A DNA stretch of 64,000 nucleotides from an uncultured bacterium (GCA_964350245.1 CAYGJC010000009.1:1951-65950), one strand, 5' to 3'; shown: positions 1-64,000, counted from the first letter of the stretch. The notes: a model not told the origin generated them from the sequence alone. Program-made: numbers and translations.

Positions 1-1
1 C

Positions 2-1576
2 AAAATTGTCGATGTGTTTGCCACGCATATTCACGCGGAGGGAGAGGAGCTTCCCGATAGAGCTCAGATCAAAGAGGCTGCCGATCTTTTATACAAATCT
101 GCCGATCCCGTCTATGGAGGGACCAAAGGTTCTCCTAAGTTTCCCATAGGGATTCAAGCCTCCTTTTTACTGCGCCTAGTGAAATCTTCAGGTGATAGCC
201 GCGCCCTATTTTATGTAGAGCGCACGCTGGAGATGATGTATCGAGGAGGGATTTACGATCACATTGGGGGTGGTTTTTCTCGCTACACGGTCGATGAGCA
301 GTGGCTTGTGCCCCACTTTGAAAAGATGCTCTATGATAATGCCATTTTGACCCGAGCCTATCTGGAGGCGTGGGAGTATACGCGCCACGGATTTTACCGG
401 GCGGTGGTAGAAGAGATTCTTTCCTATGTAAAGCGTGTGATGACTGATGAGAAAGGGGGATTTTATTCAGCTGAAGATGCTGATTCAGAAGGGCATGAGG
501 GATTTTTTTACACCTGGACATGGGATCAAATCCAGTCGATTTTGGGGGAGCAAGCACCTCTTTTTTGTGAAGTGTATGGTGTGACTCCAGGAGGCAACTT
601 TGAAGGGCGCACGATTCTTCATATGCGCGGTAGTCTTGAGGAGTATGCAGCGAAGCTTCATATGGAGCCCGCAACGTTAAAAGACAAACTGAAAGAACTG
701 CGTCAGAAGCTGTTTGAAGTGCGAGAAAAACGAGAGCATCCTTCCAAAGATGACAAAGTGATTACGGCATGGAACGGCCTTATGATCTATGCCTTTGCAG
801 AGGCTGGGCGTGCTCTTGGTCAACCCGCACATCTCGATGTTGCTGAAAAGGCCGCCCGCTTTATTCGCGACAATTTGTGGCAGAAGGGAACTTTATTGCG
901 ACGGTGGCGGGATGGAGAGGCCCGTTTTGATGGTTGTTTGGATGATCATGCATTTTTGATTCAAGGGCTGTTGAGTCTGTTTGAAGCCGATCGAGGGAGT
1001 GGATGGTTGGAGTTTGCCCTCACCTTGACGCATGAGCTGCAAAGTGAATTTAAGGCAGAGCAAGGGGCTTTCTACCTGACAAATGGCCGGGATCCGAATC
1101 TGATTTTACGCCGTTGTGAATTTTATGATGGTGCTGAACCTTCCGGAAATGCCGTTCATACGGAAAATCTACTGCGGCTTTACCAGATTACGGGCGTGGA
1201 GAGTTACCTTGTGGAGGCTGGCGAGGTCTTAAAGGCTGCCAAAGAGCACATCGATCTCTATCCGCCCGGAGCCTGTTATCATTTGATGGCTCTAGAGCGC
1301 TTTTTTGACGAAAATGCGCCCACGCTTGTCATCTCTTTGAATCAAGAGGAAGCCTATCGGGACGAGATTGCTAAGATGTTAGCCGGCCACTACATTCCGC
1401 ATAAAGCGGTGATCTGGCGGCGCGAGTCGGATGAGGAGCTCAGAGATCTGGTCCCCACTAGCCGGAATAAGCCTCCACTCCAAGATCAAACAACTCTTTA
1501 CATTTGCTACCGGGATCGATGTGATGAGCCCATCACAGACATCACAAAAATGTGGAAAGCGATCGAAAGGCTGTGA
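2..1576 (+). CDS. Thioredoxin-domain / DUF255 protein with a six-hairpin (N-acylglucosamine 2-epimerase-like) domain, YyaL/SSP411 family; 5' end cut by the window edge
   Basis: The frame is open from the window edge (KIVDVFATHIH...). It carries family-typical blocks GGIYDHIGGGFSRYTVDEQW and HFEKMLYDNA. Confidence 0.8.
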   Translation, partial: KIVDVFATHIHAEGEELPDRAQIKEAADLLYKSADPVYGGTKGSPKFPIGIQASFLLRLVKSSGDSRALFYVERTLEMMYRGGIYDHIGGGFSRYTVDEQWLVPHFEKMLYDNAILTRAYLEAWEYTRHGFYRAVVEEILSYVKRVMTDEKGGFYSAEDADSEGHEGFFYTWTWDQIQSILGEQAPLFCEVYGVTPGGNFEGRTILHMRGSLEEYAAKLHMEPATLKDKLKELRQKLFEVREKREHPSKDDKVITAWNGLMIYAFAEAGRALGQPAHLDVAEKAARFIRDNLWQKGTLLRRWRDGEARFDGCLDDHAFLIQGLLSLFEADRGSGWLEFALTLTHELQSEFKAEQGAFYLTNGRDPNLILRRCEFYDGAEPSGNAVHTENLLRLYQITGVESYLVEAGEVLKAAKEHIDLYPPGACYHLMALERFFDENAPTLVISLNQEEAYRDEIAKMLAGHYIPHKAVIWRRESDEELRDLVPTSRNKPPLQDQTTLYICYRDRCDEPITDITKMWKAIERL

Positions 1577-1633
1577 TTTTTACCCGTTCATTTTGTATGC
1601 TATTGCCTTGGAACCTCACAAATAGGTGATCGC

Positions 1634-2641
1634 GTGAAAAAAAATCTTTTACTGTTCTGTTTGTCAGCTTTCTCTCTTTCAGCAGCCCTTCCTAATCAGC
1701 CGCTCTTTGAAGAGAACCAAAACCTGGAGATCAATAATCGCGTCCTGCTAAAGGTTAACGGAAAGCCCATCACCGTTTTGGATGTTGCCCGTAAAATGGA
1801 CATGATTTTCTACAGACAGTACCCTGAGCTCGCCTCATCAGCGACCGCCCGTTATCAGTTTTATTCCTCTGCTTGGGAGCCGATGTTGACCGCACTAATT
1901 GATGATCATTTGATCATGGCCGATGCAGAAGAAAAGGGGATCACGATTTCTGAGGGAGAAATACGTGAAGAGTTGGAAAGCCTCTTTGGACCCGATGTCG
2001 TTTTTAATATCGATAAGCTTGGATTGACTCTTGATGAAGCAGTAGAACAGCTCAAAATGGAGCTGACTGTTCAGCGGATGAATATGATGATGGTCCGCTC
2101 TAAAGCGATTGCGGAAGCGCATCCTAAAGAAGTACGCCAGCGCTACGAGAAGATGATCAAAGACAATCCCCCTGAAGATCGTTGGGTTTATCGCGTTCTT
2201 TCTGTCCGTGGACAGGAGCACGAAAGAGTCGCCAAAGAGGCCTTTAAGCTACTCAATGAGCAGAAGCTTCCGTTTGAAGAGGTAGTGGCAACCCTTTCCA
2301 CACCCGAAGTTGAGATCGGCCTTTCTGAAGATTATGAGAGAGAGGAAGGGACACTCTCTTTGGCTCACAAGGCTATCTTGCAGACCCTTTCTGCCGGTGC
2401 GTTCAGCGCACCGATTTGTAAGGAATCGGTGAGCCGCATCTTTTTTCTTGAAGAGTATAAAAGTGGTGCGCCGACGCCCTTCAACGCTATTGCCGATAAC
2501 CTCAAGCAGGAGTTGACCCAGGAAATAGCAGAGAGGCACAATGAAGCCTATAGACTCAAGTTACGCAAGCACTATGGGATCACAGACCATTACCTCAAGC
2601 AGATGATGCCAGAGAATTTTCAGCCGTTTGCCCTTCGGTAG
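1634..2641 (+). CDS. SurA-like periplasmic chaperone with a degenerate parvulin domain
   Basis: GTG start with AGGTGA 5 nt upstream. Signal peptide MKKNLLLFCLSAFSLSAA. SurA-N-like start (INNRVLLKVNGKPITVLDV). It abuts rsmA, as in the enterobacterial surA...ksgA arrangement. Confidence 0.6.
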   Translation: MKKNLLLFCLSAFSLSAALPNQPLFEENQNLEINNRVLLKVNGKPITVLDVARKMDMIFYRQYPELASSATARYQFYSSAWEPMLTALIDDHLIMADAEEKGITISEGEIREELESLFGPDVVFNIDKLGLTLDEAVEQLKMELTVQRMNMMMVRSKAIAEAHPKEVRQRYEKMIKDNPPEDRWVYRVLSVRGQEHERVAKEAFKLLNEQKLPFEEVVATLSTPEVEIGLSEDYEREEGTLSLAHKAILQTLSAGAFSAPICKESVSRIFFLEEYKSGAPTPFNAIADNLKQELTQEIAERHNEAYRLKLRKHYGITDHYLKQMMPENFQPFALR

Positions 2642-3433
2642 ATGCATTTAAAAGAGCTTAAGGCCTTTCTCACCGCTTTGGGAGCCCGTCCCAAAAAAGG
2701 GCTCTCTCAAAATTTTCTTGTCGATCACAACATCATCACCAAATTACTCAACTATGCCTCTGTTAAAAAAGGTGACTACGTTTTAGAGATAGGCGCCGGT
2801 CCCGGCGCAATAACAGAGATATTGGTGAAGCGTGAAGCAGATGTTGTGGCAGTTGAGCTAGACACTGCATTTGCTGAAGCGCTCAAACGGTTTCCTATTA
2901 CCATTTATGCTGAGGATATTCTGGTCTTTTCTTTAGATAGTTTAGAAAGACGAGCAAAAGTAGTGGCCAATCTTCCCTACCACATCACCGCCCCGATTTT
3001 AGGGCGTTTGCTTCCTCGCAGAGACCTCTTTTCAACGTTGACTCTTGTTGTGCAAGAGGAGGTCGCACGTCGGATGGTCGCCCAGCCTAAAACGTCTGAT
3101 TACAGCTCGTTGACCCTTTTTTTGCAGTTTTATGCAGAAGTAGACTATGCCTTCCGGATCAGCCGCCACTGCTTTTACCCGGCACCCAAAGTGGATTCCG
3201 CAGTTGTGCATCTTGTTTTACGTGAGCCGCCCCCTGTCCACCCAGACCCTTTTTTTCTTTTTGTGCGCACCGCATTTCAACAAAGGCGAAAAATGCTCAA
3301 GAATACCTTAACATCTTTATATGAGAAAGACTTGGTAGAAACTGCTTTGAAGCATGCTGGAATCAATCCTAAGGCGCGTCCTGAAGAGCTTTCTTTGGAT
3401 GCCTACTTGGCTCTTTTTTCTTACTTGTCATAA
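2642..3433 (+). CDS. rsmA: 16S rRNA (adenine1518/1519-N6)-dimethyltransferase
   Basis: LSQNFLVD, the SAM motif VLEIGAGPGAIT and NLPYHIT are present. The ATG directly follows the upstream stop. Confidence 0.93.
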   Translation: MHLKELKAFLTALGARPKKGLSQNFLVDHNIITKLLNYASVKKGDYVLEIGAGPGAITEILVKREADVVAVELDTAFAEALKRFPITIYAEDILVFSLDSLERRAKVVANLPYHITAPILGRLLPRRDLFSTLTLVVQEEVARRMVAQPKTSDYSSLTLFLQFYAEVDYAFRISRHCFYPAPKVDSAVVHLVLREPPPVHPDPFFLFVRTAFQQRRKMLKNTLTSLYEKDLVETALKHAGINPKARPEELSLDAYLALFSYLS

Positions 3434-3482
3434 AAAAATGGTTACATTAGGTTGAGTTTAAAACTGACCAGGAGAAGGTTGA

Positions 3483-4508
3483 ATGAAACGTGCTTTTTTG
3501 ATGCTCTGCTTGGTTTCTCCTCTGCTAGCCTATGGGAACTGTGGCTATGACGAATGTGGAGATCCTTGCTGTAGGCCTTTAGATTTGTTTTGTTGTGATG
3601 AGCAACCCCGCTATATCACAATTGATTATCAGGAGTGTGGGGAGTGTAAGCGAGCGTGCTTTACGATTCCTGATTGTCCTCCAATACCCAGAAATGGCGT
3701 ATGGGCAAGCTATAACCACTTTTATACAAAAGACAAAAGAGGTGTTGGACAACAAATTACCGGTAACAGTGCTCTTTTTGGTTATGAGCATGCCTTTAAC
3801 CGGAAAGTTCTTTTAGGTGTTTTTGGAAGTTATGAAAACAGCGACTCTCTTTCTGGCCCGGGAGTTATTTTTGGGGAGAAGAGTAAAGGAAACTTAGAAG
3901 GTTGGGGTGGAGGTGGTTATCTCTACTACACCTGGAATCAATGTTTTAGCTCAGATCTAACCCTGAGTTATGTACATCTGGATGTTGGGATTATCAATGA
4001 CTTTGGCCCACAAGCTGTCGTCCGCTTTGAGGATCAAAGAACGGATGGATACCGGGCGCAGGGGATGATTGGCTTGAACTGGTTCGGTCCTAGCTGCGGA
4101 GCTTTCTCCTTTGATGCGAGAGCCGATTACATTTATCTCTACTCACACATCGATGACTATACAGACTCAACTGGGCGTGACTTTGATGATCAGTCAGCAA
4201 GCGTTGGAATTGGAGAGCTTTGGGGAAGGGTTTACTATGCCTGTTTCTGCCCTTCTTTTCGGCCCTATATAGTGGGGGGAATCGCCGCCTTTTTTCCGCA
4301 GAACATTCATTCTCCAGACAGAATTGTTGTGACACCCGATTTTCCCATTCCATCTGATCCTAGTCGGTTTACGTGGAATTTGGGAGTCGGAGTGCGCTAC
4401 TCTCCAACGACTATGCCGCTTGTTTTTGGAGCAACCTATCTGCATAAACAGAATGGCTCAGACATTAGCACGAACCTAATGAGCTTATATTTAAAAATGA
4501 TATTTTAA
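3483..4508 (+). CDS. Cysteine-rich outer-membrane beta-barrel protein (autotransporter beta-domain-like with a very short Cys-rich passenger)
   Basis: AGGAGAAGG Shine-Dalgarno (SD) sequence. Signal peptide. Ten Cys within about 46 aa after the signal (CGYDECGDPCCRPLDLFCCDE...). Alternating beta-strand pattern with Gly/aromatic-rich segments. C-terminal ...YLKMIF ends in Phe. Confidence 0.6.
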   Translation: MKRAFLMLCLVSPLLAYGNCGYDECGDPCCRPLDLFCCDEQPRYITIDYQECGECKRACFTIPDCPPIPRNGVWASYNHFYTKDKRGVGQQITGNSALFGYEHAFNRKVLLGVFGSYENSDSLSGPGVIFGEKSKGNLEGWGGGGYLYYTWNQCFSSDLTLSYVHLDVGIINDFGPQAVVRFEDQRTDGYRAQGMIGLNWFGPSCGAFSFDARADYIYLYSHIDDYTDSTGRDFDDQSASVGIGELWGRVYYACFCPSFRPYIVGGIAAFFPQNIHSPDRIVVTPDFPIPSDPSRFTWNLGVGVRYSPTTMPLVFGATYLHKQNGSDISTNLMSLYLKMIF

Positions 4509-4517
4509 GGATGTAAT

Positions 4518-4901
4518 ATGATGGTTAAAAGAAATATTTTGTCGGTTATATGTTTGTGTCTGCTTGTTCCCCTGGTGCCCTCCTGTAAGCACCAAGTTGC
4601 GCAAGCCGATGGTCCTTTTGTGTTGGAATCGAATTCATCTGGTGACAGTCGCATTAGTTTGGCTAACACCCTTGATAGTGGGGATGCTCCTGATCTAATA
4701 AATGAAATCAGTTCCGCAGTGATTAGTGTTTTTGGCGAGTCGGGAGATGTTCTATCGACTCGATTTGTCTCTGGTGCAGAATTAGGGCAGGGAGTTACAA
4801 TCGGAAATCTTCCAATGATGCAAGAAACAGTGGATAACTTCTTTACGGATACACAACTGATAGGATCTAACATATTTGACCCAAACGCTTCGGCGGATTA
4901 A
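4518..4901 (+). CDS. Putative lipoprotein, function unknown
   Basis: Signal peptide with a lipobox-like LVPSC. Followed by a rho-independent terminator on the same strand. Confidence 0.5.
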   Translation: MMVKRNILSVICLCLLVPLVPSCKHQVAQADGPFVLESNSSGDSRISLANTLDSGDAPDLINEISSAVISVFGESGDVLSTRFVSGAELGQGVTIGNLPMMQETVDNFFTDTQLIGSNIFDPNASAD

Positions 4902-4914
4902 TCGTACTTTATGT

Positions 4915-4947
4915 GGGCTCAGTGGCCTCAGCTGCTGAGCCTTTTTT
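4915..4947 (+). terminator. Rho-independent terminator
   Basis: GGCTCAG (4916-4922) pairs with CTGAGCC (4935-4941), followed by TTTTTT (4942-4947). Confidence 0.75.
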
Positions 4948-4962
4948 CAGGATTTTCCCCTT

Positions 4963-5601
4963 ATGCATCAAGATGGCCCCGATCCACGCAATCTCTACCC
5001 TATAGAGGGATACGACAAGCTCCTATTCTTGAATAACTTTGTTCAAGCACCCAACCTCCATATTGGAGACTACACCTACTTTGATGACAAGCGCTATGGT
5101 CCTGAGAAGTTCGAAGAGTACAACGTGCTCTATAACTATCACCACGATAAGGTGAAGTTGGTCATGGGTAAATTCTGTGCCATTGCAGCAGAGACACGTT
5201 TTATCATGACCGGCGATCACAAGCTCGATGCGATTAGCACTTATCCCTTTCCTATTTTTGGACAGGGTTGGGAGAGAGCGTTTAATGTGGATGATTTCCC
5301 TATGAAAGGCGATATCCTAGTGGGGCATGACGTTTGGTTTGGCTATAACTCGCTGATTCTTCCAGGGAGAACCATTGGGCATGGAGCAATCATTGGCGCA
5401 GGAGCGGTGGTAGCCAAAGATGTCCCTCCTTATGCCGTCGTAGCGGGGAATCCCGGGCGCGTGGTCAAAATGCGCTTCGACGAGACCTCGATCGAGCGTC
5501 TGCTTAAAATTGCCTGGTGGGACTGGGAGATTGAGAAAATCAACCGCAATATCAAACTGCTCTGCCATCTCGATATCGATGCCCTAGAGGCAGCTCAATA
5601 G
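4963..5601 (+). CDS. Xenobiotic acyltransferase (XAT), Vat-type streptogramin A O-acetyltransferase-like hexapeptide-repeat protein
   Basis: [35 protein letters not shown], left-handed beta-helix hexapeptide repeats ([30 protein letters not shown]) and a C-terminal WWDW all track Vat(D)-like proteins recalled from memory. Confidence 0.8.
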
Positions 5602-5616
5602 ATGTTAAACAGCTTC

Positions 5617-6492
5617 TTAGTCGCGGTCTTCGGTGCGGTGGTTCAACTCGCCGTAACGCAGCTGCCCCGTCCAGTTGAGCTTGGTGCGCAGAGTGGAAAA
5701 ATAATCAGATCGGGATAAATTGACCATCTTAAATGTGCGCTTTGCAGGCAAAATGCTAAAGATTTCATTGGTCGTAAGCGAATGGCGGGAAAATCCATCA
5801 TAGGTGATCTCCACAGGCTCGTAATCACTCAAGTACTGTACCTCAATTTTCTCTTGAGGCATCAACACAATCGGGCGATTTGAGATGGTATGCGGACTGA
5901 TCGGTGTGATCACAAAAGCTTTGAGTTCGGGAGTGAGAATAGGCCCTCCGGCTGCAAGCGAGTAGGCTGTTGAGCCGTTGGGGGTCGAAATGATGACACC
6001 ATCGGCCGAAAAGGTGTTGAGGTATTTTCCATCCACGTGAATCGATAGGTCTATCAGGCAAGGGTTACGCGAACGGTGTACAACCATCTCGTTGACGGCC
6101 AGGCAGCGCTCTTGAGAGGGAGGGATCCCCTCCATCATCACCCGGTTTTCGATCATGAAGTTTCCGCTTATCAGCTCATCTAAACTAGGATAGAGGTCGG
6201 AAAGAGGAACGTCAGCCATAAAGCCAAGATGCCCGAGATTTACACCTAGAATAGGCGCGTCTAAAGTAGGGTAGTGATGGATGATCCGTAGGATGGTGCC
6301 ATCGCCCCCGAGGGAAATGATGAATTCAATTGCATCAGGAGCTACAGAGGAGAGAGGAGGCACCCCGAGATCAGCAGCTTCATCATCACGTGCAACGACC
6401 TGTACGCCTTTTTCTACCAGGTAGTGCGCCACCTTTTTGGAAATCCCGAACGACTCTCTTTTGTTCATGTTCGCAAAGAGGGCGACAATCAC
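5617..6492 (-). CDS. nadK: NAD kinase
   Basis: GGDGTILR motif, ...NGSTAYSLAAGGPI block, and length about 290 aa. The start abuts the dxs stop. Confidence 0.9.
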   Translation of the reverse strand: MIVALFANMNKRESFGISKKVAHYLVEKGVQVVARDDEAADLGVPPLSSVAPDAIEFIISLGGDGTILRIIHHYPTLDAPILGVNLGHLGFMADVPLSDLYPSLDELISGNFMIENRVMMEGIPPSQERCLAVNEMVVHRSRNPCLIDLSIHVDGKYLNTFSADGVIISTPNGSTAYSLAAGGPILTPELKAFVITPISPHTISNRPIVLMPQEKIEVQYLSDYEPVEITYDGFSRHSLTTNEIFSILPAKRTFKMVNLSRSDYFSTLRTKLNWTGQLRYGELNHRTEDRD

Positions 6493-8388
6493 TTATGTTT
6501 TCTCCGCATACTTGTGAAAAGTAAAGTGGGCCATTACCTGCTGCAAAATTTTCTCAGGAGTGAGCCCTACTTCTTGTAATAACTCTTTATACCCCCCTTG
6601 TTCAACAAAAGTTTCAGGAATGCCAAAATTCAGTGTTTCCACCTGACCAAAATTATGCCGCATCAAAAATTCATTGATCTCTGAGCCAAGCCCCCCTTTT
6701 AAGGAGTGCTCTTCAATCGTAATGATGCGGTTATGGGTCAGTAAAAGTTTGCTAAAAAGGTCGGTATCCAAGGGTTTTACAAAGATCGGATCGACAACTG
6801 TTGCATGAATTCCTCTTTGCTCCAGCTGGGCACGGACGTTCAGAGCTGTTTCACAATGATGTCCAAGCGCTACAATCAAGAGGTCATCTCCTTGGGCTAG
6901 CACCTCTCCTTTTCCAAGGGGGCGGGGGCGTAAAGGGGTTTCTGAAACATCAGTAGGGAGATTGGGATAGCGGATCGCAGTCGGTTTTTTCCAACTGAAA
7001 GCCGATTCTAAAAGCTCTTTGAGCAGTTGACCGTTGCGCGGTTGGCAAATCACCATACCGGGCATGGCGCGGAGGAAACTGATCTCATAAATACCGTGGT
7101 GAGTCGAGCCATCGGCAGCAGAAAGTCCTCCTCTATCAACAGCAAAGACGACGGGGATTTCTTGTAGACAGACGTCTTGGAAAAGATTGTCCAAAGCGCG
7201 TTGAAAAAAGGTAGCATAAATGGAACAGACAACGTTTAAATCGCCTGTTTTGCCCAGCCCGCCTGCAAAGGTAACGGCATGACCTTCTGCGATGCCCACA
7301 TCAAAAAAACGATCGGGGAAATGGTCGTAAAAAGGATCGAGGCAAGAACCGAGTGACATCGCCGGTGTGACAACCGTTAGGCGGGGGTCTTTTTTACCCA
7401 TCTCGACCATCTGTTTGCCAAAAATTTTGGGAAACGTGGGCTTTTTAGACGTAGTGGGGTGGAACTCACACGTTTTAGGATCAAAGGGCTTAGCTCCATG
7501 ATAGGCAGTAGGATCCTGCTCGGCCCTCTCAACTCCTTGTCCCTTTTTAGTAAAGACGTGCACAATAATGGGCATAGAGAGATCTTTAACGGCTTGAAAA
7601 ACAGCGAGCAGCTTCTTGATGTCATGTCCATCAATAGGTCCAATATAGGAAAGACCAAATTGCTCAAAAAAAGGAGCAGAACTGACGAGATTTTTTACCG
7701 ATTCGGTCAATTTCACTCCTTGCTTAGCAAGCGAGGTGCCGCAAATGGGGATTTTGGAAACAAGCGTTTCAAGTTCCCGTTTCCAGCGACTAGTTGTGGG
7801 ATTACTCAGTAAGCGGCTGAGAATGTTTGTGATACCTCCGACATTTTTGGAGATAGACATCTCGTTGTCGTTGAGAATCATCACAAAGCGACTCAAATCG
7901 CGGGGGATATTGTTGAGGGCCTCCAATGAGAGCCCACAAGTGAGAGTGGCATCGCCGATAACGGGAATAATATGGCGCTCTTTTTGGGCCAGATCGCGCG
8001 CTTGGGCCATTCCCAGACCTAAAGAAAGCGCTGTACCGGCATGACCGGCGTAAAAGTGGTCGTGTTCCGACTCTTTGGGGTGAGCAAAACCGCTTAGTCC
8101 GCCTCCTTTTCGAATCTTGTCAAACCGGTCGTCATTTCTTCCGGTGAGGAGCTTGTGTGTATACGTTTGGTGACTCACATCAAAAATAAAGGCGTCATCA
8201 GGCGAGTGAAAAACATAGTGAAGGGCTAAAGAGAGCTCCACACTTCCCATATTAGAGGCCAGATGGCCCCCATTGACGGAAAGAACGCGCACGATGCGGT
8301 CGCGAATTTCTTGAGCAAGCTCTTTTAAATCGGGGATGGAGAGGCGTTTTAAGTCGGCCGGCGACTGGATTTTGTCGAGATGGGTCAC
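6493..8388 (-). CDS. dxs: 1-deoxy-D-xylulose-5-phosphate synthase
   Basis: [13 protein letters not shown], the TPP-binding [15 protein letters not shown] and [13 protein letters not shown] are present across a full-length 631-aa product. Confidence 0.95.
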
Positions 8389-8645
8389 GAGTCCTCATGC
8401 GGTTCAAAGGGAGCTGTTTTCGGTTGTGCGTTTTCATCTAACTCAAGAGAACCATCTCTCTTTTTTATCAGAGCTTCAATTTTCTGCTCCACTGCAGTCA
8501 AACGGGCGCCACATCGACCAATCAATTGATCGGCCTCTTCATAGAGTTTCAAGGAATCATCCAAAGAAACATTTCCCGAATTCATCCGCTCTAAAATTGC
8601 CTCTAAGCGGGCAAATGCCTGTTCAAAATTGATGTCAGTTGCCAT
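8385..8645 (-). CDS. xseB: Exodeoxyribonuclease VII small subunit
   Basis: [36 protein letters not shown]. Overlaps xseA by 11 nt and dxs by 4 nt. Confidence 0.85.
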
Positions 8646-9969
8646 CTTCTACCCTCAAAGTTGCTTTGCCGTCGCTGAGCAGCGCCTCAATTTTTTTTCC
8701 TGGAGTCAATTCTTGAGCTGATACTATAACGGAACTCTCATTTAAGGCAAAGAGGATGGAATAGCCTCTTTTTAATACGTTTTTGGGATCCAATGCTTTT
8801 AGTTGTTGGATTATCTCTTTTAGTTGTCGTTTGTTCATAACAAGCGTATTTTGTATCGATTGATCAAGTCGCTTCTTTTGTTGGTCGAGTTTTTGCCGAA
8901 ATGCATTTAACTGATTGGTGGGTTTAAGCGCACGGGCTTCTTTTTCTCTTCCTGCTAGAAGATAGCGTCTCTTTGCCACTTGTTGCTGCACGAGGGTATC
9001 CATCCGTGTTTTAATCTCATCTAGACGTTGCAGGGGGCCACTAATAAGGGCATATGAGGAGGCAAACAGAGGATGGCGGGCATAACCATTGAGCTGAATC
9101 CGCCTTTGTTTCACCTGATGGAGGAGAGTAGAGCTTAAGTGCTGTCGCATTTTAGCCAAATAGGCCAGTCGCTCTTGCTTTTCGGCTGTGACGATTTCAG
9201 CGGCAGCAGAGGGTGTGGGGGCTCTCACATCGGCGACAAAATCGGCAAGGGTCACATCTGTTTCGTGCCCAACGGCTGACACAATGGGAATGCGACTTTC
9301 AAAAATGGCTTTTGCCACGATCTCTTCGTTAAAGGGCCAAAGATCCTCCAAGCTACCTCCGCCCCTTCCGACGATGAGTACATCGCATAGGTTGTAAGCG
9401 TTCATTTGGTCAATTGCCTCGGCGATCTCGTAGGCAGCCTCACTTCCTTGAACCCGCACGGGGTTGAGTACAAGTTGAAAACCGGCGTATCGTCGAGAAA
9501 GAACATGGATGATATCGCGGATTACGGCACCAGTGGGGCTGGTCACAACACCAATTTTTTGAGGAAACGGGGGCAAAGCTTTTTTTTTATCACGATCGAA
9601 CCAACCGCGCAGCTCCAGCTTTTTTTTGAGTTGCTCCAGGCGTACCAAAAGTTCGCCCACACCCTGGTATTCCAGAGAACGGGCAATAATCTGGTATTTT
9701 CCGTGAGGGGGATAAACAGAAATGGCTCCTTTAATCACCACTCGATCGCCTTCTTTAGGTAGACGAGATAACACTTTTTTGACATAGAAAAAAACAGCTG
9801 GAATTTTGGCTCCTGCATCTTTTAGATCAAAGTAGAGATGCCCACTTGAGTGGAGCTTGCAGTTGGTGATTTCCCCTTCAACCGTGAGTTTGGCAAAGCG
9901 CGATTCAAGTTGGTTTTTGATCGCTGCTGTCAGTTGAGAAACAGTGATAACAGTTGACGTTGTGCTCAT
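8635..9969 (-). CDS. xseA: Exodeoxyribonuclease VII large subunit
   Basis: N-terminal OB fold ([22 protein letters not shown]), the catalytic block [17 protein letters not shown], and a C-terminal coiled coil. Confidence 0.9.
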
Positions 9970-10010
9970 AGCTATGGTATCAATGTGGATCGTTTAAAAG
10001 AAAAACAGTT

Positions 10011-10796
10011 ATGCCTCGCAAGTCGAAAAAATCTTCTCGCCCTACTGTGATCGCCGGCAATTGGAAAATGTATAAAACAATTGATGAGGCGAAAACCTTT
10101 GTTGAGAGCTTAGCACCCCTGATCGGCAAGAGTCAAGCGACCGTTTATCTAGCGGTGCCGTTTACAGCCCTTGCGCCCACCGCTCAATTGGTGAAAAAAC
10201 GGGAAGCGCCTCTTTTGATTGGCGCGCAAAATATGAACGATGCCTCTGAAGGGGCTTTTACCGGTGAAATTGCAGCCCGGATGCTTATCGATGCGGGTGC
10301 CCGCTTTGTGATTCTTGGTCATTCGGAGCGGCGTCAACTTTTTCATGAGTCGAGTCCCTTTATCAATAAAAAAGTAAAAAGAGCGCTTCAAGAGGGGATT
10401 CAACCCATTGTATGTATCGGCGAAACCCTCCATCAACGGGAGGAGGGAGAGACAGAGACTGTATTAAAGGAGCAGCTTTTATCCTCCCTAGAGGGAGTAT
10501 CTGCTGAGGATCTTTCCCGACTGATTGTGGCCTATGAGCCGATTTGGGCAATTGGAACAGGGAAAGTGGCCCGTCCTAAGGATGCTGAGAGTGCACATGC
10601 GTTCATACGTGGTGTTGTTGCGGAAAACTGGGGCAAAGAGAGAGCCGAGCAGCTCGTTATTCAGTATGGAGGATCGGTCAAACCGGAAAATGCTTCTGAG
10701 CTGCTTGCTCAGTCCAATGTCGATGGTCTATTAGTGGGAGGAGCCTCTCTTTCTGCTGAGAGTTTTAGTAATATAATCAATGGTTCACTAACATGA
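10011..10796 (+). CDS. tpiA: Triosephosphate isomerase
   Basis: IAGNWKMY, ILGHSERR, AYEPIWAIGTG and YGGSV are present. Confidence 0.93.
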   Translation: MPRKSKKSSRPTVIAGNWKMYKTIDEAKTFVESLAPLIGKSQATVYLAVPFTALAPTAQLVKKREAPLLIGAQNMNDASEGAFTGEIAARMLIDAGARFVILGHSERRQLFHESSPFINKKVKRALQEGIQPIVCIGETLHQREEGETETVLKEQLLSSLEGVSAEDLSRLIVAYEPIWAIGTGKVARPKDAESAHAFIRGVVAENWGKERAEQLVIQYGGSVKPENASELLAQSNVDGLLVGGASLSAESFSNIINGSLT

Positions 10797-11080
10797 CAGC
10801 TGTCTATTATTTGTTTCTTTTTCTATTTCTTTTTGTTTCAGTCGTTCTCTGTTTCGTTATTCTGATTCAAGAGAGTAAGAGTTCAGGGCTTGGTGCCTCT
10901 TTCGGGGGAGACTCCGGGGATTCTCTTTTTGGAACCTCTACTCCTGAAGTACTCAAAAAGATCACAGCCTGGTTGGCCGTGATTTTTTTGGGGGGATGTG
11001 TGATTCTTTCTCTTTGGACAGGAGCAATGGGACGGGCAAAATCCAAGCAGGGAGTCACAACGGAGATCATTGAGAAGTGA
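10793..11080 (+). CDS. secG: Preprotein translocase subunit SecG
   Basis: ATGA overlap with tpiA. Two transmembrane (TM) helices with LIQESKSSGLGASFGG between them. Confidence 0.8.
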   Translation: MTAVYYLFLFLFLFVSVVLCFVILIQESKSSGLGASFGGDSGDSLFGTSTPEVLKKITAWLAVIFLGGCVILSLWTGAMGRAKSKQGVTTEIIEK

Positions 11081-11607
11081 AGCTCCCTCTGCGCTATTAT
11101 GGTGATCCTGTTCTACGCCAGAAAGCAGAGCCGATTGAGGAGATCACCGATGAGATCCGTCAGCTTGCCCACGATATGATTGAAACCATGCTCGCGCTCA
11201 ATGGGATTGGTCTGGCTGCCCCGCAAGTGGGGCGGATGGTTCGTCTTTATGTTTCCAATGTTGACTACGAGGATGAGGATGGCGAGCTCCACCTTTGTGA
11301 GCCTCTTGTCTATATCAATCCTGTGCTTTCCAATCCCAGTGACTTCCTCGATGAGCGGAGCGAGGGGTGTCTTTCAATTCCCCAGCTGCACGCACCGGTT
11401 GTGCGTCCCCATTCTATTGAGGTAGAGGCACAAGACCTTGAGGGCAACGTTTTCAAAAGAGTGTGCGAGGGGTATTTAGCCCGCAATATGATGCATGAAA
11501 ATGATCATCTTAATGGCGTTCTGTTTGTCGATCGGATCAAAGGCAAGCGCCGCACACAGTTAGAGCCCGAGCTGCGCCGCATCAAGCAGTATTACTTTAA
11601 AAAGTAA
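11077..11607 (+). CDS. def: Peptide deformylase
   Basis: GTGA overlap with secG. GIGLAAPQVG, EGCLSIP and HENDHLNG metal-site motifs. Confidence 0.9.
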   Translation: MKLPLRYYGDPVLRQKAEPIEEITDEIRQLAHDMIETMLALNGIGLAAPQVGRMVRLYVSNVDYEDEDGELHLCEPLVYINPVLSNPSDFLDERSEGCLSIPQLHAPVVRPHSIEVEAQDLEGNVFKRVCEGYLARNMMHENDHLNGVLFVDRIKGKRRTQLEPELRRIKQYYFKK

Positions 11608-11702
11608 CATCTGTTTGTTGGTCTTTACCATTCTGATTCAGAAAGATAGTTTTCAATTAGAGGCCTTTCTCCAGTCCACGCTAATAGATTCATTGTATAA
11701 GG

Positions 11703-11747
11703 TTTCCCATGAAAAATGGGAGGCGTCCTCCCATTTTTCATGGGAAA
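11703..11747. terminator. Long perfect hairpin (21-bp stem, 3-nt loop) between convergent def and the methyltransferase gene; likely a bidirectional terminator
   Basis: TTTCCCATGAAAAATGGGAGG-cgt-CCTCCCATTTTTCATGGGAAA. The right arm contains the stop codon (11738-11740) of the minus-strand gene. Confidence 0.65.
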
Positions 11748-12625
11748 GAGTCGCCCCACTTGGCTTTGCGGGCCACTTTATAGAGCTCTTTCTGCCGCTT
11801 AGAGACCGTTCGCTTCTCAATACCGGTTAACGTGCATAGCTCCATGTTGACATGCCCCGACCTCTTTTGAGGAGTAGAGATCAGGCGTGGCTTCTCAGGG
11901 TTTAAAGGCTCTTTGGTCACAATCACGTAGCTATACTTTTCATCCTCGTAAGGCAAAGAGGCTTCTTTTGCGTGCCGATGCATCTCAGAGCGATTGACAC
12001 GTACAGAGAAATGGCACCAGGCGGGATGAGGACAGCGCAGTGAGTGTGGGCAAGGCGCCGCTACATGCCCACCAAGAGCAATCAGCTGATCCCGTGCCTT
12101 CAATACATTCTGAAAGCCATGCGGCGTGCCCGGCTCGATAATGACGATGCCTTTCACAGCAGCCCATAGGGGTCCGAAGTCAAAATGGGAAAGCTCTCCA
12201 TAACTGTATCCGAAAACGGCTAGATCATGGGCTGAGTAGGAGGGAATCTTTTCCATATCTCCTAGCGTGTAGGCAGAACATCCTAACTGTTTTCCTAAGT
12301 CTATAAAAGTGGGCTCACGCTCAATGCACGTGGCGCGCATCTCTCCCCATAGCTGATTAGCTGCAAACCAAGCTGTTCCCGGACCCGATCCCATGTCTAG
12401 TAAAGAGGAGGGAAGGAAAGGAGTCTGGGATAAAACAGTAAAAATAGAGGCATAAGTAGCTGGAAAACGAACAGTTAGATATGTAAGAAGAGAGTTTGGA
12501 TGAGTGAGAGACCCACCTTCTCTATAGAGGTGTGTGATGGCAGATGAATATTCTATAAGATCTTGCGATTGAATACGTTTAGTTAGTTGGTCAATCGAGT
12601 GCTGGAGATTAGGAGGCAAAAACAT
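11738..12625 (-). CDS. Rsm22-like class I SAM-dependent methyltransferase
   Basis: SAM motif LLDMGSGPGTA and a C-terminal Cys cluster (CPHSLRCPHPAWCHF). The start is taken at Met88 of the listed ORF (MFLPPNLQ..., ATG at 12625), because the upstream 87 aa are low-complexity and antisense to the GAF gene. Confidence 0.6.
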   Translation of the reverse strand: MFLPPNLQHSIDQLTKRIQSQDLIEYSSAITHLYREGGSLTHPNSLLTYLTVRFPATYASIFTVLSQTPFLPSSLLDMGSGPGTAWFAANQLWGEMRATCIEREPTFIDLGKQLGCSAYTLGDMEKIPSYSAHDLAVFGYSYGELSHFDFGPLWAAVKGIVIIEPGTPHGFQNVLKARDQLIALGGHVAAPCPHSLRCPHPAWCHFSVRVNRSEMHRHAKEASLPYEDEKYSYVIVTKEPLNPEKPRLISTPQKRSGHVNMELCTLTGIEKRTVSKRQKELYKVARKAKWGDSFP

Positions 12626-12638
12626 TAAAATAAGTGTT

Positions 12639-14102
12639 ATGGAGTGTAATGCCGCCATTTTACAACAGCTCAATGAAATAGGAATAGCACTTTCAAAAGA
12701 GCAGTCGATTCCTGTGCTGCACAAGCAGATTTTGCAGAGGGCAAAGGAGCTGACACATGCAGATGGGGGAACTCTGTATTCAGTTGTGGATGAGAAGTGG
12801 CTCCGTTTTGAAATTGTGCTTTCTGATTCTTTTAGTCCCACCCCTTTTCCTGATCTCCCACTGTTTTTAGAAGATGGACGTCCCAATGAGACCTTGATGG
12901 TTGCCTATGCGGTCCACCACAAGAAGACCGTCCAAGTGAAGGATGCCTACCAAGAGGCTGGATTTGATTTTTCAGGTACAAGAAATTTTGATCAGCGTAC
13001 CGGATACCGCACGCGAGCGGTGCTGACCATTCCAATGCAAGATCATGAAGGGAAGGTAATCGCTGTTTTGCAGCTGATCAACCCGCTTGAGGGAGAATTT
13101 TTGGAGCCAGATATCCAATTGGCCGAGTCGCTCGCATCTCAAGCAGGAATCGCGCTCAACAAGCAGCTTCTCATTTTGAGTTTACGCACGCTTTTTGAGT
13201 CACTGATTCGCGTGATCACAGAAGCCATTGATGCCAAATCACCCTCTACCGGTCATCACAGCAAACGCGTGCCTATTATTGCGGAGCTACTTGCACGTGC
13301 ACTCGATGTGCCTTTCACTGAAGCTGAACTGTATGAACTACGTATTGCTTCATTGTTGCATGATTGTGGCAAGATCACCACGCCTGACTATATTGTCGAG
13401 AAAAAGACGAAGTTAGAAACACTTTTTGATCGCATGCATCTGATCAAAGCGCGCTTTTCTGCATGTATTGAGCAAGAAAAAAACCAGTGGATACAAACAC
13501 ACTATCCTGAAGTGTATCAAGAGCTGGAAAAGACTTTTGCTTCAAAAGAGAAAGCGCATGCGGATGATCTCTCTTTCATTCAGCGGTGTAACCAAGGAAC
13601 AGAGCCGATCACACAAGAAGCTGCAGAGAAATTGCAACAGATCGCCTCAGCGCACTTGTTGACCCCAGATGAGTTGGAAAATCTTCTGATTGTGAACGGG
13701 AATCTAACTCCTAAAGAGATCGAGATCATGCGTCAGCATGTGGTGATGAGCTACCGCATGCTCTCACAACTTCCCTTTCCAAGCGAGCTTCAATCTGTTC
13801 CTGAAATTGCCGCCTCACATCACGAGCGGATGGACGGCAAAGGGTATCCACGCGGACTTAAAGGGGACGAGATGTCGATTCAAGCGCGGATTTTAGCCAT
13901 TGCGGATGTCTTCGAGGCACTCTCTTCACCCGACCGCTCCTATCGAAAACCGGCTCCTTTATCAAACGTATTTAAGATCATGCAAGAGATGGTAGATGAA
14001 GGACATCTCGATCCTAAGCTCGTTGAAATTTTTCTGAAGAAAAAAGTCTACCTTCCGTATGCTGAGCGGTATCTAATGCCCGAGCAGCTCGATGTCGACT
14101 AA
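12639..14102 (+). CDS. GAF-domain / HD-GYP-domain protein (predicted cyclic-dinucleotide phosphodiesterase)
   Basis: N-terminal GAF-like region (LNEIGIALSKE...DGGTLYSV...LQLINP). HD-GYP signature HHSKRV...LHDCGK...HHERMDGKGYPRGL. Confidence 0.8.
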   Translation: MECNAAILQQLNEIGIALSKEQSIPVLHKQILQRAKELTHADGGTLYSVVDEKWLRFEIVLSDSFSPTPFPDLPLFLEDGRPNETLMVAYAVHHKKTVQVKDAYQEAGFDFSGTRNFDQRTGYRTRAVLTIPMQDHEGKVIAVLQLINPLEGEFLEPDIQLAESLASQAGIALNKQLLILSLRTLFESLIRVITEAIDAKSPSTGHHSKRVPIIAELLARALDVPFTEAELYELRIASLLHDCGKITTPDYIVEKKTKLETLFDRMHLIKARFSACIEQEKNQWIQTHYPEVYQELEKTFASKEKAHADDLSFIQRCNQGTEPITQEAAEKLQQIASAHLLTPDELENLLIVNGNLTPKEIEIMRQHVVMSYRMLSQLPFPSELQSVPEIAASHHERMDGKGYPRGLKGDEMSIQARILAIADVFEALSSPDRSYRKPAPLSNVFKIMQEMVDEGHLDPKLVEIFLKKKVYLPYAERYLMPEQLDVD

Positions 14103-16350
14103 ATGTGCTCTCTGTTCACTTTCCTGTCCGCGCAATCCTATCGAGGAGGGCGAAAATCGCTTCTGCTGTCGAGGGTGTTTGACTGTATTTCAGATCTTGC
14201 GCACTCAAAAGTTTCAGGGAGATGTCCACACCCATCCTCTTTTTCAGCAGGCACTCGATAGCGGGATTCTTTCTAATCCTGAGCTTTATGAGGAGATGGC
14301 GGCCAAAGAGGTAGAAGGTGAGATGATGACCCTTCACCTCGAGATTGGGGAGATGTGGTGTCCGAGTTGTGCGGAGGCAATCCGGCTCATTTTAATGCGG
14401 CAGGCTGGAATTAAGCGATGTGTAGTTGATTACGCAACCGATTGCGCTTTGATCGAGTTTTCCCCCCGTCACTTTTCAAAGGAAGAGCTCTTCGCTTTTA
14501 TCAGACGTTTAGGGTATCTTCCTCAGCCACTGTTATCTTCTGAACGTAAGCCGGCTCGCTTTTCTTGGATCCGTTTTGCCATCAGCGCCTTTTGTGCCCT
14601 CAACTTAATGATGATCGCCCTTCCACTCTATACTTCCTACACCACAGATGGGTATGGGAGTGCAACGGGATGGCTCTCTTTTGCTTTGGCTCTTCCCTTG
14701 ATTACCTATGGTGCCTGGCCTCTCTGGCGCCGTTTTCTTCTCTCTTTACGGACAAGGCAGTTTGGTATGGAAACCTTAGTTTTGATGGGAGCAGGGGCTG
14801 CTTTTAGCTACTCCACCTACCAGCTCTTTTTCTACGATCCTCCTCATTTGTATTACGATTCGATGGGGATGCTTCTCACCTTTGTTCTTTTGGGAAAAAT
14901 CCTGGAGAAGCGGGCTAAGTTTTCTGCCAAAGAGAGCCTATTTCGCATCACGCGCACTCTGCCTAAAAAAGGAATGAAGCAGCTCCCTTCAGGAGAGTAT
15001 ATGTCTGTGCCCCTTAAAGATATTAAAAAAGGTGATACTCTGCTTGTGCGCACGGGAGAGAAAGTGGTTTTAGATGGCGTTGTACTCAAAGGGGAGGGGC
15101 TTGTCGATGCCTCTGTCATGACAGGCGAGTCAATGCCACTGCGCGTACAACCCGGCGCTTCGCTTGTGGGAGGAAGCCTTCTTAAGCAGGGCGTGCTGCA
15201 CATTCAAGTTTTAGCAGATATGGAAGCGTCTATTCTCACCCGTATTTTTAAAATTATCGAGCAAGACCTTGGGAAAAAAAGGGCGGGTGGTCGCTTGGTG
15301 GACCGTTTGATTCCCTATTTCGTGCCCCTTGTGCTTCTTCTTGCTTGTTTTGCTTACCCTTTCAGCGGATTTCTGCGCTCTCTTTCGGTTTTATTGATAT
15401 CCTGTCCGTGCGCGATTGGGATTGCCACGCCCCTTGCTGAAGCACGTCTGCTCTATCGCTTTGCCGAAGAGGGGGCTTTAGTACGTAATCGAGAAGCACT
15501 TGCTATTTTGGCTCAAGATCCTCTTTTTGTTTTTGACAAAACAGGAACATTAACCGAAGGAAAGTTTCAGGTTCTCAGCGGGCTTGAGCAGCTAGATCCC
15601 ACTCACAAAGCGATTTTGAAAGGGTTTTCAAACTACACAACCCATCCTGTGGTGTTAGCAGTTGGGGAAGCTCTCTTTGAATCTGTTAAGCTCGATCATG
15701 TTCAGGAGTATGTGGGGAGAGGAATGGATGGGGAGTATGCGGGTAAGCGCTATCAAATTGGTTCTTCAACTTTTTTCAAAGAGAGAGGAATTTCAGTGCC
15801 TTCTGCTCAAACGACAACAGTCTATTTTGCAGAAGAGAATGCTCTTTTGGCCACCATTCAACTAGGTGATCCACTAAGAGAAGATATTCCACAAGTAGAC
15901 GGCGTAATCCTATCAGGAGACGCTCCTGAACTGGTTTCTGCGATTGCTAAGCAGTGCGGTTTTCAATGGGGCAAAGGAGGCTGTGATCCCTTACAAAAAA
16001 GAGCGGAAATCGAAAAGATGGAACGGCCCGTTGTGATGGTGGGTGATGGTGTGAATGATGCACCGGCATTGAGTGCGGCAGATGTCGGAATTTCCGTGGT
16101 TTCCGCGACCGATCTTTCCATTGAGGTTTCGGATATTTTGCTCACTAAAACACGTCTCTCTGTCCTCCCGGAACTAGTTGTGCTTGCCAAGAAGGGAAGG
16201 CGCATCATCAAACAGAATCTTTTCTGGGCCTTTTTTTACAATGGAGTGGGGATTGGACTAGCGCTTTTAGGTTATTTGACGCCTCTGTTTGCTGTTTCAG
16301 CTATGCTGCTCAGCAGTCTCTGCGTCACACTCAACTCGTGGAGAAGCTAG
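14092..16350 (+). CDS. Heavy-metal (Cu+) translocating P1B-type ATPase, FixI/CcoI-like
   Basis: N-terminal Cys-rich domain CALCSLSC...FCCRGC. Heavy-metal-associated (HMA) domain motif MWCPSC. Transmembrane CPC, DKTGTLT and GDGVNDAPAL. The start overlaps the upstream stop by 11 nt. Confidence 0.92.
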   Translation: MSTKCALCSLSCPRNPIEEGENRFCCRGCLTVFQILRTQKFQGDVHTHPLFQQALDSGILSNPELYEEMAAKEVEGEMMTLHLEIGEMWCPSCAEAIRLILMRQAGIKRCVVDYATDCALIEFSPRHFSKEELFAFIRRLGYLPQPLLSSERKPARFSWIRFAISAFCALNLMMIALPLYTSYTTDGYGSATGWLSFALALPLITYGAWPLWRRFLLSLRTRQFGMETLVLMGAGAAFSYSTYQLFFYDPPHLYYDSMGMLLTFVLLGKILEKRAKFSAKESLFRITRTLPKKGMKQLPSGEYMSVPLKDIKKGDTLLVRTGEKVVLDGVVLKGEGLVDASVMTGESMPLRVQPGASLVGGSLLKQGVLHIQVLADMEASILTRIFKIIEQDLGKKRAGGRLVDRLIPYFVPLVLLLACFAYPFSGFLRSLSVLLISCPCAIGIATPLAEARLLYRFAEEGALVRNREALAILAQDPLFVFDKTGTLTEGKFQVLSGLEQLDPTHKAILKGFSNYTTHPVVLAVGEALFESVKLDHVQEYVGRGMDGEYAGKRYQIGSSTFFKERGISVPSAQTTTVYFAEENALLATIQLGDPLREDIPQVDGVILSGDAPELVSAIAKQCGFQWGKGGCDPLQKRAEIEKMERPVVMVGDGVNDAPALSAADVGISVVSATDLSIEVSDILLTKTRLSVLPELVVLAKKGRRIIKQNLFWAFFYNGVGIGLALLGYLTPLFAVSAMLLSSLCVTLNSWRS

Positions 16351-16977
16351 TTTTGATAGAAGCATTGGAGTGGCACCTAATTCAAAAGGGTCAACGTTGA
16401 TCACCTTAAAACCCAACTTCTGATAAAAGCCTTCTGCCTCTTTATTGACTTCGACATAAACAGGGTACTGACTGTCATGCAATATCTTGTTGACAAGTGC
16501 TCTTGCAGATCCAGCAGTGCGCTCTGCATTTCCCTCACTTCGATCCACATTTTTGGGTGACGTGACCAAGTAATAGATATAACACGTATTTAGCTTAGAG
16601 TTACTTAACTCAATTGGATGCTCCCAACACACAATCGCCAGTGCCTGGACGACACCGTTTGCCTTCGCAGCTACAATCTCATAGTCCTTCCAGTAGTCTT
16701 CGCTGCCTTGATTGGAGGAGGCTTGTTTTGCTTCAATAAATCTACCAACTAATTTCGAAATTCTACTACACGCTTGCAGATCCTCATGCAAGCTGCCTGC
16801 TAGTTTTTTCGCACGGCTTTTCGCGTCCACATCCCAGTGTTGAGCAATTTGTTTGATAGGCTCGAGTTCTTTACTTTTGATGCGATCGACAGAGATTTCT
16901 TGTTCAGACAATTGTAGTAGAGCACTGGTCACTAAAACAGGTGCTGCACCACCGAGATGTTGAGAGGGCGTTGACAT
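16297..16977 (-). CDS. GNAT-fold acetyltransferase-like protein with an N-terminal extension not recognised as any domain
   Basis: C-terminal half has GNAT-like elements (ERTAGSARALVNKIL; AEGFYQKLGFKVI). The first 90 or so aa match no recognisable domain. It is a stand-alone transcription unit. Confidence 0.5.
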   Translation of the reverse strand: MSTPSQHLGGAAPVLVTSALLQLSEQEISVDRIKSKELEPIKQIAQHWDVDAKSRAKKLAGSLHEDLQACSRISKLVGRFIEAKQASSNQGSEDYWKDYEIVAAKANGVVQALAIVCWEHPIELSNSKLNTCYIYYLVTSPKNVDRSEGNAERTAGSARALVNKILHDSQYPVYVEVNKEAEGFYQKLGFKVINVDPFELGATPMLLSKLASPRVECDAETAEQHS

Positions 16978-17044
16978 ACTTTACCGATAAACTAGGAAAA
17001 TGCTAGAGCTTTCATCTATTTTAGGTAAACCGGGTAAAAACGCG

Positions 17045-19204
17045 TTAGCATTTTTTCCTTGGAGGAGGACCCGGTTCGAGCTTTAGAGAGACTGAAAACC
17101 GGTTGTCGTCGGCCTCACGCTTTTCATAGATAAACTTAAAGTGCCAATGCTTGTACAAAACTGTTCCGAGCTCCGCTTGAAACTCTAAGTAAGGATCTTG
17201 CCTCTCTCTATTCCAACCGTGACGCATATCAAACTTTCCGGTCCAATCGGGGGTAAAGCGGATAAATGTCCGAAATAAGAAAGTGTCCCGACGGTCTGAG
17301 AGGACAGAATCTTCGAGCTCTTGTTCTGTCCGGACCGTTTCAAGGATGAAGTTATAAAAGTCAGCTTTGCGCCAATCATATTGACTGCGATGTCGATACT
17401 CGACGCTGAAGGCTAGATGGGTGCTAAGTGTCCAGTCAATACGTGCATTGTAGTAGTCCACAAGCTTGTTACGGAAGTTCCAAGCTGTATCCACACCGAT
17501 AAACATCCGTTGATACGGCTGCCACTCAATATCCAGATAGGCTTTGGGAATGGCTTGAGGAATGGTTTTCTCATTAAAGAAAGCATTGGTCCAAAGATTG
17601 ATCCAAAGGGGACGGGCAATGCCACACGGCGCCTTAACAAAGAAGCTGTTGGCCACACCAAAGCGCATGAGGTTGAGCCTATCATACCCGTCGTCAAGGG
17701 TAAAAATAAAGTGGTGGTCATCGGCAACGCGTGGCTGTGTGAGATAACGGTAATGGAGATAAGGCTCAATGACATGTTTATAGTTGGCTCCACATCTTGA
17801 TAGAGCGGTGTCGAATCGAAACCCGAGCTCACCAATAGCTTGGCCGGCAGAAGCACCGCCTGGACTATTGCTATAGGCAATACCGATAAAACCGGCTTCA
17901 GGCGTAGCTGTGAAAGGGCCAAAGAAAAAGGGGCGGTAAAAATGCGGATAGGTGAAAATGCGCCCGGCATGAAAGTCGTCTCGATTAATGTCTTCGCTAA
18001 ATGTATAATTGAGGTAACCGGCCCTGGTGGTATTTTCAAATAGAATGCCCGTATAGGGGATCTCAAAGGGATGAAGGTTAAAAACGAGGGTAGGCAGCTC
18101 TTGGTTTACAGATTGGAACTGGTTGACACGCACACGAGAGAATAGATTGGCGATCCAGGAGGTTTCTTGCCGCCTAAAGGCAATTTGCGTGCGGCCGGCT
18201 GTCGGTAAGTCAAAATCTTGAATATAGAAATCGGCTGCCATCTCAGCGTCGCTGACGTAATCATACATCCCTTCAATACTAGTACCGTAAATACAGTCGT
18301 AAAAGGTTCCCTGTAGCCGATAACGATCCCGGTCGTTGGGATCGTCGATGGCGATATCGTGAGCATAATAACTGCGGGTATAAAACTCGGTGGGCCTATG
18401 TTTGGGATTGTAGCGGGTCTCGATTCCACCACCTAAGCCGTGTCCGAAAAAGCCGTCGAGGCGGGCCACTCCTTTTAAGTCTCCCCATGATAAAAAGCGG
18501 TAGAGCAAACTGAGGTGGGAGCCTAAAAAACCTCCCCAGCCAAATTTGACGGCGAAGGGAGAGCGTCCACGATTGTCCAGGTCGAGTTTGACTTTGGGAA
18601 ACCAAAAAAGAGGAACTTTAGAGGCCCAAACGTTGATGTTATCGGCTGTGACTACTTTGTTGGGGGTTAAGGTAATGGTTGGAGAGCGGATGACAACATC
18701 GGGCCGCCCGCCTTCTGAGGTCGTTAAGTAACCTCCCAAAGCTGTCAGATTTCCTGAATCCAGTAGTAAAATTTCATCTCCACCGACATACCAAGGGGGC
18801 TGGGCGGTCTTTCCGTTGATCAAAAAGCCGGTGTGGGTAATGAAATCATAGTAGAGATAGTCTCCAACTAAAACCCATTGACGGTAATCGATCAGCAGAT
18901 TTCCCTCACACTGAACGGTGAAAACAGGGGGATCGCACTCAAGGTTGCGGGTGTAGACGAGTTTTTGGGCCTGCACGCGAAAGTGGGGGGCGGTTAGGAT
19001 ACCTCCCTCATCAGTGGAGAGAACTCCTTCCTCATAAAGGGGATTGCGTAGGTCAACAATGACGTTCTCTTCAATTTCGCGGAGCGGCTCTTCGAGGGGG
19101 CGGCACCGGTAACATTCGGTTTTCCAAATGCGGGGAGGGTCGGTGAAGAGCTCTTCAGCGATAAGAGGAGAGGCAAGCAGGAAGAGGAGTAAATAGCGTA
19201 TCAT
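17045..19204 (-). CDS. lptD: LPS-assembly outer-membrane protein LptD/OstA-like
   Basis: Signal peptide. An OstA-like N-domain followed by a large beta-barrel. VPLFWFPKVKLDLDNRGRSPF resembles the LptD (vPvfY.P....RkSGfL) block. Confidence 0.7.
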   Translation of the reverse strand: MIRYLLLFLLASPLIAEELFTDPPRIWKTECYRCRPLEEPLREIEENVIVDLRNPLYEEGVLSTDEGGILTAPHFRVQAQKLVYTRNLECDPPVFTVQCEGNLLIDYRQWVLVGDYLYYDFITHTGFLINGKTAQPPWYVGGDEILLLDSGNLTALGGYLTTSEGGRPDVVIRSPTITLTPNKVVTADNINVWASKVPLFWFPKVKLDLDNRGRSPFAVKFGWGGFLGSHLSLLYRFLSWGDLKGVARLDGFFGHGLGGGIETRYNPKHRPTEFYTRSYYAHDIAIDDPNDRDRYRLQGTFYDCIYGTSIEGMYDYVSDAEMAADFYIQDFDLPTAGRTQIAFRRQETSWIANLFSRVRVNQFQSVNQELPTLVFNLHPFEIPYTGILFENTTRAGYLNYTFSEDINRDDFHAGRIFTYPHFYRPFFFGPFTATPEAGFIGIAYSNSPGGASAGQAIGELGFRFDTALSRCGANYKHVIEPYLHYRYLTQPRVADDHHFIFTLDDGYDRLNLMRFGVANSFFVKAPCGIARPLWINLWTNAFFNEKTIPQAIPKAYLDIEWQPYQRMFIGVDTAWNFRNKLVDYYNARIDWTLSTHLAFSVEYRHRSQYDWRKADFYNFILETVRTEQELEDSVLSDRRDTFLFRTFIRFTPDWTGKFDMRHGWNRERQDPYLEFQAELGTVLYKHWHFKFIYEKREADDNRFSVSLKLEPGPPPRKKC

Positions 19205-20862
19205 TCAGTTGTTCTGATCAACAGTCCAGCAAGAGCATACCTGTTTTTCTCATTTCCGTAAGCTATTGCGTGTACCAAGGTCTCGACACCGGCTTGATTT
19301 TGCGCCTGGGCCAACGTTTCAAAGGTTTCGATTAAAAAGCGGGAGGTTTCTTCCGGGGTGAGTTCATGTCGATTGGAAAGAGAGTTTGTCTGATCTTCTT
19401 CTCTGAATTGGATCATCTCTCGGTCGGCAGCTTCTCGAGCCCAGTGGATGAGCTTTTCCTCATAGGGCCCCTCTTCGCGGAGGCGGTAGAGGGCAAGGGT
19501 GCAGTAGTTGCGGATGAGTGGCTCGCCCGCTTTTTGATAGCCCTCTTTAAGAAGGGCAAGTGAGCCCTCGCTTCGTTGATTTTCTAACAGTGTAACCAAA
19601 AGAGGCATCAATTCGGTCTGTTTTTCTGTCATTAGCGTGCGTGCAATCTTCAAAAAGGTCTCTTCAGGAAGCTCAATACACTCAGTTAACACCTTTTCAC
19701 GTAGGGCCATTGTCTGTTGGACAAGTCCTTGGTACCCTTTTTTGTGGTGATGGTGAGAGGGAATGGTTTTCCAAGCTTTTAAACAGTGTCCGGCAGAGGC
19801 AACTTGCATAAATCCTAGATCGCTTTTTCCCGGAAGCAAAATCTCCTCAATTTGCCCGATCTCTCCTTGTTGAAGAAGGGCAAGAGTGGCATTGAGTCGC
19901 ACATCACGATCGTTGTGGCGGCTAAGCTGGTGTAAAATTTCTTTTCCCTCGCGCAGTTTGCCAAGAGCACTGATAGCAAAAAGGTCTCCGCTCTCCGCAT
20001 TTGTTTTGATGAGTTTCAGCGATTCCTCCTCGCCTAACTCATAAAGTGCAATGGCTGCAGAGAGTCTCACTTCAGGGCGTGGGCTTTTTGCAAGCTCTTG
20101 AAGACGAGGAAGCGACATGGTGTCTTTGAGCTCACCCAGGGCCAGAGCGCAGCACTCTTGTTGTGCATGGTGTACCTGTGTAGCCAAGGTTCTGATTTGG
20201 GGAAGAAAATCGTCACGCCCCTGCTTGGCAATAGCAAGAATCGCTTCTGTGCGTACATGGATGTCCGTATCTGTTAACAGCTGACGCAGGTAGTTGTGGG
20301 CGCTTTTTCCATCCAACAAAACGACAATCTGAGGAAAAAGGGCGCGTACAAGATCGGGTACTTTAACTACAAGCGATTGAAGATGGGTCAGCACATCAGG
20401 GTGGTTTCTTTGAGCTAGTTGGTAGCACCCCTCAAGTCTAGTGAGAAGAAAAGGGGAAGAGAGCGCCTCCAAGATCAGCTGGTCGGCTTGATCATCGCGC
20501 TGCCGACTCAGGTAGTTTAAAGCAATGAGTTGAATCCGTTGATCTTTGGTGTGCACGCCTTTTTCGAGAACAGGAAGTAGTCTGGGTGAGTTGGCAACAC
20601 CGGCTCCAAACATACACATGAGCTGTGTGTCGGCGTCATCACTTGCAATCCCGCGTTCTAGCAACTGGATGCCTGCCTGTTGCAAAAGAGCAAAATCATG
20701 TTCTTGATGCTCTCGAGAGTATGTGGAGTAAATGTCAAAGGCCTGTTTTACCTCTCCCTTATGTAATAAAAAGCGCATCTGGCCGCCCACTTCCACAGGA
20801 AAGGCTGCGTGTGCAGAGGCGGACAGAAAAAGAAAAGAGGTAATTAAGCGAGATAGTGCCAT
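19201..20862 (-). CDS. Secreted HEAT/armadillo-repeat protein, function unknown
   Basis: Signal peptide MALSRLITSFLFLSASAHA. Repeated DxxVRxxAxxAL-type helical repeats (DIHVRTEAILAIA, RPEVRLSAAIALY, DRDVRLNATLALL). Confidence 0.55.
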   Translation of the reverse strand: MALSRLITSFLFLSASAHAAFPVEVGGQMRFLLHKGEVKQAFDIYSTYSREHQEHDFALLQQAGIQLLERGIASDDADTQLMCMFGAGVANSPRLLPVLEKGVHTKDQRIQLIALNYLSRQRDDQADQLILEALSSPFLLTRLEGCYQLAQRNHPDVLTHLQSLVVKVPDLVRALFPQIVVLLDGKSAHNYLRQLLTDTDIHVRTEAILAIAKQGRDDFLPQIRTLATQVHHAQQECCALALGELKDTMSLPRLQELAKSPRPEVRLSAAIALYELGEEESLKLIKTNAESGDLFAISALGKLREGKEILHQLSRHNDRDVRLNATLALLQQGEIGQIEEILLPGKSDLGFMQVASAGHCLKAWKTIPSHHHHKKGYQGLVQQTMALREKVLTECIELPEETFLKIARTLMTEKQTELMPLLVTLLENQRSEGSLALLKEGYQKAGEPLIRNYCTLALYRLREEGPYEEKLIHWAREAADREMIQFREEDQTNSLSNRHELTPEETSRFLIETFETLAQAQNQAGVETLVHAIAYGNEKNRYALAGLLIRTTE

Positions 20863-21425
20863 AAATCAATCCCCGTTGCGCCTAGGACCTCGCAGGTGGC
20901 AGCGATCGGAAGCCCCATGACATTATAAAAACAACCCTCCATCCATTTGACGATAATGCTCCCGCTTTTTTGGATTCCGTAGCCACCGGCCATATCCGTT
21001 CCGATAAAGGCCCGGTGATAAAGCGTCAACTGCTCGGAAGAGAGGTGGTGAAACTGAATCTGCGTCTCTTGGCAGAGAGTCTTTTCTTGCTCTCCTCGCT
21101 TTGCAGTGACAGCGGTATAAACGGTATGCCGTGCTCCATTGAGTTCGTGGAGCATCTCTAAAGCCTCTTTTTCATCTGCCGGTTTTTCAAATAGCTTGCC
21201 CTCTTTGAGCACGCAGGTATCAGCGGTTAAAATCACTTCATGAGGATAGCGGTCGGCAAGCGAAAGTGCTTTTCCTCGTGCAAGGGTCTCCGTATAGGCA
21301 ACGGGATCATTTTCAAAAGGTACAGTGGCTTCATCGAATGGGGGAGAGACTTGCCTAAAGGGGTAGGCAAAGAAGCTGAGGATTTCGTGCCGTCTGGCGG
21401 ATTGAGAGCCTAAGATGAGTTGCAT
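20844..21425 (-). CDS. maf: Maf-like nucleoside triphosphate pyrophosphatase
   Basis: LILGSQSARRHEIL, ...GGYGIQ and length 193 aa. Confidence 0.9.
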   Translation of the reverse strand: MQLILGSQSARRHEILSFFAYPFRQVSPPFDEATVPFENDPVAYTETLARGKALSLADRYPHEVILTADTCVLKEGKLFEKPADEKEALEMLHELNGARHTVYTAVTAKRGEQEKTLCQETQIQFHHLSSEQLTLYHRAFIGTDMAGGYGIQKSGSIIVKWMEGCFYNVMGLPIAATCEVLGATGIDLWHYLA

Positions 21426-21493
21426 AGGCTCCCACTATATCCAGCATGTAGAAAAAGTGGAAGAGATTCTCGATTTTAGGTAGGCTTAAGACT

Positions 21494-22447
21494 ATGCTAC
21501 AGTATGCAAAGGAACGGGAAATTCTCCCCTATAAAAGTGGCCTTTCTCTTGATTCGGAAGCCGTTTGGTATGACCTTTTTGAGCCCAAAGCGGAGGAGAT
21601 TCAAATTGTAGAAGAGACGTTTCAATTGAACATTCCCTCTCAAGAGGAGATGCGAGAAATTGAGGCCTCCAGTCGTCTTTATGTCGAAAACGACATGCTT
21701 TTTATGACATTGAATGTGCTCACTGAAGCGGAGAGCGAGCACCCTTTTCTCTCTCCGGTTACATTTATTTTAAACGAACACCGTTTGATTACGCTTCGGC
21801 ATGCCGATCCCAAACCGTTTCAGATTTTTGCCAAAAAATTAGAAAAAAATCTGAAAGGAGGAGTGAATTCAGAGTTGATTTTCTTAAACATCTTGGAAGC
21901 AATCGTCGATCGTATTGCTGATATTTTGGAGATGATAGGCGGAGAAATCGACGGCATCTCAACGGAGATTTTCAAATCACAAGGTGGAGGGACTAACAAT
22001 CAACGTGAACTCAAAGAGGTGTTAACACATATCGGGAAAAAGGGGGACTTGAGCACCAAAACACGTGAGAGTTTGGAGGGAATTAGCCGTCTTTTGATCT
22101 TTTTTAGTCACCAAGTCGAAGAGCCTAAAGTTGCTCTGCGTTTGCAGACTTTGCAGCGTGACGTCTCTTCTATCTCTGATCATGTCAATTTTCTCTTTAA
22201 CAAGATCAACTTCCTTTTAGATGCCACGTTGGGTTTTATTAGCATTGAGCAGAACAACATTGTCAAGATTTTGTCCGTAGCAGCTGTAGTCTTTCTGCCT
22301 CCGACTCTCATTGCGAGTGTGTACGGAATGAATTTTGAGATCATACCTGAGCTCAAATGGGGACTCGGCTATCCTCTGGCAATTGTATTGATGGTGGTGA
22401 CAGCCACCATTCCTTACATCTACTTCAAGCGTAAAGGATGGCTTTAG
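21494..22447 (+). CDS. corA: Magnesium/cobalt transporter CorA
   Basis: YGMNF motif (SVYGMNFEIIPELKW) followed by a terminal TM helix. Confidence 0.9.
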   Translation: MLQYAKEREILPYKSGLSLDSEAVWYDLFEPKAEEIQIVEETFQLNIPSQEEMREIEASSRLYVENDMLFMTLNVLTEAESEHPFLSPVTFILNEHRLITLRHADPKPFQIFAKKLEKNLKGGVNSELIFLNILEAIVDRIADILEMIGGEIDGISTEIFKSQGGGTNNQRELKEVLTHIGKKGDLSTKTRESLEGISRLLIFFSHQVEEPKVALRLQTLQRDVSSISDHVNFLFNKINFLLDATLGFISIEQNNIVKILSVAAVVFLPPTLIASVYGMNFEIIPELKWGLGYPLAIVLMVVTATIPYIYFKRKGWL

Positions 22448-23385
22448 TCCCTGTTTTCCACAGTATAAAGAGTGTAATGAGGGGGAGAACCATCTGCTTG
22501 TCTGCGATAAGCAAGACCCTCTCTGATGAACGCCTGGCCGTTTATAATCAAAGCTACATTCCCTTCAAATCTAATTCGATTTAAAAGTTGATAGGGGTGA
22601 GGCGCGGCTTGAGAGGCAAGCTGTGCATACAATGCTTTTAAAAACGCGATATCTTGGCTTCGCTTCTGGTGCACGATGAGATAGTGGATGAGATGGCCTG
22701 TAAGCCCCAAACAAGTTGCAGAACCTCCGGCAATCGCAAAAGGCACCGTATAGGTTGAAATAGGAGTCGCACTCAAAACACCATAAAGAGCAAAGGCGGC
22801 TGAGACTGTGAGGCATCCAAATCCAAGCGCCACGGTGGCAGAAAAAAAAGTAGCCCTTGATTGCCTCATCCAGAGCTCTCTTTGATAAGAGGCTGCGCTT
22901 GTAAAAATGGCTTTAATCTGAGTGTCGGAACTATTTGTAGCGCATGTCTCAATCTCCCGGAGCATACGCCGCTCTTTTTCAGCTTCTACTCCTTGATAGA
23001 TGGTGAAACCGGTAGCAATGATACAAAGCGAGGCAAGCGCAATAATCGCAACAACCAGACCCACCTTAGCACAACCATCCGCGTCCCTTCCACTAGGAGC
23101 GCTGCAGCAACCACCCGAACGTGGATACCCACGATATCCGGGAGAGTGCCTAGGCAGCGCCAAAACCCAGAACCAAGGGTGGGCGATTGTATCGCATAAA
23201 ATAGGGTGGAATGTGGGGTTATTCTGTTCATGCCATGTACGCGCTGCCCGTTCGGTCGCCTCATTTTTCGCAATAAGAGCACATACATAAGCAGTCGCTT
23301 TACGGATCCCATCTTGCTCTGGTTCGGTCCTACTATCCGCATACAGGATTCCGTTACGCGTGTAATAGCCAGGTATTTGCGTCAT
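22444..23385 (-). CDS. Hypothetical membrane protein with one single TM and one bilobed hydrophobic domain (Inc-like)
   Basis: VGLVVAIIALASLCIIATGFTIY, then ATFFSATVALGFGCLTVSAAFALYGVL-SATPISTYT-VPFAIAGGSATCLGLTGHLIHYLIV. Confidence 0.5.
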   Translation of the reverse strand: MTQIPGYYTRNGILYADSRTEPEQDGIRKATAYVCALIAKNEATERAARTWHEQNNPTFHPILCDTIAHPWFWVLALPRHSPGYRGYPRSGGCCSAPSGRDADGCAKVGLVVAIIALASLCIIATGFTIYQGVEAEKERRMLREIETCATNSSDTQIKAIFTSAASYQRELWMRQSRATFFSATVALGFGCLTVSAAFALYGVLSATPISTYTVPFAIAGGSATCLGLTGHLIHYLIVHQKRSQDIAFLKALYAQLASQAAPHPYQLLNRIRFEGNVALIINGQAFIREGLAYRRQADGSPPHYTLYTVENRD

Positions 23386-23452
23386 GGAAATTAGTATACA
23401 AAGAAAAGATTAAGCTTCAATCTTAATTGTTTTTTAACATTTTTTTGTTAGG

Positions 23453-23833
23453 ATGTGCCCCATGTTTAGTTGCTGTTCTCACACAGACGAAAGTACGGTT
23501 GCAGGTAGCTCTTATTACCATGAACAGAGAATGGGCGATCGTGTTTCGGGGCTTCTGGATGATCGAAGAGTAAGAAAATTGGATTATGTCTTCAACGGAT
23601 GCGCGACTATCGTGGGTGTGACCCTTATTGCTTTTGCTATAGCGATGGTATTGCCCACCTATCAGGTCTCAGGGTGGACCGTACAACTAGCCCCCTACTA
23701 TGTTACCTTTATTGGAGTGGGCGTCGCAGGTGGTTTACTGACATTGCTGTCGATTAAATGGATGCTGGAGTCTTGCCGGAAGAGTCGTCAATACGATGCG
23801 CTTGTGGCTCAGGTTCGGCAACAAGAATCGTAG
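23453..23833 (+). CDS. Small Inc-like membrane protein (bilobed hydrophobic domain)
   Basis: CATIVGVTLIAFAIAMVLPTY-QVSGWTVQLAP-YYVTFIGVGVAGGLLTLLSIKWML. Divergent from the previous gene. Confidence 0.5.
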   Translation: MCPMFSCCSHTDESTVAGSSYYHEQRMGDRVSGLLDDRRVRKLDYVFNGCATIVGVTLIAFAIAMVLPTYQVSGWTVQLAPYYVTFIGVGVAGGLLTLLSIKWMLESCRKSRQYDALVAQVRQQES

Positions 23834-24500
23834 AAAGCCCTCCCATCAATGAAATTCTTTTAATGGGCCTCAATCCAGCCTCTTTTAGCATGTTTTCCAG
23901 CTCCTGTGGTGAGGTAAACCCTTCAATACTCTTAGAAAGATAACGGTAAGCCTCTCCATTTTTAGCGGCAATTTGCCCCAAGAGGGGCAACAGACATTTT
24001 AGATAGATCCGATGAGAGACACGCAGAAAGGGGGAGCGGGGGCGGGTGAGTTCAAGAATAGCAAAGCGACCTTGGGGGCGGAGCACACGGGCTACCTCCT
24101 GAAAACAACGCATCGGTTCACAAACGTTCCGGATACCATAAGAGATGGTGACTCCGTCGACAGATCGATCCTCAAGAGGAAGCTCTTGCGCATCTCCCTC
24201 AAGCAGGGAATATCTTCCTGTAAATGCCGCCCCTTTCTGTTTGGCAACCGCTAGCATTTCCGGGCAAAAATCCAACAAAATCGCCTTTGCCTGCGGGTTT
24301 TTGGCTAGATACCCAAACCCGATTTCACCGGTTCCGGCACACAAATCGAGCAAAGTAAGAGGCATCCCTACGGCTTGAATGAGTTTTTGATTCCACTTTT
24401 TGTGCAAACCAAATGAAAAGGTGGTGTTGGCCTTGTCGTAGTTTTCAGCGATGCTGGCAAACATGGCCTGGATGGTTTCAGGTGCAGACTTTTGATACAT
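23754..24500 (-). CDS. ubiE: Demethylmenaquinone methyltransferase
   Basis: MFASIAENYDKANTTFSFGLHKKW and the SAM motif LLDLCAGTGEI. The last 20 or so aa form a tail that overlaps the convergent gene. Confidence 0.85.
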   Translation of the reverse strand: MYQKSAPETIQAMFASIAENYDKANTTFSFGLHKKWNQKLIQAVGMPLTLLDLCAGTGEIGFGYLAKNPQAKAILLDFCPEMLAVAKQKGAAFTGRYSLLEGDAQELPLEDRSVDGVTISYGIRNVCEPMRCFQEVARVLRPQGRFAILELTRPRSPFLRVSHRIYLKCLLPLLGQIAAKNGEAYRYLSKSIEGFTSPQELENMLKEAGLRPIKRISLMGGLSTILVAEPEPQAHRIDDSSGKTPASI

Positions 24501-25224
24501 TTTCTCTCAACTGTTGAAATAGATCTAGGCCCTCACGCTCTTTAGGCCCTAAACGATAGCAGCAAAGCGAGTAATAACGATCAATCAACTCTGGATCGAG
24601 CCCACTTTGTTGATGCGCTTCGTGGATTAAGCGCTCACGATTCGCTTCACTCCACTGGAGGGCTGCTTCAAGCTCTTCTGAGTAGTCTTGGGCGCCTTTT
24701 CTTTGCGCAAAGACGGCAAAGACAAAGGGGAGTTGGGTCGCTTCGTACCAAGCGTGTGCTAAATCGATGGTTTGGTAACCAGGAATCGTTAATTGCTCAA
24801 GAGCCTCGTCTCCAATCAAAAGAAAAGCGTCATAACTGGTTAAGGGTTTTTCTCGGTCAAGAGGGACAAATGTAGGCTCCACTCTCCAAAAATGGTGGCA
24901 TAGCACTTTGACCAGAGCAACCGAAGTTGCGCTGTGATGGGTGAGTGCAATTGTCGCACCGTCTAGCTCTGTGCGGGTGTAGAGGTTGACGCTCAAGATC
25001 TCTTTGAAGGCACCGATGCAAAAACCGGGAAGGAGGTTATAGGGGCCATCAAAGTATTCAGCGCAGCTGGTTAAAGCCATATCCAGATCTCCCGCACGCA
25101 ACTGCGCATTTAAAGCGCTTGGAATGCCATAGGTAATAGAAGCGTTGGTTGTTAACTCTCCAAGCCGAAAAGGGAGATGAAAGGGAAGGGCGTTGATGTA
25201 TTCAACCATGCCAATTCGAGTCAT
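24478..25224 (-). CDS. mqnA: Chorismate dehydratase, futalosine pathway (MqnA-like)
   Basis: RIGMVEYINALPFHLPF and ...GDLDMALTSCAEYF are typical of MqnA. It lacks the SPCPNDT motif of MqnD. Confidence 0.75.
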   Translation of the reverse strand: MTRIGMVEYINALPFHLPFRLGELTTNASITYGIPSALNAQLRAGDLDMALTSCAEYFDGPYNLLPGFCIGAFKEILSVNLYTRTELDGATIALTHHSATSVALVKVLCHHFWRVEPTFVPLDREKPLTSYDAFLLIGDEALEQLTIPGYQTIDLAHAWYEATQLPFVFAVFAQRKGAQDYSEELEAALQWSEANRERLIHEAHQQSGLDPELIDRYYSLCCYRLGPKEREGLDLFQQLRENVSKVCT

Positions 25225-26309
25225 TACATCGCTCCAGTGTGGGTTAAGCAGGGTGTGCGTCCAATTCCTTTGATTAAAGAAGTCATCGTCTCTTTATCCA
25301 TGATCACGCGTACGCCACCCGCCATGGTGATGATCTTTTCGTCGGTGTTTGTTGAGGAGAGGTCGTTTCCACCCCATCGAAGCAGTTCAAGAGCCTCTTG
25401 CACACCTACATAGTTCCACAGGACTTTCAGGTGAGTCACATTATCGAGCATGAGGCGCGAAACGGCGTATACAAGAGAGACATTTTTCTCTTTGAGTTGT
25501 TTTTTCCGTTTGCCCAATGCATTGTTTTCTAGTCCAAATTTCAGTGGGATAAAGGCTCGAAATCCGCCTGTCCGGTCTTGCAGGTCACGCACTTGCACTA
25601 AATGGGAGACAATATCTTCGTACGACTCGATATGCCCAAAAAGCATGGTGATATTTGAGCGGAGTCCCAGTTGATGCGCAAGGGCATGGATCTCTAGATA
25701 TTCTTCAGACGTGATTTTGCCGGGCGCCACTTTTTTGCGAATCTCTTCTACCAGTATTTCAGCGCCTCCACCGGGCAAGGAGCCAAGTCCCCAGCTCATC
25801 ATGCGACGAAACACCTCTTCAATGGGTATATCGTGGAGTTTAGCAAGAAAATCGTACTCAACAGGGGTGAGCGCCTTAATGTGCAAGTTAGGATCGATGG
25901 CCTTGATGCGCGTAAATGTCTCTTGGTAATAATCTAAATCACAATCGCGCCATAACCCCCCCACAACGTGGATTTCTGTCAGGCCCTTGTCGTAGTTGTG
26001 CCGTACTTTCTCCTCGATCTGTTCCGGGGTTAAAAACCATGCCTTATCCCATCCCGGCTTGGCATAAAAGGAACACATGGGACAGTTGAGTTCACAAAGG
26101 TTAGTCGGGTGAATATACAGCGTTGAGGCAAAGTGGACAACCTCACCTACCGTTCGTTTACGGACAAGATCGGCCAACGCACGGATCCGTTCAATCTCAT
26201 CCGGCTCAGTGGTGTGAAGAAGAGAGAGGCCTTCCTCAGGGGTTAGGCGTTCTTTGGCCTCCACTTTCTCTGTAATCGCATCCAAGACACATTCACTTGT
26301 CACACTCAT
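25224..26309 (-). CDS. Radical SAM menaquinone (futalosine pathway) enzyme, MqnC/MqnE (CofH-like) family
   Basis: CELNCPMCSF radical-SAM cluster motif, CofH-like length and context. The start is taken at MSVTSE (ATG at 26309) rather than the listed 26375. Confidence 0.75.
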   Translation of the reverse strand: MSVTSECVLDAITEKVEAKERLTPEEGLSLLHTTEPDEIERIRALADLVRKRTVGEVVHFASTLYIHPTNLCELNCPMCSFYAKPGWDKAWFLTPEQIEEKVRHNYDKGLTEIHVVGGLWRDCDLDYYQETFTRIKAIDPNLHIKALTPVEYDFLAKLHDIPIEEVFRRMMSWGLGSLPGGGAEILVEEIRKKVAPGKITSEEYLEIHALAHQLGLRSNITMLFGHIESYEDIVSHLVQVRDLQDRTGGFRAFIPLKFGLENNALGKRKKQLKEKNVSLVYAVSRLMLDNVTHLKVLWNYVGVQEALELLRWGGNDLSSTNTDEKIITMAGGVRVIMDKETMTSLIKGIGRTPCLTHTGAM

Positions 26310-26487
26310 CTTTTTTATCTCCACACAAGGGGCAGGAGCTATCGCCGTCCTGTTTTTTCTTCGGCGATAAGCCACATCCTCGCTTTAGCCGTGATTTTCC
26401 AGTTAAGATTAATCCGATGGCAAGCCCTGCGATCACAAGCCCCATTAACACAACGGCTGCTATGATTGTCAGGATTAAGTTATCCAC
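26293..26487 (-). CDS. Small single-TM protein with a Cys-rich basic tail (architecture like NqrM/DUF539 or FeoB-associated Cys-rich proteins)
   Basis: GTG start nested in the upstream stop (8-nt overlap). TM helix ILTIIAAVVLMGLVIAGLAIGLILTG, then RGCG...SSCPLCG...ECD (four Cys). Confidence 0.45.
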   Translation of the reverse strand: MDNLILTIIAAVVLMGLVIAGLAIGLILTGKSRLKRGCGLSPKKKQDGDSSCPLCGDKKDECDK

Positions 26488-28366
26488 TCTTCTTTCCCTT
26501 TGCAGGAGGAGGCGGCGTGAAATCCACCCAAATAGGAGAACTCCAGGCTATATGACCATCCTCCTGCGTGACTCTCAAGTAGTAAAAAACAAAGGGGTCT
26601 TTCCCCTGTCCATCTAATGTTACCTTATCAAGTGGCTCCATATCATCATAGTCATAATCGTAGTGGTACTCGGTTGGGGAAAAGGTGTGGATGATCGTGC
26701 CGTTGCGGATGATTTCGACCCGCTTCAGTTTTTCTGTCCCGGCAAGGTAGCCCGAGATGTGCCGGTTAACACAGAGTCCCGGTTTTTGCGCCGAGGAGAG
26801 GCACGACCCCATCGGCTGTCCCGCTACATGAAACCCGACAATAATGCGCGCACCGGTTGTTGCATAGCAACTCCGTTTTGCCAGCCCTTCCATCATCGAT
26901 TCACGCGTGTATTTTTCGCAAATGATTCCCGTCAATCCTGGTGAATACTGCTGCTGATCACCCTCATAAAATTCGCTATAGATCCCGCGGTCATCCAAAC
27001 CCCCGGCTACAAAACCAAAGCGTAGATTCTTTTTCAAGGCCTCAACAACAGAGCCCTCAGGTGCAGCTTCAATCCCTCCTGTAATGGGGTGAGTCGAATC
27101 TAAACCTTCCGAGCTTCCCCATGCATTATAGATTTCAACTACCTTCTCAAATTCGGGGTTGAAGTTCTTAAAATCAAAGTGTCTGCCCTTGCCCATTGTA
27201 AAGGTAGGAATTGAAAGAATGTCTTTGGGGGTAAAAGTCTTATAAATTTTACCCAAAGTTGAGTATTTGGATTCTTTTTGCCTTAAGATCGGTTTGGCGT
27301 CTTTGTAGTACAGAATCTGCCGCATTCCCTCGACACCGGGCTCTCCTTGGTATTGAAAGCCTAAAAGAGTCGCAAAGCGATCCTCTTCATTGAATTCAGT
27401 GATGTTTTGAGAGATAGTCTTCCAGATTTCATTCGAGGTCTCTTCTGCATTATCGAAGGGAGAGGTAGCAAAAAAGTTAAAGGCCTTTTCATCCCGGAAG
27501 TGACGCAGGCAGCTTTCAATATTTTCTGTCGAATCGACCCGCTCAGACTCACCGTGCAAAAGACCCCAAAAAAGGTTACGGTTATTTTCTTGGAAACATT
27601 TAATGGGAGCGGAAACGAATGTCTCTTTTGTATGCAGATTTTTCAACTGGATTCTGTAGGTGCCCGCTTCGTTAAAATAGAGGTTGGGAAGGGTCACAAA
27701 ACCGGTTTCAGGAACAAAGAGCTTCCAATTTAAATTTTCGCGCAAATGTTCGTAGGAGAGCTCGATTAAGGTCTCCTCAGGAGCGGAATTGGTTAAATTT
27801 CCATATTCATCTTCAAAACGGACTGTGATGTCAAACCGTTTATTTTTGGCGACAAAGGAGGGAGTGAGGATACGGATAGTGTGAAGGGCACTGCCACGAA
27901 TATCAACAGAGAAAATCTCCGGATCTTCATAGTTCCCTTTACCTTTTGGATCGATGTAGAGGTAGAAGGGGCGACGGCGCTGAATGGTGAGTTGACACTC
28001 ATTGCCAAACTCTTCAGGAGAGCCATCATGGGTAGGAGGGACCCCCATGACAATCGTGACCTTCTCTCCGATTTTTAAAGGAGAGGGGAGAGTAAACTCA
28101 TACTGCGGGACGATTGAATCGGGTGTCTCCACTTCAGAAAGCTCGATGACCTCCCCATCTTCCAGCTCAGCGTAGATCACGTTCGCTTCTTCTTCAATGT
28201 TAGCGGAGGGTACTTCCCAGTCAATATCCCTTCCTTGACTGAGCATATCGAATTTCATCCGCGTTCCTTTAGGAAGGGAGGAGGATGTCGTGTAGTGGAA
28301 TTTCCACGTGAAGGTTTGCCCGGCGCGCGCCACTTGAGGCTCGCTATAGCAGATGGATCGACGCAT
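26480..28366 (-). CDS. DUF3604-like (PHP/metal-dependent phosphoesterase fold) protein with N-terminal beta-sandwich domains
   Basis: C-terminal blocks GLTGIICEKYTRESMMEGLAKRSCYATTGARIIVGFHVAGQPMGS match my recollection of DUF3604. The expected GDLHxHT site reads GLLHGESE. Confidence 0.55.
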   Translation of the reverse strand: MRRSICYSEPQVARAGQTFTWKFHYTTSSSLPKGTRMKFDMLSQGRDIDWEVPSANIEEEANVIYAELEDGEVIELSEVETPDSIVPQYEFTLPSPLKIGEKVTIVMGVPPTHDGSPEEFGNECQLTIQRRRPFYLYIDPKGKGNYEDPEIFSVDIRGSALHTIRILTPSFVAKNKRFDITVRFEDEYGNLTNSAPEETLIELSYEHLRENLNWKLFVPETGFVTLPNLYFNEAGTYRIQLKNLHTKETFVSAPIKCFQENNRNLFWGLLHGESERVDSTENIESCLRHFRDEKAFNFFATSPFDNAEETSNEIWKTISQNITEFNEEDRFATLLGFQYQGEPGVEGMRQILYYKDAKPILRQKESKYSTLGKIYKTFTPKDILSIPTFTMGKGRHFDFKNFNPEFEKVVEIYNAWGSSEGLDSTHPITGGIEAAPEGSVVEALKKNLRFGFVAGGLDDRGIYSEFYEGDQQQYSPGLTGIICEKYTRESMMEGLAKRSCYATTGARIIVGFHVAGQPMGSCLSSAQKPGLCVNRHISGYLAGTEKLKRVEIIRNGTIIHTFSPTEYHYDYDYDDMEPLDKVTLDGQGKDPFVFYYLRVTQEDGHIAWSSPIWVDFTPPPPAKGKKSG

Positions 28367-28425
28367 ATAAGAATACTTAAGTTAAGTTTTAAGAAACAAG
28401 ATCATATCTGTCTGAGCGTTTTTTC

Positions 28426-28782
28426 TCAATTCAGATCCTCGATTGCTTGGGACCATCCTTCGTAAACTTTAAAGTAGGGAAGAAAACCCGTAATGTACAA
28501 TACATTCTCAATCGGTTTAGGTACAGCTGCCAAACAGATATGTCCTTGGTTTTTTTCGATCTCCTTATGGCAATGCACAAGAACACGAATTCCGGCACTT
28601 GAAATATAATCAAGGGAGGATAAGTCGAGAACCACAGCTTGAGAGCCCGCTTCAATCACTTCAAGGATTTTTTTTTCCACTTCAGTTGAAGAGGCGCTAT
28701 CGAGTCTTCCCTTTAGGGAAAAAATCGTTGCCTTTCCTTTTTTTTCTTCAAAAATTTCCATGTGATTCTCCAAAGTATTCAC
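28426..28782 (-). CDS. rsbV: STAS-domain anti-sigma-factor antagonist
   Basis: LKGRLDSASSTEVEKKI...VVLDLSSLDYISSAGIRVLV, with the phosphorylatable Ser in the DYISSAG context. Confidence 0.85.
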   Translation of the reverse strand: MNTLENHMEIFEEKKGKATIFSLKGRLDSASSTEVEKKILEVIEAGSQAVVLDLSSLDYISSAGIRVLVHCHKEIEKNQGHICLAAVPKPIENVLYITGFLPYFKVYEGWSQAIEDLN

Positions 28783-28810
28783 AAGGAATACTTGATGGAG
28801 GGGCTAGCTG

Positions 28811-30295
28811 TCAAGTCGCATATTCGATCGCCCGCTTTTCACGGATAACCGTGACTTTAATCTTTCCGGGATAGCTCAGTTCGTGCTCAATTTGCCGGGC
28901 AATTGACCGGGCTAGATGGAGAGTCGCGGCGTCATCAAATCGATCGGGCTCAACAATCACTCGAATCTCACGTCCTGCTTGCAGAGCGTAGGCCTGCTCA
29001 ACGCCTTCAAATTGGGTTGAAATACGTTCGAGTCTGTGAGCGCGTTTTAGATAGTTTTCTAATGCTTCGACTCGGGCTCCCGGTCTGCCGCCTGAAATTT
29101 TATCGGCAGCTCCACAGAGACTTGCTTCGATCGAAGTAGGAAGAATCTCTTCATGATGACATCCAATTCCATTCGCCACCCATTCACTCTCACCGTACCG
29201 CAGAGCCTGATCCCGTCCAATCAGAGCGTGAGAGCCCTCTACTTCGTGTGAAACCGCTTTTCCAATGTCGTGTAAAAGACCAATTCGCCTTGCAAGCGCG
29301 CAATCGAGATCCAGTTCACTGGCAATCATGCCCATCAATCGACTGACCTCAACGGAGTGTTCTAAAACATTTTGTCCATAGCTAAAGCGGAAATTTAATT
29401 GCCCAAGAAGAGTCAATAGATCGGGGTGCAGGCCCATAACTGAGGCCCGGAGTGCCGCGTCTTCTCCGTACTCCTTGATTTCCATTTCCACCCGCTCTTT
29501 TGTTCTTTGCACCACCTCTTCGATGCGTGTGGGATGAATGCGGCCATCTTGGATTAAGGTTTTTAAGGCTTGCTTGGCGATTTCTTTGCGAATCGGATCA
29601 AACCCGGAGATGACAATGGCATTGGGTGTGTCGTCCACGACAAAATTGACGCCGGTCGATTGCTCAAGCGCGCGGATATTCCGCCCCTCGCGACCGATGA
29701 CCCGTCCTTTCATCTCCTGATTGGGAAGAGCAACTGTGATCACAGAAATCTCAGAGGTTGTGGAAAGCGCCATGCGGTTGATTGCAGTGGCAATGATCTG
29801 AGCAGCACTTTTTTTACTCTCTTCTTCTGCTTCTTTTTTCGTTCGTTGAATTAACTTGGCCGTTTCGTGCTGGCACTCTTTGGAGACTTTTTGGAAGAGC
29901 TCGGCGCGTGCTTCGTCCCGGGTTAGGGAAGCCAGGCGCTCTAAATCCTTCAAAACAGCAGCTTGCTTCTCCCGGAGAATGAGGCGCTCCTCCTCGATTT
30001 TATCAAGCTTGGCTTCTCTTTTGCTGATCTCCGAGAGTTTTTTTTCGATCTCTTCGAGTTGCCTGTCAATCTTTTGCTTCTCTTTGAGGCTTTTTTGCTC
30101 AAGCTCTGAGCGGAAGGCAAACTCCCTTTCTTGGAGTTTGAGAGCCAGTGCATTCTCTTTTCGTTCAGCCTCTAGCTGGGCTCTTTGCAGAATTTGCTCA
30201 GAGAGTTTTTCAAAGCCGCCGGTTCTAATCTTGTGGATGAGATAATAGAGGAGAAGTCCGAAGAGAAAGGTCGTGAGCGGTAGCATCACGTTCAT
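28811..30295 (-). CDS. rny: Ribonuclease Y
   Basis: N-terminal TM helix, a Lys/Glu coiled coil, a KH domain (GRVIGREGRNIRALE) and an HD domain (LLHDIGKA). Confidence 0.9.
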   Translation of the reverse strand: MNVMLPLTTFLFGLLLYYLIHKIRTGGFEKLSEQILQRAQLEAERKENALALKLQEREFAFRSELEQKSLKEKQKIDRQLEEIEKKLSEISKREAKLDKIEEERLILREKQAAVLKDLERLASLTRDEARAELFQKVSKECQHETAKLIQRTKKEAEEESKKSAAQIIATAINRMALSTTSEISVITVALPNQEMKGRVIGREGRNIRALEQSTGVNFVVDDTPNAIVISGFDPIRKEIAKQALKTLIQDGRIHPTRIEEVVQRTKERVEMEIKEYGEDAALRASVMGLHPDLLTLLGQLNFRFSYGQNVLEHSVEVSRLMGMIASELDLDCALARRIGLLHDIGKAVSHEVEGSHALIGRDQALRYGESEWVANGIGCHHEEILPTSIEASLCGAADKISGGRPGARVEALENYLKRAHRLERISTQFEGVEQAYALQAGREIRVIVEPDRFDDAATLHLARSIARQIEHELSYPGKIKVTVIREKRAIEYAT

Positions 30296-31623
30296 TCTTC
30301 GCTCTCTTTATGCCGGGAACTGACACGCACTTTTTCGATACTGCGTTCAGAGGCGCTCAATATTTCTAGATCGAAGTCTTCATGGTGGATGCGCAGCCCC
30401 TTCTGTGGAATCGATCCCACCTTATGGAAGATGTAGCCGCCAATTGTGTCGTAGTCTCCCTCTTGGGGGACATGAATATTGAAGATTTCCTCTGCGTCGA
30501 GAATCGACATGCGTGCATCGACAATCCAGCTTCCTCCTCCAGGCTGCGCCGTATAGAGAAGCTCCTCATCGACATCATACTCGTCTGCAATCTCTCCCAC
30601 AATTTCTTCTAAAATATCTTCCATCGTGACTACGCCTTCAGTCCCGCCATACTCATCCACCACAATGGCCATATGCATCTGCTTGGTGCGGAATTCTTGA
30701 AGAAGGTGAGAGACTTTTTTAGTCTCAGGCGTGTAAAAGACACTTTTAGCGATGGTTTCAATCGGAGCGTCCAGTAAAGAGGTCTCCTTCTTGCCTTCCA
30801 AGCACGCCATGTAGAGCTCAAGGATGTCTTTAAACATCAAAACACCGATGATATTATCCACACTCTCTTTGTAGACAGGGGTTCGGCTATATCCCTCCTC
30901 CACGAGTGCCTGGGCGGCCACGCGAATCGGGGTCTCTCCACCGAGACTGAAAAGATCGACCCTAGGGACCATCACTTCACGTACAATACGGTCTTTAAAT
31001 TTCACCACCGACTCAATCAACTTTTTATCTGTGGCATTGAGTTTTCCTTTGACATCAGCCGTATGGAGGATATGTACAATGGTCTCCTTCATTTCCTCAA
31101 GAGGATCGCCGCCTCGGACTTTCTCCTGCACACGGGTGGTGTAGTCAGCAAACTTCAGGACTATAAAGGAGAAAGGGAAGGAGAGGAAAAGGAAAAAAGA
31201 GGCAAAAGCAAATGAAAAAGAGAGGGCATATTCAGGTTTACGAATCGCCCAGAGGCGAGGAAAAAAATCTCCGATCAGTAGAATCATAAACAAAAGAAGA
31301 ACTAAAACCCAAACCACATGGATGGGCGACAAGGCGGGAAAGTAAAGAAGAGCAAAAACAGCCGTAGAAGCATATCCCAGGCGGGCCAAGTTTTCCCCAA
31401 GCGTTGCGGAAAAAATAATCAGCTCAAAGGGAGGGTTTTTAAACAACAAGGAGTGAAAAGGATAGTAGAAAAAACGGTAGGGGTAGTTTTTTACAAGCTC
31501 TAAAGAGCGCGTTTCACCAAGACGGGTAAGGGCGTGGGTCGCCGTTGTCAAGAAAAACGCCCAGATCAGAAAAAAAGCGGAGAGGAGAATACAGCCCGTT
31601 AGCATATTTAACCAATTATCCAC
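30292..31623 (-). CDS. DUF21/CBS-pair/CorC_HlyC membrane protein (TlyC/hemolysin-like)
   Basis: Four N-terminal TM helices, two CBS repeats and the C-terminal transporter-associated domain. Confidence 0.85.
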   Translation of the reverse strand: MDNWLNMLTGCILLSAFFLIWAFFLTTATHALTRLGETRSLELVKNYPYRFFYYPFHSLLFKNPPFELIIFSATLGENLARLGYASTAVFALLYFPALSPIHVVWVLVLLLFMILLIGDFFPRLWAIRKPEYALSFSFAFASFFLFLSFPFSFIVLKFADYTTRVQEKVRGGDPLEEMKETIVHILHTADVKGKLNATDKKLIESVVKFKDRIVREVMVPRVDLFSLGGETPIRVAAQALVEEGYSRTPVYKESVDNIIGVLMFKDILELYMACLEGKKETSLLDAPIETIAKSVFYTPETKKVSHLLQEFRTKQMHMAIVVDEYGGTEGVVTMEDILEEIVGEIADEYDVDEELLYTAQPGGGSWIVDARMSILDAEEIFNIHVPQEGDYDTIGGYIFHKVGSIPQKGLRIHHEDFDLEILSASERSIEKVRVSSRHKESEE

Positions 31624-32080
31624 GTAAAAGAAGTTTTTGTCGAATCAACGGTTCCATGTTGCGCGCTTCAGCTGCGCGCATTTCAAGACGGTCTTCTTGT
31701 TCAATATCATCATAACCAATGAGATGGAGCAGACCATGGATTAAATAAAGAGTGAGTTCGCGGTAGCACTCTTCATTGATTCCTTCGCCTGATTTGAGCA
31801 CGTAGTCGACAGCCGTTTTGGGGCAGATGAAAATTTCTCCAAGAATGTGATAGCCTCCTCCCTCTTCTTCTTGATCTAGAGGAAAAGAGATGCAGTCCGT
31901 TGGAGAGGGATCGTTGAAAAATTCGTGATGAAGGCGGATGATTTCTTCTGTGGAGACAAAATAAACAGCCACCTCGTCGGTGGCTTGTTTTTCTTGAGAA
32001 AGAAGGTGTTTCACAACCGGCTTGACAGATTCAACCTGAATAGGCAGGTCTTCTTGCTGATCAAATACAAGAACCTTCAT
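31616..32080 (-). CDS. ybeY: rRNA maturation endoribonuclease YbeY
   Basis: HGLLHLIGYDD zinc site. Confidence 0.9.
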   Translation of the reverse strand: MKVLVFDQQEDLPIQVESVKPVVKHLLSQEKQATDEVAVYFVSTEEIIRLHHEFFNDPSPTDCISFPLDQEEEGGGYHILGEIFICPKTAVDYVLKSGEGINEECYRELTLYLIHGLLHLIGYDDIEQEDRLEMRAAEARNMEPLIRQKLLLRG

Positions 32081-32102
32081 GTCCGAAGATGTGGTTGTTG
32101 CA

Positions 32103-32264
32103 TTAAGCGATAGGAGGTGTTTTAGGAAGCCCGGTCGCGCGCGTGTTTTTCTCTTTGTCCCAACGTCCTAATTTTTTTAGAACCTCGATCCGCTCGAAAC
32201 GTTTCAACACGTTGCGTTTCTGGCCCCCTTTAGTTGATTTTCCGTAACTTTTATGGCGTGACAT
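32103..32264 (-). CDS. Small basic protein (53 aa), not in the supplied ORF track
   Basis: My own translation: MSRHKSYGKSTKGGQKRNVLKRFERIEVLKKLGRWDKEKNTRATGLPKTPPIA. The RNVLKRFERI...GLPKT core matches a conserved 'small basic protein' family as I recall it. Confidence 0.6.
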   Translation of the reverse strand: MSRHKSYGKSTKGGQKRNVLKRFERIEVLKKLGRWDKEKNTRATGLPKTPPIA

Positions 32265-32272
32265 ATCTTAAC

Positions 32273-32440
32273 CTATTTAATTTTCGGGATAAAAACGTTT
32301 GCTTCCGTGGACAGGGCATTATCATGCGCCTTAAATCCTTGGGGAAGGTTATCTTTTTTCGGCCCGGTTTTAACTGAAGGTTTCTTGTGCTTACGAGGCG
32401 ACCTGGCCCGTCTCTCTTCTTGTTTACTGGTTCGTGTCAT
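32273..32440 (-). CDS. Second small basic ORF (55 aa), not in the supplied ORF track
   Basis: My own translation: MTRTSKQEERRARSPRKHKKPSVKTGPKKDNLPQGFKAHDNALSTEANVFIPKIK. GGGAGAA lies 3-4 nt upstream of the ATG. The stop is 8 nt before the next small ORF. Confidence 0.4.
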   Translation of the reverse strand: MTRTSKQEERRARSPRKHKKPSVKTGPKKDNLPQGFKAHDNALSTEANVFIPKIK

Positions 32441-32493
32441 CGTTCTCCCTTATAGATAAAGAGGCAAGATCTTACTTTTTTTCTTAAAAAACC

Positions 32494-33135
32494 TCAAGGC
32501 GAAATTTCAGGAGGGAGATCGATCTCATCTGAGGTGATCACACCACATGATATAATATATTTGAATGCTTCTTCGATTTTCATATCGAGATAGATCACCT
32601 CATCTTCCTTATACATCATCAAAAAGCCCGAAGTGGGGTTGGGTGTTGTCGGGACAAAGACGGTAATAAGAGGGACGCCGATTGTCTTTTCGCATAGAGA
32701 GGGAGCCGGGCTACTGACAAGACCGATACAAAAGGCGCCTTCTGTCGGAAAGGGCACCATAACGACCTGCTTAAAAGAGCGTGAGGTGGTACCAAAAATT
32801 GTTTTGATCACTTGCTGTGTGGCTTTGTAGACCGTTTTAATAATGGGAATGCGGTGAAGTACATAGTCATAAACGGAAAGAAGCGACTTGAAGACCACCA
32901 CCCGGGCTAAAAAGCCAAGAAGCACCGTGAAAAAAAAGAGGCCAAAGAGGAGGATAATCTGTAAAATAATGTGAATCGCAGCACTGTATTTGTCAAAAAA
33001 AGGAATTCCGACAAGAAACTGTTCGATAAAGCCGACAAAAGGCTTGGTCAACAGATTAATGATGAAAGCGACAAGGACGACCGTCACCGCAAGAGGGAGC
33101 AGAATGACAAGCCCTGTGATAAAATATTTTTTCAT
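32494..33135 (-). CDS. DUF502 family membrane protein
   Basis: LLPLAVTVVLVAFIINLLTKPF start, two TM helices, and a conserved C-terminal soluble domain. Confidence 0.7.
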   Translation of the reverse strand: MKKYFITGLVILLPLAVTVVLVAFIINLLTKPFVGFIEQFLVGIPFFDKYSAAIHIILQIILLFGLFFFTVLLGFLARVVVFKSLLSVYDYVLHRIPIIKTVYKATQQVIKTIFGTTSRSFKQVVMVPFPTEGAFCIGLVSSPAPSLCEKTIGVPLITVFVPTTPNPTSGFLMMYKEDEVIYLDMKIEEAFKYIISCGVITSDEIDLPPEISP

Positions 33136-33164
33136 GTTCTAATTCTATACCAAGTTTTCGGATT

Positions 33165-35036
33165 TTAGCCCAGTTGCCATTCAACCTCTTTCGTGATCAG
33201 ATCGATCTGCACGGGCTTGACCTCAAGGGCGTCACCTGTTTGAAGCCGTTTCCGTTTCCGGTTCAGCGAGGAGAAGGGGATAAAGCCTTCCAAGAGCAGT
33301 TCGGAGAGCTCAAAGGAAAATCCAAACGATTTGATGGTGGTGACCACAGCCTTGTAGGTATGGTCTGGTTTTTTCTTAAACTGCGTTTCTAGAATACGGA
33401 GCTTTTTCAGTAGGATTACCGCGTTTTCCGCGCGGCTAGAAAGGCGTTCTTTTTCGGAGCAGAGCAGGGCGATCTGGTCAAAATTCTCTTTCCCATCCAC
33501 CTTTTCAAACAAGAGGCGATGGACAACCAGATCAATGTAGCGTCGAATCGGGCTGGTAAAATGGGTATAGTGCTCTAGACCGAGACCATAATGTCCCACG
33601 TTTTGCGTCGAGTAGCTAGCCAGTTTCATACTGCGGATAAACTGAGTAGCCAAAAACTGCCCAAAGGGGCTGCCTCGCGCCTGGTCGAATAGATTTTGGA
33701 GTTCTTCTGCAGAGGGTTTACCGGCTATTTGAAACCCCATTGCTGAGGCAACGGCAGCGAACTCTTTAATGTTCTCCGGATTCGGTTCTTCGTGGATACG
33801 GAATGTAAGCGGTTTGCCCTCTCGGCTTAGGTGAGTAGCTACCACCTCGTTGGCTTTCAGCATAAACTCTTCGACCAGCTGGTGTGTGATATCGTATTCG
33901 ACAAGCTCCACTCCTTTGGGTACTCCGTTTGTATCAATCACAAGTGAGGTGTCAGGCAAAGCAAACTCAATACTTCCCCGCTCCGCCCGTTTGATCTTCA
34001 GACAGCGCATTAGCTCAACCATCAGATTTAATTGTGGTTTAAAGCGGCTCTTTTTCTTGCCATCTAAGACCTCTTTGGCCTCCTCGTAGGTGAACCGCTT
34101 TTTGCTGTGGATCACACCACGTGTGATACGGTAGCTTTTCAGCTCCCCAGTGGAGTCCAAGATCATCATTACCGAAATCGTGAGTCTGTCGACCTTAGGC
34201 TTTAGGCTGCATAAATGACTGGAAAGCTCATGGGGGAGCATAGGTAAAACAGTTCCCGGTAGATAGACCGAATTACATCTCCGCCTAGCTTCACGGTCCA
34301 AAGAGGTCCCTCTTTTTACATAGTGAGAGACATCCGCAATGTGCACCCCCAAGTGAAAGTGACCTTTATTGTCTTTCTCAATGGAAAGAGCATCGTCGAA
34401 GTCCTTGGCTGTTTTGGGGTCAATGGTGAGGCACTCTAAGCTGCGCAGATCCTCTCTTTTCTTGATCTCTTTTTCTGTGACATGCGTTCCAAATGCTTTT
34501 GCTTCATCCAGAGTTTTAGAAGGAAAATCATCATCTAAATCGTACTCTTCAATTGCAGCGCGCACATCACAACTTGGATCGGAGATGTGTCCAATATAGG
34601 CGCTCATCTCTCCTAGGCTATCGCGTTTTGGTGAACCCCAGTCTTGTACATGAATGATGATACGGTCGCCCGGCTGCAGCTCTCTGTCATCAGAAGGAAG
34701 AATCCGCATCTGTTTCTCTTCGCCTAATAGAGGGACATGGGCATAAATCGCTTTTTTTTGCTCGGCATAAGTCACTGTGCCCGCCACATGTGAGCGTCCC
34801 CGCCGGACAATTTTGAGAACGCGCCCTTCCGGTCCTTTTTCAGAAAAAGAGCGTGCGTTGATCTCTACCTCAACCGAATCGCCATCGACAGCACCCTTCG
34901 TGGCGCGCTTGGGAATAAAAACATCTTGGGGATGAGCGGTGCGGTCATCCGGGACCAAGAAGCCAAATCCTCGTTGGTGAACCCGTAGGGTTCCCGTAAC
35001 AGCTTTTTTTTGCTTCATAAATAGAGAGTATAGCAA
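33165..35036 (-). CDS. rnr: Ribonuclease R
   Basis: Cold-shock-like N-domains (GFGFLVPDD), an RNB domain (IDPKTAKDFDDALS, HYGLGLEHYTHFTSPIRRYIDL) and an S1-like C-terminus. Confidence 0.92.
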   Translation of the reverse strand: MLYSLFMKQKKAVTGTLRVHQRGFGFLVPDDRTAHPQDVFIPKRATKGAVDGDSVEVEINARSFSEKGPEGRVLKIVRRGRSHVAGTVTYAEQKKAIYAHVPLLGEEKQMRILPSDDRELQPGDRIIIHVQDWGSPKRDSLGEMSAYIGHISDPSCDVRAAIEEYDLDDDFPSKTLDEAKAFGTHVTEKEIKKREDLRSLECLTIDPKTAKDFDDALSIEKDNKGHFHLGVHIADVSHYVKRGTSLDREARRRCNSVYLPGTVLPMLPHELSSHLCSLKPKVDRLTISVMMILDSTGELKSYRITRGVIHSKKRFTYEEAKEVLDGKKKSRFKPQLNLMVELMRCLKIKRAERGSIEFALPDTSLVIDTNGVPKGVELVEYDITHQLVEEFMLKANEVVATHLSREGKPLTFRIHEEPNPENIKEFAAVASAMGFQIAGKPSAEELQNLFDQARGSPFGQFLATQFIRSMKLASYSTQNVGHYGLGLEHYTHFTSPIRRYIDLVVHRLLFEKVDGKENFDQIALLCSEKERLSSRAENAVILLKKLRILETQFKKKPDHTYKAVVTTIKSFGFSFELSELLLEGFIPFSSLNRKRKRLQTGDALEVKPVQIDLITKEVEWQLG

Positions 35037-35090
35037 AATACTGTTTATTGCTTGCGAAATTTTTAATAATCATTACACTATTAGAATCTT

Positions 35091-35345
35091 ATGGCAGTAT
35101 CATTTCCGCTCATTACATGTTATCGAGGAGTAGAGCAGAGTTCAGAGGTCTGTTTTGTTCTTCCTGTCGATCGTACAACAGGGCTTGTTTTAGCTCTTTT
35201 GGGAGGAAGCATGCTCCTGATCGGTGTTTATCTGATGTATTGCGGCATTGGGACCATTCCTGCCAGCATGAGTGGCTTTGCTCTAGCTCTTTTCGGGGTG
35301 GTCACGCATTTCACAGGGCTCGTCCTGACTGCAAAATCTTTGTAA
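35091..35345 (+). CDS. Small Inc-like membrane protein
   Basis: Bilobed hydrophobic domain LVLALLGGSMLLIGVYLMYCGI-GTIPASMS-GFALALFGVVTHFTGLVLTA. Preferred over the overlapping 35048..35359 frame, whose product is Cys/Arg/Ser-rich. Confidence 0.5.
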   Translation: MAVSFPLITCYRGVEQSSEVCFVLPVDRTTGLVLALLGGSMLLIGVYLMYCGIGTIPASMSGFALALFGVVTHFTGLVLTAKSL

Positions 35346-35421
35346 AATTATTATTTTAAATACCACCTTAATAAAACTTTGTTAAACTATTAACAGATAA
35401 AGAGTTAATGGGAGGTGTGCC

Positions 35422-35667
35422 ATGTCTACACCAGCTTTAGCAGAAAATAGAGCCATGCATTCAGCGGCCGCTATTCCGGTCAATGATGTGAAAGTGAAAG
35501 ATAGCTGCATGCTATTTGTGGTGGTGCTTTTGGCTACCGTAGCACTTGCCGTTGTAGGCTATCAATTAGGGAGCTCTCTTTATCTTTCTGGTGGCATTTC
35601 AGCTGCCGTTTTAGGAACAGCTTGGATAGGGTGTGCATGCTCTCTCTATTTCTTCAGTTCGCGTTAA
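35422..35667 (+). CDS. Small Inc-like membrane protein
   Basis: GGGAGG SD sequence. CMLFVVVLLATVALAVVGYQLG-SSLYLSG-GISAAVLGTAWIGCACSLYFF. Confidence 0.55.
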   Translation: MSTPALAENRAMHSAAAIPVNDVKVKDSCMLFVVVLLATVALAVVGYQLGSSLYLSGGISAAVLGTAWIGCACSLYFFSSR

Positions 35668-35748
35668 AAAAAATCTTATTCTTCTCTTAATAATATTTTT
35701 GTGTTAAAATTCATATCTATTTTTAGTTAATTAAATTAAGGGGTAAAA

Positions 35749-37485
35749 ATGTCCTCATCCGGTAGTTCAGTTAATGAGTCTGTTTCGCCTGTCAATTATG
35801 GACTCACTCTCCGAGAGCTAGCCGCTGTTCGAGTTCAGGTCACTGAAGAACAAGAGCCGCGTAAAATACAAGCGTATGTCAATAGATACGTGCGATTAGA
35901 GTCAGCTAGAAATTCCGCTATCAGGGTAAAAAATCGAGACCGCAATTACACGGTTATTGTGGCCGTAGCTCTGGCTTTGATTGCAGCCGCGGGTGCAGCT
36001 TCTCTGATTGCCACAAGTGGGGGGCCGACGAATATGCTCGCCTTTTATGGAGGGGTGGCGTCTGGCGTACTTTCACTGGGTCTGATCATCTACGCTGTGG
36101 CTATGATTGCCTATACAGCAAAACGTAAACGTCAGTTACAAAGAGACTTCGATAATGCGAGTCTAGCTCAGATCGGTCATGCTGACATTATCGCGCAAAT
36201 GCGTCAACAACAGGCCAGCCGTGAGGTTGTTCAAGAGGTGATTCGCCACATGAGGGGTGAGTCGTTTGCGCAGTTTGTAGGATGTGCACTAACTGGTGAT
36301 GAAAGTAACAATCAACCCATTCTTGAAGCCATAGCTAAGCATGATGCGTGTTCAACTTTGCGTGATGCAGAACAGCTCAGGGCTGTTTTAGAGAAGACTG
36401 AAGTGGCGGTTGCGAGACGCATTATCCAGTCTATTTCGGATGACTTATTTATTGAGCTACTTGTTCTTGTATTGGCTACAGAGGGGACAAACCTTAAGCC
36501 TGCTTTTGCGCAGGATGCGCGGATTGCGAACTGTGAACCTGATTATCAGCTCTCTGTGATGGCAGGGTTAGACCCAGCGGGTCGGACAGCCCTTGTTGCT
36601 AAGCTGGACCAGGCGCACTATCAAGCCCTTGTCCTGAAGATTATAAGGGCTAATAGGATTGAAGAGTACGCACCGGCACTTAAAACTCAGCCGGCAAAAC
36701 TAGCGGCTCTTGTAGATGAGGAGAGTGTTACTGTAGACATCTTAGTCTCATGCTACACTCAAATGAGCTTAGCTGAACGTGCGGCATTCCTCGGGGCATT
36801 ACCGGATGTTTCAACAAGTAGAGATGAGAATCCAAAAAAGTACGACTTAATTCTTAAGTGCTTTCAGCAGACACTCGGTGACGAAATAGCCGATTGGAAT
36901 ACCCAAGATGCGCAGTCACTGCTCGTTCAGTATGCGCGCTATCCGGCGTTTTTCGGAGCTGCGGTTGTACTAGCGGGCATGCCAAGAAAAGTTCCTTTGC
37001 TCCAAGCGTTTCATGCGGCTGCAAATGATGATGCCTGTCAACGTGCGCGGCAGCAAATAGCGACGCAGTATCGTGCTGGAAATTATGCTCAAACAGTAGC
37101 TGCACTTGACGAGATTGCCGGACTCACAGATGTAACTGAGAGAAGTCAGGCAGTCGCTCAGTCAGGCTTAGTAGAGCGATATAAAGATGACCTTGGTGCT
37201 TTCAAAAAAGCGGTTGTGGAGAAAGAAAATTATCCTTTGATCGTGGAGTTTCTCAGCCAATTTGGAGATAGAGCCCCCGCTCATATTGCTCAGTTAGATA
37301 CTAAGGGCATTCCTGGTAGACCCCGATTTATCGTCGTGTTGAAGCATTTGAACGAAGTAGCAGACAAAAAGGAGTTGAAAAGGCAAGCTCTTGATGCTTG
37401 GGATGCGTGGAAGCCCCCATTTGGTGCCACTAAGCCTGCTCATTTGGACTTAGCCAACATACGCGCTCCCGTTCAAGCAGATTAG
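35749..37485 (+). CDS. Inc-like protein with a large helical C-terminal domain of unknown function
   Basis: AAGGGG SD sequence. Bilobed domain YTVIVAVALALIAAAGAASLIA-TSGGPTNM-LAFYGGVASGVLSLGLIIYAVAMIAYTA at residues about 67-124. The remaining 450 or so aa are Ala/Gln-rich with no recognised domain. Confidence 0.6.
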   Translation: MSSSGSSVNESVSPVNYGLTLRELAAVRVQVTEEQEPRKIQAYVNRYVRLESARNSAIRVKNRDRNYTVIVAVALALIAAAGAASLIATSGGPTNMLAFYGGVASGVLSLGLIIYAVAMIAYTAKRKRQLQRDFDNASLAQIGHADIIAQMRQQQASREVVQEVIRHMRGESFAQFVGCALTGDESNNQPILEAIAKHDACSTLRDAEQLRAVLEKTEVAVARRIIQSISDDLFIELLVLVLATEGTNLKPAFAQDARIANCEPDYQLSVMAGLDPAGRTALVAKLDQAHYQALVLKIIRANRIEEYAPALKTQPAKLAALVDEESVTVDILVSCYTQMSLAERAAFLGALPDVSTSRDENPKKYDLILKCFQQTLGDEIADWNTQDAQSLLVQYARYPAFFGAAVVLAGMPRKVPLLQAFHAAANDDACQRARQQIATQYRAGNYAQTVAALDEIAGLTDVTERSQAVAQSGLVERYKDDLGAFKKAVVEKENYPLIVEFLSQFGDRAPAHIAQLDTKGIPGRPRFIVVLKHLNEVADKKELKRQALDAWDAWKPPFGATKPAHLDLANIRAPVQAD

Positions 37486-37507
37486 TCTAGAACGTGGATC
37501 AATTGAA

Positions 37508-37542
37508 CCGTAGATGGGGGAACCTATCTACGGTTTTTTTTT
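37508..37542 (+). terminator. Rho-independent terminator
   Basis: CCGTAGAT (37508-37515) pairs with ATCTACGG (37526-37533), followed by nine T. Confidence 0.8.
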
Positions 37543-37570
37543 ATTTGCAGCTCTGCTACCCTCCTACGCT

Positions 37571-40045
37571 ATGAAATACGACCCTCATTTAATCGAAAAA
37601 AAATGGCAAAAACAGTGGCTGGAAAAGCACGTTTTTAAAGCCTCAGAAGACTCCAAAAAACCCAAATACTACGTTCTGGATATGTTTCCCTACCCCTCGG
37701 GTGCAGGGCTTCATGTCGGCCATCTGGTTGGCTATACCGCTACAGACGTTTTGGGTAGGTACAAGCTGGCACAGGGTTTTTCGGTTCTCCACCCGATGGG
37801 TTGGGATAGCTTTGGCTTGCCTGCCGAGCAATATGCGATCCGCACAGGAACCCATCCTGCTGCCACCACGCTGAGTAACATCAAAAATTTTAAGTCACAA
37901 CTCCAAGCGATCGGCTACGCCTATGACTGGGATCGGGAGGTAATGACAAGCGATCCGAAGTACTACAAGTGGACGCAGTGGATCTTCACGAAACTCTACG
38001 AGAGAGGTCTTGCCTATCAGGCGGAGATGTTGGTCAATTGGTGTCCTGCTTTGGGAACGGTGCTCGCTAATGAAGAGATCGAGGAGGGACGGGCCAAAGA
38101 GGGGGGGCACCCTGTAGAACGGCGGCCGCTGAAGCAATGGGTGCTGAAGATTACCGCTTATGCCGATCGTCTCTTAGAGGATCTTGATTCTGTCGATTGG
38201 CCCGAAGGGCTGAAGCGGCTGCAGCGCAATTGGATTGGCCGGAGCGTGGGGGCCATTGTGGATTTTCCGATTGAGGGGAGTCAAGAGCACTTAAGTGTGT
38301 TTACCACCTGTCCCCATACCCTTTTTGGTGTGACCTATATGGTGCTCTCTCCTGAGCACCCTCTTGTTGAACAGGTGACGACCAAGGAGAATAAAGAGGC
38401 TGTTCACCATTATCAGAAAACGACTGCAGAAAAGAGTGATCTGGAGCGAAGTGAGCTTGCAAAAGAGAAAACAGGTGTATTTACCGGGGGCTATGCGTTC
38501 AATCCAGTTACGGAAGAGAGAATCCCCATCTGGATTGCCGATTATGTGCTCATGGGATATGGAACGGGCGCAGTGATGGCGGTACCGGCCCACGATAGTC
38601 GTGATCAGGAGTTTGCGGGGCAGTTTAACCTGCCGATTCAACCCGTTTTGGATGAAAAGGATTGTCTGATCAACAGCGCCCATGGCTCGCTTGATCTCAA
38701 CGGATTGCGTGTAGAAGAGGCGATTGAAAGGGTGACGGCTTGGCTAGAGAAGAGTGGAATGGGTAGAAAGGCAGTGAATTACAAGCTGCGCGATTGGCTC
38801 TTTTCTCGGCAACGCTATTGGGGTGAGCCGTTTCCGATCCTCCATTTTGAGGATGGCTCTACACGTGCCCTAGAGTTAGACGAATTGCCGCTTGAGGCTC
38901 CTGAGGTAGAAGAGTATAAGCCATGTCCAACCGGTGAGAGTCCACTGGCTAAGGTTAAGGAGTGGGTGACACTGGTTGATGACAAGACGGGAAAACCGGC
39001 CCTGCGTGAAACCAATACGATGCCGCAGTGGGCAGGCTCGTGTTGGTACTACCTCCGTTTTTGTGATCCGCACAATGAGAGCGCCGCATGGGATCCTGAA
39101 AAAGAGAAATACTGGATGCCGGTCGACATGTATGTGGGGGGAGCCGAGCATGCTGTGCTCCATCTTCTCTATGCCCGTTTTTGGCATAAGGTGCTCTTTG
39201 ATTGTGGTCTTGTGAGTGGAACCGAGCCCTTTAAGCGGCTTGTTAATCAAGGATTAGTGGTGGCACGCGCTTTCCAGAAAGAGGGAGGAGCCTACGTAGA
39301 AACTGAAGAGGTGGTGGAACGTGAAGGGAAGTACTTCCACTGGGAGAGTGGAGAAGAGCTCCGCTCTCAGATTGAGAAGATGTCTAAGTCGAAGCTCAAT
39401 GGTGTTTCTCCGGATGAGATTATTGAAGAGTTTGGAGCGGACGCCCTCCGACTCTACTCCCTATTTATGGGACCCATTGAAAAGGAGAAGGTGTGGAATA
39501 CCAACGGCGTGAGCGGCTGTCGCCGCTTTCTCAACCGTTTTTTTGAGATGGCCGTCTCTGAAAAGGTGACCGAGGCTTTCTCTGATGAGGGAATGCAACT
39601 TGTGCATCGCCTGATCAATGGGGTGACAGGAGATATTGAAAAGCTGCTGTTTAACACGGCAATTGCCAAAATGATGGAGTTTCTCAATCATTTCACTAAA
39701 TTGCCAAACTACCCCAAAGAGGGGGTAAAGCAAGCCGTTCAACTACTCTCTCCTTTTGCTCCTCACATGGCTGAAGAGTTGTGGGTTTATTTAGGCGAAA
39801 CATCCCGGCTCGCCCATGTCCCTTGGCCAAAAGCCGATCCACGTTACTTGGTAGAAGAGAGTGTGACCTACGTAGTCCAGGTAAACGGAAAAGTGCGTGG
39901 GCGTTTTGAATTACCTAAAGATCAAAGTGAAGAGGTGATTGTCCATTTGGCTAAGGAAGATCCTGCAGTGACCAAACATTTGACAGGTGAGGTGGTGAAA
40001 GTGATTTTTGTGCCGAATAAGCTCCTGAATTTCGTTGTGAAATGA
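37571..40045 (+). CDS. leuS: Leucine--tRNA ligase
   Basis: MKYDPHLIEKKWQKQW start, HVGH (HIGH) motif and KMSKS. The listed start at 37514 lies inside the terminator T-tract and is rejected. Confidence 0.95.
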   Translation: MKYDPHLIEKKWQKQWLEKHVFKASEDSKKPKYYVLDMFPYPSGAGLHVGHLVGYTATDVLGRYKLAQGFSVLHPMGWDSFGLPAEQYAIRTGTHPAATTLSNIKNFKSQLQAIGYAYDWDREVMTSDPKYYKWTQWIFTKLYERGLAYQAEMLVNWCPALGTVLANEEIEEGRAKEGGHPVERRPLKQWVLKITAYADRLLEDLDSVDWPEGLKRLQRNWIGRSVGAIVDFPIEGSQEHLSVFTTCPHTLFGVTYMVLSPEHPLVEQVTTKENKEAVHHYQKTTAEKSDLERSELAKEKTGVFTGGYAFNPVTEERIPIWIADYVLMGYGTGAVMAVPAHDSRDQEFAGQFNLPIQPVLDEKDCLINSAHGSLDLNGLRVEEAIERVTAWLEKSGMGRKAVNYKLRDWLFSRQRYWGEPFPILHFEDGSTRALELDELPLEAPEVEEYKPCPTGESPLAKVKEWVTLVDDKTGKPALRETNTMPQWAGSCWYYLRFCDPHNESAAWDPEKEKYWMPVDMYVGGAEHAVLHLLYARFWHKVLFDCGLVSGTEPFKRLVNQGLVVARAFQKEGGAYVETEEVVEREGKYFHWESGEELRSQIEKMSKSKLNGVSPDEIIEEFGADALRLYSLFMGPIEKEKVWNTNGVSGCRRFLNRFFEMAVSEKVTEAFSDEGMQLVHRLINGVTGDIEKLLFNTAIAKMMEFLNHFTKLPNYPKEGVKQAVQLLSPFAPHMAEELWVYLGETSRLAHVPWPKADPRYLVEESVTYVVQVNGKVRGRFELPKDQSEEVIVHLAKEDPAVTKHLTGEVVKVIFVPNKLLNFVVK

Positions 40046-41295
40046 TCCGTATTCTTTATGATGTGGCGCTCCATTTTTTTGCGCTTTTTTCACTGCCCAA
40101 ACTGCTCTGGAATCGGAGCAAGTATCAGGGTAGTTTATCTGCTCGTTTAGGCAAGCGTTTCCCTGAGATTGAAAAAAAAGGGCGCACACTCATTTGGGTG
40201 CACGCCGTTTCTCTAGGGGAGGCCAAAGCAGTGACTCCTCTCATTCAGAAGTTTAAAGAGCGCTCCTCTCTTGTGCTTTTTTCCACGTCGACAAAAACGG
40301 GTTTTGAAGAGGGAGGAAAGAGTGGTGCTGATTGGACGGTTTATCTCCCCTTTGATTTCAGTTATATAATCAGCCCGATTGTGCGGCGGATTTGTCCTGA
40401 TATGGTGCTCTTGACAGAGACAGATTTTTGGTATCATTTTCAGTTAGCCGCAAAAAAGAGCGGAGCTCAAATCGTTCTTGTGAATGGCAAGATTTCCGAA
40501 CGCTCCTATCAGCGCTACCGGCGTTTTCCCTCCCTGGCTCGTTTTCTTCTATCCACGATAGATTATTTTTACGTGCAGAGCCCTTTGTATCAGCGGCGTT
40601 TTACAGAGATTGGGGTGCCGGCAGCAAAGATCGTGGTGACCGGAAACATGAAGCTGGATGCCGCGATTGAAAAAGTGTCTCCTCCTTCTAAAGAGCAGCT
40701 TGGGCTTGTGGATCAATATGTGATCACGCTTGGTTCCACCCATGCTCCTGAAGAAAGAATATGGATCGAGGCTTTAAAAAAGCTGTGGCCCCATCAGATG
40801 AACCTTAAGGTTTTCATTGCACCGCGCCATCCCGAACGATTTAACGAAGTGGCCCGTCTTTTAGCCGACAATCGCATTACCTATGGGCGCTGGAGCCAGC
40901 AAGGAACACTGCATACGCGGGATGTGCTGCTAGTAGACACGGTGGGAGCCCTTAAGCAGTGTTACCAGCTCTCAGATCTGACCTTTGTGGGAGGAAGTTT
41001 TACTCCCAAAGTGGGGGGGCATAATATTTTAGAGCCCGCTTTTTTTGGCAAACCTGTGCTTTTTGGTCCTTATATATACTCTCAAGCTGAACTAGCGGAC
41101 ATGGTGGACAGGTATCGGGCCGGATTACAGATCACTCCGGAGGATATTGAGGCCACTGTGAATCAGTTCATTGCTCATCCGGAACTAGCGCAGCAGATGG
41201 GAAAAAATGGTTTGAGGCTCATTAATGAGTCGCGCGGGACCTTGGATAAAATATTTGATTCGCTTCAATGCTTGCTTGAAAAGAGTGAGCCGTGA
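40042..41295 (+). CDS. waaA: 3-deoxy-D-manno-octulosonic acid (Kdo) transferase
   Basis: IWVHAVSLGEAKAV, ...PRHPERF and ...VGGSF...GGHNILEP blocks. 4-nt overlap with leuS. Confidence 0.9.
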   Translation: MIRILYDVALHFFALFSLPKLLWNRSKYQGSLSARLGKRFPEIEKKGRTLIWVHAVSLGEAKAVTPLIQKFKERSSLVLFSTSTKTGFEEGGKSGADWTVYLPFDFSYIISPIVRRICPDMVLLTETDFWYHFQLAAKKSGAQIVLVNGKISERSYQRYRRFPSLARFLLSTIDYFYVQSPLYQRRFTEIGVPAAKIVVTGNMKLDAAIEKVSPPSKEQLGLVDQYVITLGSTHAPEERIWIEALKKLWPHQMNLKVFIAPRHPERFNEVARLLADNRITYGRWSQQGTLHTRDVLLVDTVGALKQCYQLSDLTFVGGSFTPKVGGHNILEPAFFGKPVLFGPYIYSQAELADMVDRYRAGLQITPEDIEATVNQFIAHPELAQQMGKNGLRLINESRGTLDKIFDSLQCLLEKSEP

Positions 41296-41313
41296 TAAGT
41301 TGTTAACTCACAT

Positions 41314-41386
41314 CGCGGGATGGAGCAGTGGTTAGCTCGTTGGGCTCATAACCCAAAGGTCGGAGGTTCGAATCCTTCTCCCGCTA
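41314..41386 (+). tRNA. Initiator tRNA-fMet (anticodon CAT)
   Basis: Cloverleaf drawn by hand: CGCGGGA/TCCCGCT acceptor with a C1-U72 mismatch. Anticodon stem TTGGG/CCCAA gives three G-C pairs next to the loop CTCATAA. T-loop TTCGAAT. CCA is not encoded. Confidence 0.9.
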
Positions 41387-41408
41387 TTTTCCTCAGTTTA
41401 TTTTTTGT

Positions 41409-41482
41409 GGCGGCATAGCTCAGTTGGTTAGAGCAACGGAATCATAATCCGTGGGTCGTTGGTTCAAGTCCGACTGCCGCTA
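41409..41482 (+). tRNA. tRNA with CAT anticodon (elongator Met or lysidine-modified Ile2; not distinguishable by eye)
   Basis: Cloverleaf: GGCGGCA/TGCCGCT acceptor (G1-U72), D-arm GCTC-AGTTGGTTA-GAGC, anticodon arm ACGGA-ATCATAA-TCCGT, T-arm GTTGG-TTCAAGT-CCGAC. Confidence 0.9.
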
Positions 41483-41670
41483 CTCTTCATCCTCTCTATT
41501 GCTCATTGGATTAAAATTCGGATTGGCACATGCCAGTCTCTTTGCTACACCCATTAGACCATTAATTAAACGACAAAATACCGCAGCGAATAGAACACAG
41601 CGCGGGACTCACTCTTTGAAAAAAATAAACAAGGAGAAGTCATGAATTTTTCTACACAGCCCTACACAGC

Positions 41671-42240
41671 CTAGTCATGACAAAATCTCTTGAGTTCAGC
41701 GTGGTTATTTAATTCATTTCGTGAAATTAATCCTAATTTCAACCCGTCATTGATTGCTTGAGCGATCAAGTCAATCGATAATTTCCTGTCGATTAGGATA
41801 TCTATCAGGGTTCTGATGGGTGTGGTAACACAATACCCTTGCTGCCTACGGATTTCATCTTCTCTAAGATCGGCATAATGAAGTGTTAATACCTTAGGAA
41901 TAGTAATACTCTTGCGAAATGCATTAGGGACAGTTAGGTGCATTTTAGAAGGCATGACATCCGATAGCTCATAAATATCGAGAGCCGTTTCATGAGACCA
42001 GATTCCTTGATTCTCCCCCTTGCGATTTTGGCTCCATAAACTCCATATAACAAGCTCGGGACGCTCGGTGACTGGATACCGAGCTAATCGATAAATCCCG
42101 CGCATTTCTTTCAACCATTCACCTGCATTAAGATATCTTTGAAAATGGGAACGATAATAGCCACTTTCTTCGGCTTGTTTGCAGGTAAAGTAGCCTTGCT
42201 GTCGATCTGCAATTTTAAAAAGAAGGTCCTTATTTGCCAT
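41671..42240 (-). CDS. AbiEi-family (type IV toxin-antitoxin) antitoxin / transcriptional regulator; orphan
   Basis: N-terminal wHTH-like QQGYFTCKQAEESGYYRSHFQRYLNAGEWLKEMRGIYRL is typical of the AbiEi_4 domain. No AbiEii nucleotidyltransferase gene is adjacent. Confidence 0.7.
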   Translation of the reverse strand: MANKDLLFKIADRQQGYFTCKQAEESGYYRSHFQRYLNAGEWLKEMRGIYRLARYPVTERPELVIWSLWSQNRKGENQGIWSHETALDIYELSDVMPSKMHLTVPNAFRKSITIPKVLTLHYADLREDEIRRQQGYCVTTPIRTLIDILIDRKLSIDLIAQAINDGLKLGLISRNELNNHAELKRFCHD

Positions 42241-42338
42241 AAATAAATGCTACCAAAATGGTAACTTTTGTGTCATAAACAACGTTTTCTAATTTTTTAA
42301 ACTTTCTGTAAAGGACATGAATTGTAGACAAACCGCGC

Positions 42339-42379
42339 AATCGTAATCCGTGGGTCTTGGTTCAAGTCCGACTGCCGCT
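42339..42379 (+). repeat. Direct repeat: degenerate copy of the 3' half of the tRNA(CAT) gene (attR-like scar)
   Basis: AATCGTAATCCGTGGGTC-TTGGTTCAAGTCCGACTGCCGCT versus tRNA 41440-41481. There is one substitution (anticodon A to G) and one 1-nt deletion. Confidence 0.85.
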
Positions 42380-42446
42380 CACTTCTAAAGATGAGACGTC
42401 CACTCTATTAAAATGATCTCTGGAGTAGAAAAAGTACAATCGAGGG

Positions 42447-42785
42447 TTGATTTATGGGAAAAATTACCCTACTCTCATTTGCATTGATGGACTGGCATTG
42501 GAGATTTGTATGTTCCCAGACTCAGTGCTTGATCACCTGTTAGCCCAAAGAATGGCTCCGGGTACCTATGTTTCGACTCCTTTGCCCAATCCTGGGCATC
42601 CTGGAGATACTCTTTATGTTCTCATCCAGAGAGTATCTGAATTCGTCTTTACTTATCATTTCTACAAAACAGCAGAGGAGTGTAATTCCTCCCTGGCTCG
42701 ATTAGACGGCCGGTTGCGTATTGATGTAACGCGTGTGTTTGGAACCACCCTCCAAGAGGCAAGAGCTCAGCTTGGGGCAAGTTAA
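42447..42785 (+). CDS. Hypothetical protein (TTG start; weak call)
   Basis: ORF only; no recognisable motif. It lies just outside the att-like repeat. Confidence 0.3.
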   Translation: MIYGKNYPTLICIDGLALEICMFPDSVLDHLLAQRMAPGTYVSTPLPNPGHPGDTLYVLIQRVSEFVFTYHFYKTAEECNSSLARLDGRLRIDVTRVFGTTLQEARAQLGAS

Positions 42786-42868
42786 GTAAGCAGGCATTTT
42801 TCTCGACTTATTCCAAATAAAACGCTACAGTCTCCACGTATACGCATTTTGAATTCTGGAGCCGCAAC

Positions 42869-43669
42869 ATGCATGGAACGCTTGTCAAACCTGAATCCCG
42901 AGAATGGGTTACGCTCGATAATGGAGGCATCCATCTCTTTGGTGTCCTCCACCGCCCCACCCAAGTCGAAAACCCTCCCATTGTTGTTGTGATGCACGGG
43001 TTTGCTAGCAGTAAACACGGTTCTAATCGCTGCTATGTCACTTTAGCTGAAGCGCTTACAAGCGTTGGAGTGGCCTGTCTACGCTTCGATTTCAGGGGCT
43101 GCGGTGATAGTGAAGGTTCGATGAATGACGCTTCTGTTGAAGATCTAATCTCAGATGGATTGACGGTATCCAAACAGGCCTTGTCTATTGAAGGTGTGGA
43201 TGCAACTCGGGTGGGTCTTTTTGGAGCGTCGCTTGGAGGAGCCATTGCTGTTGAGGTATGTGAGCGGCTACAGGGTGTGGTCAAGGCACTTGCTCTTTGG
43301 GCACCGGTAGCGAGTGGAGAGCTTTGGTTTCGCGATTTTATTAAGAAGCATCCTGAAATGCTCAGTGCGGAACCGACTGACACAATGGGTACCTACAGAG
43401 GTGTCTGTGTGAGTCCTCTTTTTCGTGAGCAGTTTGCTCGCTTACATGCTCATAAAACGCTGGGCTCTTTAACCAATCTTCCTCTGCTGCATATGCATGG
43501 TGAGGGAGACGAAATCATTTCGATTGCTCACCAAAAGGCCTACAAGCAGGTGGCCGGATCCGATGCAAAGTTCATTACCTATCCTGAGGAGGCGCACTCT
43601 TTGGGTTTTGCCAAGGCACTTCCTGCTGCCATTGAAAAATCAGTGACCTTCTTTAAGGAGAACCTTTGA
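42869..43669 (+). CDS. Alpha/beta-fold serine hydrolase
   Basis: HG oxyanion motif (VVVMHGFASS), nucleophile elbow GASLGG, and C-terminal GEGDEII...H. Confidence 0.7.
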   Translation: MHGTLVKPESREWVTLDNGGIHLFGVLHRPTQVENPPIVVVMHGFASSKHGSNRCYVTLAEALTSVGVACLRFDFRGCGDSEGSMNDASVEDLISDGLTVSKQALSIEGVDATRVGLFGASLGGAIAVEVCERLQGVVKALALWAPVASGELWFRDFIKKHPEMLSAEPTDTMGTYRGVCVSPLFREQFARLHAHKTLGSLTNLPLLHMHGEGDEIISIAHQKAYKQVAGSDAKFITYPEEAHSLGFAKALPAAIEKSVTFFKENL

Positions 43670-45204
43670 TGAGAAGTCCAATCGAGGAGGCACGTTTAAA
43701 GTATAAACCTCCTCTTCCTGGATGTCTGAAGGGACTCTCTTTTTTGCAGAGTGTGGAAGGTGAGATTGCTCAAAATTCAGCTTTGAAAGAGATTTTTCCT
43801 AGGACCTACGCGAGTCCGCGTATTGAATTTAGAACAGGGGAGCCTGTCAAGTACGCTCCTTTGCGTTTGGGTGTAGTTTTATCAGGAGGTCAGGCAGCAG
43901 GTGGCCATAATGTCATCACGGGTCTGTTTGATGCGCTAAAAAAGATGCATCCAAGCTGCCGGCTTTTTGGCTTTTTAGGAGGACCGGCGGGGATCATCGA
44001 GAGTGATTATGTCGAGTTGAAAGAGGCGCTTCTAGACCATTATCGCAATACCGGGGGCTTTGATCTTCTCGGTTCAGGGCGGACAAAAATTGAAACTCCG
44101 GAGCAGCTGGCCGCTTCAAAAAAAACAGTTGAGGCGCTTAATCTAGACGGTTTGGTGATCATAGGAGGGGATGATTCGAACACGAATGCAGCTCTGCTTG
44201 CCGAGTATTTTCTTGCCGAGCACTGTCATACGCGGGTTGTGGGAGTGCCTAAAACAATTGATGGTGATTTGAAAAGTGCCGATATCGAGACCTCGTTTGG
44301 GTTTGATACGGCCTGTAAAACCTATAGTGAGTTAATCGGCAATATCGCCCGCGACGCCCTTTCGGCCAAAAAATATACGCACTTTATTAAGTTGATGGGG
44401 CGTTCTGCCTCGCATGTTACTCTGGAGTGTGCTCTGCAAACCCATCCAAATATGGCTTTGATCGGAGAAGAGGTAGCAGCCCGTCAAATGACGTTGCGTC
44501 AAATTGCTGAGCTGGTCGCGGATGTGCTGTGCGCCCGCTCTAAGGAGGGAAAAAATTATGGGGTGGTTCTGATTCCTGAGGGATTAATCGAATTTATCCC
44601 TGAGGTGCATGGCAAAAAGGGTTCTCTTCCCCAAGAGATTGCCTCACAACTTGAGCTTGAACGAGATCCCCACGGCAATGTACAGGTATCACAGATTGCC
44701 ACGGAGCAGCTTTTGACGCATGTAGTCGAGCAAGTGTTAAAAGAGCGAAGCGGCTATAAAGGGAAATTTGCTCCTGTGCACCATTTCTTTGGCTATGAAG
44801 GGCGCTCCTGTCTTCCTTCTAACTTTGATACGCACTATTGCTATGCGCTTGGGTTTACTGCTGCGCTACTTGTCCAGGCAGGCTGTACGGGCTATATGAG
44901 TGTGGTGCGTGGGCTGAGCGAACCGGTCGATGAATGGGAGGTGGGAGGAATCCCTTTGACTTCACTTATGACAATGGAGCAGAGAAAAGGGAGTCTCAAA
45001 CCTGTGATTAAAAAGGCCCTGGTTGACTTAGAGGGAGCTGCTTTTCAGTCGTTTGCCTCAAGGCGAGAAGTGTGGGGAATCGAAGATCACTACCGCTACC
45101 CGGGACCGATTCAATTTTTTGGTTCCGATGAGATTTGCAACGCCACAACGCTCACCCTTCATAAGCTAAACGGAATGAGTAAGGTGGCCCCCACACCCCA
45201 ATAG
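43666..45204 (+). CDS. pfp: Pyrophosphate-dependent 6-phosphofructokinase (diphosphate--fructose-6-phosphate 1-phosphotransferase)
   Basis: IIGGDDSNTNA (Asp in GGDDS is the PPi-type signature), PKTIDGDL and LMGRSASH. Length 512 aa. Confidence 0.85.
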   Translation: MMRSPIEEARLKYKPPLPGCLKGLSFLQSVEGEIAQNSALKEIFPRTYASPRIEFRTGEPVKYAPLRLGVVLSGGQAAGGHNVITGLFDALKKMHPSCRLFGFLGGPAGIIESDYVELKEALLDHYRNTGGFDLLGSGRTKIETPEQLAASKKTVEALNLDGLVIIGGDDSNTNAALLAEYFLAEHCHTRVVGVPKTIDGDLKSADIETSFGFDTACKTYSELIGNIARDALSAKKYTHFIKLMGRSASHVTLECALQTHPNMALIGEEVAARQMTLRQIAELVADVLCARSKEGKNYGVVLIPEGLIEFIPEVHGKKGSLPQEIASQLELERDPHGNVQVSQIATEQLLTHVVEQVLKERSGYKGKFAPVHHFFGYEGRSCLPSNFDTHYCYALGFTAALLVQAGCTGYMSVVRGLSEPVDEWEVGGIPLTSLMTMEQRKGSLKPVIKKALVDLEGAAFQSFASRREVWGIEDHYRYPGPIQFFGSDEICNATTLTLHKLNGMSKVAPTPQ

Positions 45205-45965
45205 TTTTTTAAGAAATTATGTGCATAGAGGTTGTACCAGCCCATGACTCGAAGTGTCCCCCAATATCCCAAAGGGTGACTTAAATAACTTCCTAGATCA
45301 ATTGTGCGGTGGGCGATTGAGGCATACCCTTGAAAAGGAACGTTAGGGATGATGTCATTGGGTCCAAGGCCGACTAACGCCTCACTGATCACACCCCATT
45401 CTAAATAACAGAACGGTTTAATAGAAATGGCCGCCAAGCTGTGAAGCCAGCCGTTTCCGTGGTTGGCAATGCCCCATCCCCCAAGTGCCCAGGCTCTGAG
45501 CCACCACTCTCTATTGCAGCTCCATTCTTTACCAATCGAGAGGTGAAGCTCCCCGTTCACCTCCCCGTGAAAGGGAAAGCTAAAGTCTTTGAGATCGCGG
45601 CTTCCAGGAAAAGACAAGGTGACGCCGGTTACAAGAGAAATCGGATCTCCACGGATGTCATCGAGCCACTGGTAGCGCACCGTTCCCACCGCGGCCAGGT
45701 AGGAGAAGGGGATATCACTGGTATGCGTGAGAAAAAGTTCCGCTTCTGCACTCCAGTAAGGCCATGGGGTTAACTCTAGACTGAATTGAAAGGTGTAGTC
45801 ATTACTGGGCGCATCAAAATTGCCCAGAGGAGATTGCACCTGTTTCTCTTTGTCGAATAGGTATGAAACACGTCCCTGTAGTTCCCAAAGAGGGGAGAAC
45901 CACGGGTTTAGCTGTGTGGCATAGATGGAGGAGGTGAGAAATAAGCAAACAAGCCACTTTCTCAT
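45159..45965 (-). CDS. Trp/Gly-rich putative outer-membrane beta-barrel protein
   Basis: Signal peptide [16 protein letters not shown]. Alternating amphipathic strands with many aromatic girdle residues. 4-nt overlap with trxB. Confidence 0.5.
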
Positions 45966-46915
45966 CCAGCATGTTCCTGCTCAGCTAACCACCTTTCGGC
46001 GTCAATCGCTGCCATGCACCCGCTGCCCGCGGCGGTCACAGCTTGTCGGTAAACGGGATCTTGGACATCACCGGCTGCAAAAACTCCCTCTACGTCTGTA
46101 TACGTGGTCCCGGGTTTGACGATGAGATAACCCTGATCGTTGAGAGGCATTTGCCCGCTTAGAAAATCGGTATTAGGTTTGTGACCAATGGCAAAAAAGA
46201 CACCCGCAGCTTCCCGTTTTTCCTCAACACCACTTTTAACATTTTTCACTGTGACCGAGCCCACCACTTTTTCGCCCTCGATTTTTGTGATGACAGAGTC
46301 CCAAAGCACTTCGATTTTGGGATGATTCAGTGCGCGCTGTGCCATGATTTTAGAAGCGCGCAGCTCATCACGTCGATGAACCAGATACACTTTGCTTCCA
46401 TACTTGGTCAAAAAGGTGGCTTCTTCAACGGCTGAATCGCCTCCTCCTATTACATAGAGCTCTTTTTCTCTAAAAATAGGCATCGCGCCATCGCAAATGG
46501 CGCACGCGGTGACTCCTTTCTGCCAAAATCCATCTTCACCGGCACCGGGTATCTCAAGGCGTTTTGCCGTGGCACCGGTTGCGATGATCAGAGCATCACA
46601 AGTGGCGCTTGTTTTTTTCCCTTCTACCTTAAAAGGGCGAGTGGAGAGATCGACTCCTTCGACATCTTCGCGGAGCAATTCGGTACCAAAACGGGCGCAC
46701 TGTTTGCGAAATGCGTCCATCATCTCAGGACCTGTTACACCTTCTGGAAATCCAGGATAATTCTCCACATCAGTTGTGGTCATCAGCTGGCCACCGGCGG
46801 GTCCGGAGAAAAAGCCTTCGTACAACAAAGGAGAGAGATTAGCGCGTGCTGTGTAAAGAGCGGCTGTGTAACCTGCAGGTCCCGATCCGATAATGATCAC
46901 TTTATGATGATTCAT
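45962..46915 (-). CDS. trxB: Thioredoxin-disulfide reductase
   Basis: FAD motif [13 protein letters not shown], redox-active CAICDG, and NADPH motif [12 protein letters not shown]. Confidence 0.93.
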
Positions 46916-47285
46916 GACTAACTCCTGTTAATATAGCAGTTGCGGTTGCATAGTCTTCGCAATGGCTGATGGATACAAATATATGGGTGAGAGGGAAATG
47001 TTTTTTTAAGCGGTCAGAGAGGTAGACCTCGGGCTTTCCGTGCGGGTCGTTAATGATTTCGATCTCATGCCACTTGACCTCGGGATTAAAGCCCTTCCCA
47101 AGAGCTTTTAAAATGGCCTCTTTGGCCGCAAACCGTCCCGCATAACGCGGTGTGGGATCCTGGTGTTTTTGGCAGTAGCACTTTTCACGCTCTGTAAACA
47201 AGCGACCGATAAAGCGCTCTCCATGCCGCTCAATTGCTTCTTTGATTCGGCGGATTTCAATGATATCGGTTCCAATCCCGGCCAT
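46902..47285 (-). CDS. acpS: Holo-[acyl-carrier-protein] synthase
   Basis: [14 protein letters not shown] start (Met17 of the listed ORF), [12 protein letters not shown]. The start choice is uncertain; alternatives are at 47312 and 47333. Confidence 0.85.
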
Positions 47286-47301
47286 GCAGTTGGGAGGGAG
47301 G

Positions 47302-64000: not shown

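Follow-up and report, generated by a model that had tools for sequence, protein, structure and literature searches.

Probable remnant of a tRNA-Met(CAT)-targeted element retains abiEi without its toxin gene in an environmental chlamydia

Results

A one-gene islet between a tRNA-Met(CAT) gene and a copy of its 3' end

Here we analyse a 64-kb stretch of DNA from an uncultured bacterium (64,000 nucleotides, hereafter the window) in which a pair of tRNA(CAT) genes is followed by a single antitoxin gene and a partial, decayed copy of the second tRNA. The features of the locus are as follows, with positions counted along the window and the supporting evidence in brackets:

41313-41387, plus strand: initiator-type tRNA(CAT) (ARAGORN; Rfam tRNA, 65.7 bits)
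41409-41483, plus strand: intact tRNA-Met(CAT), the putative integration target, which would act as attL (ARAGORN; Rfam, 67.5 bits)
41484-41670, no strand: non-coding remnant of 187 bp, from the tRNA to the 3' end of abiEi (blastn; tandem repeat)
41671-42240, minus strand: abiEi, predicted full-length type IV toxin-antitoxin antitoxin and transcriptional repressor (Pfam, PADLOC, fold)
42240-42274, minus strand: imperfect 16-3-16 inverted repeat, putative AbiEi operator (conservation and covariation in 18 homologues)
42247-42276, minus strand: sigma-70-like promoter, ATGACA, 18-nt spacer, TG-TAGCAT (consensus scan)
42318-42335, plus strand: putatively element-derived arm TGAATTGTAGACAAACC, 17 nt of non-tRNA sequence abutting the repeat (blastn)
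42336-42381, plus strand: decayed tRNA 3' copy, the putative attR (CAT to CGT; 1-nt deletion before the T stem)
42382-42446, plus strand: right-hand chromosomal flank (orthologous to the sequence that follows the repeat in a related locus, L009)

The 3' part of the tRNA-Met gene (approximately 41437-41483) forms the first copy of a direct repeat. The second copy, at 42339-42379, aligns to tRNA positions 32-73 over 42 columns with 95% identity; a single mismatch, which turns the anticodon from CAT to CGT, and one 1-nt gap set it apart, exactly as a sequence-only reading of this DNA had described it. At the cost of one further mismatch the second copy can be extended to 42336-42381, corresponding to about 45 nt of the tRNA 3' end, and comparison with the orthologous flank of L009 points to a probable second 1-nt deletion after GCT (GCTAC to GCT-C). 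The insert thus lies between an intact tRNA and a direct repeat of its 3' end (41437-41483 versus 42336-42381), the arrangement of an integration scar. With a GC content of 0.395, its 855 bp (41484-42338) fall below all segments of that length sampled across the 64 kb (mean 0.474, sd 0.023), which bears out the earlier impression of an insert more AT-rich than its surroundings. The only other stretch near a GC of 0.40 (35037-35748) is an ordinary intergenic region between divergent genes for RNase R and a 578-aa hypothetical protein.

The initiator-type tRNA(CAT) is the upstream neighbour in a conserved leuS-kdtA-tRNA-tRNA order and is kept in 15 relatives, while the sequence of the tRNA-Met(CAT) is identical to that of the tRNA of two related loci, L009 and L013. 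These two tRNAs alone reach the Rfam gathering score; other Rfam matches, in the islet and in a repeat unit of L013 described below, lie far below threshold. The acceptor stem of the tRNA at 41409-41483 opens with a G1-U72 wobble in the register that keeps U8, and its CCA is not encoded. At the DNA level, CAT is the anticodon of both elongator tRNA-Met and the lysidine-modified tRNA-Ile2.

The islet encodes an apparently intact AbiEi

The sole credible open reading frame between the repeats runs from 42240 to 41671 on the minus strand and encodes 189 aa. The AbiEi-type gene that the sequence-only reading placed here holds up over its full length: Pfam AbiEi_4 (PF13338) matches residues 6-53 (E 2.2e-8, 34.5 bits against a curated cutoff of 25 bits), and the PADLOC AbiEi profile covers residues 3-183 (E 1.4e-62), encompassing a two-domain architecture. 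An NCBIfam profile search gave no AbiEi match. Of 603 homologues, nearly all are 190-200 aa long, and the protein keeps 36/36 of the residues that are invariant among 32 homologues. A sequence search of the PDB returned marginal matches only (E 0.3-0.6), making a fold search necessary; with an AlphaFold2 model (pLDDT 80.7) as query, the best solved match in Foldseek was Streptococcus agalactiae AbiEi (6Y8Q_A, E 6.6e-9, TM 0.57 over 200 columns, spanning the full length), followed at rank 3-4 by Mycobacterium tuberculosis Rv2827c (1ZEL). Together, the profiles, predicted fold and conserved residues identify the gene as encoding what is, on sequence and model, an intact two-domain AbiEi of the PF13338/COG5340 antitoxin family.

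A conserved inverted repeat covers the putative abiEi promoter

The sequence-only reading had proposed a 13-bp palindrome (42251-42263; 5-nt arms around a 3-nt spacer), 10 nt upstream of the abiEi ATG, as an autoregulatory operator. Its coordinates are correct, but the palindrome alone is unremarkable, with 0.67 sites expected per window at no more than one mismatch, and it proves to be only the core of a larger 16-3-16 inverted repeat of about 35 bp that spans from the -35 element to the start codon, taking in the A of the ATG. A gap-free alignment of the sequences upstream of the gene in 18 homologues shows the 16-3-16 repeat at a conserved position, ending at the start codon. Across this alignment 86.5% of cells are paired (G-T counted as a pair), against 27-52% in slid controls with the partner shifted by 1-3 columns, and double-sided changes number 24, against 11.1 +/- 2.4 in shuffles (0/500). 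By strict Watson-Crick pairing, the window copy has 11/16 pairs, at the low end of the family range of 11-15. This conservation and arm covariation support the idea of a predicted operator.

The promoter-like layout over the inverted repeat is the same in the homologues. The abiEi -10 element ends 6 nt before the ATG and no Shine-Dalgarno sequence is found upstream of the gene, which together suggest a leaderless mRNA; the abiEi transcript is thus probably both leaderless and self-repressed. An inverted-repeat operator with a short spacer overlapping the promoter is the arrangement of AbiE operons. In S. agalactiae, AbiEi represses its own promoter by binding two overlying inverted repeats with a 3-bp gap between them, one AbiEi monomer to each (PMC3985639; PMC7319586). 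No second operator-like AbiEi site was found within the 64-kb window.

Homology to the toxin gene ends four nucleotides after its start

Across the 64-kb window, tblastn with three AbiEii sequences gave noise only (E at least 0.2) and three integrase queries gave no match, in the islet or elsewhere; this agrees with the earlier statement that neither AbiEii nor integrase remains. Hence abiEi has no DUF1814/AbiEii gene directly downstream and the tRNA has no integrase beside it, nor did lenient tblastn and blastn-short find abiEii remnants in the 187-bp spacer. Among judgeable homologous loci, about 20/24 (including L001, L002 and L056) have abiEii directly after abiEi, usually overlapping its last codons. 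Homology of the window to the operons of L056, L001 and L002 stops 4 nt into abiEii, after ATGA, and as a result the window's AbiEi is 3 codons shorter than its close relatives. At exactly this end of homology, where abiEii is missing, the 187-bp remnant closes with a 10-bp tandem, CTACACAGCC x2 (41652-41671), which may be filler DNA from the deletion event. At its other end, the first ~17 nt of the remnant resemble the right flank of a tRNA fragment in L002 (blastn, window 41436-41500 versus L002 12121-12185, 92%), and the rest has no match in any locus compared.

Independent toxin losses have occurred at other breakpoints in three homologous loci: L059 retains 41 codons of abiEii, L034 retains 21, and L030 retains 0 and has an altered AbiEi C-terminus. 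These truncations indicate that plain toxin loss is a common fate. They also bear on the idea that AbiEi is not an orphan at all, and that an AbiEii partner or other DUF1814 toxin encoded elsewhere in the genome works with it in trans. In favour of such a partner, the toxin search covered 64 kb of the genome, and abiEi is intact and under purifying selection like that of toxin-linked copies (dN/dS about 0.1). Yet in homologues the toxin gene lies directly downstream of abiEi, the window has a clean breakpoint 4 nt into abiEii, and the three truncations arose independently; we therefore consider a partner in trans quite unlikely.

Pairwise dN/dS of abiEi is 0.08-0.14 for all pairs and 0.10-0.13 between orphans, not above that of paired copies. 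At sites that are uniform in the other five close homologues, the window has 7 lineage-specific replacements, and each of the others has 4-7 by the same count. Neither pairwise dN/dS nor these counts give any sign of relaxed constraint on the orphan; being pairwise and not branch-specific, however, the dN/dS values mostly reflect time before toxin loss and so do not in themselves demonstrate maintenance of the orphan.

The same tRNA carries varied cargo in relatives

Species-representative genomes were scanned with KdtA, which led to a set of chlamydial MAGs; these and the other loci compared carry L numbers. The leuS-kdtA-tRNA-tRNA order is conserved in these MAGs, 5 of which also keep the abhydrolase-PFK side, and the content after the second tRNA varies, comprising an empty site as well as alternative cargo. 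At the empty site, in L010, the abhydrolase gene starts 385 bp after the tRNA with no repeat. In the closest relative found, L009 (KdtA 86% aa identity), a 0.94-kb islet with an NYN-domain gene lies between the tRNA and a 39-nt repeat. The right-hand flank of L009 is orthologous to that of the window (blastn, window 42341-42402 versus L009 12376-12440, 88%); these flanks read ACTTCTAAAG in the window, ACTTTTAAAG in L009 and ACTTTTCATT in L010, and the first bases of the window's flank resemble the flank after the tRNA at the L010 empty site. The empty site that the sequence-only reading had proposed to look for thus exists in another species, but did not turn up within the same strain: an exact look-up of the neighbouring ORF found abiEi on 10/10 contigs carrying that ORF, and no empty-site allele among them. 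All Logan contigs with the exact AbiEi (L004-L008) end inside the tRNA-fMet/tRNA-Met pair (window 41332-41453), which suggests assembly-graph branching from shared tRNA sequence or upstream strain variation.

Other toxin-antitoxin-type modules occupy the site in L015, L025 and L014 (a HigB-like pair, TacA/GNAT, Fic, and DUF4258 with an HTH gene), the HigB-like toxin-antitoxin pair being cargo of L015 and Fic of L025. In L001, which is syntenic, the tRNA is followed immediately by an intact abiEi-abiEii pair. The larger island with integrase and AbiEii that had been anticipated at this tRNA is found in L056, likewise syntenic, where kdtA and the tRNAs are followed by an integrase fragment, two unknown genes, abiEi, abiEii, an SDR gene and an MFS transporter gene. 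Beyond the latter lie the arm shared with the window and a tRNA-Met fragment; the complete tyrosine integrase gene (Phage_integrase, 1.8e-23) and the DnaB-like gene that come next form a second element in tandem.

tRNA-Met 3' fragments lie downstream of the same tRNA in L009, L013, L015, L017, L025 and L056, in keeping with the earlier suggestion of a recurrent integration hotspot, and in two of these loci (L009 and L015) the fragments bound integrase-less islets of 0.8-1.1 kb. Relatives do not share the same content, which would have spoken against that suggestion: L010 is empty, L009 has an NYN gene, and L056 and L001 have abiEi-abiEii.

Several further observations were made at these loci. 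At L009:12301-12421 lies a chimeric pseudo-tRNA that marks the boundary of the NYN-gene islet, itself at the site which the islet of the window occupies; this pseudo-tRNA joins ~20 nt of upstream sequence and the 5' ~60 nt of tRNA-fMet to the 3' 39 nt of tRNA-Met, the parts being fused at a shared AATCC. In the window, CACAGCGCGGGA (41596-41607) matches 41309-41320, which comprises 5 nt upstream of tRNA-fMet and its first 7 nt, at 11/12 nt; the match could be fortuitous, or could mark another tRNA fragment of the L009 kind. L002 has three tRNA-Met 3' fragments, with no full tRNA seen on the contig; all three fall within 1.7 kb (L002:12104-13760), on either side of a Legionella_OMP-family gene, fragments 1 and 3 are each followed by a copy of the same ~90-nt flank, and upstream lie an integrase fragment and resistance-like genes (AadA_C, APH, acetyltransferases). 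This stretch of L002 is a composite array of small cassettes. A conserved ~125-nt unit ending in the tRNA-Met T arm and 3' acceptor strand occurs at L013:11461-11795, in tandem with a 157-nt period, and at L002:13620-13739; it has a tRNA-like fold without a D arm, with a z-score of only -1.36, has no Rfam match, and may represent the att region of another family of elements. In L016 (11932-12732), a gene for a RING-finger (eukaryote-like E3 ligase) protein adjoins the same tRNA-Met, and no repeat was detected at that locus. On the 1.8-Mb contig of L001, frameshifts break both leuS and the PPi-phosphofructokinase gene into two ORFs apiece (5804-8331 and 16665-18283), as a result of either assembly errors or pseudogene formation.

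A shared arm ties the repeat to an integrase-bearing element family

In L002 and L056, too, tRNA-Met fragments are preceded by the arm TGAATTGTAGACAAACC that abuts the repeat of the window (blastn, window 42318-42385 versus L002 12104-12173, 93%; window 42318-42379 versus L056 13522-13584, 94%), with 3 changes in the window's arm relative to both. In L056, the tyrosine integrase gene begins about 155 bp after the arm-bearing tRNA fragment. That fragment has the window-type sequence and departs at several positions from the tRNA resident in L056, which indicates that the fragment travels with the element. For tRNA-targeting integrases, a repeat running from the anticodon arm to the 3' end of the tRNA is expected.

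These findings weigh on whether the repeat could have arisen through local duplication of the tRNA region by replication or recombination error, with abiEi arriving by another route and no site-specific integration. Relatives offer some precedent: in L013 and L017, the tRNA-fragment repeats take in 20 nt of downstream flank, as is typical of tandem duplication, and look like its product rather than att sites; L017 furthermore has duplicated paralogous genes, and the L009 repeat includes part of the neighbouring tRNA-fMet. The window's repeat, however, is preceded by 17 nt of non-tRNA sequence that also stands before the fragments of L002 and of L056, the latter followed by an integrase; it spans the anticodon arm to the tRNA 3' end as for tRNA-targeting integrases; and the insert has the lowest GC in the window. 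The shared arm ties the repeat to an integrase-bearing element family and argues against simple local duplication, to which we give very little credence. With no integrase left in the window, integration is something we infer rather than see.

Searches for a free or phage-borne form of the element, using the arm-plus-core pattern and AbiEi relatives, found none in IMG/VR, and PLSDB plasmids searched with the islet DNA gave no match. It is conceivable that the islet is still mobile, as a miniature element that an integrase supplied in trans could mobilise in cis. Both repeat copies and the element arm remain recognisable, and in several relatives tRNA fragments delimit islets of 0.8-1.1 kb with no integrase (L009, L015). 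Even so, the right copy carries an anticodon-loop substitution and has lost 1 nt at one or two places, the arm differs from those of L056 and L002 by 3 changes, the islet is present in 10/10 contigs of the strain, and the window has no integrase, all of which make present mobility the most remote of prospects.

The window's abiEi reads towards the tRNA, opposite in orientation to abiEi of L001 and L056. A simple deletion of an L056- or L001-type island was considered as the origin of the islet and rejected on this ground. The sequence-only reading of a decayed islet with recognisable att sites is thus supported, but not as a shortened version of these islands: the opposite orientation implies that the parent element is absent among the loci compared.

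Discussion

Taken together, we consider it highly probable that the islet is the decayed remnant of a tyrosine-integrase element in the 3' half of tRNA-Met(CAT) of an environmental chlamydia, keeping abiEi without its toxin. On entering the tRNA-Met(CAT) gene in its 3' half, such an element would have duplicated about 45 nt of the tRNA, leaving a functional tRNA at the left end and a non-functional copy at the right. The integrase, the AbiEii nucleotidyltransferase toxin and the remaining cargo would have gone by later deletion, most economically in one step starting just within attL and reaching codon 2 of abiEii; the simplest parent element for this would have carried abiEii-abiEi at its far end. 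What would remain is abiEi with its own promoter and operator, AbiEi probably being made from a leaderless transcript and repressing itself as two monomers on the 16-3-16 repeat over the promoter. Without its toxin, AbiEi would no longer form an addiction or abortive-infection module; perhaps it is a neutral leftover, or perhaps it confers immunity against AbiEii from related elements that repeatedly use this tRNA.

The islet belongs to known kinds of locus, namely tRNA-targeted islands, AbiE systems and orphan antitoxins. Tyrosine-integrase elements are known as tRNA-gene-targeted islands, as decayed remnants and in tandem accretions. Like such islands and remnants, the islet has an intact tRNA at one end, a tRNA 3' repeat at the other, and deviant composition, and the locus shows cargo that varies among relatives, empty sites, and tandem arrays with att-like junctions (L056, L002). 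Unlike a typical tRNA-targeted island, it consists of a single gene in 0.9 kb with no integrase, and its setting is environmental Chlamydiae, where it occupies the second member of the tRNA-fMet/tRNA-Met pair that follows kdtA.

As an AbiE system, the islet resembles those of S. agalactiae and Lactococcus (Dy et al., 2014, PMC3985639; 6Y8Q, PMC7319586) in having an antitoxin of ~190 aa and two domains. Like S. agalactiae AbiEi, the window's protein is predicted to have an N-terminal winged helix (AbiEi_4) and a C-terminal domain; its close homologues likewise stand in a bicistronic operon in which abiEii overlaps the end of abiEi, and the putative operator likewise has two inverted half-sites with a 3-bp spacer over the promoter. 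It departs from the S. agalactiae system in several respects: the toxin gene has been lost by deletion, each half-site measures about 16 nt as opposed to 23 (a 23-3-23 operator; PMC3985639), the operator runs into the start codon with no visible ribosome-binding site, so that the mRNA is probably leaderless, and sequence identity to 6Y8Q is only 18%. Rv2827c-Rv2826c of M. tuberculosis (1ZEL) has the same fold family and an antitoxin that autoregulates on promoter inverted repeats (PMC7319586), but Rv2827c is about 295 aa long and has four repeats with a 13-bp spacing per pair, and its toxin is present.

Like orphan antitoxins, the window's AbiEi and its putative autoregulatory site have been retained after toxin loss, a pattern that recurs in related lineages; measured against the anti-addiction hypothesis, what speaks for the present case is that the gene is intact, together with dN/dS values that are not specific to branches. 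Antitoxin-first loss from such a module is lethal, and for this reason toxin-first decay is the expected neutral path. AbiEi may instead be kept by selection, as an anti-addiction (immunity) factor or as a recruited regulator of host genes rather than a passive remnant. Consistent with this, abiEi is intact after four independent toxin losses (in the window, L059, L034 and L030), dN/dS between orphans is no higher than between paired copies, and AbiE-bearing elements keep arriving at this tRNA (L001, L056). Furthermore, an AbiEi with regulatory phenotypes is reported from Mesorhizobium (PMC8436566). Against it, pairwise dN/dS mostly predates toxin loss, toxin-first decay would be expected under neutrality, and the window has no second operator-like site. 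We regard selective retention as a minority possibility. More doubtful is a broader proposal, that in environmental Chlamydiae the tRNA-Met(CAT) downstream of kdtA is a standing landing pad that acquires small toxin-antitoxin and defence modules and sees them erode, AbiEi being repeatedly retained after toxin loss as protection against the AbiEii of whichever AbiE-bearing element arrives next.

The locus, read as an element remnant, offers a clean and well-bounded example of the toxin-first decay of a toxin-antitoxin module after integration, with parallel cases in relatives, and the comparative data define a conserved putative operator for this AbiEi subfamily. The locus leaves the present picture of AbiE systems and of tRNA-targeted islands unchanged. 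To our knowledge, the mobile-element biology of chlamydia-like bacteria is thinly described, and the islet marks a recurrent integration hotspot in these obligate intracellular organisms. Its interest is mild and lies in a hotspot tRNA used across environmental Chlamydiae and in several cases of an antitoxin kept after toxin loss; such repeated loss of the toxin with the antitoxin kept leaves room for an anti-addiction role, as yet unproven, for AbiEi in these bacteria.
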